Part shown: one piece after another, positions 1 to 49,576 of the stretch
Layout: every line of letters starts with the position of its first letter
How positions within the stretch are numbered: position 1 is the first letter of the stretch
Sequence record: NC_016158.1
From: Escherichia phage HK639
Reading direction: 5' to 3' (one strand)
Length of the DNA stretch: 49,576 bases
Made by a program: the position numbers and the translations under genes
The notes under the pieces: model-generated
Told to the model about the DNA's origin: nothing
Seen by the model: only the letters and a program-made list of their open reading frames with translations
Databases searched by the model: none

Positions 1-50
1 ACGCTGTGGTAGCAGAATGGCATTCATCAAAAGCAACTACGGAGTGAGTA

Positions 51-701
51 ATGGCAAAACCGGACTGGGAGGCCATCGAGACGGCGTACCGGGCCGGAGT
101 GATGTCCCTCCGAGAAATAGCGTCACAGCACGGTATCAGTGAAGGCGCTATCCGTAAGCGTGCCAAGCGCGACGACTGGTCGCGTGACCTCAATGCGAAG
201 ATTCAGCAAAAGGCTGATGATCTGGTACGCAAACAGGAGGTACGCAAGCAGGTACGCAACGAAAGCACTTTGACCGAGCGCGTACTGATAGAGGCGACTG
301 CCGAGGTAATTGCCACGGTACGCATGGAGCACCGGGGAGACATCCGCCGGGCTCGTGAATTGACCAACACGCTATTCGATGAACTTGGTGCGCAGTGCGC
401 AGATGTAAGCGCGCTCGAGCAGTTGGGCGACATCATGTTTGATCCCGACGATAAAGGCCGGGACCGGCTCAATGAAATTTATCAGAAAGTGATCAGCCTG
501 CCTTCCCGCGTTAAATCCATGAAAGACCTGAGCGACAGCCTGAAGACGCTGATCGGCCTCGAGCGTGAGGCATACAGCATCGAGAATAAGGCTGAAACGA
601 AAGAGGTCACCCATAACGTCATGCTGGTGCCAACCAGTGACAACGTGGATGACTGGGAGGCGGCAGCGCAGAAACAACAGGACGGGGTGCTCGGTGGATG
701 A
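51..701 (+). CDS. phage terminase small subunit
   Basis: 216-aa ORF with N-terminal HTH-like segment (SLREIASQHGISEGAIRKRAKRDDW); stop overlaps the start of the large terminase; purine-rich RBS before ATG. Confidence 0.7.
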   Translation: MAKPDWEAIETAYRAGVMSLREIASQHGISEGAIRKRAKRDDWSRDLNAKIQQKADDLVRKQEVRKQVRNESTLTERVLIEATAEVIATVRMEHRGDIRRARELTNTLFDELGAQCADVSALEQLGDIMFDPDDKGRDRLNEIYQKVISLPSRVKSMKDLSDSLKTLIGLEREAYSIENKAETKEVTHNVMLVPTSDNVDDWEAAAQKQQDGVLGG

Positions 702-2269
702 ATTACAAAGCTGTATGGAAGCCACTGCCTGGATCTCAGTCCCTGGCGCTGAGCTGCCCGTGTAACGAAATCCTGTTCGAGGGCACTCGCGGACCGGGCA
801 AGACAGCTGCGCAGTTAGCCAGGTTCAGGCGTAATGTCGGCGTAGGTTATGGCTCGTTCTGGCGCGGCGTCATTTTCGACACCGAGTATAAAAACCTTGC
901 CGACATCATCACTCAGTCGAAGCGCATGTTTCGCCTGTTCAACGACGGTGCGCGCTATCTGTCATCTGCGAGCGAATTGCGATGGGTGTGGCCAACGGGC
1001 GAGGAGCTTCTCTTCCGCTTCGGCAAAGAGGCAGACGACTACTGGGATTTCCACGGTCAGGAATTCCCGTTTATCGGCTTTAACGAGCTGACGAAACAGC
1101 AGTCTCCAGAGTTCTATGAAATGATGTTCTCCTGCCGCCGATCATCGTTCAGGCCGGAAAACTACCCGCTGGAGAATGGCAAGTTATTGAGGCCAATCCC
1201 GCTGGAGACGTTCAGCACGACCAACCCGTTCGGCATCGGGCATACCTGGGTGAAGAAGCGCTTCATTGAGCCAGCGCCGCGCGGAACCGTGCAGCGCGAC
1301 CGGCAAATGGTGTTCAACCCTCAGACAGAACGAGAAGAGGAAATCACGCTGACCCGCGTGGCAATCCACGGCTCGTTCAAAGAGAACCCGTACCTCGATC
1401 CGCAGTACATCGCAACGCTGATGGCCATCAAAGACCCGAATCGCCGTAAGGCGTGGGTTGAGGGCTCGTGGGATGTTACCAGCGGCGGACGTTTCGACCA
1501 TCTGTGGAATGCCTCGCATCATGTCATCAAGCCATTCCGCATACCGGATAGCTGGACGGTCGACCGCTCGCATGACTGGGGCGAATCGAAACCGTTTTCC
1601 AACCTCTGGTGGGCACGATCCGACGGAACCGCCGCAGAACTGCCTGATGGCCGCCAGTTCTGCCCGCCTGCTGGGACGCTGATTCTTATTGGCGAGTGGT
1701 ACGGCTGCCCACCGGACGAGCTGAACAAAGGCCTGAATATGTCATCAACAAACGTCGCTAAGGGCGTTGCCTGGGTAGATAAACGACTGGTGGGCGATGA
1801 ACTTGCTGAGCCTGACGAAATCAAGCTTAACGGGGTGACGCAGGGGCAACTGAACATCATGCCTGGAATCTGTAAGAAGGTTACACCGGGCCCGGCTGAC
1901 AGCGCCATTTACAATACAGGCGATGATGAACTCTCCATTGCGCAGAAGATGGAGTCCCAGGGCGTTAAATGGCTTGAGGCAAACAAAAAGCCGGGATCTC
2001 GCGTTAACGGCGCCGCTCTGTTTGCCGATATGCTCGAAGCTGTCAATGAAGGTAAGAAACTGGAATCCGGCATCCCGGAGAAACCTGCATTTTACGTATT
2101 CGACTACTGCCGTGGCTGGATCAGCCGTGTGCCGGTACTCGTGCGCGACAGTAAAAACCCCGACGATGTAGATACCCAACAGGAAGATCACGACTGGGAT
2201 GCTACCCGATATGCCGTTCTGCATTCACCGCCGAAGAGAGTCGGCAAAGTCACCAATCTGAGGCTCTAA
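698..2269 (+). CDS. phage terminase large subunit (ATPase/nuclease)
   Basis: 523 aa; Walker A-like GTRGPGKT near N-terminus; acidic nuclease-like C-terminal half; position after small terminase. Confidence 0.8.
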   Translation: MNYKAVWKPLPGSQSLALSCPCNEILFEGTRGPGKTAAQLARFRRNVGVGYGSFWRGVIFDTEYKNLADIITQSKRMFRLFNDGARYLSSASELRWVWPTGEELLFRFGKEADDYWDFHGQEFPFIGFNELTKQQSPEFYEMMFSCRRSSFRPENYPLENGKLLRPIPLETFSTTNPFGIGHTWVKKRFIEPAPRGTVQRDRQMVFNPQTEREEEITLTRVAIHGSFKENPYLDPQYIATLMAIKDPNRRKAWVEGSWDVTSGGRFDHLWNASHHVIKPFRIPDSWTVDRSHDWGESKPFSNLWWARSDGTAAELPDGRQFCPPAGTLILIGEWYGCPPDELNKGLNMSSTNVAKGVAWVDKRLVGDELAEPDEIKLNGVTQGQLNIMPGICKKVTPGPADSAIYNTGDDELSIAQKMESQGVKWLEANKKPGSRVNGAALFADMLEAVNEGKKLESGIPEKPAFYVFDYCRGWISRVPVLVRDSKNPDDVDTQQEDHDWDATRYAVLHSPPKRVGKVTNLRL

Positions 2270-2273
2270 TTCC

Positions 2274-3674
2274 ATGCCTGACATTTCAACACCCAATCTG
2301 GACTATGGGAACATGGTCGAGGCGTGGGATATCAACGATGCCCTGATGGGCGGCACGCTCTATATGCGACAGCTGGGCGAGCAATATCTACCGCGCTGGC
2401 CGAAAGAAGACAAAGAGGACTACAAAAAACGCCTCGCCGTGGCCACGCTTCTGCCAGCCTACGAAGAGACCATTAAGCAAAACATCGGGCGTGTATTTGC
2501 TGAGCCCATTAAGCTTGCCGAGAATGTGCCGGATCAGCTGCGAGAGTATGCGAAAAACTTCGACCTTGAGGGGACGCGCCTGGACGTATGGGCGCAGGCA
2601 TTCTTCGGTCTGGCGATGCAGTATGGCCTCTCCCACGCGCTGGTGGATTATCCCAGGGTGGACACCGAAAAGGTGAAAACCAAAGCGGAAGAGAAAGCTA
2701 CTGGCGCGCGCCCATACGTCACCATGCTCAATCCCCGGCAGGTGATCGGATGGAAGTCGAAAATGGTAGACGGCAAAGTGGTGCTGACCGAGCTGCGTAT
2801 CAAAGAGGTAGTTATCGAGGACGGCGACGACTTCGGGCAGACAAAGGTCGAGCAAATTCGTTATCTGACACCTGGAATGGTGCAAATCTACCGCAAGTCG
2901 AAAGGTATCGATGGGGCGGCGAACTGGGAGAAGTTCGACGAATGGACAACATCTCGTAAGGACATAACACTGGTGACGCTCTACACCAAGCGCACCGGGT
3001 TTATGTGTGGTTCACCTCCACTGCTCAATATGGCTCTGCTGAACATCAAGCACTGGCAGAGTCAAAGCGAGCAGGACAACATTCTGCATGTCGCCAGGGT
3101 GCCGTTGCTCACGGTGTTCGGTTTGGAAGAGGGGCAAGAGCTGATAATTGGCTCGTCTTCAGCTACGTCGTTCACTGATCGGCAAAAGCAGGGTCTGGAA
3201 TACGTCGAGCATACAGGCTCCTCCATCGGTGCTGGTAAAGAGTCGCTGGCAGAACTTGTGGAGCAGATGCGCCAGGCTGGTGCGAAGCTGCTGCGTACGG
3301 AAAACACCTCTACCAAATCGGTAGACCAGACCTCCGAAGAGAAAATGCAGGAGCAGTCACCGCTCTACACCATGGCTACCAGCCTTGAAGATGCGATCGA
3401 CAACATTCTGCAAATCATGGCCGAGTACATCGGCGAGAAAGATGGTGGCAACGTTGATGTTCGCACCGAGCTGGATGTTGAGTCGAAAGAATTCAACCCG
3501 CCTGCTGCACTGGCTATTCAGTCCCTGCGCCAGGGCGGTGACCTTCGCCGTATCGATGCGATTAAAGCCCTGCAAAAACTCAACCTGATTGATGCCGATG
3601 CGGATCCTGATACGGTGCTGAGCGAGTTGCTGGCCGAGTCTGCGTCGCTGAGTGAACCACCGCCGGGGGTGTGA
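2274..3674 (+). CDS. portal protein
   Basis: 466 aa, directly downstream of large terminase and upstream of head morphogenesis gene; size and position typical of portal. Confidence 0.6.
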   Translation: MPDISTPNLDYGNMVEAWDINDALMGGTLYMRQLGEQYLPRWPKEDKEDYKKRLAVATLLPAYEETIKQNIGRVFAEPIKLAENVPDQLREYAKNFDLEGTRLDVWAQAFFGLAMQYGLSHALVDYPRVDTEKVKTKAEEKATGARPYVTMLNPRQVIGWKSKMVDGKVVLTELRIKEVVIEDGDDFGQTKVEQIRYLTPGMVQIYRKSKGIDGAANWEKFDEWTTSRKDITLVTLYTKRTGFMCGSPPLLNMALLNIKHWQSQSEQDNILHVARVPLLTVFGLEEGQELIIGSSSATSFTDRQKQGLEYVEHTGSSIGAGKESLAELVEQMRQAGAKLLRTENTSTKSVDQTSEEKMQEQSPLYTMATSLEDAIDNILQIMAEYIGEKDGGNVDVRTELDVESKEFNPPAALAIQSLRQGGDLRRIDAIKALQKLNLIDADADPDTVLSELLAESASLSEPPPGV

Positions 3675-3675
3675 A

Positions 3676-4782
3676 ATGGCCCGCTCCGTTAACGACCGCC
3701 TGCAGGACGAAACGATAGCGCACGGCCTGTATGTAAACCGCTACGGTACTGGCGTCGCTCGTCGGATGGTGGCGCTGCTCAGCAAGATGGATGCCGACCT
3801 GGCTGCCAAACTGCTGGTGCTGCTGGATGGTAAGCGTGCCGATACCTACAGCGCTCGCCGCTTGGCTTCGCTGCTGGCTGGTGTGCGCGTACTGAATCAA
3901 CAGGCCTATGAACCGGTGAATGCTGCGCTGGCACGTGAACTGACGCGCTACGTTGAGTATGAGGTCGGTTATCAGTTTGACCTTTTCAGCAACATCATTC
4001 CGAAGCAGATCCTCAGGCATGTACCGCTCCAGAGCATCGCGCCTGAGCAGGTTTACGCCTCAGCAGTGGCTCAGCCATTCCAGGGGCGCTTGCTGAAGGA
4101 GTGGGGCCAGAAGCTTGAAACGGATCGGCTGGATAAAATCACCAACGCTGTGCGCACCGGTTTCCTTCAGGGTGAAACGGTAGATCAGATCGTTAAACGC
4201 GTTGCCGGAACGCAGAAACTCAATCGTGAAGATGGGGTGATTAACGCCTCACGTCGCGACCTGGCGGTGGTGGCCCGCACGGCTGTAAATCACATGGCCG
4301 CTACTGCGCGTCAGGAGTTCGCACAGGGCAACAGCGATATCGTAAAGGCCAAACAGTGGTCCTCAACGCTGGACACTCATACCAGCCAGTGGTGCATTAT
4401 CCGCGACCGAAAGCTTTACACGCTCGACGGCAAGCCGCTGGGGCATGAAATTCCGTATCTGCGCGGACCCGGCAAAATTCATTTCTGCTGTCGCTCCGGT
4501 GAAATCCTGATTACCAAATCGTGGGAAGAGATGCAGATAGCCTCTGGCGAGCTGAGCATCGCCACGCGCGCCTCAATGGACGGACAGGTGCCATCGCATA
4601 CCAGCTATGCCGAATGGCTCGTCAGGCAACCGTACGCACGGCAGGAGCAGGTGCTGGGCGTTACTCGCGCGCGGATGCTGCGTGACGGCAAAATCACGGT
4701 ACCAGAGATGTTCAACGATGCCGGGGAGTTCCTTACCTTGGACGAACTGCGCCGCGTGGATGCGTCGGCGTTTGAGGGGTAA
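3676..4782 (+). CDS. head morphogenesis protein (Mu F / SPP1 gp7-like)
   Basis: ORF 3652..4782; start taken at ATG 3676 just after portal stop; position between portal and scaffold. Confidence 0.55.
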   Translation: MARSVNDRLQDETIAHGLYVNRYGTGVARRMVALLSKMDADLAAKLLVLLDGKRADTYSARRLASLLAGVRVLNQQAYEPVNAALARELTRYVEYEVGYQFDLFSNIIPKQILRHVPLQSIAPEQVYASAVAQPFQGRLLKEWGQKLETDRLDKITNAVRTGFLQGETVDQIVKRVAGTQKLNREDGVINASRRDLAVVARTAVNHMAATARQEFAQGNSDIVKAKQWSSTLDTHTSQWCIIRDRKLYTLDGKPLGHEIPYLRGPGKIHFCCRSGEILITKSWEEMQIASGELSIATRASMDGQVPSHTSYAEWLVRQPYARQEQVLGVTRARMLRDGKITVPEMFNDAGEFLTLDELRRVDASAFEG

Positions 4783-4784
4783 TC

Positions 4785-4901
4785 ATGCCTCAGATAATGG
4801 TTGGCTTGGTCTCGATTGCATTGGGGCTGGCGGCAATAGTCATATCCTCGCGAAGTATCTACGAAATGTGGCGCTTCATGAGGGAGCAAAAGAACAAATA
4901 G
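4785..4901 (+). CDS. small hydrophobic peptide (38 aa), putative membrane protein
   Basis: MPQIMVGLVSIALGLAAIVISS...; RBS GAGGGG upstream; followed immediately by an intrinsic terminator; below the ORF-track size cutoff. Confidence 0.3.
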   Translation: MPQIMVGLVSIALGLAAIVISSRSIYEMWRFMREQKNK

Positions 4902-4926
4902 GTCGCTTCGGCGGCCTTTTTTATGC
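4902..4926 (+). terminator. rho-independent terminator
   Basis: GGTCGC-TTCG-GCGGCC hairpin followed by TTTTTTAT. Confidence 0.6.
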
Positions 4927-5003
4927 CTGCCGTTGAGCGGATGCGACGCGGTGACCGGGTCGGATGACCTATTACCAATGGCCGGAAGGCTGGAGCAAAA
5001 ACA

Positions 5004-5756
5004 ATGAAACTGAAACTTGATGCTAACGGAAATGTGGTCGTTGAAAACGGTATGCCTGTGTACATCCATGATGACGGCAAAGAGATCCCGTTCGACGCAG
5101 CCGCAGCGATGACCAAAATCACCTCCCTGAACGGTGAAGCTAAAACTCACCGTGAAGCGAAGGAGGCGGCGGAAGCCAGTCTCGCGAAATTCTCTGGCAT
5201 CACCGACCCGGCCAAGGCGCTCGAAGCCCTGGAGATGATGACCAAAATCGACCAGAAAAAACTGATCGATGCTGGTGCCGTTGACCAGGTAAAGGCGGAG
5301 ATCACCAAAGTTTTCCAACAGCAACTCGAAGAGGCGAACAGCAAGACCCAGCAACTGGAAACTCAACTCTACGACGAGATGATCGGCGGCCGCTTCGGTG
5401 GCTCCAAATTCATTTCAGAGAAGATGGCGATCCCGGCTGAGTTCGTGCGTTCGTACTTCGGGCAGAACTTCAAAATCGAAGACGGCAAGGTCGTGGCCTT
5501 CGACGGTCAGGGCAATAAGGTGTTCTCTCGCACCAAGCCTGGCGAGCTGGCTAGCTTCGACGAAGCGCTGGAGTCACTGGTCGAGTCGCATCCGCAGAAA
5601 GATTACATCCTCAAAGCGTCCGGTAACAGCGGCGGCGGTTCTCACCAGTCGCAGCACCAGGCCGGGCAAAAAACCATGAAACGCGATGCGTTTGATGCAT
5701 TACCTCCAGCAGAGCAACAGGCTGTGATTGGCGGCGGCACAAGCATCGTTGATTAA
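5004..5756 (+). CDS. scaffolding protein
   Basis: 250 aa, Ala/Glu/Lys-rich coiled-coil-like composition, directly upstream of the major capsid gene. Confidence 0.6.
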   Translation: MKLKLDANGNVVVENGMPVYIHDDGKEIPFDAAAAMTKITSLNGEAKTHREAKEAAEASLAKFSGITDPAKALEALEMMTKIDQKKLIDAGAVDQVKAEITKVFQQQLEEANSKTQQLETQLYDEMIGGRFGGSKFISEKMAIPAEFVRSYFGQNFKIEDGKVVAFDGQGNKVFSRTKPGELASFDEALESLVESHPQKDYILKASGNSGGGSHQSQHQAGQKTMKRDAFDALPPAEQQAVIGGGTSIVD

Positions 5757-5773
5757 TCGAAAGGAATAAATAC

Positions 5774-6910
5774 ATGTCTAATACTTTGACTGGCCTGATC
5801 CCGACCATTTATACGGCGCTTAACCGCGTTTCACGTGAGCAGGTAGGTTTTATCCCGGCAGTGGCTCGTAACGCTAAGGCCGATGCCGCGGCCAAAGACC
5901 AAACCGTGACCGCACCGGTAGCACCAAAAACCACCACCGTTGATATCACTCCGGCGGCAACCGCGCCAAACGACGGTGATCAGAACATTGGTACCGTGGA
6001 TGTCAAAATCACCAAATCAAAAATGGCTCCGGTCAAATGGAACGGTGAAGAACAGTTGGCGATGGGGCCATCAGGTAACTACGACGTTATCCTTGCCGAT
6101 CAGTTTTCTCAGGCCTTCCGCGCGCTGAGCAACGAAATGGACGCAGACCTGGCTGCGCTGTTCTACAAATCTTCCCGTGCAGTTGGTTCACCAAAAGAGA
6201 CGCCATTCAGCATTAAAGACGATCTGTCTGATGCAGCGCTGGCGCGTCAGATTTTAGTGGATAACGGTGCACCGACTACCGACATGCGCATGGTGCTGGG
6301 CGGCGAAGCGATGGCCTCAATTCGCGGAAAACAGTCGGTTCTGTTCAAAGCGAACGAAGCAGGTACCGATCAGCTTCTGCGTGAAGGTATTATTGGCCGC
6401 GTGATGGGCTTTAACCTTCACGAATCCGCCAACATCAAGCGCACAGCGAAAAGTACGGCGGCGGGCTATACGGTCAACGGCGCGAAGCAGGAAGGCGATA
6501 TCATCATCGCTATCTCCACAGGTACCGGTGGTATCGCAGCAGGCACTGCGGTTAAGTTCGATGGCGACTTTAACCAGTATCTGGTTGTGGCCTCTACGGC
6601 CTCAAGCATCACTATCGCAGCACCGGGACTGCGCCAGGATCTGGCAGACCAGACAGCTATTACCGTTGTGAGCGAATTCACACCAAACATGGCATTCGAC
6701 CGCAATGCTTTCCTGCTGGCGTGCCGCACCCCGGCAATGCCAAAAGGCGGAGACACCGCCGACGATGTGATGAATGTTACCGACCCGGTGTCAGGCATCA
6801 CCTTCCAGATCGCGCTCTATCGCCAGTACCGTCAGGTGCGTTACGAGGTTGGCGTGGCATGGGGTGTGGCATCTGTTCAGCCTGAACACTCCACCATCAT
6901 CATGGGTTAA
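5774..6910 (+). CDS. major capsid protein
   Basis: 378 aa; RBS AAAGGA; follows scaffold gene; strong terminal codon usage consistent with highly expressed structural gene. Confidence 0.7.
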   Translation: MSNTLTGLIPTIYTALNRVSREQVGFIPAVARNAKADAAAKDQTVTAPVAPKTTTVDITPAATAPNDGDQNIGTVDVKITKSKMAPVKWNGEEQLAMGPSGNYDVILADQFSQAFRALSNEMDADLAALFYKSSRAVGSPKETPFSIKDDLSDAALARQILVDNGAPTTDMRMVLGGEAMASIRGKQSVLFKANEAGTDQLLREGIIGRVMGFNLHESANIKRTAKSTAAGYTVNGAKQEGDIIIAISTGTGGIAAGTAVKFDGDFNQYLVVASTASSITIAAPGLRQDLADQTAITVVSEFTPNMAFDRNAFLLACRTPAMPKGGDTADDVMNVTDPVSGITFQIALYRQYRQVRYEVGVAWGVASVQPEHSTIIMG

Positions 6911-6951
6911 CCCAGGGGGGGCTTCGGCCCCTTTGTTATTCAGGAGGCCCA

Positions 6952-7137
6952 ATGGCCGGATTAACCAAAGAGCAGCGCGCGCAGCGTGACGCGGAAAAGC
7001 TTGCAGCTCAGCAGGGTATTGAGCTGGTGGTCATGGTGCGTGACACCCCAGAGTTCCCCGGCGGCCCGCTGAGCGCTGAGGTTCACCATGACGAAGTGGA
7101 TAACTGGCAGGCGCTGGACTGGCGTCTGGAGGAATAA
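6952..7137 (+). CDS. small head-associated protein (hypothetical)
   Basis: 61 aa, RBS AGGAGG, tightly packed between capsid and connector genes. Confidence 0.45.
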   Translation: MAGLTKEQRAQRDAEKLAAQQGIELVVMVRDTPEFPGGPLSAEVHHDEVDNWQALDWRLEE

Positions 7138-7139
7138 CC

Positions 7140-7622
7140 ATGCTGGTTGCTGATCCCCACTCTCCAGACTTTAACAGCTACGCCAGCGCGTCCGACCTGC
7201 GGGTCTTTGCCGCCGCGCGCGGATACACCATACCTGCCGAAGATGGCGAGTGTAGCCAGATGCTGATGCAGGCAATGGACTTTCTGGAAGGGAAGGCCTG
7301 GCGCGGTCAGCGCTCCAGCGCATCTCAGCCTCTATCCTGGCCTCGCTCAGGCGTACGCTTCGATGGTGTGGAGCTGCAGGATGATGCTATTCCACAGCGC
7401 CTGATTGATGCCCAATGCCGCCTGGCTATTGAGTCGCAGGAGATTGACCTCACGCCGTCGGTCTCCGGTGGCGGCGCGGTCATAGCTGAGAGCGTACAGG
7501 GGGCCGTCTCTGTGCAGTACGAGCCGGGAACGAATAAGGCTACTCCATCATTCCCTTGGTTCTATTCCTCGCTGCGCGGGCTTGTGGTTGGCGGCAACCA
7601 GGTCCGGATCGAAAGGGGGTAG
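7140..7622 (+). CDS. head-tail connector / adaptor protein (putative)
   Basis: 160 aa ORF in head-tail joining block; RBS GGAGGAA. Confidence 0.45.
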   Translation: MLVADPHSPDFNSYASASDLRVFAAARGYTIPAEDGECSQMLMQAMDFLEGKAWRGQRSSASQPLSWPRSGVRFDGVELQDDAIPQRLIDAQCRLAIESQEIDLTPSVSGGGAVIAESVQGAVSVQYEPGTNKATPSFPWFYSSLRGLVVGGNQVRIERG

Positions 7623-7623
7623 C

Positions 7624-7977
7624 ATGGCAATCGACTATCGCCGCATGCGCGCCACGGCAACTCGGCTGCTGAGGGAGAATGGCAAGTCCTACCAATTGAC
7701 CCGCGGCGGCACTACCACTCGCGATCAGTTCGGGAAAGAGGTCACCACCCCGGCAATTACCGCGACCGTGACCGGAGTTATCACCGAATACTCCTCCCGA
7801 GAAATCGACGGCTCCATGATCGCCACCGGCGATAAGAAGCTGGCGGCCACATTCGAAACGGAAGTGCGCATTGATGACCGCATTGAAATCGACGGCAAAA
7901 AGTGGCGTGTGGTGCAGCCGAATCCGGTTAAGCCTGCTGATGTGCTTATCTCCTACAACATCCAACTGAGGGCGTGA
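7624..7977 (+). CDS. head-tail joining protein (putative)
   Basis: ORF track 7582..7977; start chosen at ATG 7624 preceded by GGGGG RBS, non-overlapping with upstream gene. Confidence 0.45.
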   Translation: MAIDYRRMRATATRLLRENGKSYQLTRGGTTTRDQFGKEVTTPAITATVTGVITEYSSREIDGSMIATGDKKLAATFETEVRIDDRIEIDGKKWRVVQPNPVKPADVLISYNIQLRA

Positions 7978-7979
7978 GT

Positions 7980-8579
7980 ATGGCCAGTACTGCTAATCAG
8001 CCGTTCCTGGCTGCCATTCAGTTGTTCGTGGATAGCTCAAAAGAGGAGGTGGATGAGGTGGTACGCAGGACGGGTATTAAAATCCTCGCTCAGTTGGTGG
8101 AGATGTCTCCAATTGGTAACCCCGACCTCTGGCAGGTGAACCAGACAGCATCGGCCTATAACGATGCAGTTCGGGAGCATAACGCGAACCTACGTGATAA
8201 TCCGGCTAACCTCACCAAAGCCGGGCGGCTCAAGCGCGGCCTGCGCGTAAACGACTCGATGGACATCAAAAAGCCTGAGGGTTATGTCGGTGGTCGGTTC
8301 AAGAACAACTGGTATGTCGGGTTCGATAGCCAGCCAACGGAGACGAACGATACCCCGGACGCTTCGGGGCAGGGTTCCAACTCCCGCGGGCTGGCGGTGC
8401 TCGAAGTGTTCCGGGTGGGGCAGGTGAACTCGATTTACTTTACCAATAACCTGCCATATGCGGCAGCGCTGGAAAACGGTCATTCCACCCAGGCGCCGGG
8501 CGGGATGGTGGGCATTACAGCTATCGACGCGGCGCAGCTATTCCGTGAGGCAATGAGCGAGGTGCGCAATGGCCGGTGA
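7980..8579 (+). CDS. tail completion / neck protein (putative)
   Basis: ORF 7974..8579; ATG at 7980; position in head-tail joining block. Confidence 0.45.
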   Translation: MASTANQPFLAAIQLFVDSSKEEVDEVVRRTGIKILAQLVEMSPIGNPDLWQVNQTASAYNDAVREHNANLRDNPANLTKAGRLKRGLRVNDSMDIKKPEGYVGGRFKNNWYVGFDSQPTETNDTPDASGQGSNSRGLAVLEVFRVGQVNSIYFTNNLPYAAALENGHSTQAPGGMVGITAIDAAQLFREAMSEVRNGR

Positions 8580-9018
8580 TCAGTCAATGCGTATCGCTGG
8601 CCTGCTGGAAGGTCGCGTCGCGGTTATCTGCTCCTCGCTCGGGCTGCCGCTGGCCTGGCCGAACATCGCGTTTACTCCACCGGATAATGCGCCGTACGGG
8701 CGTGTTTACGTTCTTCCGGCGCAAACCGTGGGGCAGGATCTGGAAGGTCAGTTGCGTACATATCAGGGGATCTTGCAGGTAAACATCATTACTCCCGCAG
8801 GCTCAGGCGTGAGCCAGGCGAGAGGGCTGGCCCAGTCGGTGGCAGATGCATTCCCTGAAGGACTGCCGCTGGTGGACGGTGATCTGACGGTTTACATCAA
8901 CGGGCCGCCGCAGGTGAGACAACCCATCCAGGACCGGCCAACCTCGGCGCCCAACGGGTCCAGTGGCTCCATAACCTACACCATTCCCGTCAGCATGCAG
9001 TACCGCGCTGACTACTGA
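8569..9018 (+). CDS. tail terminator-like protein (putative)
   Basis: 149 aa immediately upstream of major tail protein gene. Confidence 0.45.
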   Translation: MAGDQSMRIAGLLEGRVAVICSSLGLPLAWPNIAFTPPDNAPYGRVYVLPAQTVGQDLEGQLRTYQGILQVNIITPAGSGVSQARGLAQSVADAFPEGLPLVDGDLTVYINGPPQVRQPIQDRPTSAPNGSSGSITYTIPVSMQYRADY

Positions 9019-9064
9019 CCCGCCAGATGGCGGGTTTTTTATTAGCTAAATTCAGGAGAGTGCT

Positions 9065-9997
9065 ATGGCATTCGCAATCCCTAACGGCTCGCGTGTGAAC
9101 GTGGCCAAGGCCTATCAAGCCCCAATCACCTTTACCGCAGCCTCTAACGCGACGGAATGCGAACTGACCGTTGCATCGGCCTCCGGCATTCTGGCCGGTG
9201 ACGTAGTTCAGGTGAGTTCCGGCTGGTTAAAGCTCGATAACATGGTGCTGCGCGTAAAATCGGTGACCAGTAATAAAATCGTGCTGGAAGCACTCGATAC
9301 TACCGACACCACCAAATTCCCGGCAGGCACTGGCGCGGGAACGCTGCGCAAAATCGACTCATGGATCACCATGCCTCAGGTGATGACACTATCAACTGAA
9401 GGTGGTGACCAGCAGACCATCAGTGTGCAGTTCCTCGAAGATGACAAAGCGCGAACTATCCCAACGTTTAAAAACGCGGTGGTTCAGGTTTACACCTTTG
9501 CGCATGACCCTCAACTGGCGATCTACAAACGCCTCATTGACCTGGATGACTCCAGCGATACAACGGCGGTCTGGTTCCATAACCCACGCGGCAAAGCCGA
9601 TCGTTTCTACTCAGCCAAAGTATCGTTCCAGCGCGTACCGCGCACGGAAATCAACGCCGTGGAAAGTAACGAAGCGCGTATGAACTTCGAATCGGACATG
9701 CAGATTTACCCGATCGCCGATTCATCCGTGACGCCGCTGGCGTTCCTGACCGACCTGCCGGCCACCAAATCGGTTGCCACAGGCGCAGCGCTGGATCTGG
9801 CGGTGGTAATGAAGGGCGGCTCAGCACCTTACACCTACGTATGGAAGAAAGGCAGCACCGCTATTCCGGGCAAAACCGCATCGACGTTCAACATTTCGTC
9901 TGTCGCATCCGGTGATGCTGGCGTTTACACCTGTGAAGTCACCGACGCCGCGGGAAAAACCATCACCTCGGCTGCGTGTACTGTCACGGTCAGCTAA
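9065..9997 (+). CDS. major tail (tube) protein with C-terminal Ig-like domain
   Basis: 310 aa; RBS AGGAGA; C-terminal ~90 aa Ig-like segment (YTYVWKKGSTAIPGKTASTFNISSVASGDAGVYTCEVTDAAG); followed by terminator. Confidence 0.75.
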   Translation: MAFAIPNGSRVNVAKAYQAPITFTAASNATECELTVASASGILAGDVVQVSSGWLKLDNMVLRVKSVTSNKIVLEALDTTDTTKFPAGTGAGTLRKIDSWITMPQVMTLSTEGGDQQTISVQFLEDDKARTIPTFKNAVVQVYTFAHDPQLAIYKRLIDLDDSSDTTAVWFHNPRGKADRFYSAKVSFQRVPRTEINAVESNEARMNFESDMQIYPIADSSVTPLAFLTDLPATKSVATGAALDLAVVMKGGSAPYTYVWKKGSTAIPGKTASTFNISSVASGDAGVYTCEVTDAAGKTITSAACTVTVS

Positions 9998-10003
9998 CCA
10001 CTC

Positions 10004-10027
10004 GGGCCCGGTACGCCGGGCTTTTTT
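10004..10027 (+). terminator. rho-independent terminator after major tail gene
   Basis: CCCGG-TACG-CCGGG hairpin plus TTTTTT. Confidence 0.6.
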
Positions 10028-10140
10028 ATGCGCATCGCACGCGCACATCGAAGAAAGTCTTTCAGCTGTGAGCCTGGGCAAACCGTTAACTTTCGGCGGA
10101 TTTGCCGTGCGACAGGCTCACGTCTAAAAGGAAATGAGAA
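10015..10140 (+). promoter_or_regulatory. conserved leader element, copy A (duplicated at 47237..47378)
   Basis: About 130 nt alignable to the region upstream of the Rha gene: shared GGGCTTTTTTATGCGCATC-CACGCGCA, CTTTCAG, GAGCCTG...CAGGCTCAC inverted repeat and TCTAAAAGG immediately before ATGAAT. Confidence 0.6.
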
Positions 10141-19171: not shown

Positions 19172-22100
19172 ATGGAAGCGATCACTGGTGCAAAGGGTGG
19201 CAGCCAGAAGCAGCACACACCTGTAGAACAGCCCGATTCGGCGCAGTCAATGGCGCGCTGCCGCATGCTGCTGGCGCTCGGGGAGGGGGAGTTTGCTGGT
19301 GGCCTGGATGCGACCCGGATATTCCTGGACGGTACGCCGTTGGGAAACCCCGACGGAACGATGAATTTTGAAAATGTGTCATGGGATTTCCGGCCTGGCA
19401 CACAGACCCAGACACCAATACCGGGATTCCCTGCAGTCGAGAATGAAACTACGGTTGGCGTATCGCTGACAAAGGCCACACCATGGACGCGCGCGCTGAG
19501 TAATACCCAGATTGACGCGGTTCTCGTTCGTATTGGTATACCTGGATTGCAGCAGCAGGAAAACGACGGAGACATTGTCGGAACTACTGTCACATATCAC
19601 ATCGACATTGCGGTTGATGGCGGGGCATACCAGACAATGCTAACCAAAACGGTTACTGAAAAACTCAGTTCGCTGTATGAGCTGACCCATCGCATTAATC
19701 TTCCGAAAGCCAGTACGGGCTGGCAGATTCGCGTGGTACGCGACACTGACGACAGCACCAGCCAGATGTTGCAGAATAAAACGCAGGTACAGGCAATCAC
19801 TGAGGTGATTGATGCGCGCCTGCGCTATCCCCATACGGCGCTGCTGTATGTGTCGTTCAACGCCAAATCGTTCAACAATATCCCGAAGATTTCCTGTAAA
19901 CCGAAGGGGCGTATTATCCGCATCCCTTCGAATTACGATCCGATAGCCCGAACCTATAGCGGCACATGGGACGGGACATTTAAGTGGGGCTGGACGAATA
20001 ACCCAGCGTGGATCTGGTTCGATGTGCTCACTGAGCCGCGTTTCGGACTTGGCCGCCGTGTGACGCCAGAAATGCTCGATAAATGGGAGCTTTATCGCAT
20101 AGCGCAGCGCTGTGATCAGCTTGTACCAGATGGAAAAGGCGGTAGCGGTACAGAGCCGCGCTTCATGTTTGACGTGTACATTCAGGCGCAGGCCGACGCC
20201 TGGCAGGTGATCAAGGATATCGCCGCAGGCTTTAACGGCATGACGTTCTGGGGCAACAACATGTTCAATGTTGTCTCTGACATGCCGGCGGACACGTCGA
20301 AGCTGCAAATCCTTACCCGCGCTTCGGTGGTGGGCAAGCCGGTTTACTCGAGCGGCAGTGAAAAGACCCGCTTCTCCAGCGCGCTGATTAACTTCAGCGA
20401 CCCTGACAATCACTATCAGGACCGCACGACAGCGGTGATGTTCCCGGATCTGGTTAAGCAGTTCAAGTTTAAGCAGACGCAGATCACCGCAATCGGCTGT
20501 ACGCGCGAGAGCGAAGCGCAGCGCCGTGGCGGGTGGGCGGTGTATTCCAACTCACTCGACAGGATGATTACGCTACAGACCGGGCTTGATGGCTATGTCT
20601 ACGTGCCGGGTACCGTATTTGCATTTGCCGACGAACGCCTTTCAGGGCGTGTTTATGGTGGGCGCATCACCGAGTACAATTCCGGGATTAAGGCAGTGAC
20701 CACTGACCGCGGTACCAGCGCGGTGGCTGGCGATACACTGATGATTCGCACGCAGGGCGGTGCCGTTGAAAGCAGAGTGATTCAGGCCGTAAACGGCACG
20801 CAGCTGGTGGTTGCCACGCCTTTCACGGCAGAGCCGTTACCAAACGCTGTATTCGTCATCGATGCCGGGCAGTTGCGCCTGCAATACTTCCGCGTTACGA
20901 ACCTGAGATTTGATGATGAAGAAAACACCTTCACAATCACCGGGGCTGAGTATAACGCATCAAAATATGATGCGGTCGATAACAATGCCCGCCTGGATGC
21001 GCCGCCAGTCAGCCTGTTACCGACTGGTGTTGTAAGCCAGCCTGCCAACATCGCGGTAGCGAGCTATGACGCAGTACGCCAGGGGCAGCGAGTGGCCACC
21101 TTGACTGCATCATGGGATGCGCCGGTCGACAAGAACGGCAAACCACAGGCAGATGTCATAGCCTATCGCGTGCAGTGGAAGCGCGGCGACAATGAGTGGG
21201 TTAACGTGCCGGATACAGGGCTGCGCAATATCGAAGTTCCTGGCATCTTCGATGGTGATTATCTGGTACGTGTACGCGCCATCAACTCAGGAGGTGCGTC
21301 TAGCCTCTGGACAACGTCTGCTCTTACACACCTAAAGGGGCGCGCTGGTGACGTTCCAAAACCTGTAGGGCTAACAGCATCTGAAGATGTCGTTTTTGGG
21401 ATCAATATCACTTGGGGATTCCCTGCTGATACCTCAGACACATTAAGCACAGAGCTGCAATACAGCGTTACGGCTGACGGTTCAAATCCTATTTTGTTGG
21501 CGTCTGTACCTTATCCTCTAAAACTTTATCAGCAGATGGGCCTTAAGGCCGGTCAGGAATTCTGGTACCGCGCACAGCTGGTTGACCGAACCGGTAACGA
21601 ATCAGGATACACAGAATGGGTTCGTGGGCAGGCAAGTATAGATGTTTCTGATGTCTCCAGTGTGATTTTGGAGGACATGAAGGAATCTCAGACGTTCAAA
21701 GACCTGATCGAGAGCGCAGTGGACAGCAATGCAAAAATTGCTGGCATGGCTGATGATATCCTGCAGGCGAACAATCAGCTCGAACAGCAGGCGCTGGATA
21801 TTCAGGAAAATTCTGATGCTCTGGCGCAAGCTGCGGTGAAGATCGACGAAATGTCTGTCTCCATGGACGGCATGACGGGAGGCGTGAAGAACTCGGCCAT
21901 AGCTATCATCCAGGGCAACCTCGCACAGGTGGCAGCGCGTAAAACACTGACTGCGTCGGTCGCCGGTAACAGCGCGCAGCTTGACCGAATTGATGAAGTG
22001 ATCGTTAACGAGAAGGAGGCAACGGCGCGCGCTCTGCTGAGCCTGCAGACGGACGTTAACGGCAACAAGGCATCCATCAACAGCCTCAATCAGACGTTCT

Positions 22101-22636
22101 CGGATTACCAGCAGGCTATGGCCACGCAGGTAAACAGCATCACGGCGACCGTCAATGGCCACACTTCTGCGATCACCACCAACGCGCAGGCCATTGCCAA
22201 CGTCAACGGCGACCTGAAGGCGATGTACAACATCAAGGTTGGTGTCTCCAGCAACGGGCAGTATTACGCCGCGGGGATGGGGATCGGCGTGGAGAATACG
22301 CCATCCGGCATGCAGTCGCAGGTTATCTTCCTGGCTGATCGCTTCGCAGTCACCACGGCGGCCGGAAACAGCGTGGCTTTGCCATTCGTGATCCAGAACG
22401 GGCAGACATTCATCCGGGCCAGCTTCATTCAGGACGGCACCATTGACAACGCCAAAATCGGCAACTATATCCAGTCGAATAATTATGTGGCTGGATCTGC
22501 AGGCTGGAAGCTTGATAAGGGAGGGACGTTCGAAATTAACGGTGTGGCCGGGGGCGGGAGGATGCTGATATCCAGCACTCTCATTCGCATCTACGACAGC
22601 AACAACGTGCTGCGCGTCAGAATGGGGTTATGGTAA
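19172..22636 (+). CDS. J: tail tip / host specificity protein J
   Basis: 1154 aa; position after I; lambda J-like length and architecture with fibronectin-like repeats and C-terminal receptor-binding region. Confidence 0.85.
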   Translation: MEAITGAKGGSQKQHTPVEQPDSAQSMARCRMLLALGEGEFAGGLDATRIFLDGTPLGNPDGTMNFENVSWDFRPGTQTQTPIPGFPAVENETTVGVSLTKATPWTRALSNTQIDAVLVRIGIPGLQQQENDGDIVGTTVTYHIDIAVDGGAYQTMLTKTVTEKLSSLYELTHRINLPKASTGWQIRVVRDTDDSTSQMLQNKTQVQAITEVIDARLRYPHTALLYVSFNAKSFNNIPKISCKPKGRIIRIPSNYDPIARTYSGTWDGTFKWGWTNNPAWIWFDVLTEPRFGLGRRVTPEMLDKWELYRIAQRCDQLVPDGKGGSGTEPRFMFDVYIQAQADAWQVIKDIAAGFNGMTFWGNNMFNVVSDMPADTSKLQILTRASVVGKPVYSSGSEKTRFSSALINFSDPDNHYQDRTTAVMFPDLVKQFKFKQTQITAIGCTRESEAQRRGGWAVYSNSLDRMITLQTGLDGYVYVPGTVFAFADERLSGRVYGGRITEYNSGIKAVTTDRGTSAVAGDTLMIRTQGGAVESRVIQAVNGTQLVVATPFTAEPLPNAVFVIDAGQLRLQYFRVTNLRFDDEENTFTITGAEYNASKYDAVDNNARLDAPPVSLLPTGVVSQPANIAVASYDAVRQGQRVATLTASWDAPVDKNGKPQADVIAYRVQWKRGDNEWVNVPDTGLRNIEVPGIFDGDYLVRVRAINSGGASSLWTTSALTHLKGRAGDVPKPVGLTASEDVVFGINITWGFPADTSDTLSTELQYSVTADGSNPILLASVPYPLKLYQQMGLKAGQEFWYRAQLVDRTGNESGYTEWVRGQASIDVSDVSSVILEDMKESQTFKDLIESAVDSNAKIAGMADDILQANNQLEQQALDIQENSDALAQAAVKIDEMSVSMDGMTGGVKNSAIAIIQGNLAQVAARKTLTASVAGNSAQLDRIDEVIVNEKEATARALLSLQTDVNGNKASINSLNQTFSDYQQAMATQVNSITATVNGHTSAITTNAQAIANVNGDLKAMYNIKVGVSSNGQYYAAGMGIGVENTPSGMQSQVIFLADRFAVTTAAGNSVALPFVIQNGQTFIRASFIQDGTIDNAKIGNYIQSNNYVAGSAGWKLDKGGTFEINGVAGGGRMLISSTLIRIYDSNNVLRVRMGLW

Positions 22637-22932
22637 TGCCACAGGGTTTGCAGTGCTGGGACAGTGCAGGGCGGGTTGCAGTGGATTTAAGCGATTACGC
22701 GATCCGTTACATGGGCAGCGCAACGGTTTCGCTTGCTTCAGGAGAGACGTCAAAAAATGTCGCTTTTTCTGGCGCAACACAGGACGGGACGTTTGTCACA
22801 ATCGTTTCAACTGGAGTGACTGTAAACGAGTATTTTTGCCGCGCTTATAACGGCGGCTTTACTCTCTACTATCTCCCCACGGGTGGAAGTGCAGCAATCA
22901 CTCTCAATGTTGAGGTTTATAACTTTCAATGA
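22636..22932 (+). CDS. hypothetical tail-region protein with SAG motif
   Basis: ORF 22630..22932; ATG 22636 overlaps J stop (TAATG); motif QCWDSAGRVAVDL shared with next gene. Confidence 0.45.
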   Translation: MPQGLQCWDSAGRVAVDLSDYAIRYMGSATVSLASGETSKNVAFSGATQDGTFVTIVSTGVTVNEYFCRAYNGGFTLYYLPTGGSAAITLNVEVYNFQ

Positions 22933-23570
22933 GCGGATTCGAAGTTTACAACAGCGCCGGGAAACTGCTGGTGGACTCGCAAAACAGGTCGACCATGTTT
23001 TACGATCAGCGCGCGCTGGGGGCCGTAACCGACAAAGGCTTTTACCGTGTTGATAGCCCGTTTGGTGATGGCAGCACACTCGGCGGCACTCCTCAGGCAT
23101 TCTGGAATGACGGGCGCTTAAGGTGGCTGCAGCTGGGTACGAACAAATACGGTTTTCCTGGTGCTGATATGCTTGAAGATAATGCTGGAAGCATGATCCG
23201 AACAGCGCGAAATATTGGCATCCAGAGCGGCTATCTCGATGTGTTTGATAGCGCCGGCAGCCTTATCTGGAGTGCAGCATCAGCCTCTAAGATGCCGAGA
23301 GTTGTTGGGTTCTTTGACGTACCAGCGAACTATGACCTGCAGAACAATACCTTTTCAGTCAGTTTAAGCTTCAACCCCTGGATTTTGATAAACAACTGCC
23401 CGGGGAATCTCAGCGATGATGGCACGGTTGTCGGGTATTCAGGAGTGGTGCTCAAATGGACTGGCTCACAGCTGCAGGGCAGATATATATCAAAAAATCA
23501 GCGCAACTGGAGCCAGACGTTTCAGGGACGGGGCTTAAGAATCCCCATCGCTCAGTTTGTTGGAATTTGA
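22929..23570 (+). CDS. hypothetical tail-region protein with repeated SAG motif
   Basis: 213 aa; EVYNSAGKLLVDS and VFDSAGSLIWSA repeats. Confidence 0.5.
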   Translation: MSGFEVYNSAGKLLVDSQNRSTMFYDQRALGAVTDKGFYRVDSPFGDGSTLGGTPQAFWNDGRLRWLQLGTNKYGFPGADMLEDNAGSMIRTARNIGIQSGYLDVFDSAGSLIWSAASASKMPRVVGFFDVPANYDLQNNTFSVSLSFNPWILINNCPGNLSDDGTVVGYSGVVLKWTGSQLQGRYISKNQRNWSQTFQGRGLRIPIAQFVGI

Positions 23571-23897
23571 CACGGGAGGAACGCGTGGATAATGAGTCGC
23601 GATCATATCTTGTTTCACGCCCTTTGCTGAATTAAAGCGATAAACCACATCCAGCTTTTCCGTTTTTTTATAGCAAATATTACTTAACCGTTTATTAATA
23701 TGGCGGCTGAATATTCCGTTGCTACTGTCTGAAATAATATCCACCTCTCTGGTGGCGCAGTCGATATTTACATGAATATCACCACCCAGCGATAAACGAG
23801 CTGCATCAACCGGGTAATCCATCTGGAATGCGTTATCTGTGTGTGTGTTCGTACATCCAGCCACCAGCAAAAGCGCTGCAGCAAATAAAAGTTTCAT
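23535..23897 (-). CDS. lipoprotein (moron), candidate superinfection-exclusion protein
   Basis: 120 aa; MKLLFAAALLLVAGC lipobox signal; opposite strand to all flanking tail genes; AT-richer; RBS AGGAATG. Confidence 0.55.
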   Translation of the reverse strand: MKLLFAAALLLVAGCTNTHTDNAFQMDYPVDAARLSLGGDIHVNIDCATREVDIISDSSNGIFSRHINKRLSNICYKKTEKLDVVYRFNSAKGVKQDMIATHYPRVPPVSNSNKLSDGDS

Positions 23898-24023
23898 TTC
23901 AACATTCCTGTTTATGCGGGAACTTCCATTTTATTTGAGTTTAAAAAATAGTCAGATTGATATGAGCGATCAATTTTACACGATTGATCGCTTTTAACGA
24001 TCGTTATTATCGTGAGGTAGTTC

Positions 24024-25277
24024 ATGCTTTATAACACCGGCACCATCGCAATTAACGGAAATACCGCAACCGGCACCGGCACAAACTGGACAGCTCCCGC
24101 CAGCCAGGTTCGCTCTGGCCAGACAATTATCGTCATGTCTAACCCGGTGCAGCTGTTCCAGATTTCATCCGTGAACAGCGCCACGTCAATGACGGTTACG
24201 CCTGCCGCTTCCCCGGCGCTGAGCGGCCAGAAGTATGGAATTCTTGTGTCGGACATTATCTCAGTCGACGGCCTGGCACAGGCCATGTCGCAGCTCATCA
24301 AAGAGTACGACGAGAACATTGGCGCGTGGGAGACGTTCGCTACTACCTCAGCAAACCAGACCATCACCGTAACCATCAACGGCACCCCTGTAACGATCCC
24401 CGGCATCGGCAAACTAGCTCTGAAAGGGAGTAACGGTGCGCTGGCTGTTGCTGACGGCGGAACCGGAGCAACTAAGGCAGAAGACGCTCGCACAAACCTC
24501 GGTTTGGGAAGTAGCGCCACGAGGAACGCATACAGCTCCACCGGGGATATGCTTTCAGTAGGTGATTTTGGATTAGGATCGACAAGTGCTCCCGGACTTA
24601 ATGATGCTAATTTGGGACGTCAGACAGCTTTCTCTGCGGCTGGCGGTGCTGGTGCAGTTAACTTTTTCGATGCGTATTCTCCGTTGCTATCAATGGTAAG
24701 AACCACTTCAACAGCGGTACAGATGCAGATAACAGCAGCTGGTAAATCTGCAGTTAGAGGGTGTAATGCGGGGAACTGGACACCGTGGTACGAACTTTAT
24801 TCAACTCAAAATACAACGAAATCCAGCGATGGAACCCTTAAGGCTGCGTCTCCGGTTGCCCGTATCGTAGCGAGCCAGGAAGCCTGCCAGCGCGCCGATA
24901 TAGCGGAGGATGGCTTCTCCTGGTGCGGCTGTGGGACGGCGAACACTGAGGCGGAGGGAATAACCATTTCTCGCCTCGAGGTGGGCGTTTACGTGCTGGC
25001 AGGTTCGGCAGGCTTGGCGTCCGAGGGATGGCAGCTACTGCCACCAATGGACCCCGGCGGCATGGGAGAGCTGGGAGTGGTTGAGGCAGAGCAAACCGAT
25101 AGCGGCGAGCTGACAATCCGTCTTTTCAAGCGAAAATATATCCTGAGCGATGAAGGTGAGGTCATCAAAACCAAAGGTGAACCGATTGACGTCCCGGCGA
25201 ACAGCTGGATCGATGTTCGTCTGGATATGCCAGCGGATAGCATCTGGAACACCAAAGTTTCCGGTTCTTCTCTCTAA
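24024..25277 (+). CDS. side tail fibre protein
   Basis: 417 aa; conserved phage tail-fibre N-terminal region followed by Gly/Ala/Thr/Ser-rich repeats; RBS GAGGT. Confidence 0.7.
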   Translation: MLYNTGTIAINGNTATGTGTNWTAPASQVRSGQTIIVMSNPVQLFQISSVNSATSMTVTPAASPALSGQKYGILVSDIISVDGLAQAMSQLIKEYDENIGAWETFATTSANQTITVTINGTPVTIPGIGKLALKGSNGALAVADGGTGATKAEDARTNLGLGSSATRNAYSSTGDMLSVGDFGLGSTSAPGLNDANLGRQTAFSAAGGAGAVNFFDAYSPLLSMVRTTSTAVQMQITAAGKSAVRGCNAGNWTPWYELYSTQNTTKSSDGTLKAASPVARIVASQEACQRADIAEDGFSWCGCGTANTEAEGITISRLEVGVYVLAGSAGLASEGWQLLPPMDPGGMGELGVVEAEQTDSGELTIRLFKRKYILSDEGEVIKTKGEPIDVPANSWIDVRLDMPADSIWNTKVSGSSL

Positions 25278-25391
25278 CTCCAGTGACAACCTGCCGAAAT
25301 TCAGCCTTAAAAATTAATAGGCGAACCCAAATAGATCTACACCTCCTTTAATAGTACTGTATGTATAAACAGTGCTAAAGAGGTGCAGAAC

Positions 25392-25781
25392 ATGGGATTC
25401 CCATCTCCAGCAGCAGACTATGTTGAAGATCGCATATCGCTCGACAAACGGCTTATCGCGCATCCGGCAGCCACGTACATGATGATAGCGGGCTCTACAT
25501 ACCTGCGAGCTGGCATAATGAAGGGCGCAATGCTTATCGTCGACTCGTCGCTGACACCAAAAGACGGTTCTCTTCTGGTGTGCGCTATAGACGGTGAGTT
25601 CAGGATTATGCGTTACAGGACGCATCCGCAGCCTTGTCTGGAAAACCCTGAAAATGGAAGGAGGGAGTCGTTACCGTTGAAAGACGATGTGTCGGATACA
25701 TCGCGGCCGGTGTTTGGGGTGATCACCTACAGCATCAACGATGCGCGTTCTGGTGAGTTCGACGACTGCCCGGTGATGTAA
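25392..25781 (+). CDS. UmuD'-like protein (S24 LexA/UmuD fold, begins at position equivalent to UmuD cleavage site)
   Basis: [29 protein letters not shown] resembles E. coli UmuD residues from Gly25 ([28 protein letters not shown]); C-terminal VFGVITY resembles VFGVVIHV; GDSM and VKKL catalytic motifs not conserved (GSTY, IMRY). Confidence 0.65.
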   Translation: [129 protein letters not shown]

Positions 25782-25938
25782 TGGGGAAACTGCATAGCTA
25801 TGCCAGGCTGCATGGCTGTGCATTCTCTGTGTCACAGATGTGTCATGCATTAATGAGCAATAACGAAACGCGGAAGCATAGAACGACACGCAATGACACA
25901 AATCCGGCGCGAGCGCGGAAAAACTAATGATATTACAG

Positions 25939-26006
25939 TGTGTTAAATGGTGCTCTACGTTCTTCTAAGCCGTAGGTCGTAGGTTCGAATCCTACAGGGC
26001 GTGCCA
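25939..26006 (+). other. tRNA-Arg(UCU)-like 3' segment ending in CCA; candidate attP core
   Basis: Anticodon-loop-like CTTCTAA, T-arm GTAGG-TTCGAAT-CCTAC, acceptor AGGGCGT-G-CCA; no matching 5' acceptor strand upstream; 15 nt from int stop. Confidence 0.55.
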
Positions 26007-26021
26007 TTTAAAAACAGTCGC

Positions 26022-27185
26022 TTACGCCAGTTTCAAGCCAGCCTGATTTTCTCCTTGTGTCGTATTTGTGTCATGGTTGCCAAAAATGGCATCAATTTTC
26101 CGTGCGTGTTCGCTTAAGTGGTTCGGTGCCAGGTGAGCGTATCGACGTACCATTTCGATGGACTCCCAGCCGCCCATTTCTTGCAGAACTGACAACGGAA
26201 CGCCGGACTGAATTAACCAGCTCGCCCAGGTATGCCGGAGGTCATGAAAACGGAAGTCTTCTATACCCGCTCTTTCCAGTCCAATGCGCCAGGCGACATT
26301 GTCATCCACTCGCATTTTGCGGACAGCCGGAGTGACGGTTTTATCCGGGCGCGTTGATGGCTTCGTGTGAACGAATACCCACCTGGAACTTTTCCCGATC
26401 TGATCCCTTAACACCCTGCATGCGGTATCATTCAGAGCCACGCCGATAGCCTTGCCCGCCTTCGCGTTCTCCGGATTTACCCATGCAACCTTTCTCTGCA
26501 TATCGACCTGCTGCCACTCCAGATCAATGATGTTGGAGCGGCGCAGGCCGGTTGCCAGTGCAAATATCACCACCGGCTTTATCGACTCCGGCATGCAGGA
26601 GATAAGCCGTTCTGCCTCGTCCCTGGTCAGCCATCGGATGCGTTTGCTGATCGGCTTTTTCGTTTTTATAACCGGGGCCGTTTTAATCCAGCCCCAGTCA
26701 TTAGCCGCAGCCTTGAACAGAGATCGCATGAAAGAAAGGTGCTGACTCTTTGTGGCCTGGCTTACCGGTTTCTCAACATACGGAGGCGGTTCCTTCCCCC
26801 GGCGTATAGCCGCGTCCCTGCGCGACTCCCAGACCTGAATATGCTTACGGTTGACCATCTTCGAAACAGCCTCATGAACCTGATCAGCTGTGATGGTTGA
26901 AATATCCCGGCCGGAGAAATGCCGCAGGAAATATTCGATTTTGGTCTTATCGTCATCGAGTGACCGCTTATGCTCCTTCTCACGGAGCCACCTGATGCAA
27001 CATTCCTCAAACGTCCTCGTCGGTAGTTCCCCAATTTTATCCACCCGCCACGCTTCAGCCTTCAGCTTGTCGTGCAGCTCCTGCGCTTGTTTCTTGTCCC
27101 CCGTACCAAGAGATCGTCTAATTCTTTTCCCTGACGGCGTAACGAAATGACAGTGCCAGACGCCGCCTCTGAGGGTGATTGACAT
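26022..27185 (-). CDS. int: tyrosine integrase
   Basis: 387 aa; C-terminal catalytic signature [39 protein letters not shown] (R..H..R..Y). Confidence 0.9.
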
Positions 27186-27397
27186 AAAATTTCTCCTTTA
27201 TGTTCACCCGCGCTCGCAGGAACAGGATCGCGCGGGTCATGTAAATACGCAATACAGGCAACGTCGGTCGTGCGGTATTTGTTCCCGATCTTCTTCCCGG
27301 CCAGCTGCCCCGAATCGATAAGACGGTAAACAGTTCTCGGTGAGACTTTCAGGAGTTTCGCTGCCTTTTGCGCAGTGAGTGGCTCTGCTGTAACCAT
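27062..27397 (-). CDS. xis: excisionase (HTH)
   Basis: HTH segment [28 protein letters not shown]; immediately upstream of int; 3' end overlaps int start in another frame, so true stop/length uncertain. Confidence 0.65.
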
Positions 27398-27405
27398 CTC
27401 CCCTC

Positions 27406-27606
27406 CTATGACATTGTTTTATAAAACTGCGGGCCGTCGGGTGTGGCCGCGCGTAATTCGTTTTCCGCGTGCACTGAATAATTGCCGTCATCCCATCGCA
27501 CCCAGGCTTTCGGGTGATCGCCTTCCGGCTCCAGTTGACTATCAACCACGCCATGGATACCGCCGGTCTTCTTTTGGACTAATGCGCCCACATTAAAAGC
27601 AGCCAT
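27406..27606 (-). CDS. hypothetical small protein
   Basis: ORF 27406..27708; start at internal ATG 27606 preceded by GGAAGG RBS (66 aa). Confidence 0.4.
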   Translation of the reverse strand: MAAFNVGALVQKKTGGIHGVVDSQLEPEGDHPKAWVRWDDGNYSVHAENELRAATPDGPQFYKTMS

Positions 27607-27706
27607 TGCACACCTTCCGGTTCGTGAAGAAATGAGATTAGAGCGCCCAGCGCCATAAGTGCGGCGATGAGCCAGGTCATGGGGTTTTATTGCATGGTGA
27701 AATCCC

Positions 27707-27732
27707 AATAAAAAACCCGCCAGAGCGGGTTT
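27707..27732 (-). terminator. rho-independent terminator (minus strand)
   Basis: Minus strand reads AACCCGC-TCTGGC-GGGTT followed by TTTTTTATT. Confidence 0.55.
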
Positions 27733-27749
27733 AGAGGTGCGAGTAAATG

Positions 27750-27938
27750 CTATTCGTTTCGAGTGCTTGCTTCAGCCTCCCACTCGGTAAATGCAGTTTG
27801 CTTGTTGCGCGTTATGATGTTGAACTTTCTTTCTAAATCAAAAACAGACCATTCACCGTTGGGTTTCTCTTCACATCTGACTAGATATGAAACTCCATTT
27901 ACAACAATTCGTCTGTCAATCTGGATAAATTTTTTCAT
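27750..27938 (-). CDS. hypothetical small protein (AT-rich moron)
   Basis: ORF 27750..28016; start taken at Met27 (27938) preceded by GGGGTGA; 62 aa; locally AT-rich. Confidence 0.4.
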   Translation of the reverse strand: MKKFIQIDRRIVVNGVSYLVRCEEKPNGEWSVFDLERKFNIITRNKQTAFTEWEAEASTRNE

Positions 27939-28062
27939 TGTCACCCCATCAGAAAAGCAGAAATACTGTGTACATCGAATATTATTCCTGCATTCCAGCG
28001 AAACGGCAAAGTACATAATATTGTCTCACCAATAGCCAGCTCATAACTGGCTATCAGTTGCG

Positions 28063-28293
28063 TCAGTCGTCTTCATCTTCCTCCCAGTCCTCGTCGTAAT
28101 ATGGCGAGGCGAGAAGCGGATTGGTTGCGGATAGAACCTCTCCAGCGGCACCCTGCCGCTGAAGTCGACGAAGCGCTTCGTATAGCTCAAAGGCCTCGGT
28201 TCGCTCGTCACCTATATCGAGGGCGCATGCAACCTTGTGCGCCTCGGTGACTAGGGTTGATAGCTGGTTTCGGATGTCATGAATGGTGCTCAT
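28063..28293 (-). CDS. hypothetical acidic small protein
   Basis: ORF 28063..28515; start at ATG 28293 after GAGGAG RBS; 76 aa with acidic tail DEDWEEDEDD. Confidence 0.45.
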   Translation of the reverse strand: MSTIHDIRNQLSTLVTEAHKVACALDIGDERTEAFELYEALRRLQRQGAAGEVLSATNPLLASPYYDEDWEEDEDD

Positions 28294-28301
28294 AGTTCTC
28301 C

Positions 28302-28541
28302 TCATGCCGCGCGCTGGGCACGCAGCTTCTTCAGGTGTTCTGCTGTTTCGATTTCTTCGGCGATCCGCTCGGCCTGTGCTTTGGTCAGCGGTTCGAATTC
28401 GTGCTGAAAGCGGCCCATGCTGGCGATGCAGGTGCGGCCGTTGCGGATGTAGTGGATTACTTCGTGGGTAGCGCGAAGGATTTTGCAGGGCGCGCCGTGG
28501 GGATCGGCGTACCACGTATTAGGCTGGATTATCCTGAACAT
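28302..28541 (-). CDS. hypothetical protein
   Basis: 79 aa ORF in leftward early operon, tightly packed. Confidence 0.45.
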   Translation of the reverse strand: MFRIIQPNTWYADPHGAPCKILRATHEVIHYIRNGRTCIASMGRFQHEFEPLTKAQAERIAEEIETAEHLKKLRAQRAA

Positions 28542-28866
28542 TTGCTGACTCCTTCAAAAGAAGGTAGACGATTGCCACAGCGCGCAGAGGGTTACGGTGA
28601 GTGGAGCTGATGCCCGATTCGTGGGATGCCTGCCAGACGGTCTTACCTGATGGGGTGAGGCCGATCCGGTGCTTCTTCATTGCCGGGAATAGCTCTTCGG
28701 CACGACGCAGCGGGAAATAACCAGTGTTCTGCACCGTGTTAAACCAATTCCACGACAAATTGGCGCCGGTACTTTCATGCGGGTGAATGGTGGCGCTGTA
28801 TTTTGGCTTAAGGAAATAGGCCAGCCTGACGCTGATTTCCCCATCACTCAGCTTGCTGTAATCCAT
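28519..28866 (-). CDS. hypothetical protein
   Basis: ORF 28519..28893; start at Met10 (28866) with GGAGGAGGAG RBS. Confidence 0.45.
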   Translation of the reverse strand: MDYSKLSDGEISVRLAYFLKPKYSATIHPHESTGANLSWNWFNTVQNTGYFPLRRAEELFPAMKKHRIGLTPSGKTVWQASHESGISSTHRNPLRAVAIVYLLLKESANVQDNPA

Positions 28867-29060
28867 CACTCCTCCTCCACATACAGCGACCAACCACTGA
28901 TGGCGTCAACCCATCGCTTTGTTTTGCGCCCAAGGCCATGCGTCCCCATGCGAAGTACTGCCTCTTTCCCGGCAACATCGACAACTTTGTAGAGGAAGCC
29001 CCGCGGCGACTGCCAGATCTCGCCAACTTGGAAGCGCTCACCTTTAAGTACTTTCGACAT
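28866..29060 (-). CDS. hypothetical small protein
   Basis: 64 aa ORF, overlapping stop/start with neighbours. Confidence 0.4.
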   Translation of the reverse strand: MSKVLKGERFQVGEIWQSPRGFLYKVVDVAGKEAVLRMGTHGLGRKTKRWVDAISGWSLYVEEE

Positions 29061-29151
29061 AATCAGTGCTCCCTGAACTGTTCATTGATGCGGCTGACGG
29101 CAAACGCCAGCAAATGCAGGGGCCGCATTAGCGACCCGGTGATTTGTGCTG

Positions 29152-29811
29152 TCATGCGGCCTCCGTTTTGATCACGTCGATCGCGCATCCTGGCAGCAAC
29201 TGAACCGCCGACGTCGGGCACTGGTTGCCCCAATGATCCCACCCCGGCGCACCGCAACGACTGAACAACTCGATGCGCGGTACGTCGCCGTAGAGCAACT
29301 CAAGACGGTGGCGAACCTCCCACGGCTTTTCACTGTGGGCACCGAGCGGGCTGTAAACCACCTGCTTAATCCCGGCGTGCTGTCGCTCAAGCCCAGCGCC
29401 GCGGGTGGCAATCAGCAGGTCTTCGGTATTTGCACGGGTGTGGTTGCCGCCGTTCATGCGCGTCTCGGCGTTAAGCAGGTCGAGGAAGTCGTAAAAGTCG
29501 GTGATTTCACCCTCGGCCAGCGCCTTGTTGATGCGCATCTCGGCGTTCTGATTAAGCTTCACCCAGGTAAAGCCCTTCATCGTGCGAACGGTAAAGCCCC
29601 AGGCCTCGGCAAGTTCGATAGCCTCCTGGTTATGCGTGCCGGTGTACCACATCGCCAGCACCGAGTTTTCGGCGGCAAGCTCCCACACCGGCAGGCGCTT
29701 AATGTCGATTAGCTTCATGGTTGAGTAGTGATCGGCGGCAGCGCCGTTGCTGATGGTGTTGCCGTAAGACCAGGGCGGATCAGCGTAGATAAGAGCGTAT
29801 TTTCCGGTCAT
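29152..29811 (-). CDS. DNA N6-adenine methyltransferase, MT-A70 family
   Basis: 219 aa; N-terminal DPPW motif (LIYADPPWSYGN) characteristic of MT-A70/Dam-like phage methylases. Confidence 0.8.
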   Translation of the reverse strand: MTGKYALIYADPPWSYGNTISNGAAADHYSTMKLIDIKRLPVWELAAENSVLAMWYTGTHNQEAIELAEAWGFTVRTMKGFTWVKLNQNAEMRINKALAEGEITDFYDFLDLLNAETRMNGGNHTRANTEDLLIATRGAGLERQHAGIKQVVYSPLGAHSEKPWEVRHRLELLYGDVPRIELFSRCGAPGWDHWGNQCPTSAVQLLPGCAIDVIKTEAA

Positions 29812-29975
29812 ACATCCTCCCGCTCCGGATCGTTAACATCCCAGCCATTACGCTCAATATTGGTTTGCAGCCGCTTATCTCCTACCTCTTCAATGTTGCG
29901 GCCGGTAATCTCTGCGACCTCAGCGTTTGAGTGTCGCCATAGCAGTGCCAGCTCTTCGAGTGACCATGCTTTCAT
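29809..29975 (-). CDS. hypothetical small protein (55 aa)
   Basis: MKAWSLEELALLWRHSNAEVAEITGRNIEEV...; stop overlaps methylase start (ATGA); below ORF-track cutoff. Confidence 0.35.
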
Positions 29976-30400
29976 AGCACTGACTCCATTTCGTCGATGT
30001 AGAGGCCAGCGGCAATCAGGCGGCTACGGCGGGCGGCACGTTCTATGCACTCCTGCCGTCTGCCTTCTTGTGATTGCTCTATGGCGCGCCGGGTGAATAG
30101 CCGCGATTTACCCTGCGGCGTAATGACCTTTGGCTTGCTGGCCAGGCTAAATTTCCGGTCGCAGATGCCGTCCTCGTTGATCCATTTTTTCGACTCAACG
30201 ATCTGCGCTATCTGTCCGGAGCCGCGGGTAATGCCGTTGGCGACCCGGTTAAATTCGATGAGCGTTACGCCAAACTTCTCGGCGATTTCGCTACCGGTGA
30301 CCGGGCGGCCTCGCGTCTGAATCATCCAGATAACGCGTTCACGGAGGCCGGAGAATTGCCCGGTGCGCCCGGGCCTGCGGTAGAAGGGTGTGCGTTTCAT
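29972..30400 (-). CDS. hypothetical protein, possible HTH
   Basis: 142 aa, basic, in early-left operon. Confidence 0.45.
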   Translation of the reverse strand: MKRTPFYRRPGRTGQFSGLRERVIWMIQTRGRPVTGSEIAEKFGVTLIEFNRVANGITRGSGQIAQIVESKKWINEDGICDRKFSLASKPKVITPQGKSRLFTRRAIEQSQEGRRQECIERAARRSRLIAAGLYIDEMESVL

Positions 30401-30408
30401 GGCTGCAC

Positions 30409-30891
30409 CTACTTGATGATGAGTGAAGGTTTGCCGAGTTTTATTTGCGCGCCAGGTACATCCACGCCAGCTTCTATTTGGTGTTTGATAGCCAATTTGT
30501 CTGGCTTGATGCTCGTCTCGTATTCGACGAATTCAGGAGGAAGTGCGCTGGCATCTGTAATCTCTACTGACTTGGAAGGCGCGCGAACCGTTACCTGATG
30601 AATGCCTGCCTTCAGTGATTTCTTTCCTGCTGTTTCGAGGGAGGTGGCCACATAATCTTTCATGCTCGACACACGGTTTTCTGCGGCTTTTGCGCGCTCT
30701 GCAAGACGCTTGCTTTCTTCTCTCAGCGCCTCGGCATAAGCAGATTCGTTTTTGCAGACAGCAAGGATCTGCTCGACCTTTGCTTCCAGCTCCCACTCAA
30801 TGCCATCAAGGGTGTCGGCTATCATTTCAGGCTCCATGCCTGAATCAGTCAGCTTTGCGAAATCATTGGCGATCTGGTAAAGAGCTGTCAT
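30409..30891 (-). CDS. Gp157-like protein (siphovirus Gp157 family)
   Basis: ORF 30409..30921; start at Met11; coiled-coil-rich; adjacent to RecT as is common for this family. Confidence 0.5.
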   Translation of the reverse strand: MTALYQIANDFAKLTDSGMEPEMIADTLDGIEWELEAKVEQILAVCKNESAYAEALREESKRLAERAKAAENRVSSMKDYVATSLETAGKKSLKAGIHQVTVRAPSKSVEITDASALPPEFVEYETSIKPDKLAIKHQIEAGVDVPGAQIKLGKPSLIIK

Positions 30892-31808
30892 TGCGTAACC
30901 TCTTCGAATTTTGCTTTGCACTTGGCATAGACGGCCTGAACCTCTTGTTGAAGCTGCATTCCGACCGTCATTTTGTAAGCTGCCTGGAAGTGAGTTTTGA
31001 GAGCATGCATGTTTTTCGCCTGCTTCATGTCCTCACATAGTGACTGGATGGTGTTGATAAGTTCCTGTTTTGCGTTTTCTTCTGACTGGATGATTTCGCT
31101 TTCAGGGGTGTATGGCATAACTGGCTCGGTGTATATGCCTTCGCTTTCGTTGAGCACATCGACGGCATTATCCAGTCGGTCGGCACGCGGCCAGTATTTA
31201 TAGGCTCTCTTGACGATCGTCTTCCTGGCCATCTCAGACCAGAAGTTGACCCATGGGCCTTTTGGTGATGTTCCCGCTTTGCTCACTTTCCTGATTTCTT
31301 CTATCTCAGCGAGACTCATCTCTTCAGTGAGATAGTCGCCATCAGCGGTTTTAACTGTGCAGTAGCCACCGATAACGGCACCGCGAGCGTCAGGCGTGGC
31401 AAACGGGTTGTATTTATGAGCTGGCGCCTTATCGAGACCTAATGTCTCGTAGTCGTCGCTTGCATGAACTAGCTTGCACTGACCCCACTTGATGACGCCA
31501 GCCGACTGGGCGATGTGTAGAAGGCCCATATAGCTGATATCGAGGCAGACCATACCGTCGCGCGGAACCAGATAAGCCAGTTTGCTGGCAGGGTTCAGGC
31601 TAATGCCGACAGCTGCAACGTTGATAATCGCGTTCTGGGCGCTGGTGGGGTTGGCAATCGCCGTTTCTGCCAGTTTTTGATTGCGCTGGAATAACTGGAT
31701 GGCGAACTGGCATTCCTTTGCCCAAGTCAGAGACTGGTCGGTAAGGGCTCCGACAAAAAGCGGCTCCTGCTCCTTTACGAACTGAATCAGATCGAAGCTC
31801 ATAATCAC
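30888..31808 (-). CDS. recT: RecT-family single-strand annealing recombinase
   Basis: 306 aa; core AYLVPRDG...GLLHIAQ...KLVHASD resembling RecT/Bet family. Confidence 0.75.
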   Translation of the reverse strand: MIMSFDLIQFVKEQEPLFVGALTDQSLTWAKECQFAIQLFQRNQKLAETAIANPTSAQNAIINVAAVGISLNPASKLAYLVPRDGMVCLDISYMGLLHIAQSAGVIKWGQCKLVHASDDYETLGLDKAPAHKYNPFATPDARGAVIGGYCTVKTADGDYLTEEMSLAEIEEIRKVSKAGTSPKGPWVNFWSEMARKTIVKRAYKYWPRADRLDNAVDVLNESEGIYTEPVMPYTPESEIIQSEENAKQELINTIQSLCEDMKQAKNMHALKTHFQAAYKMTVGMQLQQEVQAVYAKCKAKFEEVTQ

Positions 31809-31811
31809 TCC

Positions 31812-32096
31812 TTAAAACGGGCAGCCGGTACGGTGTTCCCAGTCGTATTCCGCCTGGGCGTAAGCAACTGCCGAAATGAAATCGTTGTAGGCCTCGCCAG
31901 CTTTATCGCTGCGAAGTCCTTCGTATGGGCTGGAGTCAATCGGGACCGAGAAGTGGAAGAGGCCGGACGGCTCTTTTGGCATCATGTCGATGATTTTCTG
32001 CGCCCGGTCGTCGATCCACTTCTCTTTCTCGTCGTCGAGCTGCTGCTCAACCCAGCGCCGATTTTCGATTCGGTCGTAAGTGAGATATGCGTTCAT
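31812..32096 (-). CDS. hypothetical protein
   Basis: ORF 31812..32138; start at Met15 (32096). Confidence 0.4.
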   Translation of the reverse strand: MNAYLTYDRIENRRWVEQQLDDEKEKWIDDRAQKIIDMMPKEPSGLFHFSVPIDSSPYEGLRSDKAGEAYNDFISAVAYAQAEYDWEHRTGCPF

Positions 32097-32174
32097 GGCT
32101 GAACTCCTGAAATTTGGATGTGCAGATCCCGCCCGCAAAAAGCCAGGCCGATCGGTTGAATAGGGTGGTTAATA

Positions 32175-32381
32175 TCAGTGAACCATCGGCTCGCCGCGCT
32201 CATTCAGCAGCACAACGACGGAATCACTTTTGATGATGGTTTTTTCGAAGATGTTGAAGGCGTACAGGCCTTTCTCAACGTTCGCAGAGGCGCGATAAGT
32301 TTTGCCGTGGTGTTGCAGCATTGTGCCCGGTAAAACCTCGCTACGTGGCACTGATGCGGTGCCATAGTGCATTCCGATCAT
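32175..32381 (-). CDS. hypothetical small protein
   Basis: 68 aa ORF. Confidence 0.4.
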   Translation of the reverse strand: MIGMHYGTASVPRSEVLPGTMLQHHGKTYRASANVEKGLYAFNIFEKTIIKSDSVVVLLNERGEPMVH

Positions 32382-32536
32382 ACCTTCACCTCAACCTGTT
32401 TCAGGAGGCCAGCGATATGCATCTGCCAGCGGTTCAGCGTCAGCTTGTCGCGCGGTGTCGACACCGACGTCAGCTGCCATTCGTTATCGTTGAGCTTTTT
32501 GGCGGTGTACTGCTTGCCGTTGTGGGTGACTGTCAT
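32378..32536 (-). CDS. hypothetical small protein (52 aa)
   Basis: MTVTHNGKQYTAKKLNDNEWQLTS...; RBS GGGAGG; stop overlaps next start; below ORF-track cutoff. Confidence 0.35.
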   Translation of the reverse strand: MTVTHNGKQYTAKKLNDNEWQLTSVSTPRDKLTLNRWQMHIAGLLKQVEVKV

Positions 32537-33048
32537 GATGCCTCCCTGGCTTTGGCATTTGCCGCATTGATGGCGTCAATGTTCATCAGGCAGTAGATAG
32601 CGCATTCTGCGTCGTAATCACTCAGCCCGCCGCTTGCCAGCTTGTTAAGTGCAGTGCCAGTTAAGCCGATCTTGAAGCAGATAGAGCCGTGCTTAGGGCC
32701 ATATCCATAACGATGATCTTCACGCTGGTCGCTCCATTGGGCGTAGTTTTTAGTGCCAAAATAACGCTCGCTCAGGCGCGGAAACCCGGATGCAATGTCG
32801 TTAATCGCATCTTCAACACACCCGCGCCGCTCCATGCTTTGCTTCGGGTCTCCGAAATTAACGATCGTCATGCCATGCTGGACCATCTCAACCGTAAGGC
32901 CTTTATTGGCCTGGTTGATTCCTTCAGACACGGCAATCAACTCCTTTCCGATACGTGAGGTATCGTCAACAAACTTCGCCTTCAACTGAGCCAGCTCAGC
33001 TTCAATTGCCATTTTCTTTTTGGTCAATTCGATAAGAGTCATAATCAT
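32533..33048 (-). CDS. hypothetical protein
   Basis: 171 aa, N-terminal coiled coil. Confidence 0.45.
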   Translation of the reverse strand: MIMTLIELTKKKMAIEAELAQLKAKFVDDTSRIGKELIAVSEGINQANKGLTVEMVQHGMTIVNFGDPKQSMERRGCVEDAINDIASGFPRLSERYFGTKNYAQWSDQREDHRYGYGPKHGSICFKIGLTGTALNKLASGGLSDYDAECAIYCLMNIDAINAANAKAREAS

Positions 33049-33177
33049 CTCCGCGCTTAAGGCCGCGCCGCCGAACGTTAAACAAGACTTCTGCGCTTGT
33101 GCGAAAAATATGCTGGCGGTGGATGGCCGCCGGTTGTCATAAATGGGCAGACTCGAAAATCTGCCTATGTATGGCCG

Positions 33178-33202
33178 ATAAAAAACCCGCCGGAGCGGGT
33201 TA
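33178..33202 (-). terminator. hairpin with T-run (minus strand) at end of membrane-protein gene
   Basis: Minus strand AACCCGC-TCCGGC-GGGTT followed by TTTTTTAT; overlaps the gene stop. Confidence 0.45.
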
Positions 33203-33649
33203 CTTAATTAGTGAGGCTGCGTATTCGAGGAGATACAGTTTTGGGGCCAGCCAGATTTTTAGCCACGTCAGGTCAGATAAGATGACGAAGGCGATGACCG
33301 AATACAGGAACATAATGGTTCCAAAAAACACTGACGAAGCACTGATAGTGCCGTCTTTGTCCCAGACCAATGTTGGTCTATATTTTGGCTTGCCGCGTTC
33401 CCATGAATATCCCTCTTCGCCATAAACTCCGTCCTGCTCGCGCTTCATCATTACCCTGAAGAATTTAATCGCAACCGGGATAGTCGCCAGAATAACCAGC
33501 GTGAGCATCATGCTTTTGGTGAATTTCCATACCAGCAACTGATGCACAACCTCCGGGATCTGCGCTTGGCTAAATGACACCGCAGCATCGATGCCATTCG
33601 CCGCTTTCTGTAATAGATCAACGAGAATTTTGTTCGCTTGTTCGTTCAT
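33200..33649 (-). CDS. membrane protein (two predicted TM helices), possible exclusion-type protein
   Basis: 149 aa; hydrophobic stretches MMLTLVILATIPVAIKFF and VFFGTIMFLYSVIAFVIL. Confidence 0.5.
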   Translation of the reverse strand: MNEQANKILVDLLQKAANGIDAAVSFSQAQIPEVVHQLLVWKFTKSMMLTLVILATIPVAIKFFRVMMKREQDGVYGEEGYSWERGKPKYRPTLVWDKDGTISASSVFFGTIMFLYSVIAFVILSDLTWLKIWLAPKLYLLEYAASLIK

Positions 33650-33693
33650 AATTGCCCTCTGTCGTTACCCGCAGATGCGGGAGAAATGCTTTG

Positions 33694-33763
33694 TGGTGGA
33701 GTGCTCCGGATTCGAACCGAAGTTTTCATGGGTGATCAGTCCATGCAGGCCCAGCCACACCCC
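33694..33763 (-). other. tRNA-like element (T-arm, acceptor 3' strand, CCA) of non-canonical structure
   Basis: Minus strand reads GGGGTGT...TTCGG-TTCGAAT-CCGGA-GCACTCC-A-CCA; 5' GGGGTGT can pair with 3' GCACTCC via two G-U pairs; only 35 nt between, so no canonical D/anticodon arms. Confidence 0.3.
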
Positions 33764-33887
33764 ACTACAAAACATTCCAGTTATTGCCGGGGTATTTATC
33801 CGCGCCCGGCGCGCGCTTTCCCGCTATTCCCCAACAGCAAGAAATCGCTTACTCTTTAATCTCCCCAACAGTAGAAAGGATATATTC

Positions 33888-34109
33888 ATGCAAACCATGC
33901 GGACCGTGTGCCCTGACTGCGGAAGTGAGATGTTCAACCAGCCCGATGATTTTGACTTTGAGACAAATTTCACCGGCGTCAGTTGTGCTGACTGTGGTCG
34001 AGAAATCACTAAGGACGATGTTGTCAATCAGGCCACGGACACGGTCAAAAAACAGATCGACGACATGCTCAGGAATTCCCTGAAAGGAACTGGCTGGAAG
34101 TTCAAGTAA
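33888..34109 (+). CDS. zinc-ribbon protein (CxxC...CxxC), orientation uncertain
   Basis: 73 aa MQTMRTVCPDCGSEM...VSCADCGREI with RBS AAAGGA; antisense ORF 33849..34196 (113 aa, RBS GAGGGG) is an alternative reading. Confidence 0.35.
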   Translation: MQTMRTVCPDCGSEMFNQPDDFDFETNFTGVSCADCGREITKDDVVNQATDTVKKQIDDMLRNSLKGTGWKFK

Positions 34110-34236
34110 CCTTAAAAGCTCCCCGAACTGAGTAAGAACCTCACTGGCGTCTACGTTAAGCAGTAGTGGCGCCGTTTTTTTATCTGCCATACACACCCCT
34201 CTGTTTGTTTACCGTCAGCCCCTCGCAAAGAGCTGC

Positions 34237-34253
34237 TGGTAAATCGTTTAGCC
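34237..34253. promoter_or_regulatory. imperfect inverted repeat TGGTAAA-TCG-TTTAGCC
   Basis: Same half-site family as the perfect palindrome at 34744..34760. Confidence 0.35.
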
Positions 34254-34486
34254 ATAATTGCCGCTCTTCCTGAGCCCGCCTATGGTCCGACGCATGGTTT
34301 ACTGTCGCGCCGTTCGACTGACCGAATCTCCACTTCGCCGCTGGCTAACTTCCCTCAGCTATCGATGTTTCGTTTCGATGGATTAAAGATAACCTTAGTT
34401 ATGAGTGATGGCAATAACCTAATTTATAATATCAATCACATAAGTTATAAATTAATGATAACTAAATGAATTTATTTTTGTAAATC

Positions 34487-34723
34487 ATGAGTGCTATGCT
34501 CACAAAAACAGCAGGAGGGATGTGCATGGTTCTGGATGAAGAGCGTATAAGCATGAAAATTCAGGCGATGGGGCGGGCGGTGATGGAATTGTCACTGGCT
34601 GATTTACCCATGACCCAGCAAAACATCATCGACAAGCTGGAGCAGTACCGGAAGGAAACAGGAAACGTGATAGGGAAGGGCGTGAACAGGGATGCGGCTG
34701 AGATAGTGTGGAAAGGCTTATAG
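34487..34723 (+). CDS. hypothetical small protein (true start may be internal Met)
   Basis: 78 aa; preceded by very AT-rich promoter-like region; weak resemblance of C-terminal part to Hha/YmoA-like proteins, not verifiable. Confidence 0.4.
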   Translation: MSAMLTKTAGGMCMVLDEERISMKIQAMGRAVMELSLADLPMTQQNIIDKLEQYRKETGNVIGKGVNRDAAEIVWKGL

Positions 34724-34743
34724 ATGGTTAACGGTGTCACCAA

Positions 34744-34760
34744 TGGTAAATCGTTTACCA
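34744..34760. promoter_or_regulatory. perfect 17-bp palindrome TGGTAAA-TCG-TTTACCA (candidate operator)
   Basis: Followed by two more GTTTACCA copies at 34772..34779 and 34793..34800. Confidence 0.45.
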
Positions 34761-34926
34761 AGGATGACAGCGTTTACCAGAGGGATCGGGTTGTTTACCA
34801 GCTGGCGGGGAATAGACGCCGTTAATGCCAGCATCCCATAATATTCAATTGGTTACGCTGACGTGGTGGTGGTGGTCGAATGGGGATCGGCAGACACAAA
34901 AAACCCGGCGCGGGGCCGGGGAGGGG

Positions 34927-35325
34927 TTAGTTCATTGGAAGAGAAATTCCAGAAACTCCCGCTTGTGCAAGTAGGGTATCAGCGAAGAATTTAAAATAAG
35001 TTTTCATGAACGACGAAAAATACCATGTATTTTCAATAAGAAACGTTTCATCTACAGTTTTATCTTTTGGATATGTATAGACCATCTTCATATCTATTTT
35101 TAAAGAAAACACTTTTGTAGATTTATCAGGACCATAGCTATCAGCAAAGGGACTGGCATGAACGATAATCACTGATAGATCAGGGTTGGAAAGTAGAGTC
35201 CCGCCAGCCTCAAAATTTAAATCGCCATACTCGAAAGTAACCTCTCCGCCATAAGAGTCTCCTAAGCGCGAAATTGCGCTATTAGTTACTGATGCTTCAA
35301 TGAGTTGCAATTCGCTTAATAGCAT
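34927..35325 (-). CDS. hypothetical protein, third gene of Gp49/HigB-like operon
   Basis: 132 aa; start overlaps stop of upstream HTH gene; AT-rich; no recognisable domain. Confidence 0.5.
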   Translation of the reverse strand: MLLSELQLIEASVTNSAISRLGDSYGGEVTFEYGDLNFEAGGTLLSNPDLSVIIVHASPFADSYGPDKSTKVFSLKIDMKMVYTYPKDKTVDETFLIENTWYFSSFMKTYFKFFADTLLAQAGVSGISLPMN

Positions 35326-35750
35326 TTCGTTTGATATTCCGCATTGCTTGTTTTAATAGTAATTTTAATGGTCTGGCCCGGGTTATCGCTAACATCGGCC
35401 GCTTTCCATGAGAGTCGTTTCATATCTGGAATGATGGCATGCGAGACGTCCACTCCTTCTCTTAATATGACAACTTTCGCCACGGCCCCTAAAGCATAGG
35501 CCATATCAGAAAGGGTTTTGAGAGTCATATTCCGAGTGCCGTCGAGCAGCTGGCTTACATGACCTTTAGATTTACCCAATTTTTTAGCTAGCTCGGACTG
35601 AGAAATGTTCGCGTCCTGCATTGCTAAAAGAAGGTCTTCAGTTGTGTTAAAGATCAAGCGCTCACACGCCATCTCTCGCTCACTAACCTCCGGGAAATCA
35701 AAATTATCATCACTAAACAGATTGTTAGCAATCATCATGGCCTCGCTCAA
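35316..35750 (-). CDS. HTH XRE-family protein (HigA-like antitoxin candidate)
   Basis: HTH segment ISQSELAKKLGKSKGHVSQLLDGTRNMTLKTLSDMAYALG; overlaps upstream toxin-like gene. Confidence 0.65.
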   Translation of the reverse strand: MSEAMMIANNLFSDDNFDFPEVSEREMACERLIFNTTEDLLLAMQDANISQSELAKKLGKSKGHVSQLLDGTRNMTLKTLSDMAYALGAVAKVVILREGVDVSHAIIPDMKRLSWKAADVSDNPGQTIKITIKTSNAEYQTKCY

Positions 35751-36018
35751 TTCTTTCCCAATTATTTTTCACCTTTTGGACATCTGAGTCATCAAGTCGG
35801 TCAAAATCTTTGTATATGTAATGACTAATAAAAATCGTCATATCATGTCTGTCAGACTCCCAGTAGTAACCTCTAATCGGAATCTTCTTTATAGCCCAGA
35901 AATTCTTAGCTGGCTTTCCGTTAAACGATGGCAAAATTCCTTCTTTGCGAACACTCAAGTCAGGCGTCCTTTTGCCAGAAGCCAAGCGCTCAAGTTGCAG
36001 GATGAGTGATATCTGCAT
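35725..36018 (-). CDS. Gp49/HigB-like toxin candidate (RelE/ParE superfamily)
   Basis: Track ORF 35725..36129 begins at non-ATG codon; ATG at 36018 with AGAGG RBS gives 97 aa; C-terminal IPIRGYYWESDRHDMTIFISHYIYKDF fits recalled Gp49/HigB pattern. Confidence 0.5.
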   Translation of the reverse strand: MQISLILQLERLASGKRTPDLSVRKEGILPSFNGKPAKNFWAIKKIPIRGYYWESDRHDMTIFISHYIYKDFDRLDDSDVQKVKNNWERIERGHDDC

Positions 36019-36145
36019 ACTTTTCTGCCTCTTTGCAGGAGTAACGCTTTTCAGCGATTCGCTCAGGGATTTCAATGCTCCCTTACAATGCACTATCCGA
36101 TAACACTCACCCTGTATGGAGCCTTTCAATTTATCACCATCTAAG

Positions 36146-36165
36146 AGTTAATATATATATTAACT
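36146..36165. promoter_or_regulatory. 20-bp perfect palindrome AGTTAATATATATATTAACT (candidate operator/promoter of toxin operon)
   Basis: Between cI stop and the HigB-like gene; self-complementary across full length. Confidence 0.5.
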
Positions 36166-36291
36166 TGAAGGATACAAGTTAGTTTGACTTAAAATGCTTA
36201 TTAATATGTATGACTCTTCACACCGAGATGTGCCCTTCGATATTGTCACCAGCTATGCGCCGACCAGAACACCTTGCAGAAGCCCCAGCTG

Positions 36292-36981
36292 TCAAAGCTT
36301 GTTGTAAGCAATGGACTCATGGATCAGCGCCTTACCCATGATGTACAGCTGGTCCTGATTTTCTTCTGTCACATACCAGTCTTTGTACGCCGGGTTATCG
36401 GAAAGTACAGCCAACTGCAGACCCTGCATTTGCAGGCGCTTAACGTGGAAGTGCTGCCCGAAGACAAACGCATACACCCCGTCAACTTTGAAGTTCCTCA
36501 CTGAAACGTCAAAGAAGAGGCGATCGCCAGACTGTATTGTCGGGCACATGCTGTCGCCGTCTACGGTCATCACCTTCACATCATTTTGAGTGCGGTTCCC
36601 GAAAAGAGATCTGGCATGCTCAGTTGTGAACTCAATAGCATGCAGGACCTCAACAAATTCAGAAATCATAAAAGACCCCGGACCAGCGCTTACTTTCAGG
36701 TCTAAAACATCAACCCGAAAGACATCAATTGTTTCCGAGACCGGTTGGGCCGCCGATGGCACATTACCATCAATCCGCATTTCCCCCACTCCAGAACTAA
36801 GCCATTCCGGCCTTACACCCAGAGCATGAGCTAGCTCGACCATCTTACGGCTGCCGCTCGTTTTACCTGATGTCATCTTTTGAATTGCAGGCTGGGATAT
36901 ACCGACTTTATCAGCCAACTGTCCTTGAGATATGTCAGCGGCCGACATAGCCGCGTTCAGTCGTTCTGCAAATGTTTTCAT
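36292..36981 (-). CDS. cI: CI-type prophage repressor (HTH plus S24 peptidase domain)
   Basis: N-terminal HTH QGQLADKVGISQPAIQKMTSGK; C-terminal S24 domain with GDSM motif (VDGDSMCPTI) and conserved Lys region; divergent from cro. Confidence 0.85.
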   Translation of the reverse strand: MKTFAERLNAAMSAADISQGQLADKVGISQPAIQKMTSGKTSGSRKMVELAHALGVRPEWLSSGVGEMRIDGNVPSAAQPVSETIDVFRVDVLDLKVSAGPGSFMISEFVEVLHAIEFTTEHARSLFGNRTQNDVKVMTVDGDSMCPTIQSGDRLFFDVSVRNFKVDGVYAFVFGQHFHVKRLQMQGLQLAVLSDNPAYKDWYVTEENQDQLYIMGKALIHESIAYNKL

Positions 36982-36992
36982 CTTATCAATAT

Positions 36993-37056
36993 ATAACCGA
37001 GGTTATGTAGAGTAAAATAACAAAGGTTATGGACAATGCCCATAACTTGGGTTATC
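36993..37056. promoter_or_regulatory. oR-like operator region with ATAACC/GGTTAT half-sites
   Basis: ATAACC-GA-GGTTAT (36993..37006), lone GGTTAT (37025..37030), ATAAC-TTGG-GTTAT (37043..37055) in the cI-cro intergenic region. Confidence 0.55.
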
Positions 37057-37091
37057 TTTTCATTAATCCAGTAATCGGATAGGTAAAATCC

Positions 37092-37319
37092 ATGAACAAA
37101 GTTATTCAACGAGCTTTAGAAATCGTTGGCAGCCAGAAGCGACTCGCAGATATTTGCGGCGTTAGCCAGCCAGCGGTTCACAAGTGGCTTAACGGTGGTT
37201 CCGTATCTCCGGAAAAAGTAACAGCCATCGTAAACGCTACTGGTGGCGAGATTAAGGCACACGAAATTCGACCTGATCTTCCCGACCTGTTTCCACACCC
37301 AGAGAACCATGCCGCTTAA
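37092..37319 (+). CDS. cro: Cro-like HTH regulator
   Basis: 75 aa; HTH RLADICGVSQPAVHKWLNG; divergent from cI across operator region. Confidence 0.7.
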   Translation: MNKVIQRALEIVGSQKRLADICGVSQPAVHKWLNGGSVSPEKVTAIVNATGGEIKAHEIRPDLPDLFPHPENHAA

Positions 37320-37348
37320 CGGCGGCCCTAACCACGAAAGGGAAAGCA

Positions 37349-37894
37349 ATGCATTCACTTGCGTATCAACAAGGTAACAAATTTTCGCCAACGGCGATGA
37401 TTTACCAGAATCGCCGGGAGCCTGATTCCGCGGCGTTAAACATCGATGGGATTCGCGCAGCGGTTCGCGCCTGGGCAGCTGATTGCCGCAGCCGTGAATT
37501 TGTCGCCGCTCTGATTGTTGAAGAGTGGCGGGCAATCGGCGGCACCGGACTTGATATCCCGACTGACTCACACCGCCAGATGCAGAAGGTGTTCCGCTGG
37601 ATCGACGGGGACACCGAATATGCGGCCAACAACATTCGCCAGCTGGCACCGGCAATCATGGCCGTGCTGCCGCTGGAGTACCGCAACCGCCTGGCACCGC
37701 AGAACGACACGATGTCGCTAATCGCCTCTGCAATGAAAGAGTGTGCCGAGGCTAAACAGGCCGTGCTGCTGGACGCTCCAGAGCATCAGAAGCTGAAAGA
37801 GGTAAGCGAGGGTATAGCGTCGCTGTTCCGCCTCATGCCGGAGCAGGTAGGGCCGTTGATGACGATGGTGACGTCGATGCTGGGGGTTATGTGA
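37349..37894 (+). CDS. CII-like / YdaT-like regulatory protein
   Basis: 181 aa directly after cro; position and size consistent with CII-like family. Confidence 0.5.
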   Translation: MHSLAYQQGNKFSPTAMIYQNRREPDSAALNIDGIRAAVRAWAADCRSREFVAALIVEEWRAIGGTGLDIPTDSHRQMQKVFRWIDGDTEYAANNIRQLAPAIMAVLPLEYRNRLAPQNDTMSLIASAMKECAEAKQAVLLDAPEHQKLKEVSEGIASLFRLMPEQVGPLMTMVTSMLGVM

Positions 37895-37979
37895 GAGGCA
37901 CCAGAAAAGAAAAAGCCCTTGAAGCGGTCACTTCAAAGGCCTTCCAAACACTGTGTTACGCCAAGTAACGGGATTAATT

Positions 37980-38384
37980 ATGGCAGGACAAACAAAGCAA
38001 GTAAACACCGAGCTAAGGGCTGGTGACAGGTTCGAAACTGCATACCCATTTATCTATGTGTGCACAGATTACCAGTCATACGACGGCAACGTGCATACCG
38101 ATGAGCGTTGGATTGGCGGTTGCCACAAAAATTATGAGCCCGCTGACTGTGGGTATGGTGATCAGTGCTTTTACACCGCTGATGCTGAAGGAAAGCGAAT
38201 TCTTGAGGTTTTGGCTGTCGTGGAAATGCCAGGTAATTGGCAGAGAAGAATTATTTACGCCTGTCATCTCATAGAACCTGAAGGTAAGGAGAGGAAAGGC
38301 AGAAAGGCTTACACAGTAACTGAATCCAGATTCTTAAAAATGGCTTCTGGTTATTTTGCAGATTACGAATTGGAGGATGCCTAA
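37980..38384 (+). CDS. hypothetical Cys-rich protein (inserted between cII-like and O-like genes)
   Basis: ORF 37953..38384; 6 Cys plus His in 134 aa (YVCTDY, GGCHKNYEPADCGYGDQCFY, YACH). Confidence 0.45.
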   Translation: MAGQTKQVNTELRAGDRFETAYPFIYVCTDYQSYDGNVHTDERWIGGCHKNYEPADCGYGDQCFYTADAEGKRILEVLAVVEMPGNWQRRIIYACHLIEPEGKERKGRKAYTVTESRFLKMASGYFADYELEDA

Positions 38385-39247
38385 TGGCTCGCTCAAGAAA
38401 CATTAAGCCAGGCTTTTTCACAAATGACGAGCTTGCAGAATGCCAGCCACTGGCGCGCATCCTCTTCGCTGGCTTGTGGACTATCGCCGATAAAGAGGGG
38501 CGCCTGGATGACCGCCCTAAGAAAATTAAAGCCATGGTGCTGCCTTTTGATGATGTCGATTGTGACGCTTTGTTGCAGCAGCTGCATCAGCACAAATTCA
38601 TCAACCGTTACCAGGTAAAAGGCGATTCCTACATTCAAGTTTCTAACTGGAAAAAGCATCAGAACCCGCACTGCAAAGAAGCGGCAAGTGAGATACCAGA
38701 ACCATCTCAGAACCAAAATGGCACCGAACAAGAACAGTGCAATTCAGATGCAAAAGAGGAAAAGGAAGAAGAGGGAAAGCCTCAAGTAATTGAAAATAAT
38801 GAAGCACAAGAAAAGCACGGTGCTAGTAAGGTGCAAGAACAGGTTAAGAACAGTTTAAATCCTGCTGATTCCCTTAACCTGATTCCTGATTCCCCTATCC
38901 CTGATCCGGATTCCTTGGTTAACACCCAAGCCGCTGACGCGTCTTGCGAAGAGGCCAATGCAGATATTCATGAAATATCGAGTCGGTACGCATTCGAGGG
39001 CCAGATCGTACGGCTGAACCACAAGGACTACCAGGCATGGTTAAGCCTGTACCCGCTGATAGACCTGAATTACGAGCTTCAGAAGCTGGATATCGAGTTC
39101 ACTCATGAGAAGCCAAAAAATTGGTTTATCACTGCCAGCCAGAAGCTGAGTTATCAGAACAAGCAAGCGGCAGTGCGCTGCAAACCAGCCGCTAAGCCGG
39201 ATCTGGACTTCAACAACACCGACTGGGCTTATGGGGTGATTCGATGA
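38384..39247 (+). CDS. replication initiator (O-like, replisome organiser)
   Basis: 287 aa; immediately upstream of lambda P-like gene; contains internal iteron-like repeats; acidic linker. Confidence 0.65.
   Translation: MARSRNIKPGFFTNDELAECQPLARILFAGLWTIADKEGRLDDRPKKIKAMVLPFDDVDCDALLQQLHQHKFINRYQVKGDSYIQVSNWKKHQNPHCKEAASEIPEPSQNQNGTEQEQCNSDAKEEKEEEGKPQVIENNEAQEKHGASKVQEQVKNSLNPADSLNLIPDSPIPDPDSLVNTQAADASCEEANADIHEISSRYAFEGQIVRLNHKDYQAWLSLYPLIDLNYELQKLDIEFTHEKPKNWFITASQKLSYQNKQAAVRCKPAAKPDLDFNNTDWAYGVIR
38859..38926 (+). repeat. iteron-like direct repeats (candidate ori) inside O-like gene
   Basis: Four copies of CTGATTCC-like motif: CCTGCTGATTCCC, CCTGATTCC, TGATTCCCC, CCGGATTCC. Confidence 0.5.
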
Positions 39248-39933
39248 AATCTCTTGCAGAGCAGATGCGTAACCACGACCGCGAGCAGATGAGCCGCATG
39301 GCCCATAACCTGCCAGAGCAGTACCAGGAGCGTGCGCCGGTCGAACAAGTGGCGCAGGTATTCAACAAGCTGTTCAACGAGCTGCGCGCCGCTTTCCCGG
39401 CCAGTATGGCAAACTTCCGCACCCAGGATGACCTGAACGAATTCCGCCGTCAGTGGCTGCTGGCGTTTCAGGAGAACGGGATCCACACCATGGCTCAGGT
39501 CGATGCCGGCATGCGTGTAGCTCGCCGCCAGGAGCGTCCATTCCTGCCGTCTCCGGGCCAGTTCGTCGCCTGGTGCAAACAGAGCGGCGGCGCGCTGGGT
39601 ATCACCGTTGACCAGGTGATCACCGAATACTGGGACTGGCGTAATCGTTCGTTCGAATTCACCTCTAGCGAGCAATTTCCCTGGTCTCAGCCGGTCATGT
39701 ACCACATCTGCGTAGAACTGCGCCACCGCAGCACTGAGCGCCAGTTAACGCATGGTGAGCTGTCGCGCGAAGCAGGCGACCTGCTGGACATGTGGGAGAA
39801 GCGAGTCATGGAGGGTAAGCCAGTGCCGCCGGTACGCCGGGCAATTGCAGCGCCTGCCGCAGAGCATGGGCCTACGCCGATCCAGCTGCTCCAGGCGAAG
39901 TACAACCGCAACAAATCGAACGGGATGGTGTGA
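39244..39933 (+). CDS. P: replication protein P (DnaB helicase loader)
   Basis: Strong resemblance to recalled lambda P: MKSLAEQMRNHDREQMSRMAHNLPEQY..., RRQWLLAFQENGI, AGMRVARRQERPFLPSPGQFVAWC. Confidence 0.85.
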   Translation: MKSLAEQMRNHDREQMSRMAHNLPEQYQERAPVEQVAQVFNKLFNELRAAFPASMANFRTQDDLNEFRRQWLLAFQENGIHTMAQVDAGMRVARRQERPFLPSPGQFVAWCKQSGGALGITVDQVITEYWDWRNRSFEFTSSEQFPWSQPVMYHICVELRHRSTERQLTHGELSREAGDLLDMWEKRVMEGKPVPPVRRAIAAPAAEHGPTPIQLLQAKYNRNKSNGMV

Positions 39934-39934
39934 G

Positions 39935-40279
39935 ATGACCATAACAATCCGTGGGCAGATTCTTGCAGCCCTGCGTAATAACCCGGGCCTGAGCAGTGCT
40001 CGCATTGCCACCATGATCGGCATGACCACCAAAAAGATTTCCGGCCCGCTAAGCACATTGTTTGCAGACGGCCTGATCGAGTTCGAAGGCAAGCACGGCC
40101 AGCGGCTTTATCGGCTGACAAGCTACGGCATGAAATACGCACCGGAAACCATACCGGCCATGCCGAAGGGAAATTCGAAGCTGGTGCAGCGCACAGAGGC
40201 AAACGTGACCTGCCAGGAGTGCCGCAACAGTCCGGCGATGAGAAGGGTATTGATGGTTTGGGGGAGGGTAGGGGGATGA
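39935..40279 (+). CDS. hypothetical winged-helix-like protein
   Basis: ORF 39752..40279; start at ATG 39935 just after P stop; 114 aa. Confidence 0.45.
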   Translation: MTITIRGQILAALRNNPGLSSARIATMIGMTTKKISGPLSTLFADGLIEFEGKHGQRLYRLTSYGMKYAPETIPAMPKGNSKLVQRTEANVTCQECRNSPAMRRVLMVWGRVGG

Positions 40280-40815
40280 AATTATTTGAGATGGAAGGTT
40301 TTCTCCGTGGCAAGTGCATTCCACGCGATGTGAAGGTTAACGAAACCAACGCCGAGTATCTTGTGCGTAAATTTGCCGAAGCAGATGCCATGTGCGCGGC
40401 GCTGGCTGCGGAGAATGCGGGGCTGAAGGCGGTGTGTGAAGACCGTCGCGCGTTCATCATGAATGGGGTTCAGCTGGGTTATATCCAGGTTCCGACAGTG
40501 GAAACAGACCCGGCACTTGAAACCATTCGCGTTGCTGTGTCACCCCAAGAGCCAACCCCAGCAACCGACGCTTTCCTGGCTGAAGTGCGGGCTCAGGGTG
40601 TGGAAGAGTTTCTGAGAGATAGCCAATTACCTTATCAAATTGCAACTGTGTTGGCTGATTACGACGACGTCGATGATGCAACGCTCCAGACCGTTATTTG
40701 GTCTGGGCAGCCGCCAGAGCCTGATGGCGACGTTTGGCACCTCGAATATGTGTCTCGCGGTAACGCAATTGTGCGCGCTGTTTTGAAGGAGCTTCGCAAA
40801 GGAGTGCAGTCATGA
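40276..40815 (+). CDS. hypothetical protein
   Basis: ORF 40219..40815; start at ATG 40276 after GGGGG RBS. Confidence 0.45.
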   Translation: MKLFEMEGFLRGKCIPRDVKVNETNAEYLVRKFAEADAMCAALAAENAGLKAVCEDRRAFIMNGVQLGYIQVPTVETDPALETIRVAVSPQEPTPATDAFLAEVRAQGVEEFLRDSQLPYQIATVLADYDDVDDATLQTVIWSGQPPEPDGDVWHLEYVSRGNAIVRAVLKELRKGVQS

Positions 40816-41042
40816 GACTGAAAATGCACACGCCAGACGGATCGGTGATTGTCGAAAGTAACCTGGTAACGCAGTTTTACCCTGATTTCGAAAGCGGCGG
40901 CGAGCTGACCACCATCGAAACGGTATCGGCCACAGGAGAAACTTTCTCGGTGAAAGTAAAGCACTCGTTTATGCAGGTGACTGGAGCACTGGCTACAGCC
41001 TGGAGCGTTGACGAGAAGAAAGCAACAAGGGGCGCCCAATGA
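40812..41042 (+). CDS. hypothetical protein
   Basis: 76 aa, overlapping stop/start packing. Confidence 0.4.
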   Translation: MRLKMHTPDGSVIVESNLVTQFYPDFESGGELTTIETVSATGETFSVKVKHSFMQVTGALATAWSVDEKKATRGAQ

Positions 41043-41551
41043 GCAACATCGACAAACATGCCGTCCAAGCAGTTGCCGATTTGAAAGCTGGTTACACCCT
41101 CGGTCACGCTGATGTGGCAATCCTGAACGAGCTGGCGCGTATAGCACTGGCATCGCTCGAAGTGGAGGCTGTGGCGTGGCTACTGTCAGGCGGCGGCGCA
41201 AAAAACAACGTCAGCTTCGATAGTGGCAATGCTTATGCCGACCCGCTGCGAGAAGTAACGCCGCTTTACACCGCCCCGCCAGCGCCGGTATCTGTGCCCG
41301 CTGCGATGGAAATGGATGATGACTTTGACAGCGCGTTTGAACACGGAAAAGCTGTCGGCTGGAACGCCTATCGCGCAGCCATGCTTCAGTCGTTCGGTAA
41401 TTCCGAACAACTCAACTCTCCGGTGATTCCGGATGGTTGGGTGCTGGTGCCAGAAGAACCCACCCATGAAATGCTTGAGGCTGGTGATGAACAATTCGGA
41501 ACTTACGATGTGTATCGCCGGATGATAGCAGCATCACCGCAGCAGAAGTGA
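41039..41551 (+). CDS. hypothetical protein
   Basis: 170 aa, overlapping stop/start packing. Confidence 0.45.
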   Translation: MSNIDKHAVQAVADLKAGYTLGHADVAILNELARIALASLEVEAVAWLLSGGGAKNNVSFDSGNAYADPLREVTPLYTAPPAPVSVPAAMEMDDDFDSAFEHGKAVGWNAYRAAMLQSFGNSEQLNSPVIPDGWVLVPEEPTHEMLEAGDEQFGTYDVYRRMIAASPQQK

Positions 41552-41559
41552 TCTATAAT

Positions 41560-41585
41560 CCCCTCAAATAACCGAGGGGGTTTTA
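41560..41585 (+). terminator. hairpin with T-run
   Basis: CCCTC-AAATAACC-GAGGG followed by GGTTTTA. Confidence 0.4.
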
Positions 41586-41767
41586 TGTCTAACGAAGAAA
41601 TGACTCCAGCAGAAAAATATAAAGCTTCAATGAAAAGACATAAAAAGTTCTGGAGGAAATCACAAATTGCAAATGCGAAACGGTTTGATGCTGGAGAGGT
41701 TGAATCTGTTGATGGTTTTAGATCTCCTTATGAGACCAGAAAGAAGAGAGGGAGGACTGCTGACTAA
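41585..41767 (+). CDS. hypothetical basic small protein
   Basis: 60 aa, Lys/Arg-rich. Confidence 0.35.
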
Positions 41768-42009
41768 TGTCTGACTGGAACATTGCAGCAAAGCCGCAGG
41801 AAGACCGCGATAAGGTTAACGTTGACCTGGCAGCCTCCGGCGTGGCCTACAAAGAGCGCCTGAATATGCCGGTTATCGCCGAAGTGGTGATGCGTGAGCA
41901 GCCGGAGTATTTGCGTGATTACTTCCTTGAGCGCCTTAAGTTTTATCGTGAGAAGTCGATAACTTTGCCGAAAGGTAGCGATCCGGCTTACCTGAAACAG
42001 GATGACTAA
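41767..42009 (+). CDS. hypothetical protein
   Basis: 80 aa ORF. Confidence 0.4.
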
Positions 42010-42011
42010 AA

Positions 42012-42233
42012 ATGAAAGTTGCATTACTAAAGAACCCAAAAATCGTTATGGAAGCAGAATTCACTGACGGATCGCCGGAAAGGTTAGTTTTCCTCAAAGA
42101 CCAAGTCACGGAAGTCATTTTTGACGGCGCCGCTGATGATGAGCTGTTCGAGTTTATTTTCGATGAAAGAACAGCCAAGGGATTTTATTTCCATGACTTT
42201 GACGGAGAAAGATATACCTTCCTCGGAGAATAA
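42012..42233 (+). CDS. hypothetical acidic protein
   Basis: 73 aa ORF. Confidence 0.4.
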   Translation: MKVALLKNPKIVMEAEFTDGSPERLVFLKDQVTEVIFDGAADDELFEFIFDERTAKGFYFHDFDGERYTFLGE

Positions 42234-42420
42234 TCAGCCTTTGATTTTCTGGAATCAAACCGCCATAATCATGTCATCGGAGCCTGAACAACTCCGGTGA
42301 CTTCTGCGCATTTAAGGGGACTTAAATGCGACCACAATCTGAACTCCTCACCTTGTCACAGATGCAGAAATGCACCTGCGATTTTCTGCATTCTGCGTTT
42401 GACCTCTTCGGAGGTGAAGC

Positions 42421-42855
42421 GTGGCTGTAAAATTCCTGCTGCGCGACCAGCGCATCCGCCAAAACCTCATCGATTACATCAATCAACAGCCGCTGAATGC
42501 TGAGTTTCCTCTCGTCGTTTCTTTCTCAGACCCTGACCGGACATTGCCACAAAACTCACTCTTCCACGCGCTATGTGGCGACGTGTCAAAGCAACTGCAA
42601 TGGGCAGGGAAGCGCCGGAACCTCTCGGAATGGAAGGTTCTGTTTGTCTCCGGGCATGCGGTCGCAACTGGCAAACCCGGTGAAGTTGTGCCGGGTATTG
42701 AGGGAGAGTTCTGCGCCATCCGAGAAAGCACCTCGAAGATGGGCATTAAGCGCATGAACAGCCTGATTGAGTACACGCAGGCCTTTGCCGTAGGCAATGG
42801 CGTTCAGCTCCGCGAAGTGCGCTATTCGCTGGACTATTTCGGGAGGGTTGCATGA
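42421..42855 (+). CDS. ninB: NinB-like recombination protein
   Basis: Conserved blocks [20 protein letters not shown] and GKPGEVV...STSKMG versus recalled lambda NinB; track start is a non-ATG codon. Confidence 0.65.
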
Positions 42856-43022
42856 ACAGCCCTATCGCACGCGTCATCTCAAACGAAATCTTCCGCGTTC
42901 CGGCGCGCCGTCAGCGCAAGCCTGCGGTTAAGCCTTCCGACATCCCGACTTTCAAGGACTACACCGCCCGCCTGGTGGATCAGAAATGGCTGCGTCTCGC
43001 GGCACGGAGGAAACATGCGTAG
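42852..43022 (+). CDS. hypothetical small protein (56 aa)
   Basis: RBS GGGAGGG; [24 protein letters not shown]...; overlaps neighbours; below ORF-track cutoff. Confidence 0.35.
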   Translation: MNSPIARVISNEIFRVPARRQRKPAVKPSDIPTFKDYTARLVDQKWLRLAARRKHA

Positions 43023-43299
43023 CACCTACCGCAATAAAAAATGGCTAGCCGCAGTCGGCCAGATTGAGCAATGCGTCCTGTGCGGAGCGTGGGGCGTGCA
43101 GGTGGCGCACCGCAACGAGGGTAAAGGTATCGGAATGAAAACAGACGACTGCGCCACCGCTGCTATCTGCGTCACCTGTCATTCAGAGATTGATAACGGG
43201 AAGGGGCTGAGCCGTGACGAGCGCCGCCAGTTAATGGATCGAGCCATTGTCTTAACCGTTATCCAGATCGCCCGTCGTGGCCTAGTGGTGCCCGCATGA
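43015..43299 (+). CDS. Nin-region zinc-binding protein (Cys/His-rich)
   Basis: 94 aa; CVLCG...H...CVTCH motif. Confidence 0.5.
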   Translation: MRSTYRNKKWLAAVGQIEQCVLCGAWGVQVAHRNEGKGIGMKTDDCATAAICVTCHSEIDNGKGLSRDERRQLMDRAIVLTVIQIARRGLVVPA

Positions 43300-43655
43300 A
43301 TATTTACGATATCACTCCTGTCAGCAAGCCCCGTATGACACAACGAGATCGCTGGCATAAAAGACCTGCGACAGCGGCATATTGGGCTTTTAAAGCAGAA
43401 GTTAGCCTGCTTGGAATCAGCATTCCTGAATCCGGTTATCACATCACCTTCATCATTCCCATGCCAAAAAGCTGGAGCCAGAAGAAGCGTGCGCAACTTA
43501 ACGGCCAGGCTCATCAGCAGAAACCGGATAAAGACAACCTGGAAAAGGCGCTTCTCGATGCCATTTTCGACGACGACAGCCGCGTCTGGGATGGCCGGGT
43601 GACAAAACTTTGGGGAGAGAAGGGACAGATCATTATTGGGGAGTGCGCGCCGTGA
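43296..43655 (+). CDS. rusA: RusA-family Holliday junction resolvase
   Basis: 119 aa; KPRMTQRDRW, PDKDNLEKALLDAI and D..R.W motifs typical of RusA. Confidence 0.8.
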   Translation: MNIYDITPVSKPRMTQRDRWHKRPATAAYWAFKAEVSLLGISIPESGYHITFIIPMPKSWSQKKRAQLNGQAHQQKPDKDNLEKALLDAIFDDDSRVWDGRVTKLWGEKGQIIIGECAP

Positions 43656-43767
43656 CCAGAGACGAGATAACCCGGTACCAGGCCGAAAGCGTTAAGCGCG
43701 CCAACCTGCCGCCAGTAGCAAAGCACAGCCAGACCAAAACCAACCAGCCACATAAGGAAGCCGCATA

Positions 43768-44265
43768 ATGAAACTGGAATTAACCAACGACCAACATCAA
43801 TGGGTAGACCAGTGGCTCCAGTTGTGGGGCGCATGGTGCCAGACCGGCAAGATTGATAAAGCGATGATCAACATGATTGCCAGATTCATGGCTACCGTCG
43901 AGCCCCAGCAAGCATCACGGCCGGTATGTAGTGATGATGACGGAATGCTCATTGATGCTGTCATTCGCCACTACCTGAAGAATGTGGATGAAAATGCCTG
44001 GCGGGTTATCTTCGCCTACTATGTCTGCAACTCCAGCGAGATCCGAATTGCATCATGGCAGCATGCAGTAAGTAAGCCTCGCCTTATGAAGACGCGTGGC
44101 GGAAATCAGTACAAACACCCAAGCATCTCGACAATCCGTAGAGAGGTGAAGCAAATCATCAATGCTTCATTGTTCTGTTTATACCAACCGCTTCAAAATG
44201 CGTTTAACGATCGCGAAAATGTGAGGAAAGTTGCAAATAAATCACACAACGTGCTTGCAATTTAA
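43768..44265 (+). CDS. Q: late gene antiterminator Q-like protein
   Basis: 165 aa; last gene before tRNA/terminator region and lysis cassette; Cys/His residues. Confidence 0.6.
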   Translation: MKLELTNDQHQWVDQWLQLWGAWCQTGKIDKAMINMIARFMATVEPQQASRPVCSDDDGMLIDAVIRHYLKNVDENAWRVIFAYYVCNSSEIRIASWQHAVSKPRLMKTRGGNQYKHPSISTIRREVKQIINASLFCLYQPLQNAFNDRENVRKVANKSHNVLAI

Positions 44266-44330
44266 TGAACAAATGAGCAAACTAATTCGTATATGTTGCC
44301 ATTGTTGTGTGTAACATGAATAAATTCCAA

Positions 44331-44357
44331 GCCCCGCCATCGTGCGGGGCTTTTTCG
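44331..44357 (+). terminator. rho-independent terminator downstream of Q
   Basis: GCCCCGC-CATCGT-GCGGGGC plus TTTTT. Confidence 0.65.
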
Positions 44358-44362
44358 TTTCA

Positions 44363-44437
44363 GGGTCAGAAGCACAGCGGTTGTGCGTTCGGCTGTTAAC
44401 CGAATGGTCGAAGGTTCGAATCCTTCCTGTCCCGCCA
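44363..44437 (+). tRNA. tRNA-Asn (anticodon GUU), phage-encoded, one U-U mismatch in acceptor stem
   Basis: Manual fold: acceptor GGGTCAG/CTGTCCC, D-stem GCAC/GTGC, anticodon stem TTCGG/CCGAA with loop CTGTTAA, T-arm GAAGG-TTCGAAT-CCTTC, discriminator G, CCA. Confidence 0.6.
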
Positions 44438-44442
44438 ATTCT

Positions 44443-44517
<75 letters not shown>

Positions 44518-44703
44518 GTTTAAGCTTTTCGGTCTGCGATGATGGGGTCCCCGGAGTGACTGAAAAGCGACCTAGTTTTGAATGGGCGCTGCTTTTTGCA
44601 AAATTGCTGTGTGAAAATGCTGACCTTTGGGTTCAGCGCTCATCCAAAAGCATCTCGTTAAAATCCAGTTAACCTCGGGTGGTTTGTTGGGTGAGGTGCC
44701 TCA

Positions 44704-44728
44704 AATTCAAATAGCCTCGCTTCGGCGA
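44704..44728 (+). terminator. rho-independent terminator
   Basis: CCTCGC-TTCG-GCGAGG plus TTTTTTC. Confidence 0.65.
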
Positions 44729-44776
44729 GGTTTTTTCATTTGTAAGACAACCATCAGGAAGCAATGGCTAATCTCA

Positions 44777-44806
44777 TTGACTGCAGGAATAAGTTCGGCG
44801 TAATTT
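44777..44806 (+). promoter_or_regulatory. candidate late promoter (pR'-like): TTGACT-18 bp-TAATTT
   Basis: -35 TTGACT and -10 TAATTT resemble recalled lambda pR' hexamers; about 170 nt upstream of a strong terminator. Confidence 0.35.
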
Positions 44807-44952
44807 ATTTCTGTGGTGAATCCTTTCTAAGCGAAAGGGCGTTCCAGCCAACTGCTATCTGCAGGTATGCGCGCGACTTTGCTGGCTGGAGTAGAGTCAC
44901 CGGGAGGCACCCGGCACCATGACAACAACAATACAGTTTCAAATTCCTTGAG

Positions 44953-44981
44953 AGCCTGCCGTAAAAAGCAGGCCTTTTTTT
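44953..44981 (+). terminator. rho-independent terminator (tR'-like candidate)
   Basis: GCCTGC-CGTAAAAA-GCAGGC plus TTTTTTT. Confidence 0.6.
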
Positions 44982-45136
44982 ATGAAATTGCGAACTGCTG
45001 CTACGCTTGAAAAGTGGGTTGAAGATAACTGCCTGATGGTTCTCCTGAACCATAGTGAATCAGCCTGATACTGTCTCACTCTGGTCAGTTAGCAAAACTC
45101 ACGACTACCTACCTTACTTACTAATAGTCACTCATT

Positions 45137-45165
45137 AGCCCGCCTTCAAAAGCGGGCTTTTTTTA
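45137..45165 (+). terminator. rho-independent terminator upstream of holin gene
   Basis: GCCCGC-CTTCAAAA-GCGGGC plus TTTTTTT. Confidence 0.6.
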
Positions 45166-45216
45166 TCTCCCCTCAATTTTTCTGAGAGGATTCGCAGCAA
45201 TAACAGAGGGGGCGTA

Positions 45217-45606
45217 ATGTCCGATCCATTAACCGGCACTGGTGCAGTTCTCGGGGGCGGCCTGTTGGGCTCAGTCCTGTACGGTGTCTTTACTCATACA
45301 GATTTCGGCGTGGTGTTTGGAGCGTTTGGTGGTGCGGTGTTTTACGTCGCGACAGCTGCAAACCTTACGCGTGCTCGCCTGGCTGCATATTTTCTGACTT
45401 CATTCATTGTTGGAGTGCTAGGCGCCGGGTTTGTTGGCTCATGGCTAAATGCTGCCTCGAGTTATGAAAAACCACTGGATGCACTCGGAGCAGTGATTCT
45501 GTCTGCGCTGTGTATAAAAATCCTAACTTTTCTTAATAACCAGGATTTGAACAGCCTGTTCGGCTTTTTCTCACGGTTACGCGGAGGAGGGGGGAATGGT
45601 AATTGA
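45217..45606 (+). CDS. holin (multi-TM membrane protein)
   Basis: 129 aa with several Gly-rich hydrophobic helices; first gene of lysis cassette. Confidence 0.6.
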   Translation: MSDPLTGTGAVLGGGLLGSVLYGVFTHTDFGVVFGAFGGAVFYVATAANLTRARLAAYFLTSFIVGVLGAGFVGSWLNAASSYEKPLDALGAVILSALCIKILTFLNNQDLNSLFGFFSRLRGGGGNGN

Positions 45607-45874
45607 CCCGTCAGCTGTCTTTAATGCGTTTATCTGCTCGGTGATCGTCGTCGTTCTGATGTTCTACCAGCGCCATGGTGCCCGGCACCGTCCTTTCATC
45701 TCAATCCTGGCGTATATAACCATCCTGGTTTACGCCGTAATCCCGTGGCAATTCATCTTCGGCCTCTATCGTGACTCCAGTTGGCTGGTGGTGGTGGCAA
45801 ACCTCCTGATATGCGCAGCTGTTATGAAGGTCCGGGGAAATCTGGCGCGTCTGGTTGATCTTCTGAGGCACTAA
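45596..45874 (+). CDS. holin/antiholin-like membrane protein
   Basis: 92 aa, three hydrophobic segments; between holin and endolysin. Confidence 0.5.
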   Translation: MVIDPSAVFNAFICSVIVVVLMFYQRHGARHRPFISILAYITILVYAVIPWQFIFGLYRDSSWLVVVANLLICAAVMKVRGNLARLVDLLRH

Positions 45875-46503
45875 TGAACCAAATACTATTTCAAAAGGCG
45901 GCAGGTATAAGCGCCGGTCTAGCCGTGCGCTGGTTTCACTATATCGATGCTGCAATGAAGGAATTCGGCATAACCGCGCCGCTCGATCAGGCCATGTTTA
46001 TCGCGCAGATGGGCCACGAGTCCGGCGGCTTCACCCGGCTGGTGGAAAACCTGAACTATTCGGCAGAAAACCTGGTATCTACGTTTGGCAAGCATCGCAT
46101 TACTGCACAGCAGGCCGCCGCACTCGGCAGAACGGCAACGCAACCGGCAAATCAAAAAGCGATAGCCAATCTGGTTTATGGCGGTGAGTGGGGCAAAAAG
46201 AACCTGGGCAACCAGGTTGCTGGTGATGGCTGGAAATATCGCGGTCGCGGCCTGAAGCAAATCACCGGGCTCAGCAATTACCGCAACTGTGGCCACGCGC
46301 TGAAGTTGGACCTTGTAACCCAGCCTGAATTGCTGGAACAGGATGAATATGCTGCGCGCTCCGCTGCATGGTTCTATGTCTCGCACGGATGCCTGCTCCA
46401 TTCCGGCGACGTGGAGCGCGTGACGCTGCTTATCAACGGCGGCCGTAACGGGCTGGAACAACGGCGCACCCTGTTTAACCTGGCGAAATCTGTGCTGGTG
46501 TGA
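45874..46503 (+). CDS. endolysin, glycoside hydrolase family 19 (chitinase-like)
   Basis: FIAQMGHESGGF and YRGRGLKQITG motifs typical of GH19 phage endolysins. Confidence 0.75.
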   Translation: MNQILFQKAAGISAGLAVRWFHYIDAAMKEFGITAPLDQAMFIAQMGHESGGFTRLVENLNYSAENLVSTFGKHRITAQQAAALGRTATQPANQKAIANLVYGGEWGKKNLGNQVAGDGWKYRGRGLKQITGLSNYRNCGHALKLDLVTQPELLEQDEYAARSAAWFYVSHGCLLHSGDVERVTLLINGGRNGLEQRRTLFNLAKSVLV

Positions 46504-46510
46504 GGTCACT

Positions 46511-46786
46511 ATGGGGTTTGAAACTTTAATTGGTATTGCTGCAGCAGTCATTGCCGCCATCGCTGGCGCTTTCGGCCTGGGCCATATTCGCGGCTCAAGC
46601 AAAGCAGAAGCAAAAGCAGTTCAGCAGCGCACCGAAGATAACGCAGCTGCAACGGTCGCAGCAGCAGATCGCCGTGTAGAGACAACGAAAGAGGCCAGCA
46701 ATGTACAGCAAACTGTTAACCATATGTCTGGCGATGATGTTGATCGCGAGCTGCGCGAAAACTTCACCCGCCCCGGTGGTGATTGA
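46511..46786 (+). CDS. i-spanin (Rz-like)
   Basis: N-terminal TM helix (LIGIAAAVIAAIAGAF) then charged coiled-coil-like region; embeds o-spanin start in another frame. Confidence 0.6.
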   Translation: MGFETLIGIAAAVIAAIAGAFGLGHIRGSSKAEAKAVQQRTEDNAAATVAAADRRVETTKEASNVQQTVNHMSGDDVDRELRENFTRPGGD

Positions 46787-46928
46787 TACGGGCTGCCTGT
46801 GGACCCGGATTATCTATCTGACAAACCACGATATCGACGTTATGGACCGCCAGACGAAGAAAGACATCCTGGCGCATAACAAAGCGTGGCAGGCGAACTG
46901 TCAGAAACCAACAGAGAAAAAAATATGA
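46701..46928 (+). CDS. o-spanin (Rz1-like lipoprotein), overlapping i-spanin
   Basis: 75 aa; lipobox LIASC; starts inside Rz-like gene in +1 frame. Confidence 0.6.
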   Translation: MYSKLLTICLAMMLIASCAKTSPAPVVIDTGCLWTRIIYLTNHDIDVMDRQTKKDILAHNKAWQANCQKPTEKKI

Positions 46929-47206
46929 GCGAAGCTAAACCGCAGGACGGCACTACCGTTAAAGGCTATCGAACCTTATCGCCTGGTGATATTGAGCGTA
47001 TGAATCGCCTGAAGGGTGTCAGCCGACACTTCTGTAATTTACATGATACAGAACGTGAGCATGTCAACGATGAGTTATCTGCTACCGGCAACCACTCAGC
47101 TGAAGCAAACGAAGCTGCCCGCTGTCTCGCTATTGCGCGCACCAAAATGCAGGAAGCCTGCATGTGGGCATGTCGTGCCGTAGCCCGTCCAGACGCTGAC
47201 TGTTAG
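46925..47206 (+). CDS. hypothetical protein following lysis cassette
   Basis: ORF 46886..47206; ATG 46925 overlaps o-spanin stop (ATGA); 93 aa. Confidence 0.45.
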   Translation: MSEAKPQDGTTVKGYRTLSPGDIERMNRLKGVSRHFCNLHDTEREHVNDELSATGNHSAEANEAARCLAIARTKMQEACMWACRAVARPDADC

Positions 47207-47223
47207 CCAAAAAACAAACATAG

Positions 47224-47249
47224 AGCCTCGCAATAGCGGGGCTTTTTTA
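47224..47249 (+). terminator. rho-independent terminator
   Basis: GCCTCGC-AATA-GCGGGGC plus TTTTTT. Confidence 0.6.
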
Positions 47250-47378
47250 TGCGCATCTCACGCGCATCTCAACGAGAGCCTTTCAGTAAGCGAGCCTGAG
47301 AAATGCCGTTATAGGTGGCGACCTCTCTCGGGCGGCTTTTCTGTGAGACAGGCTCACTTTCTAAAAGGTAAAGACGCT
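47237..47378 (+). promoter_or_regulatory. conserved leader element, copy B (paralogue of 10015..10140)
   Basis: Alignable to copy A; contains direct repeat GCGCATCTCA x2 and inverted repeat GAGCCTG...CAGGCTCAC; ends TTCTAAAAGG before ATGAAT. Confidence 0.6.
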
Positions 47379-47903
47379 ATGAATAATCCGTCAGTTATTC
47401 CGGCCTTTGACTTCCGAGAAATGGTGCAAGCCAAAAACGGAGAGGTCGTTACCACATCCCGAAAAGTTGCCACGTACTTCGGAAAGCGACATGGTGATGT
47501 GCTCAGGAAAATCGAGCAGGTTAAGGCCGATTGCTCAAGTGAGTTTAGCCAACGCAATTTTGCGTCGGCCGATTATATCGATGAGCAGGGTAAGGTTCGC
47601 CCGATGTATAGCCTGACGAAAGATGGCTGGATCATGGTTGTGATGGGGTTCACCGGGAAAGCTGCTGCGGCTATCAAAGAAAGCTACATTTCAGCTTTCA
47701 ATTGGATGTCTGAGCAACTTAGCCGTCGCCTGGCCATGGGTGAAGAAATGCAGCACCGCTACGCCATCAAAGAAACGCGCTCAAAGTTGAAGGGCACGAT
47801 CGGCAGCCGGTTGATGAACGAGCGGAAGAAAGAGAAACGTGTTCTGGCTGTGGAGCATGAGCACATCATGCAGGTAACGCAGCCTGAATTGCTGATCGAA
47901 TAA
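47379..47903 (+). CDS. rha: Rha-family phage regulatory protein
   Basis: ORF 47343..47903 with start at Met13; N-terminal VVTTSRKVATYFGKRHGDVLRKIEQ signature of Rha domain. Confidence 0.7.
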   Translation: MNNPSVIPAFDFREMVQAKNGEVVTTSRKVATYFGKRHGDVLRKIEQVKADCSSEFSQRNFASADYIDEQGKVRPMYSLTKDGWIMVVMGFTGKAAAAIKESYISAFNWMSEQLSRRLAMGEEMQHRYAIKETRSKLKGTIGSRLMNERKKEKRVLAVEHEHIMQVTQPELLIE

Positions 47904-47958
47904 GCCATTACAGAAGCTCCTTAATAGAGAAAACCAGAGCCATGAAATAGCATGGCCT

Positions 47959-49029
47959 ATGCCGGTTTTATTTGAAATATTTATCATCGCTTGTGGTGCA
48001 ATTATGAAAGGCTTATTTATCCCTGGTGTGACTGAGCTTGGCGCATCATCAGATAGTTTTCCATCCGGCATAGTTATTCCCGGTGCTAATGTTATGACGC
48101 TGCCGCCTGGCGAGTGGGTTGACCTTAGCGATATCGATCTTACCTCCTCTGCACTGGATTATCGGGTTTCGTTCAGCTGCGCAAGCAACCATGCATACTA
48201 CTCAGCTGACGGAACTATTCAGTTCGCTGCACCTGACGTATGGCCGCTTGAGTACCGAAATGGTGTGGCAGTTGGAAGGCATGAGCCTGAAGTGCAGGCG
48301 ACCAACACCTACTATACGGGGGGGGTAGGGGCAGTGCGTGCGGCAATAAGTAATTCCGCAGAAAGAATACTGAATACCCCGACATTCAGGCTTACAGAAT
48401 CTAATTTGGAAGGGCAACACTACGCTGCATGTCCGCAGAAAGTTACGGCGGGAAAGAAGTACAGCTTTAGCGGTTTTATTCAAAAAACAGAGAAGTCGAG
48501 AGGGTATGCATTTATCCTTTTAGCGCACCAATTGATTGTTGATGCGCAGATTTTATCTGTAATAAATATCTCTGATGCGTCAGTGTCATTCACCGGTATT
48601 TCTGATGGACTCACTACAACCGCAGAGTTTATCTCTCCCGGCGTAATACGGTTTTCCGGGACTGTTATTGCGACAAAATCCGTAGAGTCACCTTCCTATA
48701 TAATCTATATGGGGCCATCAACCAGTATCACACCCGGTGGCGCAACCTACGTTGGAGATTCATCATATTCTCTGGAGTTTGCAGCACTGCAGCTTGAAGA
48801 TAATCCCTGTTCAACATCACCAATCATTGCATCCAGCGCTGCTGCAACACGATCCAAGGCTTTTGCGAACATCAAGAACCCCAGCAGAATTGCAACCTCT
48901 GTGCGTTTGCACTATAGCGACGCAACGACCAAGCAAATCGATTTTGGCGGTGCAGAAGAGGTTGAAATACCAGCATCAACGACTGACTGGGGTAAGCGCT
49001 ACATCCAACGAATCGAGTACATAAGATAA
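47959..49029 (+). CDS. hypothetical protein (356 aa; start may be internal Met at 48004), Ser/Thr/Gly/Ala-rich
   Basis: Long ORF after Rha, AT-richer 5' region, no clear RBS; composition reminiscent of fibre or surface-binding proteins. Confidence 0.4.
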   Translation: MPVLFEIFIIACGAIMKGLFIPGVTELGASSDSFPSGIVIPGANVMTLPPGEWVDLSDIDLTSSALDYRVSFSCASNHAYYSADGTIQFAAPDVWPLEYRNGVAVGRHEPEVQATNTYYTGGVGAVRAAISNSAERILNTPTFRLTESNLEGQHYAACPQKVTAGKKYSFSGFIQKTEKSRGYAFILLAHQLIVDAQILSVINISDASVSFTGISDGLTTTAEFISPGVIRFSGTVIATKSVESPSYIIYMGPSTSITPGGATYVGDSSYSLEFAALQLEDNPCSTSPIIASSAAATRSKAFANIKNPSRIATSVRLHYSDATTKQIDFGGAEEVEIPASTTDWGKRYIQRIEYIR

Positions 49030-49313
49030 TGAGCAGGCTGACATATTTACGATTCCCTGATGAGGCTACTGCGAGAGCAGCCACTGGTTGGTGGTCTGAG
49101 GGGGCTGGATGGGCAGTACCGACTAAGTCTATTCAGTTTTCTGTGCGGGGCGTTCTGTATAACAGTGACGGTGAATATGACGAGGCCGGAAATGTGATAA
49201 AGGAGCCGACCCTAAAGGACGGTTATCACATTGATGTTATCTATGGCCTCATACCTGAAGCTGCGCAGAAATTTATCATCAATCCATCAACACCTGAATA
49301 CGTACTGGCGTAG
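49029..49313 (+). CDS. hypothetical protein
   Basis: 94 aa; start overlaps preceding stop. Confidence 0.4.
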   Translation: MSRLTYLRFPDEATARAATGWWSEGAGWAVPTKSIQFSVRGVLYNSDGEYDEAGNVIKEPTLKDGYHIDVIYGLIPEAAQKFIINPSTPEYVLA

Positions 49314-49322
49314 GGGGGGCAC

Positions 49323-49559
49323 ATGGCAACAGAAAGAATGACAATCGGTAGTGAGCCAGTTCAGATAACTGACGGCACTAACAGCGCCCTAATTTCAGTT
49401 TTTGGCGGCTACCCTATCAGTTTTGCTGATTCAGATGTTGAGCCTGACAAATCAGTGGGCGACATCATCAGGGATAAGATGGTGGTAAACCCGCCATTAA
49501 AAGTTTGGCTGTGGTCTGATGGGCCAGGGCCTCATGAAGTTGCAGTAACCCGATGGTAG
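49323..49559 (+). CDS. hypothetical protein
   Basis: 78 aa ORF ending 17 nt before window end. Confidence 0.4.
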   Translation: MATERMTIGSEPVQITDGTNSALISVFGGYPISFADSDVEPDKSVGDIIRDKMVVNPPLKVWLWSDGPGPHEVAVTRW

Positions 49560-49576
49560 CCATGAGTGATACCACC

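What the first reader, a model, noticed from the sequence alone, without database searches (positions are those of the whole stretch)
33694..33763. Third tRNA-derived element: T-arm-acceptor-CCA module on the minus strand in the early-left control region
The minus strand reads TTCGG-TTCGAAT-CCGGA-GCACTCC-A-CCA, a textbook T-arm plus acceptor 3' strand plus CCA. A 5' strand GGGGTGT can pair with it through two G-U pairs, but only 35 nt lie between, with a 5-bp stem and 9-nt loop (CATGG-ACTGATCAC-CCATG) instead of canonical D and anticodon arms. It sits upstream of the leftward early operon and overlaps two mutually antisense ORFs. It could be a minimal tRNA-like structure, a degenerate tRNA, or a relic integration site.
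Basis: seen in the sequence. Interest (0 to 1): 0.45.

Follow-up and report, generated by a model that had tools for sequence, protein, structure and literature searches.

The report
tRNA-like processing cassette in phage leader
The 70-base tRNA look-alike is real, but it is neither a working tRNA nor an old integration site: it is one of many interchangeable folded-RNA cassettes that phi80-like phages carry just after their early leftward promoter, and all of them look built to be cut out by the host's tRNA-processing enzyme RNase P.

Summary
Minus strand 33763..33694 has a 7-bp acceptor stem, a canonical T-arm (UUCGG-UUCGAAU-CCGGA), A73 and CCA, but only a 3-bp mini-hairpin for a D-arm and a 9-nt "anticodon" loop. 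ARAGORN calls it at exactly these coordinates; Rfam's tRNA model does not. It is not in a control region upstream of the operon. It lies inside the pL transcript, 618 nt after a pL start homologous to phage phi80's, directly before a conserved leader (hairpin + Shine-Dalgarno) and the first pL gene. In phi80 the same slot lies between nutL and N. Across 126 related loci the slot holds about 17 unrelated inserts (54 distinct sequences, 63-214 nt). Some 87% share one architecture: a closing stem, a stacked hairpin, then R-CCA. Several have true T-arms, and one carries a copy of 16S rRNA helix 11. These are the determinants of bacterial RNase P substrates. Phi80 is known to make an RNase P-processed "M3 RNA", but I could not verify that M3 maps here. 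The best reading is a tRNA-derived RNase P punctuation cassette. No host tRNA shares its 3' half, and the real attP-like tRNA fragment lies next to int. The function of the released RNA is unknown.

The parts
34386..34414 (-). pL promoter (-35 TTGCCA, 17-nt spacer, -10 TATCTT)
   Evidence: Promoter scan. It lies within window 34336..34716, which is 76% identical to the annotated phi80 pL/OL region.
34257..34381 (-). First part of the pL leader (CCATCGAAACGAAACATCGA...GAGCGGCAAT), homologous to the start of the phi80 pL transcript
   Evidence: In relatives (L011, L023, L091, L106, L114) this leader runs straight into the slot, which starts 151 nt after the motif. In the window the distance is 618 nt.
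33891..34109 (+). ECs_2282-family zinc-ribbon gene (72 aa), a moron inserted antisense between pL and the slot
   Evidence: NCBIfam NF047912, 83.4 bits against a cutoff of 37. The 115-aa minus ORF 33849..34196 has no family hit and is probably a shadow ORF.
33768..33778 (-). Conserved 5' flank of the slot, GGAATGTTTTG
   Evidence: Present immediately 5' of nearly all slot inserts in 126 loci.
33764..33767 (-). UAGU: the last leader nucleotides, G(-2)U(-1), which can pair with A73-C74. The predicted RNase P cut lies between 33764 and 33763.
   Evidence: G(-2)U(-1) leaders occur in 18 E. coli pre-tRNAs (PMC10731613).
33694..33763 (-). The tRNA-like element (70 nt). Acceptor 5' strand 33757..33763; mini-hairpin GGCUGGGCC 33748..33756; anticodon-like arm 33727..33745; T-arm 33705..33721; acceptor 3' strand 33698..33704; A73 at 33697; CCA 33694..33696.
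   Evidence: It is 70/70 identical in 17 of the 20 viral contigs that carry it.
33655..33693 (-). 3' trailer CAAAG plus the conserved leader CATTTCTCCCGCATCTGCGGGTAACGACAGAGGG (hairpin CCCGC-AUCU-GCGGG at 33668..33681; Shine-Dalgarno GAGGG at 33655..33659)
   Evidence: 95% identical to the 42 nt directly upstream of phi80 gene N. Single copy in the window. Found in >120 viral contigs.
33200..33649 (-). First pL-operon gene after the leader: a 149-aa protein with two hydrophobic segments (phrog_3054), occupying the position of N in phi80
   Evidence: phrog_3054, 187.7 bits; hydropathy. The genes further downstream include Kil.
33184..33201 (-). Terminator-like hairpin plus T-run after the first gene (tL1-like position)
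   Evidence: The adjacent window segment 33117..33160 is 84% identical to the phi80 tL1 region.

Best explanation
The element is a tRNA-derived RNA module embedded in the pL leader transcript. It works as a punctuation mark read by the host's tRNA-maturation machinery. Proposed steps: (1) pL (34414..34386) transcribes leftward through the antisense Zn-ribbon moron into the slot [inferred from promoter homology with phi80 and the absence of predicted minus-strand terminators]. (2) The 70-nt segment folds into an acceptor/T-arm coaxial stack of 7+5 = 12 bp with a UUCGAAU T-loop, U(-1)/G(+1) and a 3' ACCA. RNase P cuts between U33764 and G33763, detaching the upstream leader [the determinants are shown in the sequence; the cleavage is inferred]. 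(3) The conserved AU-rich trailer CAAAGC|AUUUCU is cut, probably by RNase E, and trimmed back to CCA. This releases a ~70-nt CCA-ended RNA and leaves the downstream mRNA starting a few nt before a conserved hairpin and Shine-Dalgarno [inferred]. The outcome would be a defined, hairpin-protected 5' end for whichever gene follows, plus a stable small RNA. It would be the RNase P counterpart of the RNase III cut in the lambda N leader. The element is one allele of a hypervariable slot found in phi80-like phages. The slot tolerates almost any interior as long as closing stem + stacked hairpin + R-CCA are kept.
For: Position and orientation. pL is homologous to phi80's. No minus-strand terminator is predicted between pL and the slot. 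The 42 nt 3' of the element are the leader directly upstream of phi80 N, and in phi80 the slot lies between nutL and N.

Family architecture. Of 126 leader instances, 110 have R-CCA directly before (C)AAAG + leader. There are 54 distinct inserts of 63-214 nt. 53 of 54 have a closing stem of >=5 bp, built from 13 different but always complementary stem sequences. 45 of 54 have a hairpin stacked with zero gap on the 3' strand. Within the GAUUGGAUG class the stacked hairpin shows compensatory changes (GCCGG/CCGGC versus GCAGG/CCUGC).

tRNA mimicry. Independent alleles carry genuine T-arms: the window type; L019, which ARAGORN calls tRNA-Ser; and L050/L081/L087 and L059.

The window allele. It meets every sequence-level RNase P determinant listed in PMC10731613: U(-1)/G(+1), a 12-bp stack, a T-loop and RCCA. 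It is identical (70/70) in 17 of the 20 contigs that carry it, across >=5 upstream contexts and >=8 different downstream genes, and always together with GGAATGTTTTG and CAAAGCATTTCTC.

Precedent. Phi80 induces M3 RNA, whose precursor is an RNase P substrate (Bothwell et al. 1976, as cited in PMC11143913, PMC5499578 and PMC10731613).
Against: There are no expression or cleavage data for any member. I could not obtain the M3 RNA sequence or map position, so the link between M3 and the slot rests on position and plausibility only. PMC5499578 describes M3 as a hairpin-like substrate lacking a T-loop equivalent. The 124-nt phi80 insert also has no T-loop, but it folds as a multi-branched structure rather than a simple hairpin, so the two descriptions may not fit each other. 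Most alleles have G(-2)G(-1), which can pair with C74-C75 and slows RNase P about 10-fold in model substrates. Closing stem plus hairpin totals 13-15 bp in most alleles rather than 12. Within the window allele the only three variants are uncompensated, and two of them break helices. About 13% of leader copies lack the RCCA module, so the leader can function without it. R-CCA could be conserved merely as part of the flank.
Confidence: 0.55

Rival explanations
1. The released RNA is the real product. The slot is a scaffold that uses host tRNA maturation to produce an abundant, stable small RNA, and its variable interior is the functional cargo: a mimic or decoy of host RNAs. The window allele would be a tRNA-Ala/tmRNA-like acceptor mimic that AlaRS might charge. 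This reading overlaps with the best explanation and differs only in what selection acts on.
For: The interiors are large, strongly structured and come in discrete classes rather than being minimised (63-214 nt). The commonest allele carries a sense copy of 16S rRNA helix 11 (RF00177 positions 237-283, 37 bits, E = 3.4e-7; 90% identical to E. coli's own 16S). The window allele has G1-C72, G2-C71, G3.U70, G4-C69 and A73, which from established knowledge is the AlaRS identity set shared by tRNA-Ala and tmRNA. M3 RNA was originally noticed as a distinct phi80-induced small RNA species (from memory of the 1970s work; not checked here).
Against: G3.U70 occurs only in the window allele. There is no conserved interior motif across classes, apart from a GAAGAUAAG loop shared by two alleles. 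No target or partner was identified, and no expression data exist.
Confidence: 0.2
2. It is a decaying tRNA pseudogene, or mosaic junk that hitch-hikes between two recombination-prone conserved linker sequences, and has no function of its own.
For: It fails the tRNA covariance model. It has a truncated D-arm, a 9-nt loop and a pyrimidine at position 37. Its three variants are uncompensated. The fold energy is not exceptional. Lambdoid genomes are known to exchange modules at conserved junctions.
Against: Junk would not keep an intact T-arm, acceptor and CCA while the rest decays. It would not be 70/70 identical in 17 contigs with different neighbours. Nor would about 17 unrelated inserts at the same slot all end in complementary stem + RCCA.
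Confidence: 0.12
3. It is an antisense immunity or regulatory RNA of the P4 CI / P1-P7 C4 type. It would be processed by RNase P from the early leader and then base-pair with target sites in the phage's own transcripts.
For: The layout is the same as for CI and C4: a small structured RNA in the leader of the early operon with an RNase P-type 5' end (PMC5499578).
Against: The longest complement to the element elsewhere in the window is 11 nt, equal to the median for shuffled elements. The allele is found with many different upstream and downstream sequences, so no linked target is apparent.
Confidence: 0.05
4. It is a relic or secondary attachment site, a copy of the 3' half of a host tRNA gene.
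For: 3' halves of tRNA genes ending in CCA are typical attP cores.
Against: There are zero exact matches to GGTTCGAATCCGGAGCACTCC(ACCA) in one genome for each of 100,044 species. The element is 6.5 kb from int. A different tRNA-Arg 3' fragment abuts int at 25950..26006. The element contains a complete 5' acceptor strand, which att cores lack.
Confidence: 0.02
5. It is a functional decoding tRNA-Ile(GAU), as ARAGORN labels it.
For: The ARAGORN call. U33-like U and GAU in the centre of the loop. Intact T-arm, acceptor and CCA.
Against: There is no RF00005 hit at E<=10. There is no D-arm with G18G19. The loop is 9 nt, or 7 nt closed by an A.C mismatch with C at position 37. The acceptor carries alanine, not isoleucine, identity elements (established knowledge).
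Confidence: 0.02

Closest known systems
Phage phi80 M3 RNA (RNase P substrate; Bothwell, Stark & Altman 1976)
   Same: It is a phi80-induced small RNA whose precursor is cut by RNase P, and its function is unknown. The window shares phi80's pL region and the leader in front of N, and phi80 has a 124-nt stem + GCCA insert in the homologous slot (NC_021190.1 complement 32835..32958).
   Different: M3 is described as hairpin-like and lacking a T-loop (PMC5499578). The window allele is unrelated in sequence and has a canonical T-arm. Whether M3 is encoded in the slot could not be verified here.
P4 CI RNA and P1/P7 C4 RNA
   Same: They are small structured RNAs excised by RNase P from the leader of a phage early operon.
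   Different: They act as antisense RNAs on linked target sites. No such target is detectable here. Rfam finds no similarity.
RNase III processing site in the lambda N leader (between nutL and N)
   Same: The topological position is the same: a structured processing signal between pL/nutL and the first gene, which separates the leader from the mRNA (own knowledge).
   Different: The enzyme and RNA architecture differ: a long dsRNA stem there, a tRNA-like stem + RCCA here.
tmRNA tRNA-like domain / tRNA-Ala acceptor
   Same: It shares the acceptor pairs G1-C72, G2-C71, G3.U70, G4-C69, A73-CCA, a T-arm and a reduced D region (own knowledge of the E. coli sequences).
   Different: It has no mRNA-like domain, tag ORF or pseudoknots. 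ARAGORN and Rfam find no tmRNA.
tRNA-like punctuation elements (mascRNA at the MALAT1 3' end; mitochondrial tRNA punctuation; E. coli tRNA-tufB co-transcripts)
   Same: A tRNA or tRNA-like fold inside a longer transcript is used as a cleavage signal for RNase P and for 3' processing.
   Different: These occur in different organisms and contexts. None of them is a hypervariable cassette in a phage early leader.

Membership tests
Canonical tRNA (Rfam RF00005) | Covariance-model score at or above the 29-bit gathering score (full cloverleaf) | tested here: not met
   No RF00005 hit at gathering threshold or at E<=10 on 33500..33950. The true tRNA-Asn in the same window scores 63.9 bits.
Canonical tRNA (Rfam RF00005) | D-arm with a G18G19 loop; 7-nt anticodon loop with U33 and a purine at position 37 | tested here: not met
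   Only GGC-UGG-GCC (3 bp, 3-nt loop) stands in for the D-arm. The loop is 9 nt, or 7 nt with an A.C closing pair and C37.
Canonical tRNA (Rfam RF00005) | T-arm (G53-C61, U54 U55 C56 R57 A58), 7-bp acceptor stem, discriminator and CCA | tested here: met
   UUCGG-UUCGAAU-CCGGA, GGGGUGU/GCACUCC, A, CCA.
Bacterial RNase P substrate (pre-tRNA-like) | 3' RCCA immediately after the closing helix | tested here: met
   ACCA at 33697..33694. RCCA is present in 110 of 126 slot instances. Determinant as described in PMC10731613.
Bacterial RNase P substrate (pre-tRNA-like) | U(-1)/G(+1) at the cleavage site and a 12-bp acceptor + T-stem stack contacting a T-loop | tested here: met
   U33764/G33763; 7+5 bp; UUCGAAU loop. 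Other alleles mostly have G(-1) and total 13-15 bp.
Bacterial RNase P substrate (pre-tRNA-like) | Actual cleavage by RNase P in vitro or in vivo | not testable with these tools
   No RNA-end or enzymatic data are available.
phi80 M3 RNA | Encoded at the homologous locus of phi80 and transcribed early from pL | tested here: inconclusive
   The slot is shared with phi80, between nutL and N. The M3 sequence and map position could not be retrieved, and neither the older GenBank records nor the RefSeq record annotates an RNA there.
phi80 M3 RNA | Sequence homology to the phi80 slot RNA | tested here: not met
   Only the flanks align. The interiors are unrelated.
tmRNA (RF00023 / permuted forms) | tRNA-like domain plus a tag-encoding mRNA-like domain | tested here: not met
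   ARAGORN finds no tmRNA. The only Rfam hit is a chance-level 9.8-bit match to tmRNA_permuted, driven by the T-arm/ACCA.
Phage attP tRNA fragment | Identity to the 3' part of a host tRNA gene, and adjacency to the integrase | tested here: not met
   Zero hits in genome contigs. The element is 6.5 kb from int 26022..27185, and another tRNA fragment lies next to int.
P4 CI / P1 C4 antisense RNAs | Complementarity to target sites in the phage's own early transcripts | tested here: not met
   The maximum complement of 11 nt equals the shuffle median. No Rfam hit.

The most novel reading that the evidence does not exclude
The pL-leader slot is a cassette-exchange 'display scaffold'. Host tRNA-maturation enzymes (RNase P, then RNase E and exonucleases) excise and stabilise whatever lies between the closing stem and RCCA. 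Phages have loaded the slot with mimics of host stable RNAs: a tRNA-Ala/tmRNA-like acceptor domain with G3.U70 (this window), a sense copy of 16S rRNA helix 11, and other tRNA chimeras. These RNAs would titrate or mislead host factors such as AlaRS, ribosomal or assembly proteins, or RNA-targeting defence nucleases early in infection. That would give the 50-year-old 'function unknown' M3 RNA a role and define a new class of phage RNA decoys.
Probability: 0.12. Interest if true: 0.85.

Novelty: new variant of a known kind. Interest (0 to 1): 0.55.

Why it matters
RNase P-processed phage leader RNAs have so far been known as isolated curiosities: M3 of phi80, C4 of P1/P7 and CI of P4. Here there is a whole family. 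More than 120 phi80-like phage and prophage contigs of enterobacteria carry one conserved slot in the pL leader, with at least 17 unrelated inserts that all keep stem + hairpin + RCCA. If the reading is correct, it has four consequences. It gives a comparative-genomic handle on what RNase P needs in vivo from non-tRNA substrates. It suggests that lambdoid phages use tRNA-style punctuation, instead of lambda's RNase III site, to uncouple the pL/nut leader from the first early gene. It provides a testable map position for M3 RNA. It also raises the possibility that the variable interiors, including a 16S helix 11 copy and an alanine-identity acceptor stem, are functional mimics. On the practical side, it explains recurrent ARAGORN 'tRNA' calls and over-extended ECs_2282 CDS annotations in prophages.

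Tried and rejected
(1) Rfam at gathering threshold over the whole window, at E<=10 over the local region, and at E<=1 over 10 related loci. There was no tRNA, tmRNA, C4 or other family hit for any slot allele except the 16S fragment.

(2) Host-tRNA origin or att relic. Two exact-pattern scans of 100,044 species genomes found nothing.

(3) Antisense target search within the window. Nothing exceeded the shuffle level.

(4) Covariation inside the window-type allele. It was impossible, because 20 contigs yield only three uncompensated SNPs. Structural support therefore comes from comparing different alleles, not from variation within this one.

(5) Retrieving the M3 RNA sequence or map position. 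Bothwell 1976 and the phi80/Lula genome paper are not held. Reviews give no sequence. The phi80 GenBank records annotate nothing in the slot.

(6) EHEC anti-sRNAs (AgvB/AsxR) and Pas/STnc100 sRNAs as the same locus. Rejected: they map to the pR' moron site in the late region.

(7) Protein-coding readings of the overlapping ORFs. Rejected: the only family match is the C-terminal 72 aa of the + ORF, which starts at 33891, and the slot alleles replace one another wholesale.

(8) A put-like antitermination RNA or a nut site. Considered and set aside without a formal test, because the slot sequence is hypervariable while the flanks are conserved.

(9) A literature search for 'tRNA-like + lambdoid + RNase P' returned no papers.

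Full report
OBSERVATION. On the minus strand, 33763..33694 reads GGGGUGU GG CUGGGCC UG CAUGG ACUGAUCAC CCAUG AAAAC UUCGG UUCGAAU CCGGA GCACUCC A CCA. ARAGORN calls a 'tRNA-Ile(gat)' at exactly these coordinates. Rfam's tRNA model finds nothing there at gathering threshold or at E<=10 on the local 451 nt, while the genuine tRNA-Asn at 44363 scores 63.9 bits. A custom scan for T-arm + 7-bp acceptor + NCCA modules finds two in the window and none in 300 dinucleotide shuffles. So the element is real and not due to chance. It is tRNA-derived in its acceptor/T half, but it is not a canonical tRNA.

CONTEXT IN THE WINDOW. The window is a lambdoid genome. The integrase is at 26022..27185(-). An S24/HTH repressor is at 36292..36981(-). 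A strong minus-strand terminator at 34920..34904 closes the repressor operon. A promoter at 34414..34386(-) (TTGCCA-17-TATCTT) is followed by CCATCGAAACGAAACATCGA.... BLAST shows that window 34336..34716 is 76% identical to the annotated pL/OL region of phage phi80, so this promoter is pL. No minus-strand terminator is predicted between pL and the element.

Between pL and the element lies a + strand gene, 33891..34109, for a 72-aa ECs_2282-family zinc-ribbon protein (NF047912, 83 bits). The 115-aa minus ORF over it, and the long + ORF 33591..34109 that runs across the element, have no support of their own.

Immediately 3' of the element come CAAAG and a 34-nt conserved leader (33688..33655; hairpin CCCGC-AUCU-GCGGG, then GAGGG). 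Then comes the ATG of a 149-aa protein with two hydrophobic segments (phrog_3054), followed by phrog_13608, phrog_6396 and Kil, which is typical pL-operon content. The element is therefore inside the pL leader, in the sense orientation, 618 nt from the conserved motif at the start of the pL transcript.

THE SLOT. The 42 nt that follow the element are 95% identical to the sequence directly upstream of gene N in phi80, where the homologous position lies between the annotated nutL and N. Enterobacter phages ENT1, BHUENT3 and BHUENT6 and many E. coli prophages share both flanks but have a different sequence in between.

Scanning IMG/VR for the leader gave >120 contigs, including the window's own contig IMGVR_UViG_2597490004_000001. 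Across 126 instances there are 87 different upstream 150-mers. 110 instances (87%) have R-CCA directly before (C)AAAG + leader, and typically the conserved GGAATGTTTTG(G) sits immediately 5' of the insert. The 54 distinct inserts (63-214 nt) fall into about 17 unrelated classes by my count. 53 of 54 have a closing stem of >=5 bp, built from 13 different stem sequences that are all complementary. For a fixed-position 6-bp helix, chance is about 0.003 per independent class. 45 of 54 have a hairpin stacked with zero gap on the 3' strand of that stem. Within the GAUUGGAUG class this stacked hairpin changes by compensatory substitutions (GCCGG/CCGGC to GCAGG/CCUGC).

Several independent classes carry genuine T-arms: L019, which ARAGORN calls 'tRNA-Ser'; L050/L081/L087, with a D-arm-like GCUC/GAGC as well; and L059. 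The commonest class contains a sense copy of 16S rRNA helix 11.

The genes after the leader are just as variable. A phi80-type N follows in only 10 of about 126 instances, and the window has no N homologue.

THE WINDOW-TYPE ALLELE. It occurs in 20 viral contigs and is 70/70 identical in 17 of them. It is found in at least five upstream contexts and before at least eight different genes. It always travels with GGAATGTTTTG on the 5' side and CAAAGCATTTCTC on the 3' side. In most relatives it starts 151 nt after the pL start motif. The window differs by the ~450-bp antisense Zn-ribbon moron. The three SNP variants are uncompensated, so structure cannot be tested within this allele. It is absent from 5,426 complete E. 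coli genomes, where the best matches at 84% identity are the ENT1-type allele.

MECHANISM. The features shared by all alleles are a helix that abuts a single-stranded R-CCA, a coaxially stacked hairpin, and a short conserved 5' leader. These are the recognition determinants of bacterial RNase P as summarised in PMC10731613: U(-1)/G(+1), a 12-bp acceptor/T stack, a T-loop, and RCCA pairing with L15. The window allele meets all of them (U33764/G33763, 7+5 bp, UUCGAAU, ACCA). Its G(-2)U(-1) leader, like the G(-2)G(-1) of most other alleles, can pair with the RCC. The review notes that this occurs in natural E. coli pre-tRNAs and slows cleavage without preventing it.

RNase P is known to process a phi80-induced RNA (M3) as well as the leader-encoded C4 (P1/P7) and CI (P4) RNAs.

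I therefore propose that the slot is a tRNA-style punctuation cassette. RNase P cuts at its 5' edge. The conserved AU-rich trailer (…CCA-CAAAGC|AUUUCU) fits the RNase E preference as I recall it (RN|WUU; own knowledge, not tested), and it would be cut and trimmed back to CCA. The downstream mRNA would then begin just before a conserved hairpin and Shine-Dalgarno. This would free the first pL gene from the pL/nut leader and give it a protected 5' end, in analogy to the RNase III site in the lambda N leader (own knowledge). The position, the architecture and the determinants are shown. Transcription through the slot is strongly inferred. The cleavages and their effect are inferred.

RIVALS.
(a) The released RNA may itself be the selected product, as a decoy or mimic. 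This is compatible with the same processing. It is favoured by the size and structure of the interiors, by the 16S h11 copy, and by the alanine-identity acceptor of the window allele (G3.U70 + A73). However, that feature is unique to this allele.
(b) A pseudogene or junk is hard to reconcile with invariance across mosaics and with the conserved architecture.
(c) An antisense regulator is not supported. The longest complement elsewhere is 11 nt, the shuffle median.
(d) A relic att site is not supported. There are zero matches in 100,044 species genomes, and the actual attP-like tRNA-Arg fragment abuts int.
(e) A decoding tRNA-Ile is excluded by the missing D-arm, the abnormal loop and the CM result.

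COMPARISON AND NOVELTY. The closest known entities are M3 RNA of phi80 (possibly the phi80 allele of this very slot, NC_021190.1 complement 32835..32958; unverified), C4 and CI RNAs, the lambda N-leader RNase III site, and tRNA-like punctuation elements such as mascRNA. I found no description of a hypervariable RNase P-type cassette in lambdoid pL leaders in the searchable literature. The EHEC anti-sRNAs and Pas/STnc100 RNAs map to a different locus. I rate it a new variant of a known kind, with moderate interest. The family-level pattern is striking and readily testable, but every functional step still lacks experimental data, and the M3 link is unproven.

Noticed in passing
window 25950..26006 (+), next to int 26022..27185 (-): GTGCTCTACGTTCTTCTAAGCCGTAGGTCGTAGGTTCGAATCCTACAGGGCGTGCCA is the 3' part (anticodon loop with UCU, T-arm, acceptor strand, GCCA) of a tRNA-Arg(UCU)-like gene, 15 bp from the integrase ORF. 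It is probably the attP core, implying integration into a tRNA-Arg gene.
   Followed up: partly
L006 2576..2622 (-) and about 30 other loci (e.g. L034, L036, L042, L055): The most common slot allele (GCUGGC...GCCAGC-RCCA, 92-95 nt) contains a sense copy of 16S rRNA helix 11. It matches Rfam SSU model positions 237-283 (37 bits, E = 3.4e-7) and is 90% identical over 40 nt to E. coli's own 16S genes. The reason is unknown. It could be a mimic of a ribosomal-protein or assembly-factor binding site.
   Followed up: partly
L005 2473..2946 and L006 2524..2976 (E. coli RefSeq annotation); window 33591..34109 (+): PGAP's 'ECs_2282 family putative zinc-binding protein' CDSs are 150-157 aa because they are extended upstream across the RNA slot. 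The family model covers only about 60 aa, and the likely start is the ATG at window 33891, which has an AAAGGA Shine-Dalgarno.
   Followed up: partly
window 44363..44437 (+) and 44780..44985 (+): A canonical tRNA-Asn(GUU) (63.9 bits) is followed by an STnc100-family sRNA (52.6 bits). A 2026 preprint relates STnc100 to PasD, a member of the prophage-encoded Pas sRNAs.
   Followed up: no
ENT1/GB089 allele (L005 about 2545..2607, minus) and phi80 allele (L003 about 2541..2664, minus): Two otherwise unrelated slot alleles share a loop motif GAAGAUAAG: CCGG-AAGAUAAGCAC-CCGG versus GCC-GAAGAUAAGUA-GGC. This may be a common protein- or RNA-binding loop.
   Followed up: no
L028, L034, L042, L045, L057, L121 (upstream of the slot): In one upstream context an intrinsic-terminator-like hairpin (ACCCCGGCGNUGUCGGGGUUUUUGG) sits directly 5' of the slot, and the 5' flank reads GGUGAGUGCUUUGG instead of GGAAUGUUUUGG. 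This suggests that in those phages the slot RNA and downstream gene are expressed only after antitermination.
   Followed up: no
window 33200..33649 (-): The gene in the 'N position' is a 149-aa protein with two hydrophobic segments (phrog_3054, function unknown). The window has no phi80-type N anywhere, so how this phage gets past the tL1-like terminator at 33201..33184 is unclear.
   Followed up: partly
16 of 126 leader instances (e.g. L008, L024, L058, L092; L016, L063, L073; L007, L077): The conserved leader also occurs without an RCCA module. In some cases it follows the stop codon of another gene; in others it follows a phi80-like nutL leader ending ...GGGCUGGGCUGAAUUA(G)AG. The leader (hairpin + Shine-Dalgarno) is therefore a reusable junction in its own right.
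   Followed up: no

Follow-up and report, generated by a model that had tools for sequence, protein, structure and literature searches.

A compact cassette of two probable protein-coding genes, arranged codon against codon, in the early-left region of Escherichia phage HK639

The early-left region of Escherichia phage HK639 probably harbors a compact cassette of two genuine protein-coding genes that lie on opposite strands and are read codon against codon. The window analyzed comprises the 49,576 nucleotides of the sequence record NC_016158.1. In this window, an open reading frame (ORF) on the plus strand that extends from the ATG at 33888 to the TAA at 34109 and encodes 73 amino acids (aa) is fully nested in a minus-strand ORF at 33849-34196 (stop codon included), which encodes 115 aa when read from the GTG at 34196 or 113 aa when read from the ATG at 34190. 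A preliminary description had noticed this mutually antisense, nested pair, which our coordinates bear out, and had added that only one of the two ORFs was likely to be real. The latter is not supported, since the N-terminus of the minus-strand partner is under purifying selection, its frame is open in nearly all lineages, and synonymous sites of the zinc-ribbon gene are biased toward conservative changes in it. The same description had considered that neither frame might be conserved in related phages; both were found to be kept intact over deep divergence. On the strength of these sequence comparisons, an antisense overlapping pair, as opposed to one gene plus an artefact, is well supported.

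By their coordinates, the two frames are exactly codon-antisense: position 1 of a plus codon faces position 3 of a minus codon, and position 2 is common to both. About 220 bases are doubly coding, and each of some 74 partner codons is the reverse complement of a zinc-ribbon codon. The annotation of the locus is divided. It is the zinc-ribbon gene that PGAP names and the antisense ORF that is called by other pipelines; the two stand together in no record examined, so that one real gene would be missing from each annotated record examined. At two loci, L238 and L239, both ORFs were called by gene callers.

The two genes and their products

The plus-strand gene (33888..34109, +; 73 aa plus stop) is, as judged from profile matches, a clear member of the ECs_2282 family of putative zinc-binding proteins. 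Its product matches the NCBIfam model NF047912 with 83.3 bits (cutoff 37, E = 7.9e-24) over profile positions 4-60 of 60, and its features are two CxxCG knuckles and a C-terminal helix. The knuckles had been recognized before and are present as C8-P-D-C11-G and C33-A-D-C36-G; the four cysteines (C8, C11, C33, C36) show little or no variation in a set of 20 proteins and in the 21 clusters, and they also occur in the remote loci. The proposed ribosome-binding site AAAGGA is located at 33875..33880 (+), 7 nt 5' of the ATG, and an AAGGA/GGAG-type motif is kept 6-9 nt 5' of the ATG in nearly all 21 clusters. The family name ECs_2282 is used by PGAP for near-identical Escherichia coli prophage genes, for which the starts are often set too far upstream, giving proteins of 109-157 aa versus a conserved length of 63-80 aa. 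We found no literature on ECs_2282 or on an overlapping pair of this kind.

Other assignments of the zinc ribbon were rejected. The Lar/Ral, MqsA/YgiT finger and TFIIB ribbon families all scored under their cutoffs, with the Lar family TIGR03655 at 17.0 bits (cutoff 39.6), and the best 25 Pfam matches were generic zinc-ribbon families, all below cutoffs. There was a weak match to the PADLOC profile PDC-M14A (24.6 bits, E = 6.3e-6, residues 6-72 against profile positions 20-90 of 152), a profile that denotes a candidate defence component only and carries no curated cutoff; the partner had no PADLOC match. The zinc-ribbon protein is hydrophilic (GRAVY -0.71). Its AF2 model was poor (pLDDT 59), and a structure search with this model was dropped for that reason.

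The partner gene occupies 33849..34190 (-) and encodes 113 aa plus stop. The ATG at 34190 is the conserved start among relatives and always lies ~81 nt past the zinc-ribbon stop. A Shine-Dalgarno sequence GAGGGG, as described previously, is found at 34196..34201 (-), 5 nt 5' of this ATG, and most clusters have a GAGG/GGAG-type motif in front of the conserved start. The first 27 codons, at 34110..34190 (-), lie outside the zinc-ribbon gene and form a private N-terminus, MADKKTAPLLLNVDASEVLTQFGELLR, with the motif hxhxhDxSEhxxQhxxL, which was found in all lineages. The partner family has 229 representatives at 50% identity and corresponds to phrog_29546, with E = 3e-4 for the window protein and values down to 1e-60 for its relatives; no Pfam family was matched at E up to 1, and there was no NCBIfam match. 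For this acidic alpha/beta protein, the AF2 model (pLDDT 77, pTM 0.57) predicts one compact fold, from the N-terminal strand 10-14 through the helix 84-109, in which the private and the overlapped parts are brought together. The partner family is acidic throughout (pI 4.4-5.5), whereas the pI of the zinc ribbon varies from 4.5 to 9.7, and a simple acid-base complementarity of the two proteins was rejected on these grounds.

Early-left region and sieB slot

The minus ORF had been placed at the head of the leftward early operon, in the slot where an N-like antiterminator would be expected. The position agrees with our analysis. The OL/pL region at 34385..34484 (-) contains ATAACCnnnGGTTAT-type operators (operator family D3) and leftward promoter-like hexamers at 34414..34386 and 34484..34455, from which the partner gene would be driven. 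Operators of this type are present at 34389-34403 in OL and at 36993-37007 and 37017-37031 in OR; a 43-nt inverted repeat joins 34385-34427 with 37017-37059, and an S24/HTH repressor is encoded at 36292-36981. Taken together, the operators, the inverted repeat, the promoter-like hexamers and the repressor indicate that no other ORF comes between pL/OL and the minus ORF.

The reading of this position as the N slot did not hold. An Erwinia prophage (L239) contains a Pfam N_peptide (PF25694) gene that is followed, after 8 nt, by a member of the partner family with a zinc-ribbon ORF opposite, which makes the partner family a companion of N and not its replacement. The identity of the partner as an N-like antiterminator was rejected because of this co-occurrence with a true N and because the protein has no Arg-rich motif and no Pfam match. 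The protein had already been noted as not arginine-rich; it has 4 Arg among 113 residues, none of them in the first 26, and it is acidic with a pI of 5.1. The reading of early regulation is corrected in that the first pL gene is neither N nor an N substitute.

The sequence that precedes the zinc-ribbon gene points to a different slot. It contains interleaved inverted pairs at 33786..33815, namely A (GCCGGG, 33786-91) with A' (CCCGGC, 33805-10) and B (CGCG, 33801-04) with B' (CGCG, 33812-15), an arrangement that is compatible with a pseudoknot on the leftward strand. Interleaved stems occur ~70 nt 5' of the zinc-ribbon ATG in 13 of the 21 clusters, both stems show compensatory changes, and 10 or more interleaved pairs were obtained in only 3 of 400 shuffles; the element has no Rfam match. 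It is followed by direct repeat 1, ATTCCCCAACAG, at 33826..33837 (+), a possible -35 region of a zinc-ribbon promoter, which most lineages with a lambdoid context keep as TTCCCCAACAG or TTTCCACAG. Direct repeat 2, CTCCCCAACAG, occupies 33861..33871 (+), 17-27 nt 5' of the ATG, and is preceded by a -10-like hexamer. A consensus scan of the plus strand 5' of the zinc-ribbon gene gave neither a sigma-70 promoter nor an intrinsic terminator; by eye, weak -35/-10 candidates can be discerned inside the conserved upstream element.

All parts of this element recur at another locus. The interleaved stems are also found 5' of sieB in lambda and in the K-12 Rac prophage, direct repeat 1 stands before lambda and Rac sieB as ACCCCTACAG, and a copy of the second repeat also lies 5' of sieB in both. 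This is illustrated by a Rac-like prophage of E. coli R1, which is 90% identical to that of K-12 until the upstream element, after which the zinc-ribbon gene replaces sieB. To judge from this shared element, the slot of the pair is the sieB slot of lambda and Rac and not the N slot, and the region is best described as a sieB-type moron slot with a conserved control element common to lambda. There is no long ORF opposite sieB in lambda or Rac, which indicates that the slot itself does not create such an ORF, and the notion that the slot needs a translated ORF was weakened as a general explanation.

The cassette moves between phage operons as a single unit. It was observed behind N and behind cro, in the interval from Q to the lysis genes, and within operons for tail and baseplate. 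The partner is tightly packed and co-oriented with its neighbors: it starts 8 nt after N, its start overlaps the stop of a YdaS/cro-like gene, and it follows a spike gene after 9 nt. At one locus (L246), the cassette is inverted relative to a recombination operon, so that the partner does not share the direction of the operon in every case. ARAGORN called a tRNA-Ile at 33694-33763 (-), which we rejected as there was no match to Rfam RF00005 at the gathering threshold or at E up to 1; an exact 3' half was present in only 6 close loci, and the call is not conserved past close relatives.

Joint retention and selection on the two frames

The presence of both ORFs across lineages exceeds what chance would give. 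In the clusters that were ascertained through the zinc ribbon, the partner frame is open in 20 of 21, versus 6.1 expected (P = 1.7e-11). The same holds for the deep groups, where it is open in 8 of 9 (P = 8e-5), and each open deep group has at least 24 open codons past the zinc-ribbon stop. In the reverse direction, the zinc-ribbon ORF is intact opposite all 10 remote loci that were ascertained through the partner, with a joint chance of 6e-12 given the Leu/Ser content of the partners. One lineage holds the zinc ribbon alone, without a partner and co-oriented with the neighboring genes.

Outside the overlap, selection on the partner is clear. The dN/dS of the private N-terminus was 0.22, 0.58 and 0.35 in three data sets, with all bootstraps below 1. 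In the same region, the partner frame is the only one of the six that is free of stops (0 versus 8-30 stops in 10 lineages), and common variants are located at the third position of minus codons. Codon-usage scoring, which the preliminary description had recommended, came out in favor of the partner in this region (log-odds +0.62) and was not coding-like in the overlap (log-odds -0.10).

Inside the overlap, the plus frame bears the dominant amino-acid constraint. The dN/dS of the zinc ribbon was 0.11-0.22 and its OLGenie-type dNN/dSN 0.12-0.18, and among 65 close variants the variable sites are distributed over codon positions 1/2/3 as 9/2/24. In the recommended comparison of synonymous and non-synonymous changes, the plus frame is constrained, and the minus frame has values below 1 outside the overlap and naive values of 1.1-1.4 inside it. 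The OLGenie-type dNN/dNS of the partner was 0.55-0.79, and 1 was excluded in only one of the three data sets.

Selection on the partner inside the overlap is modest, that is, weak and yet detectable. Where zinc-ribbon codons differ synonymously, the changes in the partner are more conservative than in controls, with +0.61 BLOSUM (CI 0.31-0.93) versus -0.02 +/- 0.26, a bias reached by 1.3% of 77 control gene pairs. This version of the test, limited to differing synonymous codons, replaced a first one that included all sense-identical codons and was not significant (zinc ribbon +0.91 versus +0.59 +/- 0.94 in controls); the control values of the first test were probably inflated because of identical codons in less-diverged control pairs. 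Individual codon choices point in the same direction. Leu codons of the zinc ribbon are CTC, which gives Glu in the partner, in 58% of cases versus 15% in the background; one Pro is encoded by CCC, and thus Gly in the partner, in 19 of 19 lineages, and another is CCT or CCG, which leaves Arg in the partner in 19 of 20. Gln codons at which changes are silent in both frames vary freely. A within-cluster polymorphism test was marginal (P = 0.06), with 0 partner stops versus 2.3 expected (P = 0.085).

We weighed these data against three other readings. The one that survives best, which we consider unlikely, is that the partner is translated for a purpose in cis only, either against Rho-dependent polarity, by ribosomes that stay on the operon mRNA over the length of an inverted moron, or for interference with zinc-ribbon expression, and that its 113-aa product is functionless, so that what matters is an open frame with its start codon and, perhaps, a short peptide from the N-terminus. 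It would account for the weak amino-acid constraint on the partner in the overlap, for openness and the start region as the strongest signals, and for the location of the cassette in tightly packed operons, where untranslated gaps would be harmful. Against it stand a private N-terminus in which, across deep divergence, not only an open frame but also a particular motif and an exact length are retained, the filtering of synonymous zinc-ribbon variation for conservative partner changes, and single partner positions held as Gly, Arg or Lys. The single compact fold predicted across private and overlapped parts, the presence of sieB in the same slot of lambda and Rac without an opposite ORF, and the partner at L246, which points against the neighboring operon, also argue against it.

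Less room is left for the view implicit in the PGAP annotation, namely that the zinc-ribbon gene alone is real and the minus ORF its shadow, which is improbable. The exact-antisense frame is the most prone to long spurious ORFs, because stops in it need the rare sense codons TTA, CTA and TCA. In real genes of these phages, 25% of 75-codon windows have an open exact-antisense frame, so that one such ORF alone is unremarkable, and the window zinc-ribbon protein, with only 2 Leu and 3 Ser, has a P(open) of 0.38 as a single sequence. The missing Pfam and NCBIfam matches and the naive minus dN/dS above 1 would also fit a shadow ORF; we set the latter aside as a sign of one, since plus wobble positions are minus first positions and the naive value is uninformative for dual coding in this register. 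A shadow ORF would leave unexplained the openness in nearly all clusters, the 27 conserved private codons with dN/dS below 1, the conserved ATG and Shine-Dalgarno sequence, and both the conservative-substitution bias and the codon-choice anomalies. That the minus ORF alone is real and the zinc ribbon an artefact, as implied by GenBank phage records and Prodigal-type callers, is extremely improbable: this ORF is the longer one, is the annotated one in the Klebsiella phages ST974-OXA48phi18.2, KP12 and 2b LV-2017 as well as in the Edwardsiella phage Edno5, is represented in databases by hundreds of predicted proteins, and has an AF2 confidence above that of the zinc ribbon, but the substitutions at plus third positions and the low plus dN/dS are the opposite of what it would predict, four cysteines are invariant, a curated family HMM is matched, and the zinc ribbon has an intact ORF at each of the 10 loci ascertained through the partner (P = 6e-12) and persists alone in one lineage.

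Possible roles and comparison with known systems

If both genes are genuine, as we consider probable, the zinc-ribbon gene could be a moron with its own promoter that is expressed in the lysogen like sieB, and it may act in exclusion or defence. Upon induction or infection, operon transcription would run antisense through the zinc-ribbon gene and yield the partner protein, and the same event would silence the zinc-ribbon gene, through convergent transcription together with RNA pairing. In the phage's own lytic growth, the partner may then counteract or replace the zinc-ribbon function, and the overlap would keep both genes inseparable in mosaic phage genomes. The complete chain, with a prophage-expressed zinc-ribbon moron, a lytic-phase partner and mutually exclusive expression, is put forward tentatively, as a possibility with the odds against it.

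More speculative and rather doubtful is that the two proteins form a functional pair, with an exclusion or toxic effector in the prophage and an antidote or escape factor in lytic growth. Such a pair would parallel the SieB/Esc/sas circuit at the protein-protein level and would give addiction- or immunity-type modules a new architecture, in which recombination never separates the genes and the transcription of one silences the other. Compatible with this reading are the near-universal co-inheritance of the two genes, the mobility of the cassette, and its position in the sieB slot with the control element. Sense and antisense products may also bind one another directly; should the products act on each other, this would be a new way to build an inseparable two-component module.

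Whether bacteria and phages have antisense overlapping protein-coding genes is still a matter of dispute, and the candidates are mostly young, taxonomically narrow and based on one data type. The present pair would rank among the best comparative cases, as it is kept whichever of the two genes serves for ascertainment, across a family with at least 229 clusters (50% identity). It would also be a clean experimental system, because a stop introduced in either frame can be silent in the other.

There is a close likeness to the sieB locus of lambda and Rac. As there, the zinc-ribbon gene is directed rightward within the leftward early region, convergent with N, and it is preceded by the interleaved stems, two direct repeats and a Shine-Dalgarno sequence. 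The products differ: no SieB family was among the best 25 Pfam matches of the zinc ribbon, so that no SieB homology was found, and lambda sieB encodes 184 aa, whereas the zinc ribbon has 73 aa and is hydrophilic and predicted to bind zinc. The sieB gene of phage P22 is described as expressed in the prophage and under cis-antisense RNA control (PMC10883804; PMC12197685). Its locus, with the antisense RNA sas and the escape protein Esc, combines antisense control with an escape product (PMC12197685). In contrast to this small RNA, the antisense strand here is a conserved protein ORF.

Phage morons are independent transcription units between phage genes (PMC3594210), and the present cassette resembles them in that it is small, self-contained and located at classical moron positions. 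It differs in that a classical moron consists of one gene with a promoter and a terminator, whereas the space of the terminator is taken here by the coding sequence of the partner N-terminus. The Lar/Ral zinc ribbons and PDC-M14A are likewise small prophage proteins of the CxxC...CxxC type, with weak HMM similarity that for Lar is below the cutoff. As for the families themselves, the description of NF047912 makes no mention of an overlapping partner, and phrog_29546 has neither an assigned function nor a Pfam model, with hmmscan output that is silent on the opposite-strand gene.

The pair shares with the antisense pairs reported in E. coli O157:H7 EDL933 (PMC9927249) and Pseudomonas aeruginosa (PMC8850804) an ORF that is fully embedded in antisense, and a case that is built on ORF integrity and purifying selection with overlap-aware methods (PMC4316641; review PMC7457138). 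The embedded genes of the reported pairs are typically young and taxonomically narrow, with mainly Ribo-seq support (PMC9927249; PMC8850804). The evidence here is comparative only and, unlike in those cases, it consists of retention over a family of 229 clusters (50% identity) by a mobile pair, in which the shorter, embedded gene is the one under stronger constraint.

Layout and annotation of the early-left region

HK639 is a lambdoid prophage. The nested antisense ORF pair claimed in the preliminary description is borne out by the coordinates: a plus-strand ORF of 73 aa (ATG 33888 to TAA 34109), containing the motifs CPDCG and CADCG and referred to here as the zinc ribbon, lies wholly within a minus-strand ORF (33849-34196; 115 aa from GTG, 113 aa from the ATG at 34190), referred to as the partner. 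The ribosome-binding sites named for both ORFs are present, and the coordinates place the two frames in an exact codon-antisense register, in which plus position 1 is opposite minus position 3 and the second positions are shared. Three ATAACCnnnGGTTAT-type operators adjoin the S24-type repressor gene (36292-36981) and one more is located at 34389-34403; a 43-nt inverted repeat joins the repressor-side operator region and the 34389-34403 operator region, and leftward promoter-like hexamers were found at 34414..34386 and 34484..34455 (minus strand). This makes the minus ORF the first one past pL/OL, in agreement with its earlier placement at the head of the leftward early operon.

Divergent from pL and adjoining the OL operators is an ORF of 78 aa (34487-34723, plus strand) with a strong AGGAGG-type Shine-Dalgarno (SD) sequence, for which no family match was found. 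Where lambda has rexAB, the stretch from the repressor gene to OL contains three ORFs in the same orientation (134, 144, and 132 aa; 34927-36129, minus strand). The middle one encodes an HTH_3 protein with PADLOC matches to the PDC-M64B/C candidates (E = 2e-9), the outer two are without matches, and the block may serve as a moron of the defence or toxin-antitoxin-like kind that is expressed in the prophage. The 191-nt gap between the partner and the next leftward ORF (33660-33850, minus strand) has an RNA fold of -81 kcal/mol (z = -4.3 with respect to shuffles) and ends with a short GC hairpin (33669-33682) right ahead of the SD of the next gene. ARAGORN calls a 70-nt tRNA-Ile (GAT) with a CCA end in this gap (33694-33763, minus strand), for which the Rfam tRNA model gave no match even at E up to 1 and whose exact 3' half occurs in only six close loci; the call may reflect a tRNA that has degenerated or a remnant resembling one. 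A genuine tRNA-Asn (GTT) is present at 44363-44437 (plus strand), and 340 nt past it the Rfam sRNA STnc100 is matched over its full length (44780-44985, plus strand; 52.6 bits, gathering score 47).

Against NCBIfam NF047912, "ECs_2282 family putative zinc-binding protein", the plus ORF scores 83 bits (cutoff 37), and it is annotated by PGAP in near-identical E. coli prophages. For the minus ORF, no match was obtained in Pfam and NCBIfam and only a weak one to phrog_29546; it is annotated in GenBank entries for related phages of Klebsiella and Edwardsiella and has hundreds of predicted-protein entries. A literature search on this family or on the antisense pair returned no paper. PGAP starts the zinc ribbon upstream, giving proteins of 109-157 aa that extend through a conserved upstream element (locus L007, 3857-4330; proteins P0001, P0002, and P0007). 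This start is probably too far upstream, because a conserved start with an SD yields 63-80 aa in all lineages. In two lineages, the partner belongs to a 155-aa antisense ORF (loci L005/L161 and L013) that continues in frame from a small gene of another PHROG ahead of it (phrog_21096 / phrog_9419); these ORFs are either true fusions or the result of a start called too far upstream.

Coding evidence for both frames

Codon usage and synonymous versus non-synonymous changes, suggested in the preliminary description as a means of choosing between the ORFs, were analyzed in both frames. In the window, the codon-usage log-odds (coding versus shadow model) were +0.17 for the zinc ribbon, which is below the 5th percentile of real genes, -0.10 for the partner within the overlap, and +0.62 for the private N-terminus of the partner.

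The zinc-ribbon gene is real. Phage, genome, and metagenome collections yielded 241 related loci. The plus-frame dN/dS (Nei-Gojobori) was 0.21, 0.22, and 0.11 at three divergence depths, with all bootstraps below 1, and the variable sites among 65 distinct close variants were distributed 9/2/24 over plus codon positions 1/2/3. Across 21 clusters (set at 85% identity), none of the four cysteines varies. One lineage (loci L014 and L154-156; e.g., L155, 2989-3219) carries the zinc ribbon without the partner, co-oriented with its neighbours; the opposite frame contains several stops and the partner N-terminal motif is absent. Here the partner was either lost or had not yet arisen.

Maintenance of the antisense ORF as well is supported by four lines of evidence, namely, its N-terminus, the open frame, codon choice, and a conservative-substitution bias. 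Its first 27 codons (34110-34190) fall outside the zinc-ribbon gene; dN/dS in this private segment was 0.22, 0.58, and 0.35 (all bootstraps below 1), and common variants are on minus third positions. Over 10 lineages compared without gaps, this frame contains 0 stops, compared to 8-30 in the other five frames. The ATG lies at a constant 72-84 nt beyond the zinc-ribbon stop with an SD ahead, and the motif hxhxhD(A/T)SEhxxQhxxL is kept in the N-terminal peptide, including in the most divergent members. The partner frame is open across the entire zinc-ribbon gene in 20 of the 21 clusters, compared to 6.1 expected given how much Leu and Ser the individual zinc-ribbon proteins contain and the codon usage of control genes (P = 1.7e-11), and in 8 of the 9 deep groups (P = 8e-5).

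Within the overlap, zinc-ribbon Leu is encoded by CTC, which corresponds to Glu in the partner, in 41 of 71 cases, compared to a background of 15%. One Pro is CCC in 19/19 lineages (Gly in the partner), another is CCT or CCG (Arg in the partner, 19/20), and Gln positions at which a codon change is silent in both frames are freely variable. Where zinc-ribbon residues were identical and their codons different, the partner change was scored in BLOSUM units. These changes were more conservative than expected by +0.61 units (column-bootstrap CI 0.31-0.93); the control value was -0.02 ± 0.26 (77 ordinary gene pairs from the same loci), and 1.3% of the controls attain the zinc-ribbon value. A first similarity test detected no difference between the zinc ribbon and controls, a within-cluster polymorphism test was marginal (P = 0.06), an OLGenie-style partner dNN/dNS of 0.55-0.79 was significant in only one of three sets, and the naive minus-frame dN/dS within the overlap was 1.1-1.4. 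Taken together, these sequence comparisons show that constraint in the overlap is dominated by the zinc ribbon and that the partner is clearly selected outside it and modestly inside.

A profile of the partner protein retrieved 79 proteins from a word-indexed database, and an exhaustive scan returned 229 representatives of 50%-identity clusters, mostly of 85-115 aa. The DNA of ten members picked solely through the partner protein, of which seven came from the weaker part of the listed matches (E 1e-12 to 7e-7), contained in all ten cases an intact CxxC...CxxC ORF in the exact-antisense register, for which the joint chance, calculated from the Leu/Ser content of the partners, is 6e-12. Together with the open partner frames, retention thus holds in both ascertainment directions. 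The initial view that only one ORF is real is not supported, since each is kept in lineages found through the other, and both frames, rather than neither, are conserved in related phages. Probably, both genes are real.

Genomic contexts and the sieB slot

The zinc ribbon and the partner behave as one mobile cassette. In an Erwinia prophage it was found directly behind a genuine N gene (Pfam N_peptide), with 8 nt between them; it also occurs after a cro/YdaS-type gene whose stop is overlapped by the partner's start, between Q and lysis genes, in myovirus baseplate operons, and in a siphovirus tail operon. In one remote locus, L246 (2501-2758), the cassette is flipped, with the zinc ribbon running with the neighbouring RecT/YqaJ operon and the partner against it. 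Given these varied contexts, including the position directly after a true N gene, the partner was rejected as an N replacement.

The AlphaFold2 model of the partner (pLDDT 77, pTM 0.57; 50 sequences in the alignment) has a beta-alpha-alpha-beta-beta-alpha order, and no meaningful structural neighbours of it were found. The zinc-ribbon model was poor (pLDDT 59), with short strands followed by a long C-terminal helix (residues 42-67); this protein weakly matches the PADLOC defence candidate PDC-M14A (E = 6e-6).

In 13 of the 21 clusters, the ~95 nt upstream of the zinc-ribbon ATG have a conserved architecture of interleaved stems A..B.A'.B' and two direct repeats, ATTCCCCAACAG and CTCCCCAACAG (33786-33871 in the window), followed by the SD. 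Both interleaved complementary pairs show compensatory changes, and only 3 of 400 shuffles give 10 or more interleaved pairs. Read leftward, the stems fit the canonical geometry of an H-type pseudoknot; there was no Rfam match. This element could serve as a promoter or operator, work at the RNA level, or do both. The annotated sRNA KilS (K-12 Rac, L157, 1906-2003, minus strand) is located between kilR and the element upstream of sieB, in a region with 90% conservation in the cassette-bearing prophage of E. coli R1.

P22 sieB is described as prophage-expressed and controlled by a cis-antisense RNA (PMC10883804; PMC12197685). By analogy, the zinc ribbon may be a moron expressed in the prophage, and the partner would be produced when the surrounding operon fires. 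Convergent transcription would make the two expression states mutually exclusive, and the overlap would render the two genes inseparable. As a whole, we regard this switch model as tentative and rather improbable.

Upstream of sieB, this architecture is also found in E. coli K-12 Rac (L157, about 2064-2171) and in lambda (L242, about 497-583). E. coli R1 has a Rac-like prophage that shares 90% identity with K-12 as far as the element, after which the zinc ribbon replaces sieB. Like the zinc ribbon, sieB is a rightward gene within a leftward early region. A long ORF opposite sieB is absent in lambda and Rac, so that the antisense gene belongs specifically to the zinc-ribbon cargo rather than to the slot as such.

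Follow-up and report, generated by a model that had tools for sequence, protein, structure and literature searches.

The immunity region of Escherichia phage HK639 raises the question of why GTTTACC and GGTAAAC repeats stand on both sides of a small gene located beside the OL operators. The preliminary description had read these repeats as operators of a second DNA-binding protein and, from their placement, had proposed a separately regulated switch. We analyzed the whole stretch of 49,576 nucleotides (NC_016158.1; hereafter the window) together with related phage and prophage loci. The immunity region of this lambdoid phage has a layout like that of phi80, with the following features.

34188–34201, minus strand: ribosome-binding site GAGGGG (34196–34201) and ATG (34188–34190) of the first pL reading frame
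34387–34450: OL, three ATAAC..GTTAT operators overlapping pL, from repeat analysis
34414–34409 (-35) and 34391–34386 (-10), minus strand: pL promoter, from a promoter scan and the phi80-like layout
34492–34500, plus strand: putative promoter of the small gene with extended -10 TGcTATGCT, proposed from reading the sequence and also present in phi80 and E. coli M37H
34526–34723, plus strand: small gene, 65 aa, phrog_3975, its last codons and stop fused to the junction with the right-hand repeats
34883–34925, minus strand: second GGGATCGG and the intrinsic terminator closing the leftward cI-moron operon; phi80 has a terminator here too
36292–36981, minus strand: cI
36985–37065: OR, three ATAAC..GTTAT operators

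A three-gene operon, which includes the gene of an XRE protein, comes after cI on the same strand. Compared with phi80, the window has 170 bp more between the small gene and the terminator, and the right-hand repeats lie inside this insert; phi80 carries the same small gene, unannotated, which reads directly into the terminator. The sole match of the intrinsic-terminator scan in the region was at 34904–34920 on the minus strand, and the palindromes described below were rejected as intrinsic terminators, since a T-run is missing from both. The small-gene promoter escaped the promoter scan. An Rfam scan of positions 33000–37500 with E up to 5 returned only noise and no tRNA, in a database that contains no put family.

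All of the repeats named in the preliminary description were recovered at their positions, in a right and a left cluster.

34207–34213: GTTTACC
34237–34253: TGGTAAATCGTTTAGCC, an imperfect copy of the S2 palindrome with two mismatches
34725–34742, plus strand: S1, an asymmetric 18-bp site TGGTTAACGGTGTCACCA with half-sites TGGTTAAC and TGGTGACA
34744–34760: S2, the perfect 17-bp palindrome TGGTAAATCGTTTACCA (TGGTAAA-TCG-TTTACCA)
34762–34779, plus strand: S3, GGATGACAGCGTTTACCA, mirror image of S1
34772–34779 and 34793–34800: two copies of GTTTACCA
34782–34789: GGGATCGG, the conserved end of the orphan core (see below) with a Dam GATC, found again at 34883–34890
34793–34800, plus strand: S4, third GTTTACCA copy, lineage-specific

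Three points had been overlooked: S1 enlarges the right cluster, the left GTTTACC and GGTAAA belong to one interrupted inverted repeat (34208–34243), and related loci do not conserve the third GTTTACCA copy at 34793. The half-site scan of the window revealed an abundance above chance, with 10 GTTTACC copies against 3.43 ± 1.89 expected (0 of 100 shuffles reached 10), and 4 of the 10 lay within the 600 bp between 34207 and 34799. For the 17-mer at ≤3 mismatches, 3 matches were obtained against 0.07 expected, comprising only the palindrome and its 2-mismatch copy. A half-site weight matrix derived from related arrays gave 6–7 matches in 34725–34858, compared with about one per 600 bp elsewhere. 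An identical stretch of 14 bp occurs in the left copy and in S2 (34237–34250 and 34744–34757). Exact 14-mer pairs were estimated to arise by chance about 9 times anywhere in 49.6 kb and about 0.2 times within 600 bp; this identity is weaker evidence than it appears, and chance does not fully account for it. Neither the right nor the left repeats matched the ATAAC-N4-5-GTTAT motif, so both were rejected as cI/Cro operators, and the earlier remark that they differ from the sites between cI and cro, where the motif is ATAAC..GTTAT, was correct.

Comparison with relatives revealed that the two clusters occur separately. In E. coli M37H, the small gene and a right array identical to that of the window accompany a phi80-type leader, and the left cluster is missing. 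Conversely, the left-cluster leader is found in E. coli GB089 and in many more E. coli prophages that have neither small gene nor array; in the GB089-type leader, the "palindrome" is degraded further to TGGTAAATCGCTTTGCC. We consider it likely that two unrelated elements share the GGTAAAC motif, namely an orphan core of an ATPase operator on the right and a pL-leader RNA, composed of putL and a hairpin, on the left. A concrete dissection of the region thereby replaces the proposed second switch, and the flanking of the small gene by the repeats would be coincidental.

For the right cluster, a palindrome search of viral contigs returned window-type loci and loci with a 35-bp unit, GGTTAACGGTGTCACCAxTGGTAAATCGTTTACCA, directly 5' of an ATPase gene. 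The exact unit lies upstream of the ATPase in one locus (L023) and a close variant of it in two others (L005 and L013), in which the cI beside the ATPase is lambda cI. The ATPase is a 339-aa protein of the ParA/MinD superfamily, encoded just downstream of cI, and a protein-based search revealed 38 other lambdoid loci with it. The main ATPase clade (≥86% identity) shares one upstream architecture, in the order terminator, distal 18-bp site pair, -35 element CTTGAY, S1, further sites, ribosome-binding site and ATG; S1 spans the promoter spacer and the TGT extended -10, and two or three sites follow. The half-sites of these ATPase-linked arrays read TGGTnAMM. The window array likewise consists of abutting 17–18-bp sites with TGGTnAMM half-sites in the order S1-S2-S3, with S1 directly abutting S2, and S3 is followed by GAGGG, which is the ribosome-binding site of the ATPase in ATPase loci and is kept in the window. 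ATPase clades at 60–76% identity have tandem ACGATGTCC or GTCCAxxxxTGGAC palindromes instead. The proposal of a second DNA-binding protein was thus upheld for the right cluster, which is operator-like and overlaps the ATPase promoter in 38 loci, but not for the left cluster, which is RNA.

The ATPase module consists of a single gene with its own terminator and occurs in both orientations relative to cI; a small ParB/ParG-like gene was sought downstream of the ATPase and not found. The model of the ATPase (pLDDT 88) has a ParA/Soj/McdA fold with no separate helix-turn-helix. Searches with Pfam, NCBIfam and PADLOC identified only AAA_31/ParA, with no match in PADLOC, and megablast, which reaches to about 85% nucleotide identity or more, did not find the ATPase in complete E. 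coli genomes. No relevant description of a ParA-like moron next to cI was found in the searchable literature. Analysis of residues that are diagnostic of the main clade against the others revealed that 7 of 13 fall in residues 310–335, which form a basic C-terminal beta-hairpin and helix. Because the site sequence tracks the ATPase clade, the module contains no other gene and the diagnostic residues cluster, we infer that the ATPase itself reads the TGGTnAMM sites; a protein bound at the array would repress the ATPase gene. The sites could also have another binder, as the ATPase model lacks a classical DNA-reading domain and DNA binding by ParA proteins is usually non-specific. Together, these loci define a family of morons that each consist of a single ParA-like ATPase gene with an operator array specific to its clade.

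No ATPase gene is encoded anywhere in the window, and the closing codons of the small gene stand there in place of the -35 of the ATPase promoter; the right element of the window is thus an orphan operator core and not a working promoter-operator. With the ATPase and the -35 gone and the core fused to the stop codon of the small gene, the core controls nothing locally. Any protein occupying it would have to act in trans, such as the ATPase of a co-resident prophage. Since the ATPase, the best candidate binder, is not encoded in the window, the region does not contain a self-contained switch. As both orientations of the module exist, the window is consistent with a replaced rightward module like that of L061. 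The reading frames that cross the right array, of 33 aa (plus strand) and 38 aa (minus strand), had no PHROG match, and the plus-strand frame was rejected as coding because it is truncated in L154. A pap-like GATC pair was also considered and dropped, as the spacing of the two GGGATCGG copies is not conserved (101 bp in the window, about 79 bp in L203).

To describe the conservation of the core, six orphan variants were compared: the window, L154, L203, L207 (Pantoea septica), L217 and L218, the last on the same contig as L061. Scans with S2-S3 gave one match in the genome collection (Pantoea) and 13 in metagenomes; S2-S3-like DNA was also present within reading frames in L215, L219 and L220. 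The right half of S1, S2, S3 and GGGATCG were common to all six orphans. Past the core, about 70–95 bp were barely alignable, followed by GGGATCGGC and the terminator. Invariant columns amounted to 38 of 54 in the core compared with 16 of 93 in the adjacent segment, and identity between orphan lineages was 80–85% in the core and 34–50% in the adjacent DNA. The variation fell on the inter-site spacers and on the centre of S2, which reads TC, CC, TG, CC, AG and GG across the six orphans, and spared the half-sites, both of those in S2 being invariant. In L061/L218, a TGGTAAAC-type orphan core lies immediately 5' of an ATPase of another clade with its own ACGATGTCC array. Conservation of the described repeats among relatives was accordingly partial: S2, S3 and the right half of S1 are kept, whereas the right half of the left copy varies freely and the third GTTTACCA copy is not retained. 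S4 is probably not functional, since it is unconserved in the other orphan variants.

Retention of the half-sites across six diverged orphan lineages suggested that selection probably still maintains the core as a binding site, although its conservation could come partly from recombination with ATPase-linked arrays. The alternative that the right cluster is an inert scar of the ATPase promoter, left when the XRE operon replaced the moron and conserved only by ancestry or exchange, appears unlikely. Besides the missing cognate gene and the -35 destroyed at the junction, it agrees with the loss of one repeat unit in the L016 variant, with the decay of the left half of S1 and all of S4 among the orphans, and with the near identity of most window-type loci. 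However, six diverged lineages, one of them from Pantoea, keep S2, S3 and the right half-site of S1, while the neighbouring 90 bp have drifted to 34–50% identity and can still be aligned, and the placement of the variation is that of constrained binding sites. On this pattern, a still-functional orphan site is favoured over a dead scar, and orphan operator cores would persist, apparently constrained, in phages without the ATPase gene.

That the orphan core is kept to titrate, or to switch off in trans, the ATPase of other prophages during replication is an analogy-based suggestion that we regard as doubtful. If true, the ATPase would serve prophages in defence or exclusion, and the array would be an immunity element "stolen" by a competitor. 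The arrangement in L061, a TGGTAAAC-type orphan beside an ATPase of other specificity, would fit a decoy.

The S1-S2-S3 sites form a 55-bp imperfect dyad with arms of 26 nt that are 81% complementary, and the dyad might act instead as an RNA hairpin or cruciform, that is, as a stabiliser, processing site or read-through barrier in the 3' UTR of the small gene or, elsewhere, in the 5' UTR of the ATPase mRNA. The length of the arms, the transcription of the region if the small-gene promoter is active, and a downstream terminator that has no U-tract on its rightward side in the window would be in line with this. We nevertheless hold it to be very unlikely, since the small gene is missing upstream in L203, L207 and L217, S3 shows no change that would compensate for the decay of the left half of S1, the tandem direct 9-bp repeats of other ATPase clades cannot form such a hairpin, and the distal S1-S2 copies fall outside the transcript, being located 5' of the -35.

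It is equally improbable that a host factor, or a conserved phage factor encoded outside the module, reads TGGTnAMM at the ATPase promoters and the orphan cores, perhaps also in the leader. The conservation of orphans with no adjacent ATPase and the ATPase model without a classical DNA-reading domain would agree with such a factor. However, the type of operator co-varies with the ATPase clade in the same kind of phage, and the L061 contig combines a TGGTAAAC-type orphan with an ATPase that uses ACGATGTCC repeats. To our knowledge, neither the TyrR box nor the consensi of the LacI/GalR family, KorA or matS fit the spacing or sequence, and we know of no enterobacterial operator consensus that fits TGGTnAMM.

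The left cluster, by comparison with leader RNAs, resolved into two elements on the pL transcript.

34257–34319, minus strand: putL-like RNA of HK022 type, just upstream of the hairpin in the transcript
34208–34243, minus strand: leader RNA hairpin UUUACC-AG-CAGCUCUU-UGCG-AGGGGCUG-AC-GGUAAA

The segment 34319–34257 was 79.4% identical over 63 nt to putL of HK022, HK75 and O276, and the matched element is annotated in HK75 and O276 as "putL: antiterminator RNA". It adopts the two-stem put fold, with an invariant stem I and a stem II that shows 5 compensatory pairs; the covariation score was 0.25 compared with 0.09 in shuffles, and 0 of 500 shuffles reached it. The element starts about 60 nt downstream of the predicted pL start, and GGTTTAC at 34295 lies within the stem I loop and a -10-like element. 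Neither an N homolog of the phi80 or L061 type nor a nun gene was detected in the window, blastn-short, which a divergent copy could escape, gave no putR or other put-like match in the window, and the phi80-type nutL is absent from the window leader. A lambda-type nut site was rejected because there is no N, GCUCUUU sits inside the hairpin stem and the loop is a UNCG tetraloop.

The hairpin is the minimum-free-energy fold of its segment. Its outer stem pairs GGUAAA (34208–34213) with UUUACC (34238–34243) on the pL transcript, and is followed by a 2x2 internal loop, an inner stem of 8 bp and the UGCG (UNCG) tetraloop. It is kept in 16 distinct variants, with 96% of cells paired; two compensatory pairs were found, both in the divergent L080, so that the covariation rests mainly on this variant, and the shuffle controls were only moderately exceeded (8–33 of 500). 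Two invariant U-G pairs, which would be C/A mismatches on the opposite strand, tie the hairpin to the minus strand. Folding z-scores for the leader were modest (-1.3 and -1.7). The position of the hairpin is constant between at least 6 upstream leaders and at least 6 first genes, the same leader end being joined to several different first genes in relatives. This points to a conserved hairpin that put-type and nut-type lambdoid leaders have in common.

Three pieces make up the imperfect palindrome at 34237–34253, which marks a module junction: the hairpin's 5' arm, the 3' border of putL and, between the two, a variable linker. As the left repeats are a hairpin arm, a variable linker and the stem I loop of put, the left cluster is RNA and not an operator; the left element is a predicted addition to the put family, accompanied by one more leader hairpin. 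In the proposed order, the pL leader would read, from 5' to 3', pL start, conserved 5' segment, putL (34319–34257), linker, hairpin (34243–34208), ribosome-binding site and first gene. By analogy with HK022, putL would render RNA polymerase resistant to terminators without N, and the hairpin might, as a tentative suggestion, influence the first pL gene at the RNA level from its 5' UTR, through translation, processing or stability.

The small protein was modelled as a three-helix bundle (pLDDT 91), whose only good structural match was E. coli YmgB/AriR (PDB 2oxl; TM 0.81–0.85, rmsd 0.7 Å, 27% identity). Pfam, NCBIfam and PADLOC returned nothing specific, with no Pfam match, and from its model the small protein is predicted to be YmgB/AriR-like and no helix-turn-helix protein. 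It follows that phi80, too, has an unannotated YmgB/AriR-like gene beside OL.

A single regulator (the small protein or, as also first suggested, the XRE protein) that binds GTTTACC/GGTAAAC on both sides of the small gene is extremely unlikely: the local enrichment of the motif, the 14-bp stretch in both clusters and the fact that 16 of 17 viral orphan loci link the small gene with the right array would speak for it, but it is largely refuted by the comparative data, in which the clusters separate, the left site belongs to RNA structures with a freely varying right half, the gene of the YmgB/AriR-like protein is missing from 30 of the 38 ATPase-linked arrays and from the orphan loci L203, L207 and L217, and, among the 17 other orphan-array loci, the XRE, 134-aa and 132-aa genes occur in none and the window cI in just two.

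The elements of the region can be compared with several known systems. Like lambda-type OL and OR, the right array is a cluster of 17–18-bp dyad sites in the immunity region, some of them over a promoter; unlike OL and OR, the GTTTACC array is the same in loci that differ in cI and its operators. The leader resembles HK022, in which put RNA causes read-through of terminators via the zinc-binding domain of the RNA polymerase beta' subunit. The window element and HK022 putL share the two-stem architecture, the location in the pL leader and a phage with no recognisable N. The -10-like AACCAT described for putL is also present in the window element, and put RNA acts on RNA polymerase without protein factors (PMC9378689). 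In contrast to HK022 putL, the put element of the window is not at the start of the transcript and is followed by an extra conserved hairpin, with no nun or putR detected. This adds an HK022-type put to a phi80-like phage and would account for how the phage dispenses with N. The small gene has a predicted fold similar to that of E. coli YmgB/AriR, and differs in being phage-borne and located beside OL.

The ATPase array resembles the autoregulatory arrays of ParA-type partition operons, in which P1 ParA binds parOP and F SopA binds sopOP. As in P1 parOP (ParA), F sopOP (SopA), the ParG sites of TP228 and the omega heptads of pSM19035, half-sites are arrayed over the promoter of a ParA-family gene, and these short half-sites are direct and inverted and have a system-specific sequence. 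In contrast to partition operons, the ATPase module has one gene, with neither a ParB/ParG partner nor an N-terminal helix-turn-helix, it occupies the cI-adjacent slot of integrating lambdoid prophages and not a plasmid, and the window retains the sites only.

A further parallel is BstA, for which the DNA element aba acts in trans and gives immunity to the protein (PMC8585504). Both systems pair a prophage gene with a short, clade-specific DNA element that reaches from the region before the gene into its 5' end. The likeness is by analogy only, as the two proteins are unrelated, the ATPase has no PADLOC match and its repeats resemble classical operators. If the orphan cores were decoys or immunity elements, they would constitute a second case of DNA-based counter-defence between prophages.

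The leader of the early leftward (pL) transcript, encoded on the minus strand of the window, carries a putative antiterminator element, followed downstream by overlapping reading frames and a tRNA-like block:

34257-34319, minus strand: putL antiterminator RNA of the HK022 type, in the pL leader
33849-34190, minus strand: 113-aa reading frame, starting directly after the conserved leader hairpin and a ribosome-binding site
33889-34109, plus strand: reading frame for an ECs_2282-family CxxC zinc-ribbon protein, annotated by PGAP
33694-33763, minus strand: tRNA-Ile(GAU), called by ARAGORN, within the pL operon

Analysis of the window revealed neither a recognisable N gene nor a putR element. The pL transcript opens with a segment of ~50 nt (CCATCGAAACGAAACATCGA...GCCAGCGGCG; window 34338-34385, with the transcript start on the minus strand) that was common to put-type leaders and phi80 nut-type leaders, and was present in more than 120 viral contigs among the matches listed. 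The two predicted frames beyond the leader overlap in antisense orientation, and the PGAP annotation picks the plus-strand frame, not the 113-aa frame on the minus strand. The segment called as a tRNA gave no Rfam tRNA match, even with E values up to 5; at the same position, other leaders contained differing tRNA-like blocks, located directly upstream of the conserved CCCAAAACATTCC.

Further elements lie beside OL and next to S1-S2-S3, the abutting operator-like sites that form the orphan core:

34526-34723: small gene (phrog_3975) adjoining OL
34782-34789 and 34883-34890: direct repeats GGGATCGG, each containing a Dam GATC site

Modelling indicates that the phrog_3975 protein has a YmgB/AriR-like fold. 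Enterobacter hormaechei, E. asburiae and Citrobacter often encode it under the name "hypothetical protein", and the phi80 homolog (about 3543-3752 of locus L001) has no annotation in NC_021190. In all orphan variants, which have the core without an own-clade ParA-like ATPase gene, the GGGATCGG repeats lie on either side of a fast-evolving segment of ~95 bp, and four of these variants contain a third GATC (AGATCT) between the two repeats. Upstream of the 76%-clade ATPase gene in the related locus L061 (2598-2726), ACGATGTCC occurs in about 10 tandem copies together with the palindrome TGTCCATAATGGACA; locus L062 has four copies of ACGATGTCC.

Matches to S2-S3 (28 specified bases) were also located within long reading frames of three other loci, L215, L219 and L220, where this DNA codes for ..PVNDVTAGKLFTNGD..; two of these frames are:

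L215, 2053-2919, minus strand: reading frame containing S2-S3-like DNA
L220, 5745-6416, plus strand: reading frame containing S2-S3-like DNA

The immunity region contains two further gene groups:

34927-36129, minus strand: operon of three genes, downstream of cI, with products of 134 aa, 144 aa (the XRE protein) and 132 aa
37092-37894: YdaS-like and YdaT-like proteins, at the cro and cII positions

The XRE protein showed weak PADLOC matches to PDC-M64 components, and the operon may be a moron of the rex-equivalent slot that serves as a toxin-antitoxin system or in defence. Rac-type immunity regions likewise have YdaS-like and YdaT-like proteins at the cro and cII positions.

Follow-up and report, generated by a model that had tools for sequence, protein, structure and literature searches.

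The locus downstream of cI

The window, that is the whole stretch of 49,576 nucleotides analysed here, is from Escherichia phage HK639 (NC_016158.1). The repressor gene cI (36292-36981) is identified in profile searches by its HTH_3 and Peptidase_S24 domains and by a match to phrog_4 at 1e-59. Directly downstream of it, the ORF map shows three minus-strand ORFs in the same direction, which is the rex position of a lambdoid prophage, as an earlier note on this DNA had claimed from the letters alone. The genes overlap, with 14 nt shared by genes 1 and 2 and 10 nt by genes 2 and 3, and the DNA is AT-rich as described, if modestly so (37-47% GC in the trio vs 48-52% in the flanks). The order is putative toxin, putative antitoxin and SecB-like putative chaperone, with one promoter/operator and one terminator, and it is the same across all related loci. 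The three genes are translationally coupled and lie between a promoter with its -10 element inside a palindromic operator and a terminator (Table 1). When the operon was compared by megablast with phages and with complete E. coli genomes, only the flanks found matches.

Table 1. Positions and properties of the features at the three-gene locus
Feature	Position in the window	Strand	Properties
Putative sigma-70 promoter	36150..36177	-	-35 TTGTAT (36177-36172), 16-nt spacer, -10 TATATT (36155-36150); read by eye
Putative operator	36146..36165	-	perfect 20-bp palindrome AGTTAATATATATATTAACT, core GTTAAT-ATATAT-ATTAAC; overlaps -10 element
Predicted operator sequence for gene 2 binding			GTTAATATATATATTAAC
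Gene 1, putative toxin	35725..36129	-	134 aa; TTG start, GGTGA Shine-Dalgarno 4 nt upstream
Gene 2, HigA-type XRE-HTH putative antitoxin/autorepressor	35316..35738	-	140 aa; ATG 35738
Gene 2 C-terminal tail, candidate chaperone-addiction (ChAD) element	35319..35450	-	about 44 residues, DVSHAIIPDMKRLSWKAADVSDNPGQTIKITIKTSNAEYQTKCY
Gene 3, SecB-like putative chaperone	34927..35325	-	132 aa; AF2 fold
Intrinsic terminator	34894..34920	-	CCCGGCCCCGCGCCGGG then TTTTTTGTGT; 6 G-C pairs, then T-run

The perfect palindrome reported upstream of the trio was found, and it overlaps the -10 element of the putative promoter. Its 18-bp core occurs as a single copy in the window and was recovered in none of 100 shuffles. 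The sequence GTTAAYATATATRTTAAC is present exactly in 23 of 38 related loci and, with up to 4 mismatches allowed, 34 of the 35 loci that were scored have the operator, in most cases 12-20 nt ahead of where gene 1 starts; the family consensus is GTTAAY-ATATAT-RTTAAC. No other element of the locus is as strongly conserved as the operator, which is kept across the whole family, while the DNA around it is unrelated between loci. It is presumed that the HTH antitoxin encoded by gene 2 binds the palindrome as its operator. The sole miss in the operator count, L035, has an exact copy that is hidden by an over-extended ORF start.

The putative promoter scores 8/12, which is below the threshold of the promoter scan, and it is therefore absent from the scan list. 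The same TTGnnn-16-TATATT layout is also found at three related loci (L001, L007 and L009), and a fourth (L045) has a perfect TTGACA-16-TATATT. Since the terminator scan gave no terminator-like site in the interval from cI to gene 1, the operon may also be transcribed by read-through from cI. At the other end of the operon, the intrinsic terminator begins 7 nt past the gene 3 stop codon.

Predicted toxin and antitoxin

The start of gene 1 had been placed at ATG 36018, giving 97 aa; this is wrong, and translation is assigned instead to TTG 36129. All of the approximately 67 gene 1 homologue clusters are about 134 aa long and the N-terminal 37 residues are conserved, with H14 and A18 invariant and C15 nearly so. 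Furthermore, TTG 36129 aligns with the GTG of a relative (L007), and the source record also gives 134 aa. The C-terminal peptide on which the Gp49/HigB-like assignment had been based is present. The assignment itself is borne out by the predicted fold but not by sequence models: the model has an N-terminal strand, two helices, a beta-sheet and a long C-terminal helix, as expected of the RelE/ParE fold, and its best two structural matches include the Mtb TAC (toxin-antitoxin-chaperone) toxin, whereas none of 31 members of the gene 1 family matched PF05973 or any other toxin family at E <= 1. In the control for PF05973, Mtb HigB1 was matched at 1e-18, and hhalign of the gene 1 family against HigB1 returned nothing. 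Its fold thus points to gene 1 being a Gp49-like HigB of the RelE-ParE superfamily, and it lies upstream of an XRE-HTH gene, as do Gp49-like HigB toxins.

The gene 1 family retains 21 invariant positions at about 30% identity, including H14, R86, H103, Y104 and K107. Compared by eye, K81/K82-I-P-I-R86-G resembles K58-P-I-R61-G of HigB1 and Y106-K107 resembles Y94-K95, and both R86 and K107 are invariant; no counterparts of HigB1 E66, R68, Q98 and K99 were found in the same comparison. The correspondence with the catalytic residues of HigB1, whose conserved basic residues for catalysis and ribosome contact are K58, R61, R68, R77, K95 and K99, is thus partial and at the level of motifs only. By analogy, the gene 1 product is presumed to act as a ribosome-dependent mRNA endonuclease.

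Gene 2 most likely starts at ATG 35738, encoding 140 aa. Its description as an XRE-type HTH protein is confirmed by a match to HTH_3 at 3.3e-7 (30.7 bits vs a cut-off of 23), and it also matches phrog_1373 at 1.4e-12; against the HigA model TIGR02607 it scores 19.4 bits, under the curated cut-off of 47.7. A gene 2 homologue directly follows the gene 1 homologue in every locus examined. The HTH gene alone matches components of the PADLOC candidate system PDC-M64 (PDC-M64B/C, 2e-9); genes 1 and 3 have no relevant match, and the system was rejected on that ground.

Beyond the HTH, the tail of gene 2 keeps two conserved aromatic positions, a W/Y just past the HTH and a Y/F near the C-terminus. Among close relatives the tail is only 26-41% identical, while identity in the HTH core is 58-77%, and the tail diverges together with gene 3 (chaperone identity 32-53%, toxin 67-75%). 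Divergence of tail and chaperone that is much faster than that of the toxin fits co-evolving ChAD-chaperone pairs, with a sensor under diversifying pressure. The antitoxins of distant relatives have two Trp residues and a C-terminal -AA or -VA. Two Trp (W108 and W137 in Mtb HigA1) with a -AA/-VA end constitute the ChAD/ClpXP-degron signature of Mtb HigA1 and CmdA (PMC5105189; bioRxiv 10.1101/2024.02.24.581848); the -AA/-VA degron is absent from HK639 gene 2.

The third gene product and its relatives

Gene 3, which overlaps the gene 2 stop by 10 nt as previously noted, had been described as a 132-aa protein with no recognisable domain. This holds for the sequence libraries, since Pfam, NCBIfam and PADLOC gave no match, but not for structure. 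The AF2 model, built from 15 sequences only, has a pLDDT of 87.2 and a pTM of 0.79, and in a Foldseek search of the PDB every one of its top 19 matches is to SecB or to the SecB-like Mtb Rv1957 (E 1.5e-5 to 2e-4, probability 1.00, TM about 0.6). Gene 3 is thus predicted from its model to have a SecB-like chaperone fold, which makes the trio a TAC system. By analogy with characterised systems, its product is presumed to bind the ChAD and to act as the phage sensor.

The resemblance is one of fold. Gene 3 does not match Pfam PF02556 (SecB) or NCBIfam at E <= 1 (in the PF02556 control, CmdC was matched at 4e-6), and Pfam SecB is also without a match in the distant relatives of gene 3 (P0092-P0107) and in the long third genes. 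Neither the single sequence nor profiles A2 and A6 matched SecB among PDB sequences, and the wider PDB searches with genes 1 and 3 and profiles A2, A3, A5 and A6 (phmmer, hmmsearch) returned chance matches only, such as OmpC, EngB, ubiquitin and tau. Profile-profile alignment with hhalign gave a weak match between the short chaperone clade (enlarged profile A6) and the Rv1957-like clade (A4), with E 0.0093 over 65 columns; values for the gene 3 family vs CmdC and for A2 vs the Rv1957-like clade were not significant (E 0.04-0.14, with E 0.085 between the short and the Rv1957-like clades). The sole sequence-library match of gene 3 is phrog_19522, a family of unknown function, and the gene 3 family has 28 representatives among 1.84 billion proteins. 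For genes 1 and 3 alike, Pfam, NCBIfam, PADLOC and PHROGs were uninformative; matches to AIPR_N (E 0.13) and Csx19 (E 0.028) were below significance and were disregarded.

Other lambdoid contigs have the trio as well, in each case behind a CI-type repressor, though the kind of repressor varies, and the cultured coliphage mEp237 has it as gp36/35/34; a literature search on mEp237 gave unrelated matches only. Conservation of the third gene with the pair had been named as a check, and it was seen in all close relatives: gene 3 always accompanies the gene 1/gene 2 pair, even at 32% identity. More distant relatives have a SecB-like gene in the equivalent position. At 29 genomic loci from diverse Gammaproteobacteria a homologue of gene 2 comes after that of gene 1 (28 appear in the pair listing; the 29th, L036, has a partial gene 1 only), and at 26 of the 29 a third ORF of 152-194 aa comes next. 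The only PDB match of a profile built from 21 of these third ORFs is the Mtb SecB-like TAC chaperone (E 2.6e-4), and in the sister loci the gene in the gene 3 position matches Rv1957 by sequence. Marine Gammaproteobacteria have many of the family members, on chromosomal contigs, and one variant alone accounts for 405 blocks indexed in the contig collection. The earlier note had named two findings that together would count against its reading, a first gene outside all RelE/HigB-like models and a third gene not conserved with the pair; gene 1 does fail the sequence models, but the third gene is co-conserved, and the proposal of a tripartite module beyond a simple HigBA pair is supported by this and by the SecB fold of gene 3.

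Comparison with known systems and proposed role

Fold, synteny and conservation together show a Gp49-like HigB fold for gene 1, an XRE-HTH domain with a tail for gene 2 and a SecB fold for gene 3. The best explanation, and a probable one, is a TAC module of the HigBAC type, a moron that occupies the 'rex' slot in a lambdoid prophage, with an anti-phage role proposed by analogy. Systems of this kind are already known from the same position, and the HK639 trio is most likely a divergent version that standard annotation models miss.

The closest precedent in placement is HigBAC of E. coli NT1F31 (Mets et al. 2024, Cell Host Microbe), which takes the place of lambda rexAB immediately downstream of cI and, through its sensing of gpV, gives protection from lambda-vir and Bas25 (bioRxiv 10.1101/2024.02.24.581848). 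The niche and the three-part logic are the same as those of the HK639 trio, and the NT1F31 antitoxin fails independently of ClpXP, just as HK639 gene 2 is without an -AA end. The proteins themselves differ: NT1F31 HigB (95 aa) matches PF09907 (HigB_toxin) at 1e-30, whereas gene 1 has no PF09907 match, and NT1F31 HigA has 218 aa with a 96-residue ChAD bearing four aromatic motifs, compared with 140 aa and a tail of roughly 44 residues in gene 2. Orthology, judged on the toxin, was rejected, the best BLASTP alignment of HigB with gene 1 having E 0.10 over 10 residues.

CmdTAC (Vassallo et al. 2024, Nature, PMC11618068; Mets et al. 2024) is likewise prophage-borne with a small SecB-like chaperone (CmdC, 128 aa), and mediates abortive infection against phage when triggered by a phage structural protein (PMC11618068). 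Its toxin is an mRNA ADP-ribosyltransferase, whereas gene 1 is predicted to be RelE-fold; CmdC is recognised by Pfam SecB but gene 3 is not; and CmdA ends in -AA, a ClpXP degron. The Mtb TAC, comprising HigB1 (Rv1955), HigA1 (Rv1956) and the SecB-like chaperone Rv1957, is found on a mycobacterial chromosome rather than in a prophage of enterobacteria. It has no detectable sequence similarity to the HK639 toxin or chaperone; Pfam Gp49 matches HigB1 and not gene 1, the deposited Rv1957 chain (5mtw) has 184 aa vs 132 aa for gene 3, and the -VA degron of HigA1 is absent from gene 2. Meanwhile, lambda RexAB shares the position (downstream of cI, on the same strand and, presumably for the HK639 trio, expressed from the prophage) and presumably the role of excluding superinfecting phage, but it has no homology to the HK639 trio (none of whose proteins matched a Rex family in Pfam at E <= 1) and an entirely different mechanism.

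A mechanism can be proposed by analogy with Mtb HigBA1-SecB(TA), NT1F31 HigBAC and CmdTAC. In the lysogen the operon would be expressed at a low level and autorepressed, with the antitoxin, alone or together with the toxin, on the GTTAAT-N6-ATTAAC operator. The antitoxin tail, prone to aggregation or degradation, would be held by the SecB-like chaperone, and the antitoxin would thereby stay able to neutralise the toxin. An abundant structural protein of a superinfecting phage may then mimic the tail and titrate the chaperone away, such that the antitoxin would fail and the freed toxin would cut mRNA on the ribosome, stopping translation and aborting the infection.

A genuine TAC might instead serve prophage addiction or stabilisation, or stress-responsive growth arrest, with neither phage exclusion nor sensing of phage proteins. 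The evidence for TAC architecture fits this equally well, the first TACs to be described were seen as modules that respond to stress (PMC3581621, PMC5105189), and the many members in marine chromosomal contigs would suit it. Nevertheless, this explanation is unlikely: the enterobacterial module is found repeatedly in the slot downstream of cI, which Mets et al. name a variable defence locus (bioRxiv 10.1101/2024.02.24.581848), both E. coli TACs so far tested defend against phage (PMC11618068; bioRxiv 10.1101/2024.02.24.581848), and chaperone and tail diverge fast compared with the toxin, for which an arms race is a better fit than simple addiction.

It is very improbable that the locus is an ordinary HigBA pair beside an unrelated moron, with gene 3 being some other small beta-sheet protein, for example a superinfection-exclusion factor, that resembles SecB in the model. 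Such an origin would agree with the dissimilarity of gene 3 to SecB in sequence, its tiny family and the few sequences behind the fold call, but the model is confident, nothing other than SecB and SecB-like proteins stands among its top 19 matches, gene 3 runs across the gene 2 stop and always accompanies the pair, its sister-locus equivalents match Rv1957 by sequence and the gene 2 tail co-varies with it. Least credible of all is a non-toxic regulatory cassette, in which gene 2 is an accessory prophage or host repressor acting at GTTAAT-N6-ATTAAC and gene 1 a degenerate, dead RelE-fold partner; the non-toxic Gp49-like proteins HigB2 and HigB3 of Mtb (PMC9098466), the HigB1 catalytic residues that have no clear counterpart in gene 1 and the strength of operator conservation speak for it, but the invariant positions of gene 1 argue for a constrained active surface and the single operator copy in the 49.6-kb window does not suggest that the phage has a wider regulon.

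As a HigBAC-type TAC, the HK639 locus reveals no new principle. That TACs act as anti-phage sensors, their SecB-like chaperone reading the structural proteins of the phage, is a recent finding, and the HK639 trio adds another TAC lineage in the same slot downstream of cI in lambdoid prophages. It is a lineage invisible to Pfam, NCBIfam and PADLOC, with a toxin and a chaperone that are sequence orphans known by fold only, and it extends through prophages and diverse gammaproteobacterial genome contigs. A more tentative proposal, less likely than not in our judgement, is that the 132-137 aa SecB-like proteins of the enterobacterial prophage clade are fast-evolving phage sensors with triggers unlike those of HigC and CmdC, each matched to its own degron-less ChAD tail, and that the orphan lineage is an unannotated branch of TAC immunity across the Gammaproteobacteria. 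The chaperone and tail variants offer a natural series for studying the evolution of trigger specificity, and the conserved operator provides a search handle for the family. Finally, the analysis supplies an annotation for phrog_19522 and for mEp237 gp34-36.

Folds and coding sequences of the trio

Directly after cI, the minus strand of the window carries genes for a putative toxin (gene 1), a putative antitoxin (gene 2) and a candidate chaperone (gene 3). The earlier note had started gene 1 at ATG 36018, but this 97-aa ORF is the wrong one: all of the ~67 homologue clusters are ~134 aa long and keep the N-terminal segment (..VHCxGA..), which places the start at TTG 36129, where GGTGA lies 4 nt upstream and the GTG start of the related locus L007 aligns. 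The source-record gene calls are 134, 140 and 132 aa for genes 1, 2 and 3. Gene 1 had no match in Pfam, NCBIfam, PADLOC or PHROGs, nor among PDB sequences with a single sequence or a profile, and none of 31 family members matched any Pfam toxin family. Its AlphaFold2 model, built from 32 homologues (pLDDT 88.8, pTM 0.85), has as its three top matches the proteins singled out in PMC9098466 as Gp49-like HigB toxins whose C-terminal helix is long. The Gp49/HigB assignment proposed earlier thus holds for the fold, while the Gp49 sequence model gives no match.

The second gene, as had been read from the sequence, encodes an XRE-type HTH protein (HTH_3 3.3e-7; phrog_1373 1.4e-12), whose score against the curated HigA model falls short of the cut-off. 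Taken from ATG 35738, it overlaps gene 1 by 14 nt and gene 3 by 10 nt, indicating translational coupling. At sequence level the sole match of gene 3 is phrog_19522, of unknown function, and it belongs to a very small family, to which 28 of 1.84 billion cluster representatives were assigned (E <= 1e-3). The model from 15 homologues (pLDDT 87.2, pTM 0.79) has a beta-sheet and, after it, a long helix. All of its top 19 Foldseek matches in the PDB are either SecB (E. coli, H. influenzae) or Rv1957, the SecB-like chaperone of the Mycobacterium tuberculosis (Mtb) HigBA1-SecB(TA) system (E 1.5e-5 to 2e-4, probability 1.00, TM ~0.6).

Features of the operon region and of related loci
Feature	Locus	Position	Strand	Remarks
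172-aa ORF	window	33591-34109	+	weak TFIIB-type zinc-ribbon match, E 0.002
Small convergent gene	window	34487-34723	+	
Small convergent gene	L001	6556-6711		
Small convergent gene	L007	2770-2895		
Small convergent gene	L039	4778-4987		DUF2767
Small convergent gene	L045	4906-5154		
E. coli M37H match	window	34850-34919		terminator and downstream sequence, 95.7%
Hairpin, then T-run	window	34920-34894	minus	G+C-rich; downstream of gene 3
Gene 3 ORF	window	34927-35325	minus	
Gene 2 ORF	window	35316-35750	minus	start taken as ATG 35738
Gene 1 ORF	window	35725-36129	minus	
-10, TATATT	window	36155-36150		inside palindrome
Palindrome	window	36146-36165		AGTTAATATATATATTAACT, perfect, 20 bp
Phage mEpX1 match	window	36240-36277		just after cI stop, 38 bp, 94.7%
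cI	window	36292-36981	minus	HTH_3 + Peptidase_S24; phrog_4 at 1e-59
Promoter-like site	window	37016-36988	minus	
Inverted repeat	window	37026-37046		GTTATGGGCATTGTCCATAAC, near-perfect, 21 bp
Promoter-like site	window	37030-37058	+	
cro-position gene	window	37092-37894 region	+	YdaS/P22_Cro-type, PF15943, 9e-17
cII-position gene	window	37092-37894 region	+	YdaT-like, PF06254, 2e-27

Prophage setting and operator

The lambdoid prophage that makes up the window is a mosaic whose segments resemble phi80, HK225 and Enterobacter phages, and contig LWMD01000076.1 (assembly GCA_001642525.1) is identical to it across the fetched stretch. In lambda, rexAB occupies the slot downstream of cI. Here, the trio follows cI after a 162-bp spacer, cro and a YdaT-like gene lie upstream and divergent from cI, and KilR and Gam-like genes are found farther along the left arm, a gene order that puts the trio in the rexAB position. 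GC content is 37-47% in the operon and 48-52% in its flanks. The immunity region is Rac-like, combined with a LexA-type (S24) cI and phi80-like replication/recombination segments; the inverted repeat between cI and cro (36988-37058), with divergent promoter-like sites around it, probably represents its OR operators and PRM/PR. The 172-aa ORF probably corresponds to the 'zf-TFIIB domain-containing protein' of phi80; its coding strand is uncertain because it overlaps minus-strand ORFs.

The perfect palindrome noted earlier in the presumptive promoter was found exactly in place, and its 18-bp core, absent from all of 100 shuffles, has no second copy in the window. GTTAAYATATATRTTAAC is exact in 23 of 38 fetched loci and, at <=4 mismatches, present in 34 of 35 scored loci, in most cases 12-20 nt before the toxin gene begins; L035, the sole miss, has an exact copy masked by an over-extended ORF start. 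The DNA around the palindrome is unrelated from locus to locus, and the palindrome is no chance feature. By eye, the -10 is preceded 16 nt upstream by a -35 (TTGTAT in the window, a perfect TTGACA in Citrobacter locus L045), the window promoter scoring 8/12, under the threshold of the scan tool. Autorepression by type II antitoxins classically uses an operator that overlaps the -10, and we infer that the antitoxin binds at the palindrome in a layout of this type. No terminator was found by a scan between cI and the operon, so that transcripts of the repressor gene may also extend into the operon, as they do for rexAB.

Relatives, antitoxin tails and proposed mechanism

The trio recurs with the same order and overlapping junctions in several other settings. 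In metagenomic lambdoid contigs it is flanked by the early-left genes on one side and on the other by a CI-type repressor whose kind varies; it is also carried by many Rac-like and lambdoid prophage contigs, and forms gp36/gp35/gp34 of the cultured coliphage mEp237 (73% identity to gene 1, only 32% to gene 3), whose toxin type is found in 405 indexed blocks of the contig collection. Furthermore, when a single genome was scanned for each species, 29 more loci came up across a diverse set of Gammaproteobacteria, among them Alcanivorax, Halieaceae, Pseudoalteromonas, Photorhabdus and Methylobacter. In 28 of these a gene 2 homologue comes directly after the gene 1 homologue, the other (L036) having only a partial gene 1 beside a gene 2 homologue, and a third ORF of 152-194 aa comes next in 26. 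Pfam recognised none of the third ORFs tested, and a profile from 21 of them had exactly one PDB match, Rv1957 (E 2.6e-4). Short chaperones of the window clade match the long ones weakly in profile-profile comparison (E 0.0093, 65 in-register columns); positional equivalence and the modelled fold give the same assignment.

Among five close relatives, pairwise identity is 67-75% for the toxin, 58-77% for the antitoxin HTH core, 26-41% for the antitoxin tail and 32-53% for the chaperone; the parts that evolve fast and co-vary are the tail and the chaperone. Past the HTH domain, all gene 2 homologues extend into a tail 40-60 residues long. In distant loci a Trp follows the HTH directly and a second lies ~8 residues from the C-terminus, and almost all of these antitoxins (L010-L035; L045 3919-4371) end in -AA or -VA with a conserved Trp before. 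Such tails match the Mtb HigA1 chaperone-addiction element (W108, W137, Val-Ala ClpXP degron; PMC5105189) and the Ala-Ala end of CmdA, the antitoxin of CmdTAC (bioRxiv 10.1101/2024.02.24.581848), and look ClpXP-degron-like. Window-clade tails keep the aromatic positions (LSW / YSS / YIT / YET / YVS, then EY / DF) and none of those examined ends in -AA; this enterobacterial short-chaperone clade has lost the -AA/-VA signature. NT1F31 HigA is also ClpXP-independent (bioRxiv 10.1101/2024.02.24.581848).

The data establish three folds, an operon structure, a co-conserved trio and a conserved operator. By analogy with characterised toxin-antitoxin-chaperone (TAC) systems, the chaperone would bind the antitoxin tail and keep the antitoxin competent; an abundant tail-mimicking phage protein would titrate the chaperone, the antitoxin would fail, the HigB-fold toxin would cleave ribosome-bound mRNA and infection would abort. 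E. coli NT1F31 HigBAC, for which sensing of the tail protein gpV was shown to underlie protection from lambda-vir and Bas25 (Mets et al. 2024, bioRxiv 10.1101/2024.02.24.581848), is a direct precedent. The trio shares its architecture with Mtb HigBA1-SecB(TA) and its niche with NT1F31 HigBAC but sequences with neither: the HigB of NT1F31 (95 aa, PF09907) has no similarity to gene 1, and NT1F31 HigA has a 96-residue chaperone-addiction element. Three controls, NT1F31 HigB (1e-30), CmdC (SecB, 4e-6) and Mtb HigB1 (Gp49, 1e-18), were recognised by Pfam, which in the same comparison left unrecognised the toxin and chaperone of both the window and the long-type sister locus. The trio is thus best described as a sequence-divergent TAC candidate of known architecture, with no new principle. 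Its annotation value extends to phrog_19522 and mEp237 gp34-36; the conserved operator can be used to search for further members, and the family offers a set of naturally varying chaperones and tails.

Cassette boundaries and neighbouring genes

DNA shared with other phages ends ~15-50 bp past cI and resumes at the terminator, so the ~1.3-kb cassette behaves as a moron. The mEpX1 and M37H matches are the sole operon-region stretches with DNA-level matches in the phage and complete E. coli genome comparison, and look like recombination boundaries of a cargo slot. A Citrobacter lambdoid prophage carries a 'long' version in the same slot, with a 164-aa chaperone (4e-53 to the third-ORF profile) and an antitoxin ending ...FWRKVA. 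The slot hosts two sub-types of one TAC lineage, long (Citrobacter L045/L046, Rv1957-like chaperone of ~164 aa) and short (the window and L039-L044, chaperone of 132-137 aa), which suggests cassette exchange within it. Just past the TAC terminator, a small gene of 51-83 aa, convergent with the operon, is present in the window and most relatives.

Follow-up and report, generated by a model that had tools for sequence, protein, structure and literature searches.

Which proteins bind the repeats between the divergent cI and cro genes of Escherichia phage HK639, and do these repeats set the immunity specificity of the phage? We addressed this question in a window of 49,576 nucleotides (sequence record NC_016158.1; the window is the whole stretch of DNA that was analysed). 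An earlier note on this DNA had described two inverted repeats and a lone half-site between the cI and cro starts, built from ATAACC/GGTTAT half-sites, and had read them as a tripartite oR-like switch whose half-site defines the immunity specificity of the phage. The gap between the leftward cI-like gene and the rightward cro-like gene runs from 36982 to 37091. The genes, predicted operators and predicted promoters in and around it are:

36292..36981, minus strand: cI-like repressor of 229 aa (Pfam HTH_3 and Peptidase_S24)
36993-37006: OR3-like predicted operator ATAACCGAGGTTAT, overlying the PRM spacer and the first base of the PRM -10; conserved in relatives
37017-37030: OR2-like predicted operator ATAACAAAGGTTAT, abutting the PRM -35 and sharing the first base of the PR -35; conserved in relatives
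37042-37055: OR1-like predicted operator ATAACTTGGGTTAT, overlying the PR spacer and the first three bases of the PR -10; conserved in relatives
37016..36988, minus strand: predicted PRM, with -35 TTTACT (37016..37011), a 17-nt spacer and -10 TATATT (36993..36988), from a promoter scan
37030-37058, plus strand: predicted PR, with -35 TGGACA (37030-37035), a 17-nt spacer and -10 TATCTT (37053-37058), from a promoter scan
37092..37319, plus strand: Cro-like protein of 75 aa (Pfam YdaS_toxin and P22_Cro), with helix S-Q-P-A-V-H-K-W
37349..37894, plus strand: cII-like activator of the YdaT family, phi80-cII type (Pfam YdaT_toxin; phrog_163, CII-like)

The position of the repeats and their half-site were confirmed at 36993-37055, but their number was wrong: the gap contains three complete 14-bp palindromes of the form ATAAC-N4-GTTAT, with start-to-start spacings of 24 and 25 bp, and no lone half-site. 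The symmetry axis of these operators lies between base pairs (an even axis). An unbiased repeat search also recovered the palindromes as a family of three copies. The half-site itself stood as ATAAC/GTTAT, a conserved core of 5+5 bp; its sixth base is merely preferred, with C at 7 of the 12 positions that the six sites in the window provide (our own count), while the outer bases ATAA...TTAT occur in all six. The weak preference at the sixth base is probably why a strict ATAACC/GGTTAT reading found fewer palindromes.

The intergenic region is rich in AT and has many promoter-like hexamers, so that the repeats might be chance products of a promoter region, with no sequence-specific role. The counts contradict this. 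The exact pattern ATAACNNNNGTTAT occurs four times in the 49.6 kb, against 0.02 matches expected, and none of 100 shuffles reached four. With at most one mismatch there are eight matches in the window against 0.70 expected, and six of these eight lie in two clusters of three, the second of them at the leftward promoter PL. Moreover, in alignments with relatives at about 70% DNA identity the half-site columns are invariant, whereas the central four bases and the spacers vary. We regard the chance reading as already refuted and give it practically no weight. The palindromes at 36993-37055 are almost certainly operators of cI and Cro.

The two remaining one-mismatch matches, single sites at 23994 and 28717, were set aside, as their number is about the chance level (0.7 expected). 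We also rejected ATGAACAAAGTTAT at the cro start (37092-37105) as a fourth site. It has two mismatches, and consists of the first 14 bases of cro, which code for the conserved N-terminus MNKVI and form inverted repeats with OR1 and OR2. Since the relatives among the Stx1 phages do not keep it, its likeness to an operator probably arises by coincidence from the conserved coding for MNKVI.

The three palindromes overlap divergent sigma-70-like promoters of cro and cI, in agreement with the tripartite oR-like switch that had been proposed. The predicted PR, PRM and PL are consensus matches of 9/12 each, in a region with a total of 10 such matches against 6.2 expected. PR is predicted to start near 37065 and to drive cro and the cII-like gene. 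In the other direction, the A of the cI ATG (36981) lies 7 nt beyond the PRM -10, and the centre of OR2 lies 42.5 bp from the cI start codon. The short distance from the -10 to the ATG predicts a leaderless cI mRNA, by analogy with lambda cI and with paaR2 of CP-933P, for which a leaderless mRNA has been shown (PMC8630535).

The earlier note had proposed to look for the same half-sites near the leftward early promoter. A second triplet of palindromes of the same type was indeed found there, at 34389-34448 over a leftward promoter, so that a lack of such sites at any leftward promoter, which the note had named as grounds for refuting its reading, was not observed. The triplet is headed by an exact match:

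34389-34402: OL1-like predicted operator ATAACCTTAGTTAT, an exact match over the PL -10 and spacer; conserved in relatives
34414-34427: OL2-like predicted operator ATAACCTAATTTAT, one mismatch, with a one-base overlap with the PL -35; conserved in relatives
34435-34448: OL3-like predicted operator ATCACATAAGTTAT, one mismatch, 21 bp from OL2; conserved in relatives
34414..34386, minus strand: predicted PL, with -35 TTGCCA (34414..34409), a 17-nt spacer and -10 TATCTT (34391..34386), from a promoter scan

The geometry of PL relative to OL1 and OL2 is identical to that of PR relative to OR1 and OR2. The sequence CCATCGAAACGAAACATCGA... starts four bases after the PL -10, and the same sequence follows the annotated phi80 pL -10; the conserved leader CCATCGAAACG likewise stands at a 4-nt offset from the PL -10, which is the offset from the annotated phi80 pL -10. 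Because the two -10 elements align, PL rests on positional homology as well as on its consensus match. The PL transcript is predicted to start near 34379, the point from which the sequence is homologous to the phi80 pL leader. Genes for Kil, a Gam-like protein, RecT, a Mu-Gam-like protein and a methyltransferase lie leftward of PL and constitute an early-left operon.

Several further features lie around PL. The phi80 homology of the PL leader (34197-34381, minus strand) begins at the PL transcription start. The window has no counterpart of the phi80 boxA, nor did we recognise an N-like ORF. Leftward of PL, the first ORF (33849-34196) encodes an acidic protein with only a weak PHROG match and overlaps a zinc-ribbon-like ORF on the plus strand (33891-34109; phrog_4852). 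The segment 34256-34326 is 90% identical to the Salmonella P22-like phages S9-5 and ABTNLsp11242. OL3 is directly followed on its right by a small conserved ORF (34487-34723, plus strand; phrog_3975) that runs against the direction of PL and is likely to start at 34521 or 34527 after AGGAGG. It is present in 33 of the 39 loci of the window type (type A, below), and its DNA is 83-86% identical to an unannotated stretch beside the phi80 OL. By our own reading of the sequence, a promoter-like TTTATA-17-TATAAA at 34423-34451 would overlap OL2 and OL3. Rfam gave no match in the immunity region. In the late region of the window we found a tRNA gene (44363-44434; 63.9 bits) and, at 44780-44985, a segment that matches the sRNA family STnc100 (52.6 bits, gathering score 47).

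The recognition helix of the cI-like repressor is S29-Q-P-A-I-Q-K-M36. In the PDB, its N-terminal domain comes closest to the repressor and Cro of phage 434 (E 1e-8 to 9e-7); the alignment to the N-terminal domain of the 434 repressor (E 1e-8) is ungapped over 60 residues, with 34-40% identity. An AlphaFold model (mean pLDDT 79) gave TM scores of 0.80-0.92 to 434 Cro and repressor and of 0.87 to P22 c2, and the modelled C-terminal domain superposes on lambda CI, LexA and UmuD. The S24 domain contains the Ala-Gly site VSA-GPG at residues 98 and 99, the serine of GDSM and the lysine of VKRL; their invariance in the family alignment leads us to expect SOS-induced self-cleavage of cI. The Cro-like protein matched Xfaso1 Cro and XPH1 in the PDB. 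It belongs to the YdaS / P22-Cro lineage, unlike the N-terminal domain of cI.

The operators of phage 434 are 14 bp long, with the sequence ACAA-N6-TTGT, and in its co-crystals Gln28 is responsible for recognising the A at position 1 of the operator, and Gln29 for position 2. The window resembles 434 not only in the structure closest to the N-terminal domain of its repressor, but also in the 14-bp operators with conserved outer bases and a variable centre. In the alignment Gln28 has its counterpart in Q30, and both phages have A at operator position 1. In contrast, Gln29 is replaced by Pro31 and Gln33 by Lys35, and the operator has T rather than C at position 2 and a conserved fifth base (C). 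This pairing of helix and operator positions, Q30 with A at position 1 and Pro31 with T at position 2, would be consistent with the 434 mode of readout. The outer bases are ATAA...TTAT instead of ACAA...TTGT, the helix SQPAIQK differs from TQQSIEQ and does not follow the Gln28-Gln29-x-x-x-Gln33 pattern, and the window Cro, unlike that of 434, is no paralogue of the N-terminal domain of cI. In view of these differences in operator, helix and Cro, the phage is predicted to be heteroimmune to 434.

From a scan of viral contigs we obtained 80 loci, 37 of them with an essentially identical repressor; the window takes part in this comparison as IMG/VR contig UViG_2597490004_000001. The OR triplet is present in all 37 IMG/VR loci with the N-terminal domain of the window, and the OL triplet wherever the sequence extends far enough. 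Altogether, the sites are kept in 39 of the 39 loci with a repressor N-terminal domain of the window type. Both the exact repressor and the exact Cro were found on 1000 or more contigs each; for the repressor, most of these belong to the Enterobacter cloacae complex. A megablast search of E. coli genomes gave only one related prophage.

More distant relatives carry the same sites under a different C-terminal domain. The prophage of E. coli ET729 has 91.6% DNA identity to the window from about cI codon 62 to the end of cro. In the Stx1-converting phages PA28 and SH2026Stx1, DNA identity to the window is about 70%, and their cI N-terminal domains are 83-85% identical to that of the window. In all three, the S24 C-terminal domain is unrelated to that of the window, and overall cI identity is about 40%. 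All three share the cI helix SQPAIQKM and the Cro helix (S/T)QPAVHKW with the window, as well as the same three OR palindromes at spacings of 24 and 25 bp (OR2 of PA28 is ACAACAATTGTTAT) and matching OL sites upstream of N genes or of the early-left operon; SH2026Stx1 shows only two clear OL sites of the ATAAC-N4-GTTAT type. PA28 and SH2026Stx1 have other backbones (Traversvirus, short-tailed Stx phages). The Stx1 phages PA28 and SH2026Stx1, related Stx1a phages and the ET729 prophage have the same helices and the same operator type as the window, and we predict that they and the window phage are homoimmune. An extra GGTTAT half-site lies just downstream of the PR -10 in SH2026Stx1 and PA28 (4294-4299 in locus L002 and 4284-4289 in locus L003) and is absent from the window and from the ET729 prophage.

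Between cI and OL lies a small group of genes that ends in a terminator:

34927-36129, minus strand: three genes that follow cI in the same orientation, orf134, orf144 (HTH_3) and orf132 (phrog_19522)
34895-34920: strong terminator that ends this cargo cassette downstream of cI

PADLOC and NCBIfam searches with the cargo genes found no defence or toxin-antitoxin family, only a generic HTH. The cassette occurs in only 2 of the 39 site-bearing loci, and among the type-A IMG/VR loci OL lies between 1.1 and 2.8 kb from the cI stop, at no fewer than 23 different distances. Hence, the interval between cI and OL is a hypervariable cargo slot, in the position of rexAB in lambda.

The presence of orf144 (35316-35750, minus strand), which has an HTH_3 domain and is co-oriented with cI, raises the question whether another regulator binds the palindromes, be it this cargo protein, the cII-like activator or a host factor. 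The distribution of the genes makes this highly improbable. The cassette is nearly always missing from site-bearing loci, and the cII-like protein ranges from 35 to 100% identity; 11 of the 39 loci, some of them incomplete, gave no match that reached 60% coverage. In contrast, the N-terminal domain of cI and cro are present in 39/39, and the half-site covaries with the helices of cI and Cro. Therefore, the sites belong to cI and Cro, and the cII-like gene is context outside the specificity module.

We then have to ask whether the half-site follows the helices when these change. Loci with a similar C-terminal domain (75-81% identity overall) and other N-terminal domains carry a different 14-bp palindrome at the same OR positions, and have their own OL clusters; ATAAC-N4-GTTAT was absent from the IMG/VR loci of this kind. 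Six repressor types (loci L040-L083) share the similar S24 C-terminal domain and a junction motif (R/M/S)P(E/D)WLS.G:

Type A (window): cI helix SQPAIQK, Cro helix SQPAVHK, half-site ATAAC
Types B and C: cI helix SQAAIQK, Cro helix SQQAVYK or SQAAVQK, half-site ACAAC
Type D: cI helix AQSSVNK, Cro helix AQST(V/I)CD, half-site ATCGC
Type E: cI helix QPSVWK, Cro helix QP(S/T)VWA, half-site ATAGC
Type F: cI helix AQPTIWR, Cro helix AQPTVWR, half-site ATACG

Across the six types the cI helix, the Cro helix and the half-site change together, and the two helices are near-identical within every type. A cross-matrix of repressor type against palindrome type is diagonal. Exchange among the types is bounded by the region around cI residues 62-70 on one side and by the end of cro on the other. 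In sister types B and C, the palindrome ACAAC-N4-GTTGT fits the 434-type operator ACAA-N6-TTGT. That the half-site sets the immunity specificity, as originally suggested, is supported by this comparison of sequences: the same C-terminal domain with another helix goes with another palindrome.

The helices and half-sites were also compared with a published recognition code for Cro proteins (Hall, Lefevre and Cordes 2005), in the form in which it is summarised in PMC6649833. According to this summary, Gln at H1 goes with adenine and Pro with thymine at +2, Ala at H3 with adenine and Ser or Thr with guanine at +5, and Lys at H6 with cytosine and Gln with guanine at +6. The window Cro reads S Q P A V H K W from H0 to H7, that is, Q at H1, A at H3 and K at H6. 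From these residues, the summarised code predicts A at both +2 and +5 and C at +6, and the half-site nATAAC matches all three. In the same form, the code fits types E and D (Ser or Thr at H3, G at +5), and it fits the type of locus L084 (Pro at H1, T at +2). Type F breaks it at H3/+5, with Thr at H3 and the half-site ATACG. Furthermore, we observed that H2 tracks position +3 within the six types, with Pro or Ser going with T and Ala or Gln with C.

Locus L084 is unusual in its operators. Its cI-cro gap (3833-3903) contains three TTAAC-N5-GTTAA palindromes, and its repressor and Cro have the helices TTPGVWKW and SPVAVHRW, respectively. The OL of this locus (5795-5854) is a triplet of the window type, ATAAC-N4-GTTAT, without any TTAAC-N5-GTTAA site. 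With an OR of one type and an OL of another, this locus implies that agreement between OR and OL is not absolute. L084 may be a recombinant defective prophage, a prophage that depends on a co-resident phage, or an assembly chimera.

Comparison with the known lambdoid immunity groups, as the earlier note had advised, revealed that the operator of the window differs from those of lambda, 434, phi80, 933W, BAA2326, N15 and CP-933P. The layout is much like that of lambda. Both phages have divergent cI (HTH and S24) and cro genes, with three imperfect palindromes about 24 bp apart over PR and PRM and with the centre of OR2 near -42 relative to PRM; for the window, the cI mRNA is predicted to be leaderless. 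As in lambda, PL has a triplet of its own some 2.6 kb away, and the interval between cI and OL holds additional lysogen-expressed genes, in the rexAB position. The recognition elements are unlike those of lambda. The window operator is 14 bp long with its axis between base pairs, whereas the lambda operator is 17 bp long with its axis on a base pair, and the half-site is ATAAC instead of TATCAC (lambda operator TATCACCGCCAGTGGTA; PMC5977221). Moreover, the 434-like N-terminal domain of the window repressor lacks the N-terminal arm of the lambda type, and the window Cro is all-helical, of the YdaS / P22-Cro type, while lambda Cro has an alpha+beta fold.

With phi80 the window shares the gene order and the layout of three plus three operators, as well as the pL leader from the transcription start, the small ORF beside OL and the start of the YdaT-type cII. 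However, the annotated phi80 operators are 19 bp long and differ in sequence (e.g. AATTAACATGGTGTTGATT), and cI-OR-cro shows no DNA similarity between the two phages. The window phage and phi80 are heteroimmune. Immunity of the 933W type was considered, as the Cro of PA28 is annotated as '933W Cro', and was rejected, since the 933W operators are 15 bp long with a central position 8 (PMC3317979), against the 14 bp and even axis of the window. PaaR2/YdaS of CP-933P, with the same Cro and cII families, was likewise rejected as a system of the same specificity, its palindromes being 18 bp long and of the GTTTAGTAA type (PMC8630535). The BAA2326 sites contain ATAACC and GGTTAT; they are different and only weakly symmetric (PMC5977221). 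The N15 operator, TTATAGCTAGCTATAA, also differs from that of the window (PMC6649833). We found no description of ATAAC-N4-GTTAT operators, neither for this operator nor for the operators of Stx1 phages, in the literature searched, to which older papers on Stx1-phage immunity did not belong.

Taken together, the sites at 36993-37055, as OR3, OR2 and OR1, and those at 34389-34448, as OL1-3, probably form a bistable switch of the lambda type. Occupancy order, cooperativity, activation of PRM and looping between OL and OR are taken from lambda and 434 in the following scheme. Repressor dimers would bind each palindrome through a helix-turn-helix of the 434 type, with SQPAIQK reading the outer ATAAC and the central 4 bp remaining uncontacted. 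Occupation of OR1 and OR2, and of OL1 and OL2, would block PR and PL, while the dimer at OR2 (centre at -42.5) would aid RNA polymerase at a weak PRM, from which the leaderless cI mRNA would be made. At high repressor levels, OR3 would shut PRM. Upon SOS induction, RecA-dependent cleavage at the Ala-Gly site of the S24 domain would allow PR to fire, and Cro, whose helix SQPAVHK is nearly that of cI, would bind the same sites and silence PRM. One could speculate that OR3 is the weakest repressor site, because its centre is the most G+C-rich of the three in 4 of the 4 type-A relatives (CGAG, TCAG, TACG and CACG, compared to AAAG or AATT at OR2); this idea draws on an analogy with indirect readout in 434.

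The operators could be real and yet obey a logic other than that of lambda, with non-cooperative binding or another order of affinities, as in 933W, or with Cro acting on a subset of the sites, as in PY54. [quoted passage not shown] However, the spacing of 24/25 bp, OR2 at -42.5 and the identical geometry of PR and PL match the cooperative layout of lambda and 434, and the helices of Cro and cI are near-identical within each type. We therefore consider such a departure from lambda rather unlikely, and keep the lambda-type switch as our working model.

The best explanation of the data is that a module made up of OR, cro and the first 65 or so residues of cI, with the same sites carried by OL, sets the immunity group, because recognition is defined by the 5-bp outer half-site and the two helices alone. 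The switch itself appears to be an ordinary one of the lambda type and of textbook design, with an operator sequence and immunity specificity that are apparently uncharacterised. The value added by the allelic series of helices and operators and by the predicted homoimmunity with Stx1 phages is modest. One C-terminal domain combined with six helix/operator combinations offers a natural series for the rules of DNA recognition by helix-turn-helix proteins, and the six-type repressor family could supply orthogonal repressor-operator pairs.

For the phages themselves, these results define the immunity specificity of a prophage that is very common in the Enterobacter cloacae complex, and predict which phages it would exclude or cross-repress, including Stx1 phages of E. 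coli. We tentatively suggest, as a possibility somewhat short of an even chance, that the specificity cassette (cI 1 to about 65, OR, cro and a matching OL) is portable and common to phi80-like prophages of the Enterobacter cloacae complex and to Stx1 phages of E. coli O157, and that the H2/+3 rule can be added to the Cro/CI code. If this cassette is indeed portable, homoimmunity would extend across genera, and a resident repressor of the Enterobacter type would hold PR and PL of an Stx1 phage, whether incoming or co-resident.

Follow-up and report, generated by a model that had tools for sequence, protein, structure and literature searches.

At the cII-O junction of phage lambda, the leftward promoter pO of the oop RNA has its -10 box over the start codon of gene O and its -35 box about 20 nt inside that gene. 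The junction of phage phi80 runs from cII through a small RNA called M3, which is annotated as 'homolog of lambda oop RNA', to gene 15, a lambda-O-like initiator. In both phages the initiator starts at that ATG. Other parts of the early region are known for carrying extra genes. Lambda ren, the nin-region genes and the P22-type orf48/DUF2740, which lies between c1 and gene 18, are all small, dispensable, sporadic and co-transcribed with the early replication genes.

Escherichia phage HK639 (NC_016158.1; the whole 49,576-nt sequence is the window in what follows) keeps the lambda arrangement of the two boxes around the start codon that follows cII. Its cII 3' end, terminator, RNA body and ribosome-binding site (RBS) are near-identical to those of phi80, and the -35 box reads TTTACT in HK639 and TTGATT in phi80. 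Where lambda and phi80 start their initiators, however, HK639 has a 134-aa ORF, and its initiator is pushed downstream and coupled to that ORF. We are highly confident of the anatomy of this locus taken as a whole: a real protein of the family phrog_30464, encoded by an optional cassette in the pR operon, which would use the initiator's start and RBS, would be translationally coupled to the displaced initiator, would carry the -35 box of a leftward promoter in its leader, and would be expressed from pR only. Our leading explanation joins this anatomy to an early role as a binding protein, and we give it a probability of about 45%.

The gene and its neighbours

The features discussed below are as follows, in window coordinates.

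36292-36981, minus strand: S24/LexA-type CI repressor (Pfam/PHROG assignments)
37092-37319, plus strand: YdaS/Cro-type gene (Pfam/PHROG assignments)
37349-37894, plus strand: YdaT-family cII-type activator, 181 aa (PF06254, 2.2e-27; phrog_163 'CII-like transcriptional activator', 9e-57)
37910-37969, minus strand: putative oop/M3-like small antisense RNA, 53/60 identical to phi80 M3 RNA
37968-37973, plus strand: Shine-Dalgarno-like ACGGGA, 6 nt before the ATG, in the same initiation region as that of phi80 gene 15
37977-38005, minus strand: leftward pO-type promoter-like site, with -35 TTTACT (38005-38000), a 17-nt spacer and an extended -10 TGcCATAAT
37980-38384, plus strand: 134-aa gene, phrog_30464 (ORF list and PHROG profile match), with stop TAA at 38382-38384
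37980-38009, plus strand: N-terminal leader MAGQTKQVNT, residues 1-10, predicted to be disordered and absent from nin-region variants
38372-38376 and 38382-38386, plus strand: GGAGG and a TAATG stop/start overlap (sequence and codon freezing)
38384-39247, plus strand: replication initiator, 287 aa (phrog_17247, phrog_16167 and phrog_12556, 'replication initiation protein')
39244-39933, plus strand: lambda-P-type helicase loader, 229 aa (PF06992, 3.5e-50; phrog_109)

The preliminary description of this DNA, made from the sequence alone, had placed the gene between cII-like and replication genes, and the Pfam and PHROG matches agree, with a YdaT-type activator upstream and an initiator and P-type loader downstream. 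The label 'cII-like' needs one correction, which is that the upstream gene is a YdaT-family cII-type activator. Iteron-like CTGATTCC repeats lie within the initiator gene, at about 38865-38910.

The ORF is on the plus strand, ends at 38384 and could start either at GTG 37953, giving 143 aa, or at ATG 37980, giving 134 aa. Both lengths had been proposed, and only the shorter one stands. Every homologue that we aligned begins at the ATG matching 37980, the phrog_30464 profile (E 3.8e-95, 316 bits) is matched over all of its 134 positions by residues 1-134, and the nine additional codons from 37953 fall in the M3 RNA region, which is non-coding in phi80. For these reasons we rejected the GTG, and the comparison with homologues indicates that ATG 37980 is the true start.

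The median dN/dS was 0.07 across 278 homologous gene pairs, and the stretch 37980-38384 is a genuine coding gene. Given this constraint on the main frame, we do not find the ORFs credible that overlap it in the remaining frames (plus strand, 38023-38274; minus strand, 38076-38267 and 38269-38535). The protein is acidic, with a pI of 5.1 and a net charge of -6. An identical protein is recorded for HK639 as ADO67736.1 and also as a multi-species Enterobacter protein. What was already known of the gene is its hypothetical status in GenBank, its PHROGs family without a function, and the kind of gene it belongs to, optional cargo at a mosaic junction in the lambdoid early operon. The ORF is a member of phrog_30464 with no difference from it, and this PHROG has neither an annotation nor a Pfam model. 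The literature that we searched had nothing on phrog_30464, on its members or on the HK639 copy of the gene.

Signals at the two ends of the gene

Aligned to phi80, the HK639 sequence is near-identical through the 3' end of cII, the M3 RNA with its terminator and the RBS, as far as the ATG, and diverges right after it. Since the match ends exactly at the ATG, the ORF begins at the start codon of phi80 gene 15. The RBS that had been called weak is a GGGA, 6 nt before the ATG, and the same translation-initiation region serves gene 15 in phi80. Most homologous loci have AGGAG at this position. Many of the other loci have actggatcaattcacaggagtaattATG upstream, a sequence homologous to the lambda cII-O spacer actggatctatcaacaggagtcattATG.

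On the minus strand, a 16-bp stem (37945-37910) with a T run after it makes an intrinsic terminator-like site. Related loci have a hairpin of this sort with its own run of T residues (26/46 by a strict scan). Rfam gave no family match around the junction, and it has no model for an M3/oop-like RNA. The only promoter-like site within 37300-38700 is the leftward one at 38005-37977, whose -10 box (37982-37977) contains the ATG of the ORF. An equivalent leftward promoter was present in 45/46 distinct loci of the junction type, where the gene follows cII, versus 0/22 of the nin type described below. In the Yersinia-type loci the -35 and -10 boxes have shifted together and their spacing is kept. Our case for the leftward promoter and the M3/oop-like RNA is therefore one of homology, consensus and conservation, and we infer both on these grounds.

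Since the ORF and not the initiator occupies this ATG, the -35 box must be encoded by the leader of the ORF, where codons Q7-V8-N9 (cAA GTA AAc) make up the box. At synonymous sites we compared 43 distinct genes of the junction type over 83 conserved degenerate codon columns. In the median column the commonest codon had a share of 64%, and only two columns reached 95% or more. One is V8, in the -35 box, where GTA is used in 100% of the genes (the box codons beside it are CAA for Q7 in 94% and AAC for N9 in 94%). The other is E132, at the far end of the gene, where GAG is used in 95%. The leader is conserved and yet predicted to be disordered, which we attribute to constraint at the DNA level from the -35 box. 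The first ten or so codons would thus supply the -35 box of a leftward promoter of the oop/M3 type.

The E132 codon lies within the GGAGG, which sits in the last codons of the ORF, 7 nt ahead of the initiator ATG. We ascribe the constraint on the C-terminal codons to the RBS of the initiator. The stop and start codons overlap by 1 or 4 nt in most junction-type loci. Through the internal GGAGG and the TAATG overlap, ribosomes would be handed from the 134-aa gene to the initiator. What we consider new here is that the two ends of the gene appear to double as the -35 box of an oop-type promoter and as the ribosome-binding site of the initiator. The overlap is compact, with an antisense-RNA promoter element in the first ten codons and the RBS of an essential downstream gene in the last ones, and synonymous freezing falls exactly on the -35 box and on the initiator RBS. 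It also makes for a mosaic design in which a cassette placed between cII and the initiator would leave oop-type regulation and initiator translation undisturbed.

We found no rightward promoter or terminator in 37300-38700, so expression is expected from pR only. The early rightward operon would read cro, cII, the 134-aa gene, the replication initiator and the P-type loader, and the 134-aa protein would be made only while pR is active, that is, in early infection and after induction, and not in a lysogen.

An optional cassette and its family

The gene had been described as an insertion between cII and the replication genes, and a comparison of this junction across related phages was among the checks proposed for it. 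The 134-aa gene is absent from phi80, from HK225 and from most of the E. coli prophages whose cII is of this YdaT type; in them the cII/oop-like region leads straight to the replication gene. E. coli XJ55, for example, has the same YdaT-type cII and the same 85-nt gap, followed directly by the replication gene. The distance from the cII stop to the next start is 85 nt both with and without the inserted gene. Among 5,426 complete E. coli genomes the ORF is in 2 and its flanks are in 189. A megablast of 36900-39300 against these genomes and 50,697 phage records gave many matches to the flanks and no match spanning 37986-38383, and the DNA of the ORF was found in 3 phage isolates. Among the annotated phages of the collection, the stretch is closest to Enterobacter phages and to phi80. 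We found no homologue in 72,556 plasmid records, so a leading-region anti-defence context is not indicated.

We collected 86 related loci for a neighbourhood analysis. In about 56 of them, the junction type, the gene is directly 3' of cII. Its cII neighbour there is the lambda type (PF05269) in 40, the YdaT type in 9 and a third type in 3. The initiators that follow the gene fall into at least 7 clusters, with partners of the P type, the DnaC/IstB type or the primase type. ORFs sharing 91-100% identity are found beside differing cII genes and unrelated initiators, from which we conclude that the gene travels as a mosaic module in its own right. The nin type accounts for about 30 loci, mostly from Klebsiella phages: they have a 131-aa variant without the first ten or so residues, in the order CI, Cro, O, P, a MarR/Ren-like gene, the variant and NinG, and the variant overlaps both of its neighbours. 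The ORF has no sequence or profile similarity to lambda ren, the nin-region genes or the P22-type orf48/DUF2740, to which we compared it above; the Klebsiella variant, though, is itself placed in the nin region.

These comparisons, with the gene missing from phi80, HK225 and XJ55, rare in E. coli and paired with at least three types of cII, uphold the earlier reading and indicate that the 134-aa gene is an optional cassette and not a core replication gene. Nor did the ORF match any replication family in Pfam, PHROG or NCBIfam, while its neighbours match such families clearly. A conserved core gene of known replication function, the outcome that would have told against that reading, is thus not what we see.

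A word-indexed search of 5.8 billion proteins returned 25 close clusters, from Enterobacter, Klebsiella, Hafnia, Superficieibacter, Pantoea and Yersinia. An exhaustive HMMER profile search for the wider family gave 143 clusters (50% identity; E <=1e-3), of which 35 have E <=1e-10. All 57 of the superfamily members that we tested match phrog_30464. On phage contigs, the distant members are placed within clusters of short early genes; the hosts are proteobacteria and cyanobacteria, and among the neighbours are genes for YqaJ, RecT, ERF, bet/exo, AAA_24, DnaB, primase and RadC. One distant member is exceptional in lying among structural-looking genes. The source names are all 'hypothetical protein', except that one cyanophage member is annotated 'SH3 protein'. 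Longer members have diverse and mostly unannotated fusion partners, one of them DUF3850/ASCH. These may be gene-calling fusions, and we judged them uninformative.

Library searches gave little beyond the PHROG. The ORF protein had no match in Pfam, NCBIfam or PADLOC. Neither it nor five distant members matched the PADLOC defence-protein HMMs at E up to 0.1. In a permissive Pfam scan of the 57 superfamily members, with E up to 10, no weak family recurred, and no nuclease or homing family matched the family domain. Enzyme families did not match this domain at any threshold, and a family profile search of PDB sequences gave a chance match only (E 0.35).

Other genes occupy the same slot. There is an HNH endonuclease in phage Louie and a GIY-YIG nuclease in E. 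coli OW1E2; in the Yersinia locus L006 a T5orf172 gene adjoins the homologue of the ORF, in E. coli MS 115-1 a 48-aa DUF2740 gene lies beside it, and at several close loci an HNH domain is inserted within the adjoining initiator. This does not bear out the general expectation that insertions at this junction usually encode host-takeover or anti-defence proteins.

Predicted fold and possible functions

We predicted the structure with AlphaFold2 from 20 sequences (pLDDT 83.4) and from 57 diverse sequences (pLDDT 93.9, pTM 0.80). The two models share a topology that is all beta with one short helix:

Residues 17-32, 38-46, 49-54, 61-67, 69-81/82, 89/90-98 and 110-114: predicted strands, both models
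Residues 115-122: predicted helix after the last strand, both models

Residues 1-10 are poorly predicted in both models (pLDDT 43 and 63). Foldseek against the PDB returned nothing at E <0.1 for the model of the ORF and no fold match to a solved anti-defence protein. A search of predicted viral structures in BFVD gave a single unnamed viral protein and no significant match.

Only P23, G47, G71 and R90 are invariant across the 57-sequence superfamily. G15, F24, W44, P100 and G102 are nearly invariant, and Y22, A67, V77, P84, V91, D101, T114, F118, Y129 and E130 are at least 70% conserved. None of the acidic, His or Cys residues is invariant in this set. Conserved glycines, prolines and aromatics with one invariant arginine, and no invariant acidic residue, His or Cys, suggest a binding module rather than an enzyme.

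We tentatively favour, at somewhat less than even odds, a non-enzymatic binding module whose target is a factor of the host or a small ligand, and which favours phage replication or recombination in the manner of a host-takeover or anti-defence protein and stands outside the replication machinery. The compact beta protein would bind its target early and so shield or favour the replication and recombination of phage DNA. Our reasons for thinking of host takeover or anti-defence are the sporadic spread of the gene, its two positions in the pR operon, its independence of cII and initiator type, its restriction to phages and its acidity. Two things count against this reading. The cargo of the slot consists of homing-type nucleases and DUF2740, not of known anti-defence genes, and the coupling to the initiator with a replication and recombination neighbourhood would fit a helper in DNA metabolism equally well. 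A broader claim is that the protein founds a new, widespread family of early phage proteins, with more than 140 clusters at 50% identity, that neutralise a host defence or DNA-metabolism factor by binding it; this we regard as possible but doubtful. The phages of such a family would infect enterobacteria, other proteobacteria and cyanobacteria, and its beta fold, as modelled, would be without a solved relative.

The family is restricted to phages, under strong purifying selection and confidently folded in prediction, has no structural relative and is predicted to be expressed early with replication genes. Many recently discovered anti-defence and host-takeover proteins share such a profile, which would justify including the gene in a functional screen. 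The recombination-module neighbours also made us consider a Gam-like anti-RecBCD role. This was unsupported, and it is unlikely for HK639 because the phage is reported to have two anti-RecBCD genes already (PMC12315714).

A second reading, unlikely in our judgement, is that the protein is a replication or recombination accessory, a small beta protein that binds ssDNA or DNA in the manner of PC4 or SSB. Such a protein would help initiation, shield intermediates of replication or aid the recombination module. This reading would account for the translational coupling to the initiator at most junction loci and for the YqaJ, RecT, ERF, bet/exo, AAA_24, DnaB and primase genes beside the distant members. 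The basic loop KERKGRK (102-108), the invariant R90 and the conserved aromatics would suit DNA binding, as would the one family member fused to DUF3850/ASCH, which we take to be a nucleic-acid-binding type of domain. The weak Foldseek list consists mostly of PC4 C-terminal domains, matched over about 50 residues at probability 0.9 and E 0.17, and of SSB/PriB OB folds. The C-terminal half of the ORF does have the beta-beta-beta-beta-alpha order of a PC4/Whirly-type domain, as in human PC4 and the PC4-like protein of phage T5, and its DP(D/E)G turn and basic loop resemble the DPEGEMKPGRKG of PC4. When we aligned the family profile to the human PC4 C-terminal domain with hhalign, however, the probability was 2% (the PC4 sequence was checked against the PDB), so we dropped homology to PC4 and keep it as a lead only. 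The protein is also acidic overall, near-identical phages replicate without the gene, and the pairing with at least 7 initiator clusters together with the copies in the nin region argues against a dedicated partnership with one replication system.

The slot could instead be a landing site for free-standing homing endonuclease genes, with the ORF as selfish cargo that encodes a new small nuclease or else a nuclease's helper or immunity partner. The HNH, GIY-YIG and T5orf172 genes in the same slot, which share the insertion point of the ORF, with the cII/oop region directly on one side and the same initiator family directly on the other, and the HNH domain inside the adjacent initiator at several close loci are what such a site would look like. 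The ORF differs from these endonucleases in that it has no nuclease motif or family match, and what it conserves are residues of a structural rather than a catalytic kind, with no invariant acidic residue or His among them. Most loci have no nuclease near the ORF, and strong purifying selection over very distant phages would be unusual for a purely selfish passenger. We consider this reading very unlikely.

We think it no less improbable that the protein is a zinc- or metal-binding regulator with Cys/His ligands and needs the metal for its function, although the preliminary description had drawn attention to clustered Cys and His residues. The residues are there: five Cys (C28, C48, C57, C63 and C95) and three His (H39, H49 and H96), with the adjacent pairs C48-H49 and C95-H96, and in the close relatives C48 and C95 are kept in 20/20 and C57 in 18/20 (90%). 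A conserved metal site is not borne out. The protein has no CxxC, CxxH or HxxH spacing, and H49 and H96 vary already among the 20 close relatives. In the superfamily alignment, position 48 is Cys in 36/57, C57 is not conserved, position 95 is Arg in 29/57, and we found no co-occurring pattern of Cys and His ligands. No Pfam zinc-finger family was matched even with E values as high as 10 allowed, and the beta structure is confidently predicted without the need of a metal. Since the Cys and His positions are not kept across the superfamily, a family-defining metal site is unsupported by the alignment; a three-Cys site restricted to the close clade may exist. For annotation, the Cys/His content should not be taken for a zinc finger. 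That the gene is neither a zinc protein nor a core replication gene is, as far as these comparisons go, a new result.

A modulator of lysis and lysogeny that acts on the stability or activity of cII, for example by inhibiting FtsH, would have a precedent in lambda cIII, which inhibits the FtsH protease. It would explain why the gene is directly 3' of cII in about 56 loci, where it shares the cII transcript and the oop-type antisense region. It is hard to reconcile with the pairing of the gene with unrelated cII families, of the YdaT type and the lambda type, or with the nin-region variant and the distant homologues that have no adjacent cII, and we give it very little weight.

Finally, synonymous freezing at both ends of the gene, where the coding sequence also carries signals at the level of DNA or RNA, might suggest a spacer with a functionless product, kept only for the pO -35 box and the initiator RBS. 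This idea is effectively refuted by the dN/dS of the whole gene and its confidently predicted fold, by nin-region variants that keep the protein without the promoter leader, by distant homologues in unrelated phages, and by phi80 and lambda, which have the same signals without the gene.

Cargo at the junction before the replication initiator

The junction between the cII/oop-like region and the replication initiator is a hotspot for cargo besides the 134-aa ORF. We found the following genes in this slot among the related loci that we collected for comparison, and in the last two of these loci the additional gene adjoins the ORF.

Phage Louie (L003): HNH endonuclease
E. coli OW1E2 (L099): GIY-YIG nuclease
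Yersinia (L006): T5orf172
E. coli MS 115-1 (L100): 48-aa DUF2740 gene

The ORF protein itself is exactly identical to ADO67736.1 of Escherichia phage HK639. A distant member of its family, the metagenomic protein P0072 (280 aa), carries at its N-terminus a fused DUF3850/ASCH domain, which has a PUA-like, RNA-binding type of fold. The remaining long family members have N-terminal extensions that are unrelated and carry no annotation.

Insertions and repeats in the initiator

In four loci, L085 (Citrobacter sp. OP27), L010, L011 and L016, the initiator directly 3' of the ORF homologue is 337–345 aa long, compared with 287 aa in the window. The approximately 58 additional residues contain the HNH motif CNYCGS...DHILPVSKGGNS...NLQVLCKQCN, and judging from these sequences an HNH nuclease domain appears to sit within the initiator protein as an insertion.

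The window's initiator gene contains a set of repeats, which are presumably the origin.

38858-38914: iteron-like CTGATTCC repeats, inside the initiator gene

Vibrio phage records have approximately 91% identity to this 57-nt stretch, and Acinetobacter phage records are also among the matches to the query, 36900-39300. Conservation across genera at this stretch is oddly high.

Genes flanking the replication and cI regions

Several genes lie 3' of the window's P-type loader.

39752-40279 and 40219-41551 (+): MarR/winged-helix protein and several further proteins

The MarR/winged-helix gene holds the position of ren, and the several further proteins had no match in Pfam. These post-loader genes are similar to the variable neighbours of the Klebsiella-type ORF variant (a 131-aa form) in the nin region.

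We also observed three genes after cI, in the same orientation as cI, at the position that rexAB occupies in lambda.

34927-36129 (-): 133-aa protein; 143-aa HTH_3 protein; 131-aa protein

A Pfam search gave no match for the 133-aa or the 131-aa protein. This trio could be a toxin-antitoxin or exclusion module that is expressed from the prophage.

Follow-up and report, generated by a model that had tools for sequence, protein, structure and literature searches.

The locus studied here raises the question of what occupies the 680 bp that precede the lysis genes of Escherichia phage HK639. By the window we mean the whole stretch of DNA analysed, 49,576 nucleotides (49.6 kb) of record NC_016158.1. 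The original prediction placed in these 680 bp three terminators and a promoter resembling the unit on which the antiterminator Q acts in lambda. We favour another reading, to which we give a probability of about 0.7: the region is made of three stacked RNA modules with their terminators, which lie inside the Q-dependent late-operon leader, and the real late promoter, pR', is located upstream. The surrounding DNA is the part of a lambdoid (pro)phage devoted to late control and lysis. The genes for NinB (42421-42855) and RusA (43296-43655) and then that of Q stand on the 5' side. On the 3' side, the first lysis gene, coding for a holin (45217-45606, + strand; PF16931, 119.7 bits), forms the boundary of the region and is followed by the genes of a second holin (45596-45874; PF05449) and of a GH19 endolysin (45874-46503). 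The tRNA and holin flanks are as originally described, the former being a tRNA-Asn (GTT) gene (44363-44437, + strand) called by ARAGORN and by the Rfam tRNA model (63.9 bits). A tRNA-Asn gene occupies the corresponding position in phage 21.

The three proposed terminators, which had been put at 44704, 44953 and 45137, were recovered. A terminator scan placed terminator-like hairpins of the + strand at 44713-44732 (8 pairs, UUCG loop, T-run), 44954-44973 (6 pairs, 7 T) and 45137-45158 (7 pairs, 7 T), and it detected an additional + strand hairpin at 44329-44352, 5' of the tRNA. In the 4.5 kb scanned there were 10 terminator-like sites, compared with 5.2 +/- 2.0 in shuffles. The terminators of the region, T1 (44713-44738), T2 (44954-44981) and T3 (45137-45165), are all kept in homologs. 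Each of these intrinsic terminators closes one of three non-coding RNA modules, whose folds have z = -3.1 for module 1, z = -2.7 for module 2 and z = -3.2 for module 3. The idea that the region encodes short structured transcripts is supported, and the promoter-like site together with the second terminator appears to be a real short unit for a structured RNA.

Where Q acts is best approached from the Q gene itself (43768-44265, + strand), which codes for a 165-residue antiterminator of the Q21 family. The protein matches PF06530, the Q21/Q82 Pfam family, with 77 bits, and its residues 2-156 match the Q21 chains 6jnx_P/6p18_P of the PDB in a phmmer search (E = 5.7e-46); its identity to Q21 is only about 45-50%. 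Directly 3' of Q stands a Q21-type cassette (44255-44357) that aligns element by element with the annotated record of phage 21, in which Q is followed by a -35 element, a Q-binding element (QBE) composed of ATTGAGCA and AATGAGCA, a -10 element, the transcription start, a pause element, a terminator and tRNA-Asn. By alignment with the -35, QBE, -10, TSS and SDPE annotated in phage 21, the predicted pR' of HK639 occupies 44255-44298 of the + strand. It comprises a TTGCAA -35 element (44255-44260), a QBE made of the two 8-bp direct repeats AATGAACA and AATGAGCA (44264-44279), a -10 region at about 44279-44284, a transcription start near 44291 and a -10-like, sigma-dependent pause element at about 44292-44298. 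The predicted terminator of the short pR' leader RNA, tR' (44329-44357, + strand), is a 9-pair hairpin with 7 G-C pairs followed by a T-run, and its position matches that of the annotated phage 21 terminator. From 43768 to 44437, HK639 and phage 21 share the same order of aligned elements, among them the pair of 8-bp QBE subsites and the tRNA-Asn that immediately follows tR', but the spacing between the -35 element and the QBE is 2 nt longer in HK639.

Searching the 49.6-kb window with the QBE pattern AWTGARCAAATGAGCA and up to 2 mismatches yielded no match besides 44264-44279, and the qut site that had been suspected within the 680 bp is therefore not borne out, the sole QBE-like repeat lying upstream. 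In a Klebsiella phage whose Q is 91% identical, the common block extends up to the terminator, after which the sequences diverge, as expected of a Q/pR'/tR' cassette inherited as one unit (10.1101/651190). Q recognition sites are specific for the type of Q and adjoin the Q gene (10.1101/651190). Judging from its sequence, the segment at 44255-44357 has the layout of a Q21-type late cassette, and this is its predicted function. With pR' and tR' at these positions, the 680-bp region would lie inside the late-operon leader, downstream of both.

The predicted pR' leader RNA is about 67 nt long (44291-44357), with a fold z = -5.0. It would be the same kind of antitermination by-product as StxS or lambda 6S RNA, but it has no sequence relation to either of them; StxS provides a precedent for a pR'-tR' leader RNA acting as a small RNA (sRNA) (PMC7547250). 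A near-threshold match of Rfam isrJ at 44281-44353 (34.6 bits for a cutoff of 37) was not retained as the identity of this leader, as it is below the cutoff and absent from both phage 21 and the Klebsiella phage with the 91%-identical Q.

The original prediction had proposed instead that the late promoter is the site at 44777-44806, with the ~170-nt RNA as a 6S-like leader, the second terminator as tR' and the qut site or QBE nearby. The letters are indeed there, with TTGACT at 44777-44782, a spacer of 18 nt and TAATTT at 44801-44806 on the + strand, and the succession of a promoter, a short structured RNA and a strong terminator is laid out like pR'-6S-tR' of lambda. The -35 element of lambda pR' is likewise TTGACT. 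Against these resemblances, a complete Q21-type cassette with its QBE direct repeat adjoins Q at 44255-44357, and no QBE-like sequence is found elsewhere in the window. The 44777 unit starts 512 nt 3' of the Q stop codon, from which it is separated by tR', tRNA-Asn, a tRNA remnant and T1, and a pattern search allowing up to 2 mismatches found no Q21-type binding element (two 8-bp direct repeats) in 44777-44973. Furthermore, the unit belongs to the STnc100 family of Rfam and occurs behind three unrelated families of Q, namely PF06530 in the HK639 window, PF03589 in the homologous loci L003, L004, L005 and L007, and PF06323 in L006. The Q proteins of HK639 and L003 have no significant similarity (E = 0.057 over 16 residues). 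The unit also precedes differing types of holins. As Q sites are type-specific and next to Q, a unit found behind three Q families is not a qut site. The 44777 promoter and its RNA are a free-moving module, and the late-promoter reading, already contradicted by these data, is the least probable of those that we considered.

What this module is became clear from Rfam. Module 2 (approximately 44812-44981, + strand; ~170 nt) corresponds to RF02076, with a full-length match (44780-44985, model positions 1-206) of 52.6 bits for a gathering cutoff of 47 (E = 1.5e-8). Close homologs score between 46.9 and 59.3 bits, and the PasD loci between 37.7 and 41.4 bits. When module 2 is aligned with E. coli E2348/69 PasD1 and PasD2 and with four close homologs, the 5' motif UGGUGAAUCC (44814-44823) and the GGGAGGC hairpin are both present. 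Module 2 harbours the hairpin CCGGGAGGCACCCGG at 44900-44914 and a seed-like stretch, UUCCUUGAGAG, at 44944-44954, immediately before T2, which closes it. The sequence TGGTGAAT is found in 93 of the 95 STnc100 family sequences. Like PasD and the related units of L003 to L005, module 2 is co-oriented with the late operon and located between Q and the lysis genes. Module 2 thus belongs to the STnc100/PasD family and is, in all likelihood, an independent transcription unit with its own sigma-70 promoter and Rho-independent terminator.

In other strains, relatives of module 2 are known to be expressed and associated with Hfq. PasD gives bands in Northern blots and interactions in RIL-seq (PMC8550237). 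STnc100_4 gives a Northern band in EDL933, in which eleven copies are transcribed (PMC5331693). EcOnc27, located 3' of stx2B (PMC12711010; PMC12370729), was reported to be bound by Hfq (PMC12711010). Published work and RIL-seq tables document that STnc100 relatives bind Hfq and have many RNA partners. A common origin has been proposed for PasD and STnc100, both of which are found between Q and the holin gene of lambdoid prophages (10.64898/2026.05.13.724894). By analogy with PasD and EcOnc27, we infer that module 2 is made in the lysogen, associates with Hfq and acts in trans by base pairing. The features that it has in common with STnc100, PasD1 and PasD2 of enteropathogenic E. coli (EPEC) E2348/69, and EcOnc27 of enterohaemorrhagic E. 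coli (EHEC), are the invariant UGGUGAAUCC at the 5' end, the hairpin with GGGAGGC, a run rich in U and C that directly precedes the terminator, an equally spaced promoter of its own, and an identical location and orientation between Q and the lysis genes of a lambdoid prophage. Nevertheless, it represents a distinct subtype among STnc100 RNAs, with about 19 loci in our first scan, a TAAyTT -10 element and module 3 nearly always following. Its genetic context also differs, with a Q21-type Q and tRNA genes where the relatives have an stx or an esterase gene. Where PasD has its UGUGAG seed, module 2 has UGAGAG, so its targets would differ from those of PasD. The biological targets of STnc100 have not been established even in model strains (PMC12370729). 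We considered a target in cis, as 12 bp at the 5' end of the STnc100 RNA could pair with the holin leader (45184-45195), but the window contains dozens of equal or longer matches, and we discarded this idea. Other Rfam hits in the region (istR, isrB, rsmX, GcvB at 24 bits, AgvB at 17.6 bits and leader peptides) are far below thresholds; they were rejected on this account and because they depend mainly on terminator hairpins.

The case for the promoter of the STnc100-family gene (44777-44806, + strand) rests on conservation, since on sequence alone the site is not above chance. A consensus promoter scan did not list it, TAATTT matching TATAAT at only 3 of 6 positions. As that scan returned fewer sites than were found in shuffles, it is uninformative and we used comparative data instead. 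Thus, the promoter that had been predicted was missed by a consensus search but is backed by its conservation across homologs. In 16 distinct close homologs, the TTGAC of the -35 element and positions T1, A2 and T6 of the -10 element are invariant (16/16). In the same set, identity amounts to 72% for the spacer and 60% for the upstream flank, compared with 97% for the RNA body from about 44813 onwards. Reading by eye a listing of 93 family members, we found in the STnc100 subtypes a -35-like hexamer (TTGACT, TTGATT or TTGTCT) and, after about 18 nt, a -10 element of the TAAxxx type, which in all subtypes stands 7-10 nt 5' of the invariant TGGTGAATCC. For PasD2, the 5'-most coordinate in the RIL-seq table, 741157, is 8 nt past the equivalent -10 element, consistent with the predicted start of the STnc100-family RNA. 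On these comparative grounds, 44777-44806 is the predicted sigma-70 promoter of a ~170-nt small RNA ending at the second terminator.

The region between the tRNA-Asn gene and T1 has a different make-up. The tRNA-Asn gene is followed by a degenerate tRNA-Gly(TCC) gene (44440-44517, + strand), recognized by its alignment with the intact prophage tRNA-Gly of L003. Its 3' half is intact, its 5' half has diverged, and neither its acceptor stem nor its anticodon stem can form completely; no tRNA was called at 44440-44517, either by ARAGORN or by the tRNA model of Rfam. Module 1 follows immediately (44518-44712, or to 44738 with T1; + strand) and is nearly identical to the DNA found in an E. coli prophage behind a tRNA-Gly(TCC) gene that is intact. 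Among 101 viral contigs, 92 have the first base of module 1 at 1 nt from the end of tRNA-Gly(TCC), and in one more the offset is -1 nt. In the viral contigs carrying module 1, a Met(CAT)-Lys/Arg-Thr-Gly array ends with this tRNA-Gly. T1, with an 8-pair stem, a UUCG loop and a T-run, would be the end of the tRNA/trailer transcript; a terminator is kept here in homologs, with a sequence that differs between lineages. Matches to the 680-bp region occur in about 545 of the 5426 complete genomes of E. coli, and among the matches listed those with 60-80% identity cover only its first ~150 nt. Fels-1 has the middle domain of module 1 alone.

An alignment of 55 sequences showed that module 1 has a conserved fold with three domains, H1 (44524-44568), H2 (44576-44649) and H3 (44651-44698), in which 98.3% of the cells are paired. 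Compensatory changes affecting both sides were found in 14 of 53 pairs, compared with 3-7 in slid controls, and the covariation score is 0.224, compared with 0.05-0.08 in controls; this signal comes mainly from two or three lineages, and the pattern used to collect homologs fixes the K-turn-like segment. The internal loop of H1 fits the K-turn consensus, with G36.U57/C37-G56, the bulge G38 A39 U40, the pairs G41.A55 and A42.G54, and a stem at 44543-44546/44550-44553; the C-stem is short. As this segment is fixed by the search pattern, we regard the K-turn only as a lead. No Rfam family matches either lineage of module 1 in our search.

Taken with its constant position, this fold makes a structured 3' trailer of a prophage tRNA operon the most economical reading of module 1. 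Like the 3'ETS-leuZ sponge and RtT, module 1 directly adjoins the final tRNA of an array and extends to the terminator of the operon, a layout that Lalaouna et al. are said to have described in 2015 as the architecture of sRNAs derived from 3' external transcribed spacers (3'ETS). It has no sequence similarity to those RNAs, and it differs from them by being much longer, more structured, with its three helical domains, and prophage-borne. Module 1 is probably released by tRNA 3' processing, in the manner of a 3'ETS-derived sRNA, and its processing may differ in HK639, in which tRNA-Gly is degenerate. Going further, we tentatively entertain the possibility that module 1 represents an undescribed, widespread family of structured RNAs with a function of its own, either as a trailer-derived regulator or as a protein- or ligand-binding gate on leak-through into the lysis genes, and that module 3 could be a further unnamed sRNA, invariably associated with a single subtype of STnc100. 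The putative module 1 family, present in roughly one in ten complete genomes of E. coli, would have members of about 200 nt with three domains and a K-turn-like internal loop, fused to the 3' end of a prophage tRNA-Gly(TCC) and located shortly before the lysis genes.

Module 3 (approximately 44986-45166, + strand) is a companion element conserved in sequence, which ends in T3. It follows STnc100 genes of the type found in the window in 17 loci, and 97 of the 101 contigs carrying module 3 have an STnc100 hairpin at most 260 nt upstream. It is composed of conserved sequence blocks and a strong terminator, and we found no compensatory pairs in it in either 16 or 60 sequences. No convincing sigma-70 promoter was found for module 3, the best candidate being an invariant TGcTACGCT at 44999-45007, a possible extended -10 element in which CTGCTGCTACGC is part of the search pattern. 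The STnc100-family promoter, presumably constitutive, is ~400 nt from the holin gene, at which it points, and module 3 may serve as a back-up stop for this promoter or be itself a second small RNA. With neither a convincing promoter nor covariation, module 3 is only a candidate RNA gene. PasA and PasC were examined as possible identities of module 3 and rejected, as they are on the opposite strand in E2348/69 and BLAST searches of module 3 against those loci found nothing.

The anatomy, the family membership of module 2, the conservation of its promoter, the structure of module 1 and the location of the QBE are the observed elements from which a course of events can be proposed. Its expression, Hfq dependence, processing, readthrough and insulation steps are modelled on phage 21, lambda, PasD and EcOnc27. 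In a lysogen, pR' would fire and RNA polymerase would pause and then stop at tR', giving the ~67-nt leader. Polymerases leaking past tR' would transcribe tRNA-Asn, the degenerate tRNA-Gly and the module 1 trailer, and stop at T1. The STnc100-family gene would be transcribed from its own promoter up to T2, with T3 behind it, and the terminators would both end these RNAs and keep the lysis genes silent. Upon induction, Q would bind the QBE at 44264-44279 and load onto the paused polymerase, which, once modified, would read through tR', T1, T2 and T3 into the two holin genes and the endolysin gene.

Three other readings of the same DNA have to be set against this one. The terminators and their conserved flanks might act purely in cis as a multi-layer insulator, the RNAs being by-products with no function in trans. 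The four + strand terminators in succession between pR' and the holin gene speak for this, as do the lack of structural covariation or of a clear promoter in module 3 and the tight termination that an sRNA promoter aimed at the holin gene presumably needs. Nevertheless, conservation is higher in the RNA body of module 2 (97%) than in the flanks or in the spacer of its promoter, members of its family bind Hfq and have many RNA partners, and module 1 keeps by compensatory changes a complex fold that a bare terminator would not need. We therefore regard a pure insulator as unlikely. Less probable still is that module 1 is a cis-acting riboswitch, attenuator or protein-binding leader controlling readthrough at T1 rather than a released sRNA. 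A structured domain followed by an intrinsic terminator is what such a regulator would look like, the ribosome-binding site of the holin gene comes directly next in many E. coli prophages, and the internal loop of H1 fits a K-turn, a motif common in riboswitches. However, we found by eye no conserved anti-terminator pairing between H3 and T1, the sequence of the terminator differing between lineages; module 1 is tied to the 3' end of tRNA-Gly and not to a particular holin; and a Q-modified polymerase would ignore T1 anyway (10.1101/651190). Finally, the conservation of the region might reflect small proteins, which we consider highly improbable. It contains ORFs of 25-82 codons only, considering both strands, some phage records annotate hypothetical proteins over homologous DNA, and ribosome footprints were reported on some STnc100 copies of EHEC (PMC5331693). 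Yet all the candidates, at 44764-44922 (52 residues), 44982-45068 (28 residues), 44805-45053 (- strand) and 44457-44672, and the 10-codon ORF that follows the GGGAGG hairpin after 44919, are broken or frame-shifted in close homologs: single-base indels or stops alter every candidate frame, and nucleotide identity is still 86-97%. In module 1, moreover, substitutions are compensatory in stems and not concentrated at third codon positions. The early impression that no ORF is convincing was thus correct.

The preferred reading, a stack of RNA modules in the late-operon leader, matters mainly for correct annotation, as the 680-bp stretch is not the late-gene switch. Placing pR' and the QBE at 44255-44298 shows induction studies where Q would act, and implies that lysis requires prior readthrough of four terminators. 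The distance from the last tRNA to the holin gene is about 110 nt in phage 21 and about 700 nt in HK639, which carries the three RNA modules. The presence of sRNA genes between Q and the holin gene, a pattern described for prophages of EPEC, EHEC and Salmonella, is here extended to a Q21-type phage that has Enterobacter and Klebsiella phages among its relatives. Novelty may lie solely in the tRNA-Gly trailer RNA, which has a conserved fold with compensatory changes, matches no Rfam family and is carried by hundreds of E. coli genomes. Should it be functional, a phage would here provide a further case of a tRNA-operon trailer serving as a regulator. A full-text literature search with sequence strings of modules 1 to 3 returned no relevant paper. 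The matches in GC-rich genomes obtained in a genome scan with a loose pattern were attributed to chance.

A stack of small-RNA genes before the lysis genes is an ordinary, already documented arrangement for lambda-like phages, and the interval between Q and the holin gene can be viewed as a landing pad for sRNA genes carried as prophage cargo (morons). PasA, PasC and PasD occupy this interval in EPEC (10.64898/2026.05.13.724894). Similar stacks were found in it elsewhere, with IsrI and two STnc100 copies in the locus L011 and three STnc100 copies in Fels-1.

A remnant of a tRNA-Gly(TCC) gene occupies window positions 44440-44517. Its sequence is identical to that of an intact prophage tRNA-Gly from about 44474 (CTTCCAAGC...) through the CCA end; its 5' half has diverged, and the acceptor and anticodon stems are therefore unable to form. 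The remnant looks like a recombination scar, at which a phage-21-like Q/tRNA-Asn block was joined to a tRNA-Gly/trailer block. ARAGORN detected a second tRNA gene, tRNA-Ile (GAT), at 33694-33763 on the minus strand, opposite to that of the late region and about 10 kb upstream of it.

In the structured tRNA-Gly trailer that we call module 1, the internal loop of the first hairpin (44536-44557) appears from its sequence to fit the K-turn consensus, in which tandem G.A/A.G pairs come after a 3-nt bulge, here GAU. The loop sequence (GAUGA ... GGAG/CUGA) resembles box C/D. The middle hairpin domain of module 1, H2, is found alone in the Salmonella phage Fels-1 (L371, 1501-1575), where it is 87% identical and is accompanied neither by tRNA-Gly nor by the other two domains of the module. 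H2 may thus be a separable unit.

In module 2, the sRNA of the STnc100/PasD family, the RNA reads UGAGAG at 44949-44954, where PasD of loci L006 and L007 has the predicted seed UGUGAG. Such a one-base change within the likely target-pairing stretch would be expected to redirect the target choice of the window RNA relative to PasD. STnc100 genes are frequently stacked. In several viral contigs, listed in IMG/VR (L020, L027, L034, L047 and L090), two core motifs lie exactly 484 nt apart. Fels-1 carries three STnc100 copies ahead of the holin gene (L371, 273-2028), and in an E. coli prophage (L011, 1128-1645) IsrI and two STnc100 copies share one Q-to-holin interval.

The Rfam isrJ model gave a near-threshold match at 44281-44353 (34.6 bits versus a cutoff of 37), whereas neither phage 21 nor the Klebsiella phage with a closely related Q gave such a match. 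Since the position of the match coincides with that of the leader RNA predicted to run from pR' to tR' in the Q21-type cassette, Salmonella IsrJ might itself be a leader of this kind.

Lastly, two different holin-family genes, coding for proteins of 129 (PF16931) and 92 residues (PF05449), are arranged in tandem at 45217-45874 with an 11-nt overlap and are followed by a GH19-type endolysin gene. The pair may represent a holin/antiholin or a two-component holin arrangement.
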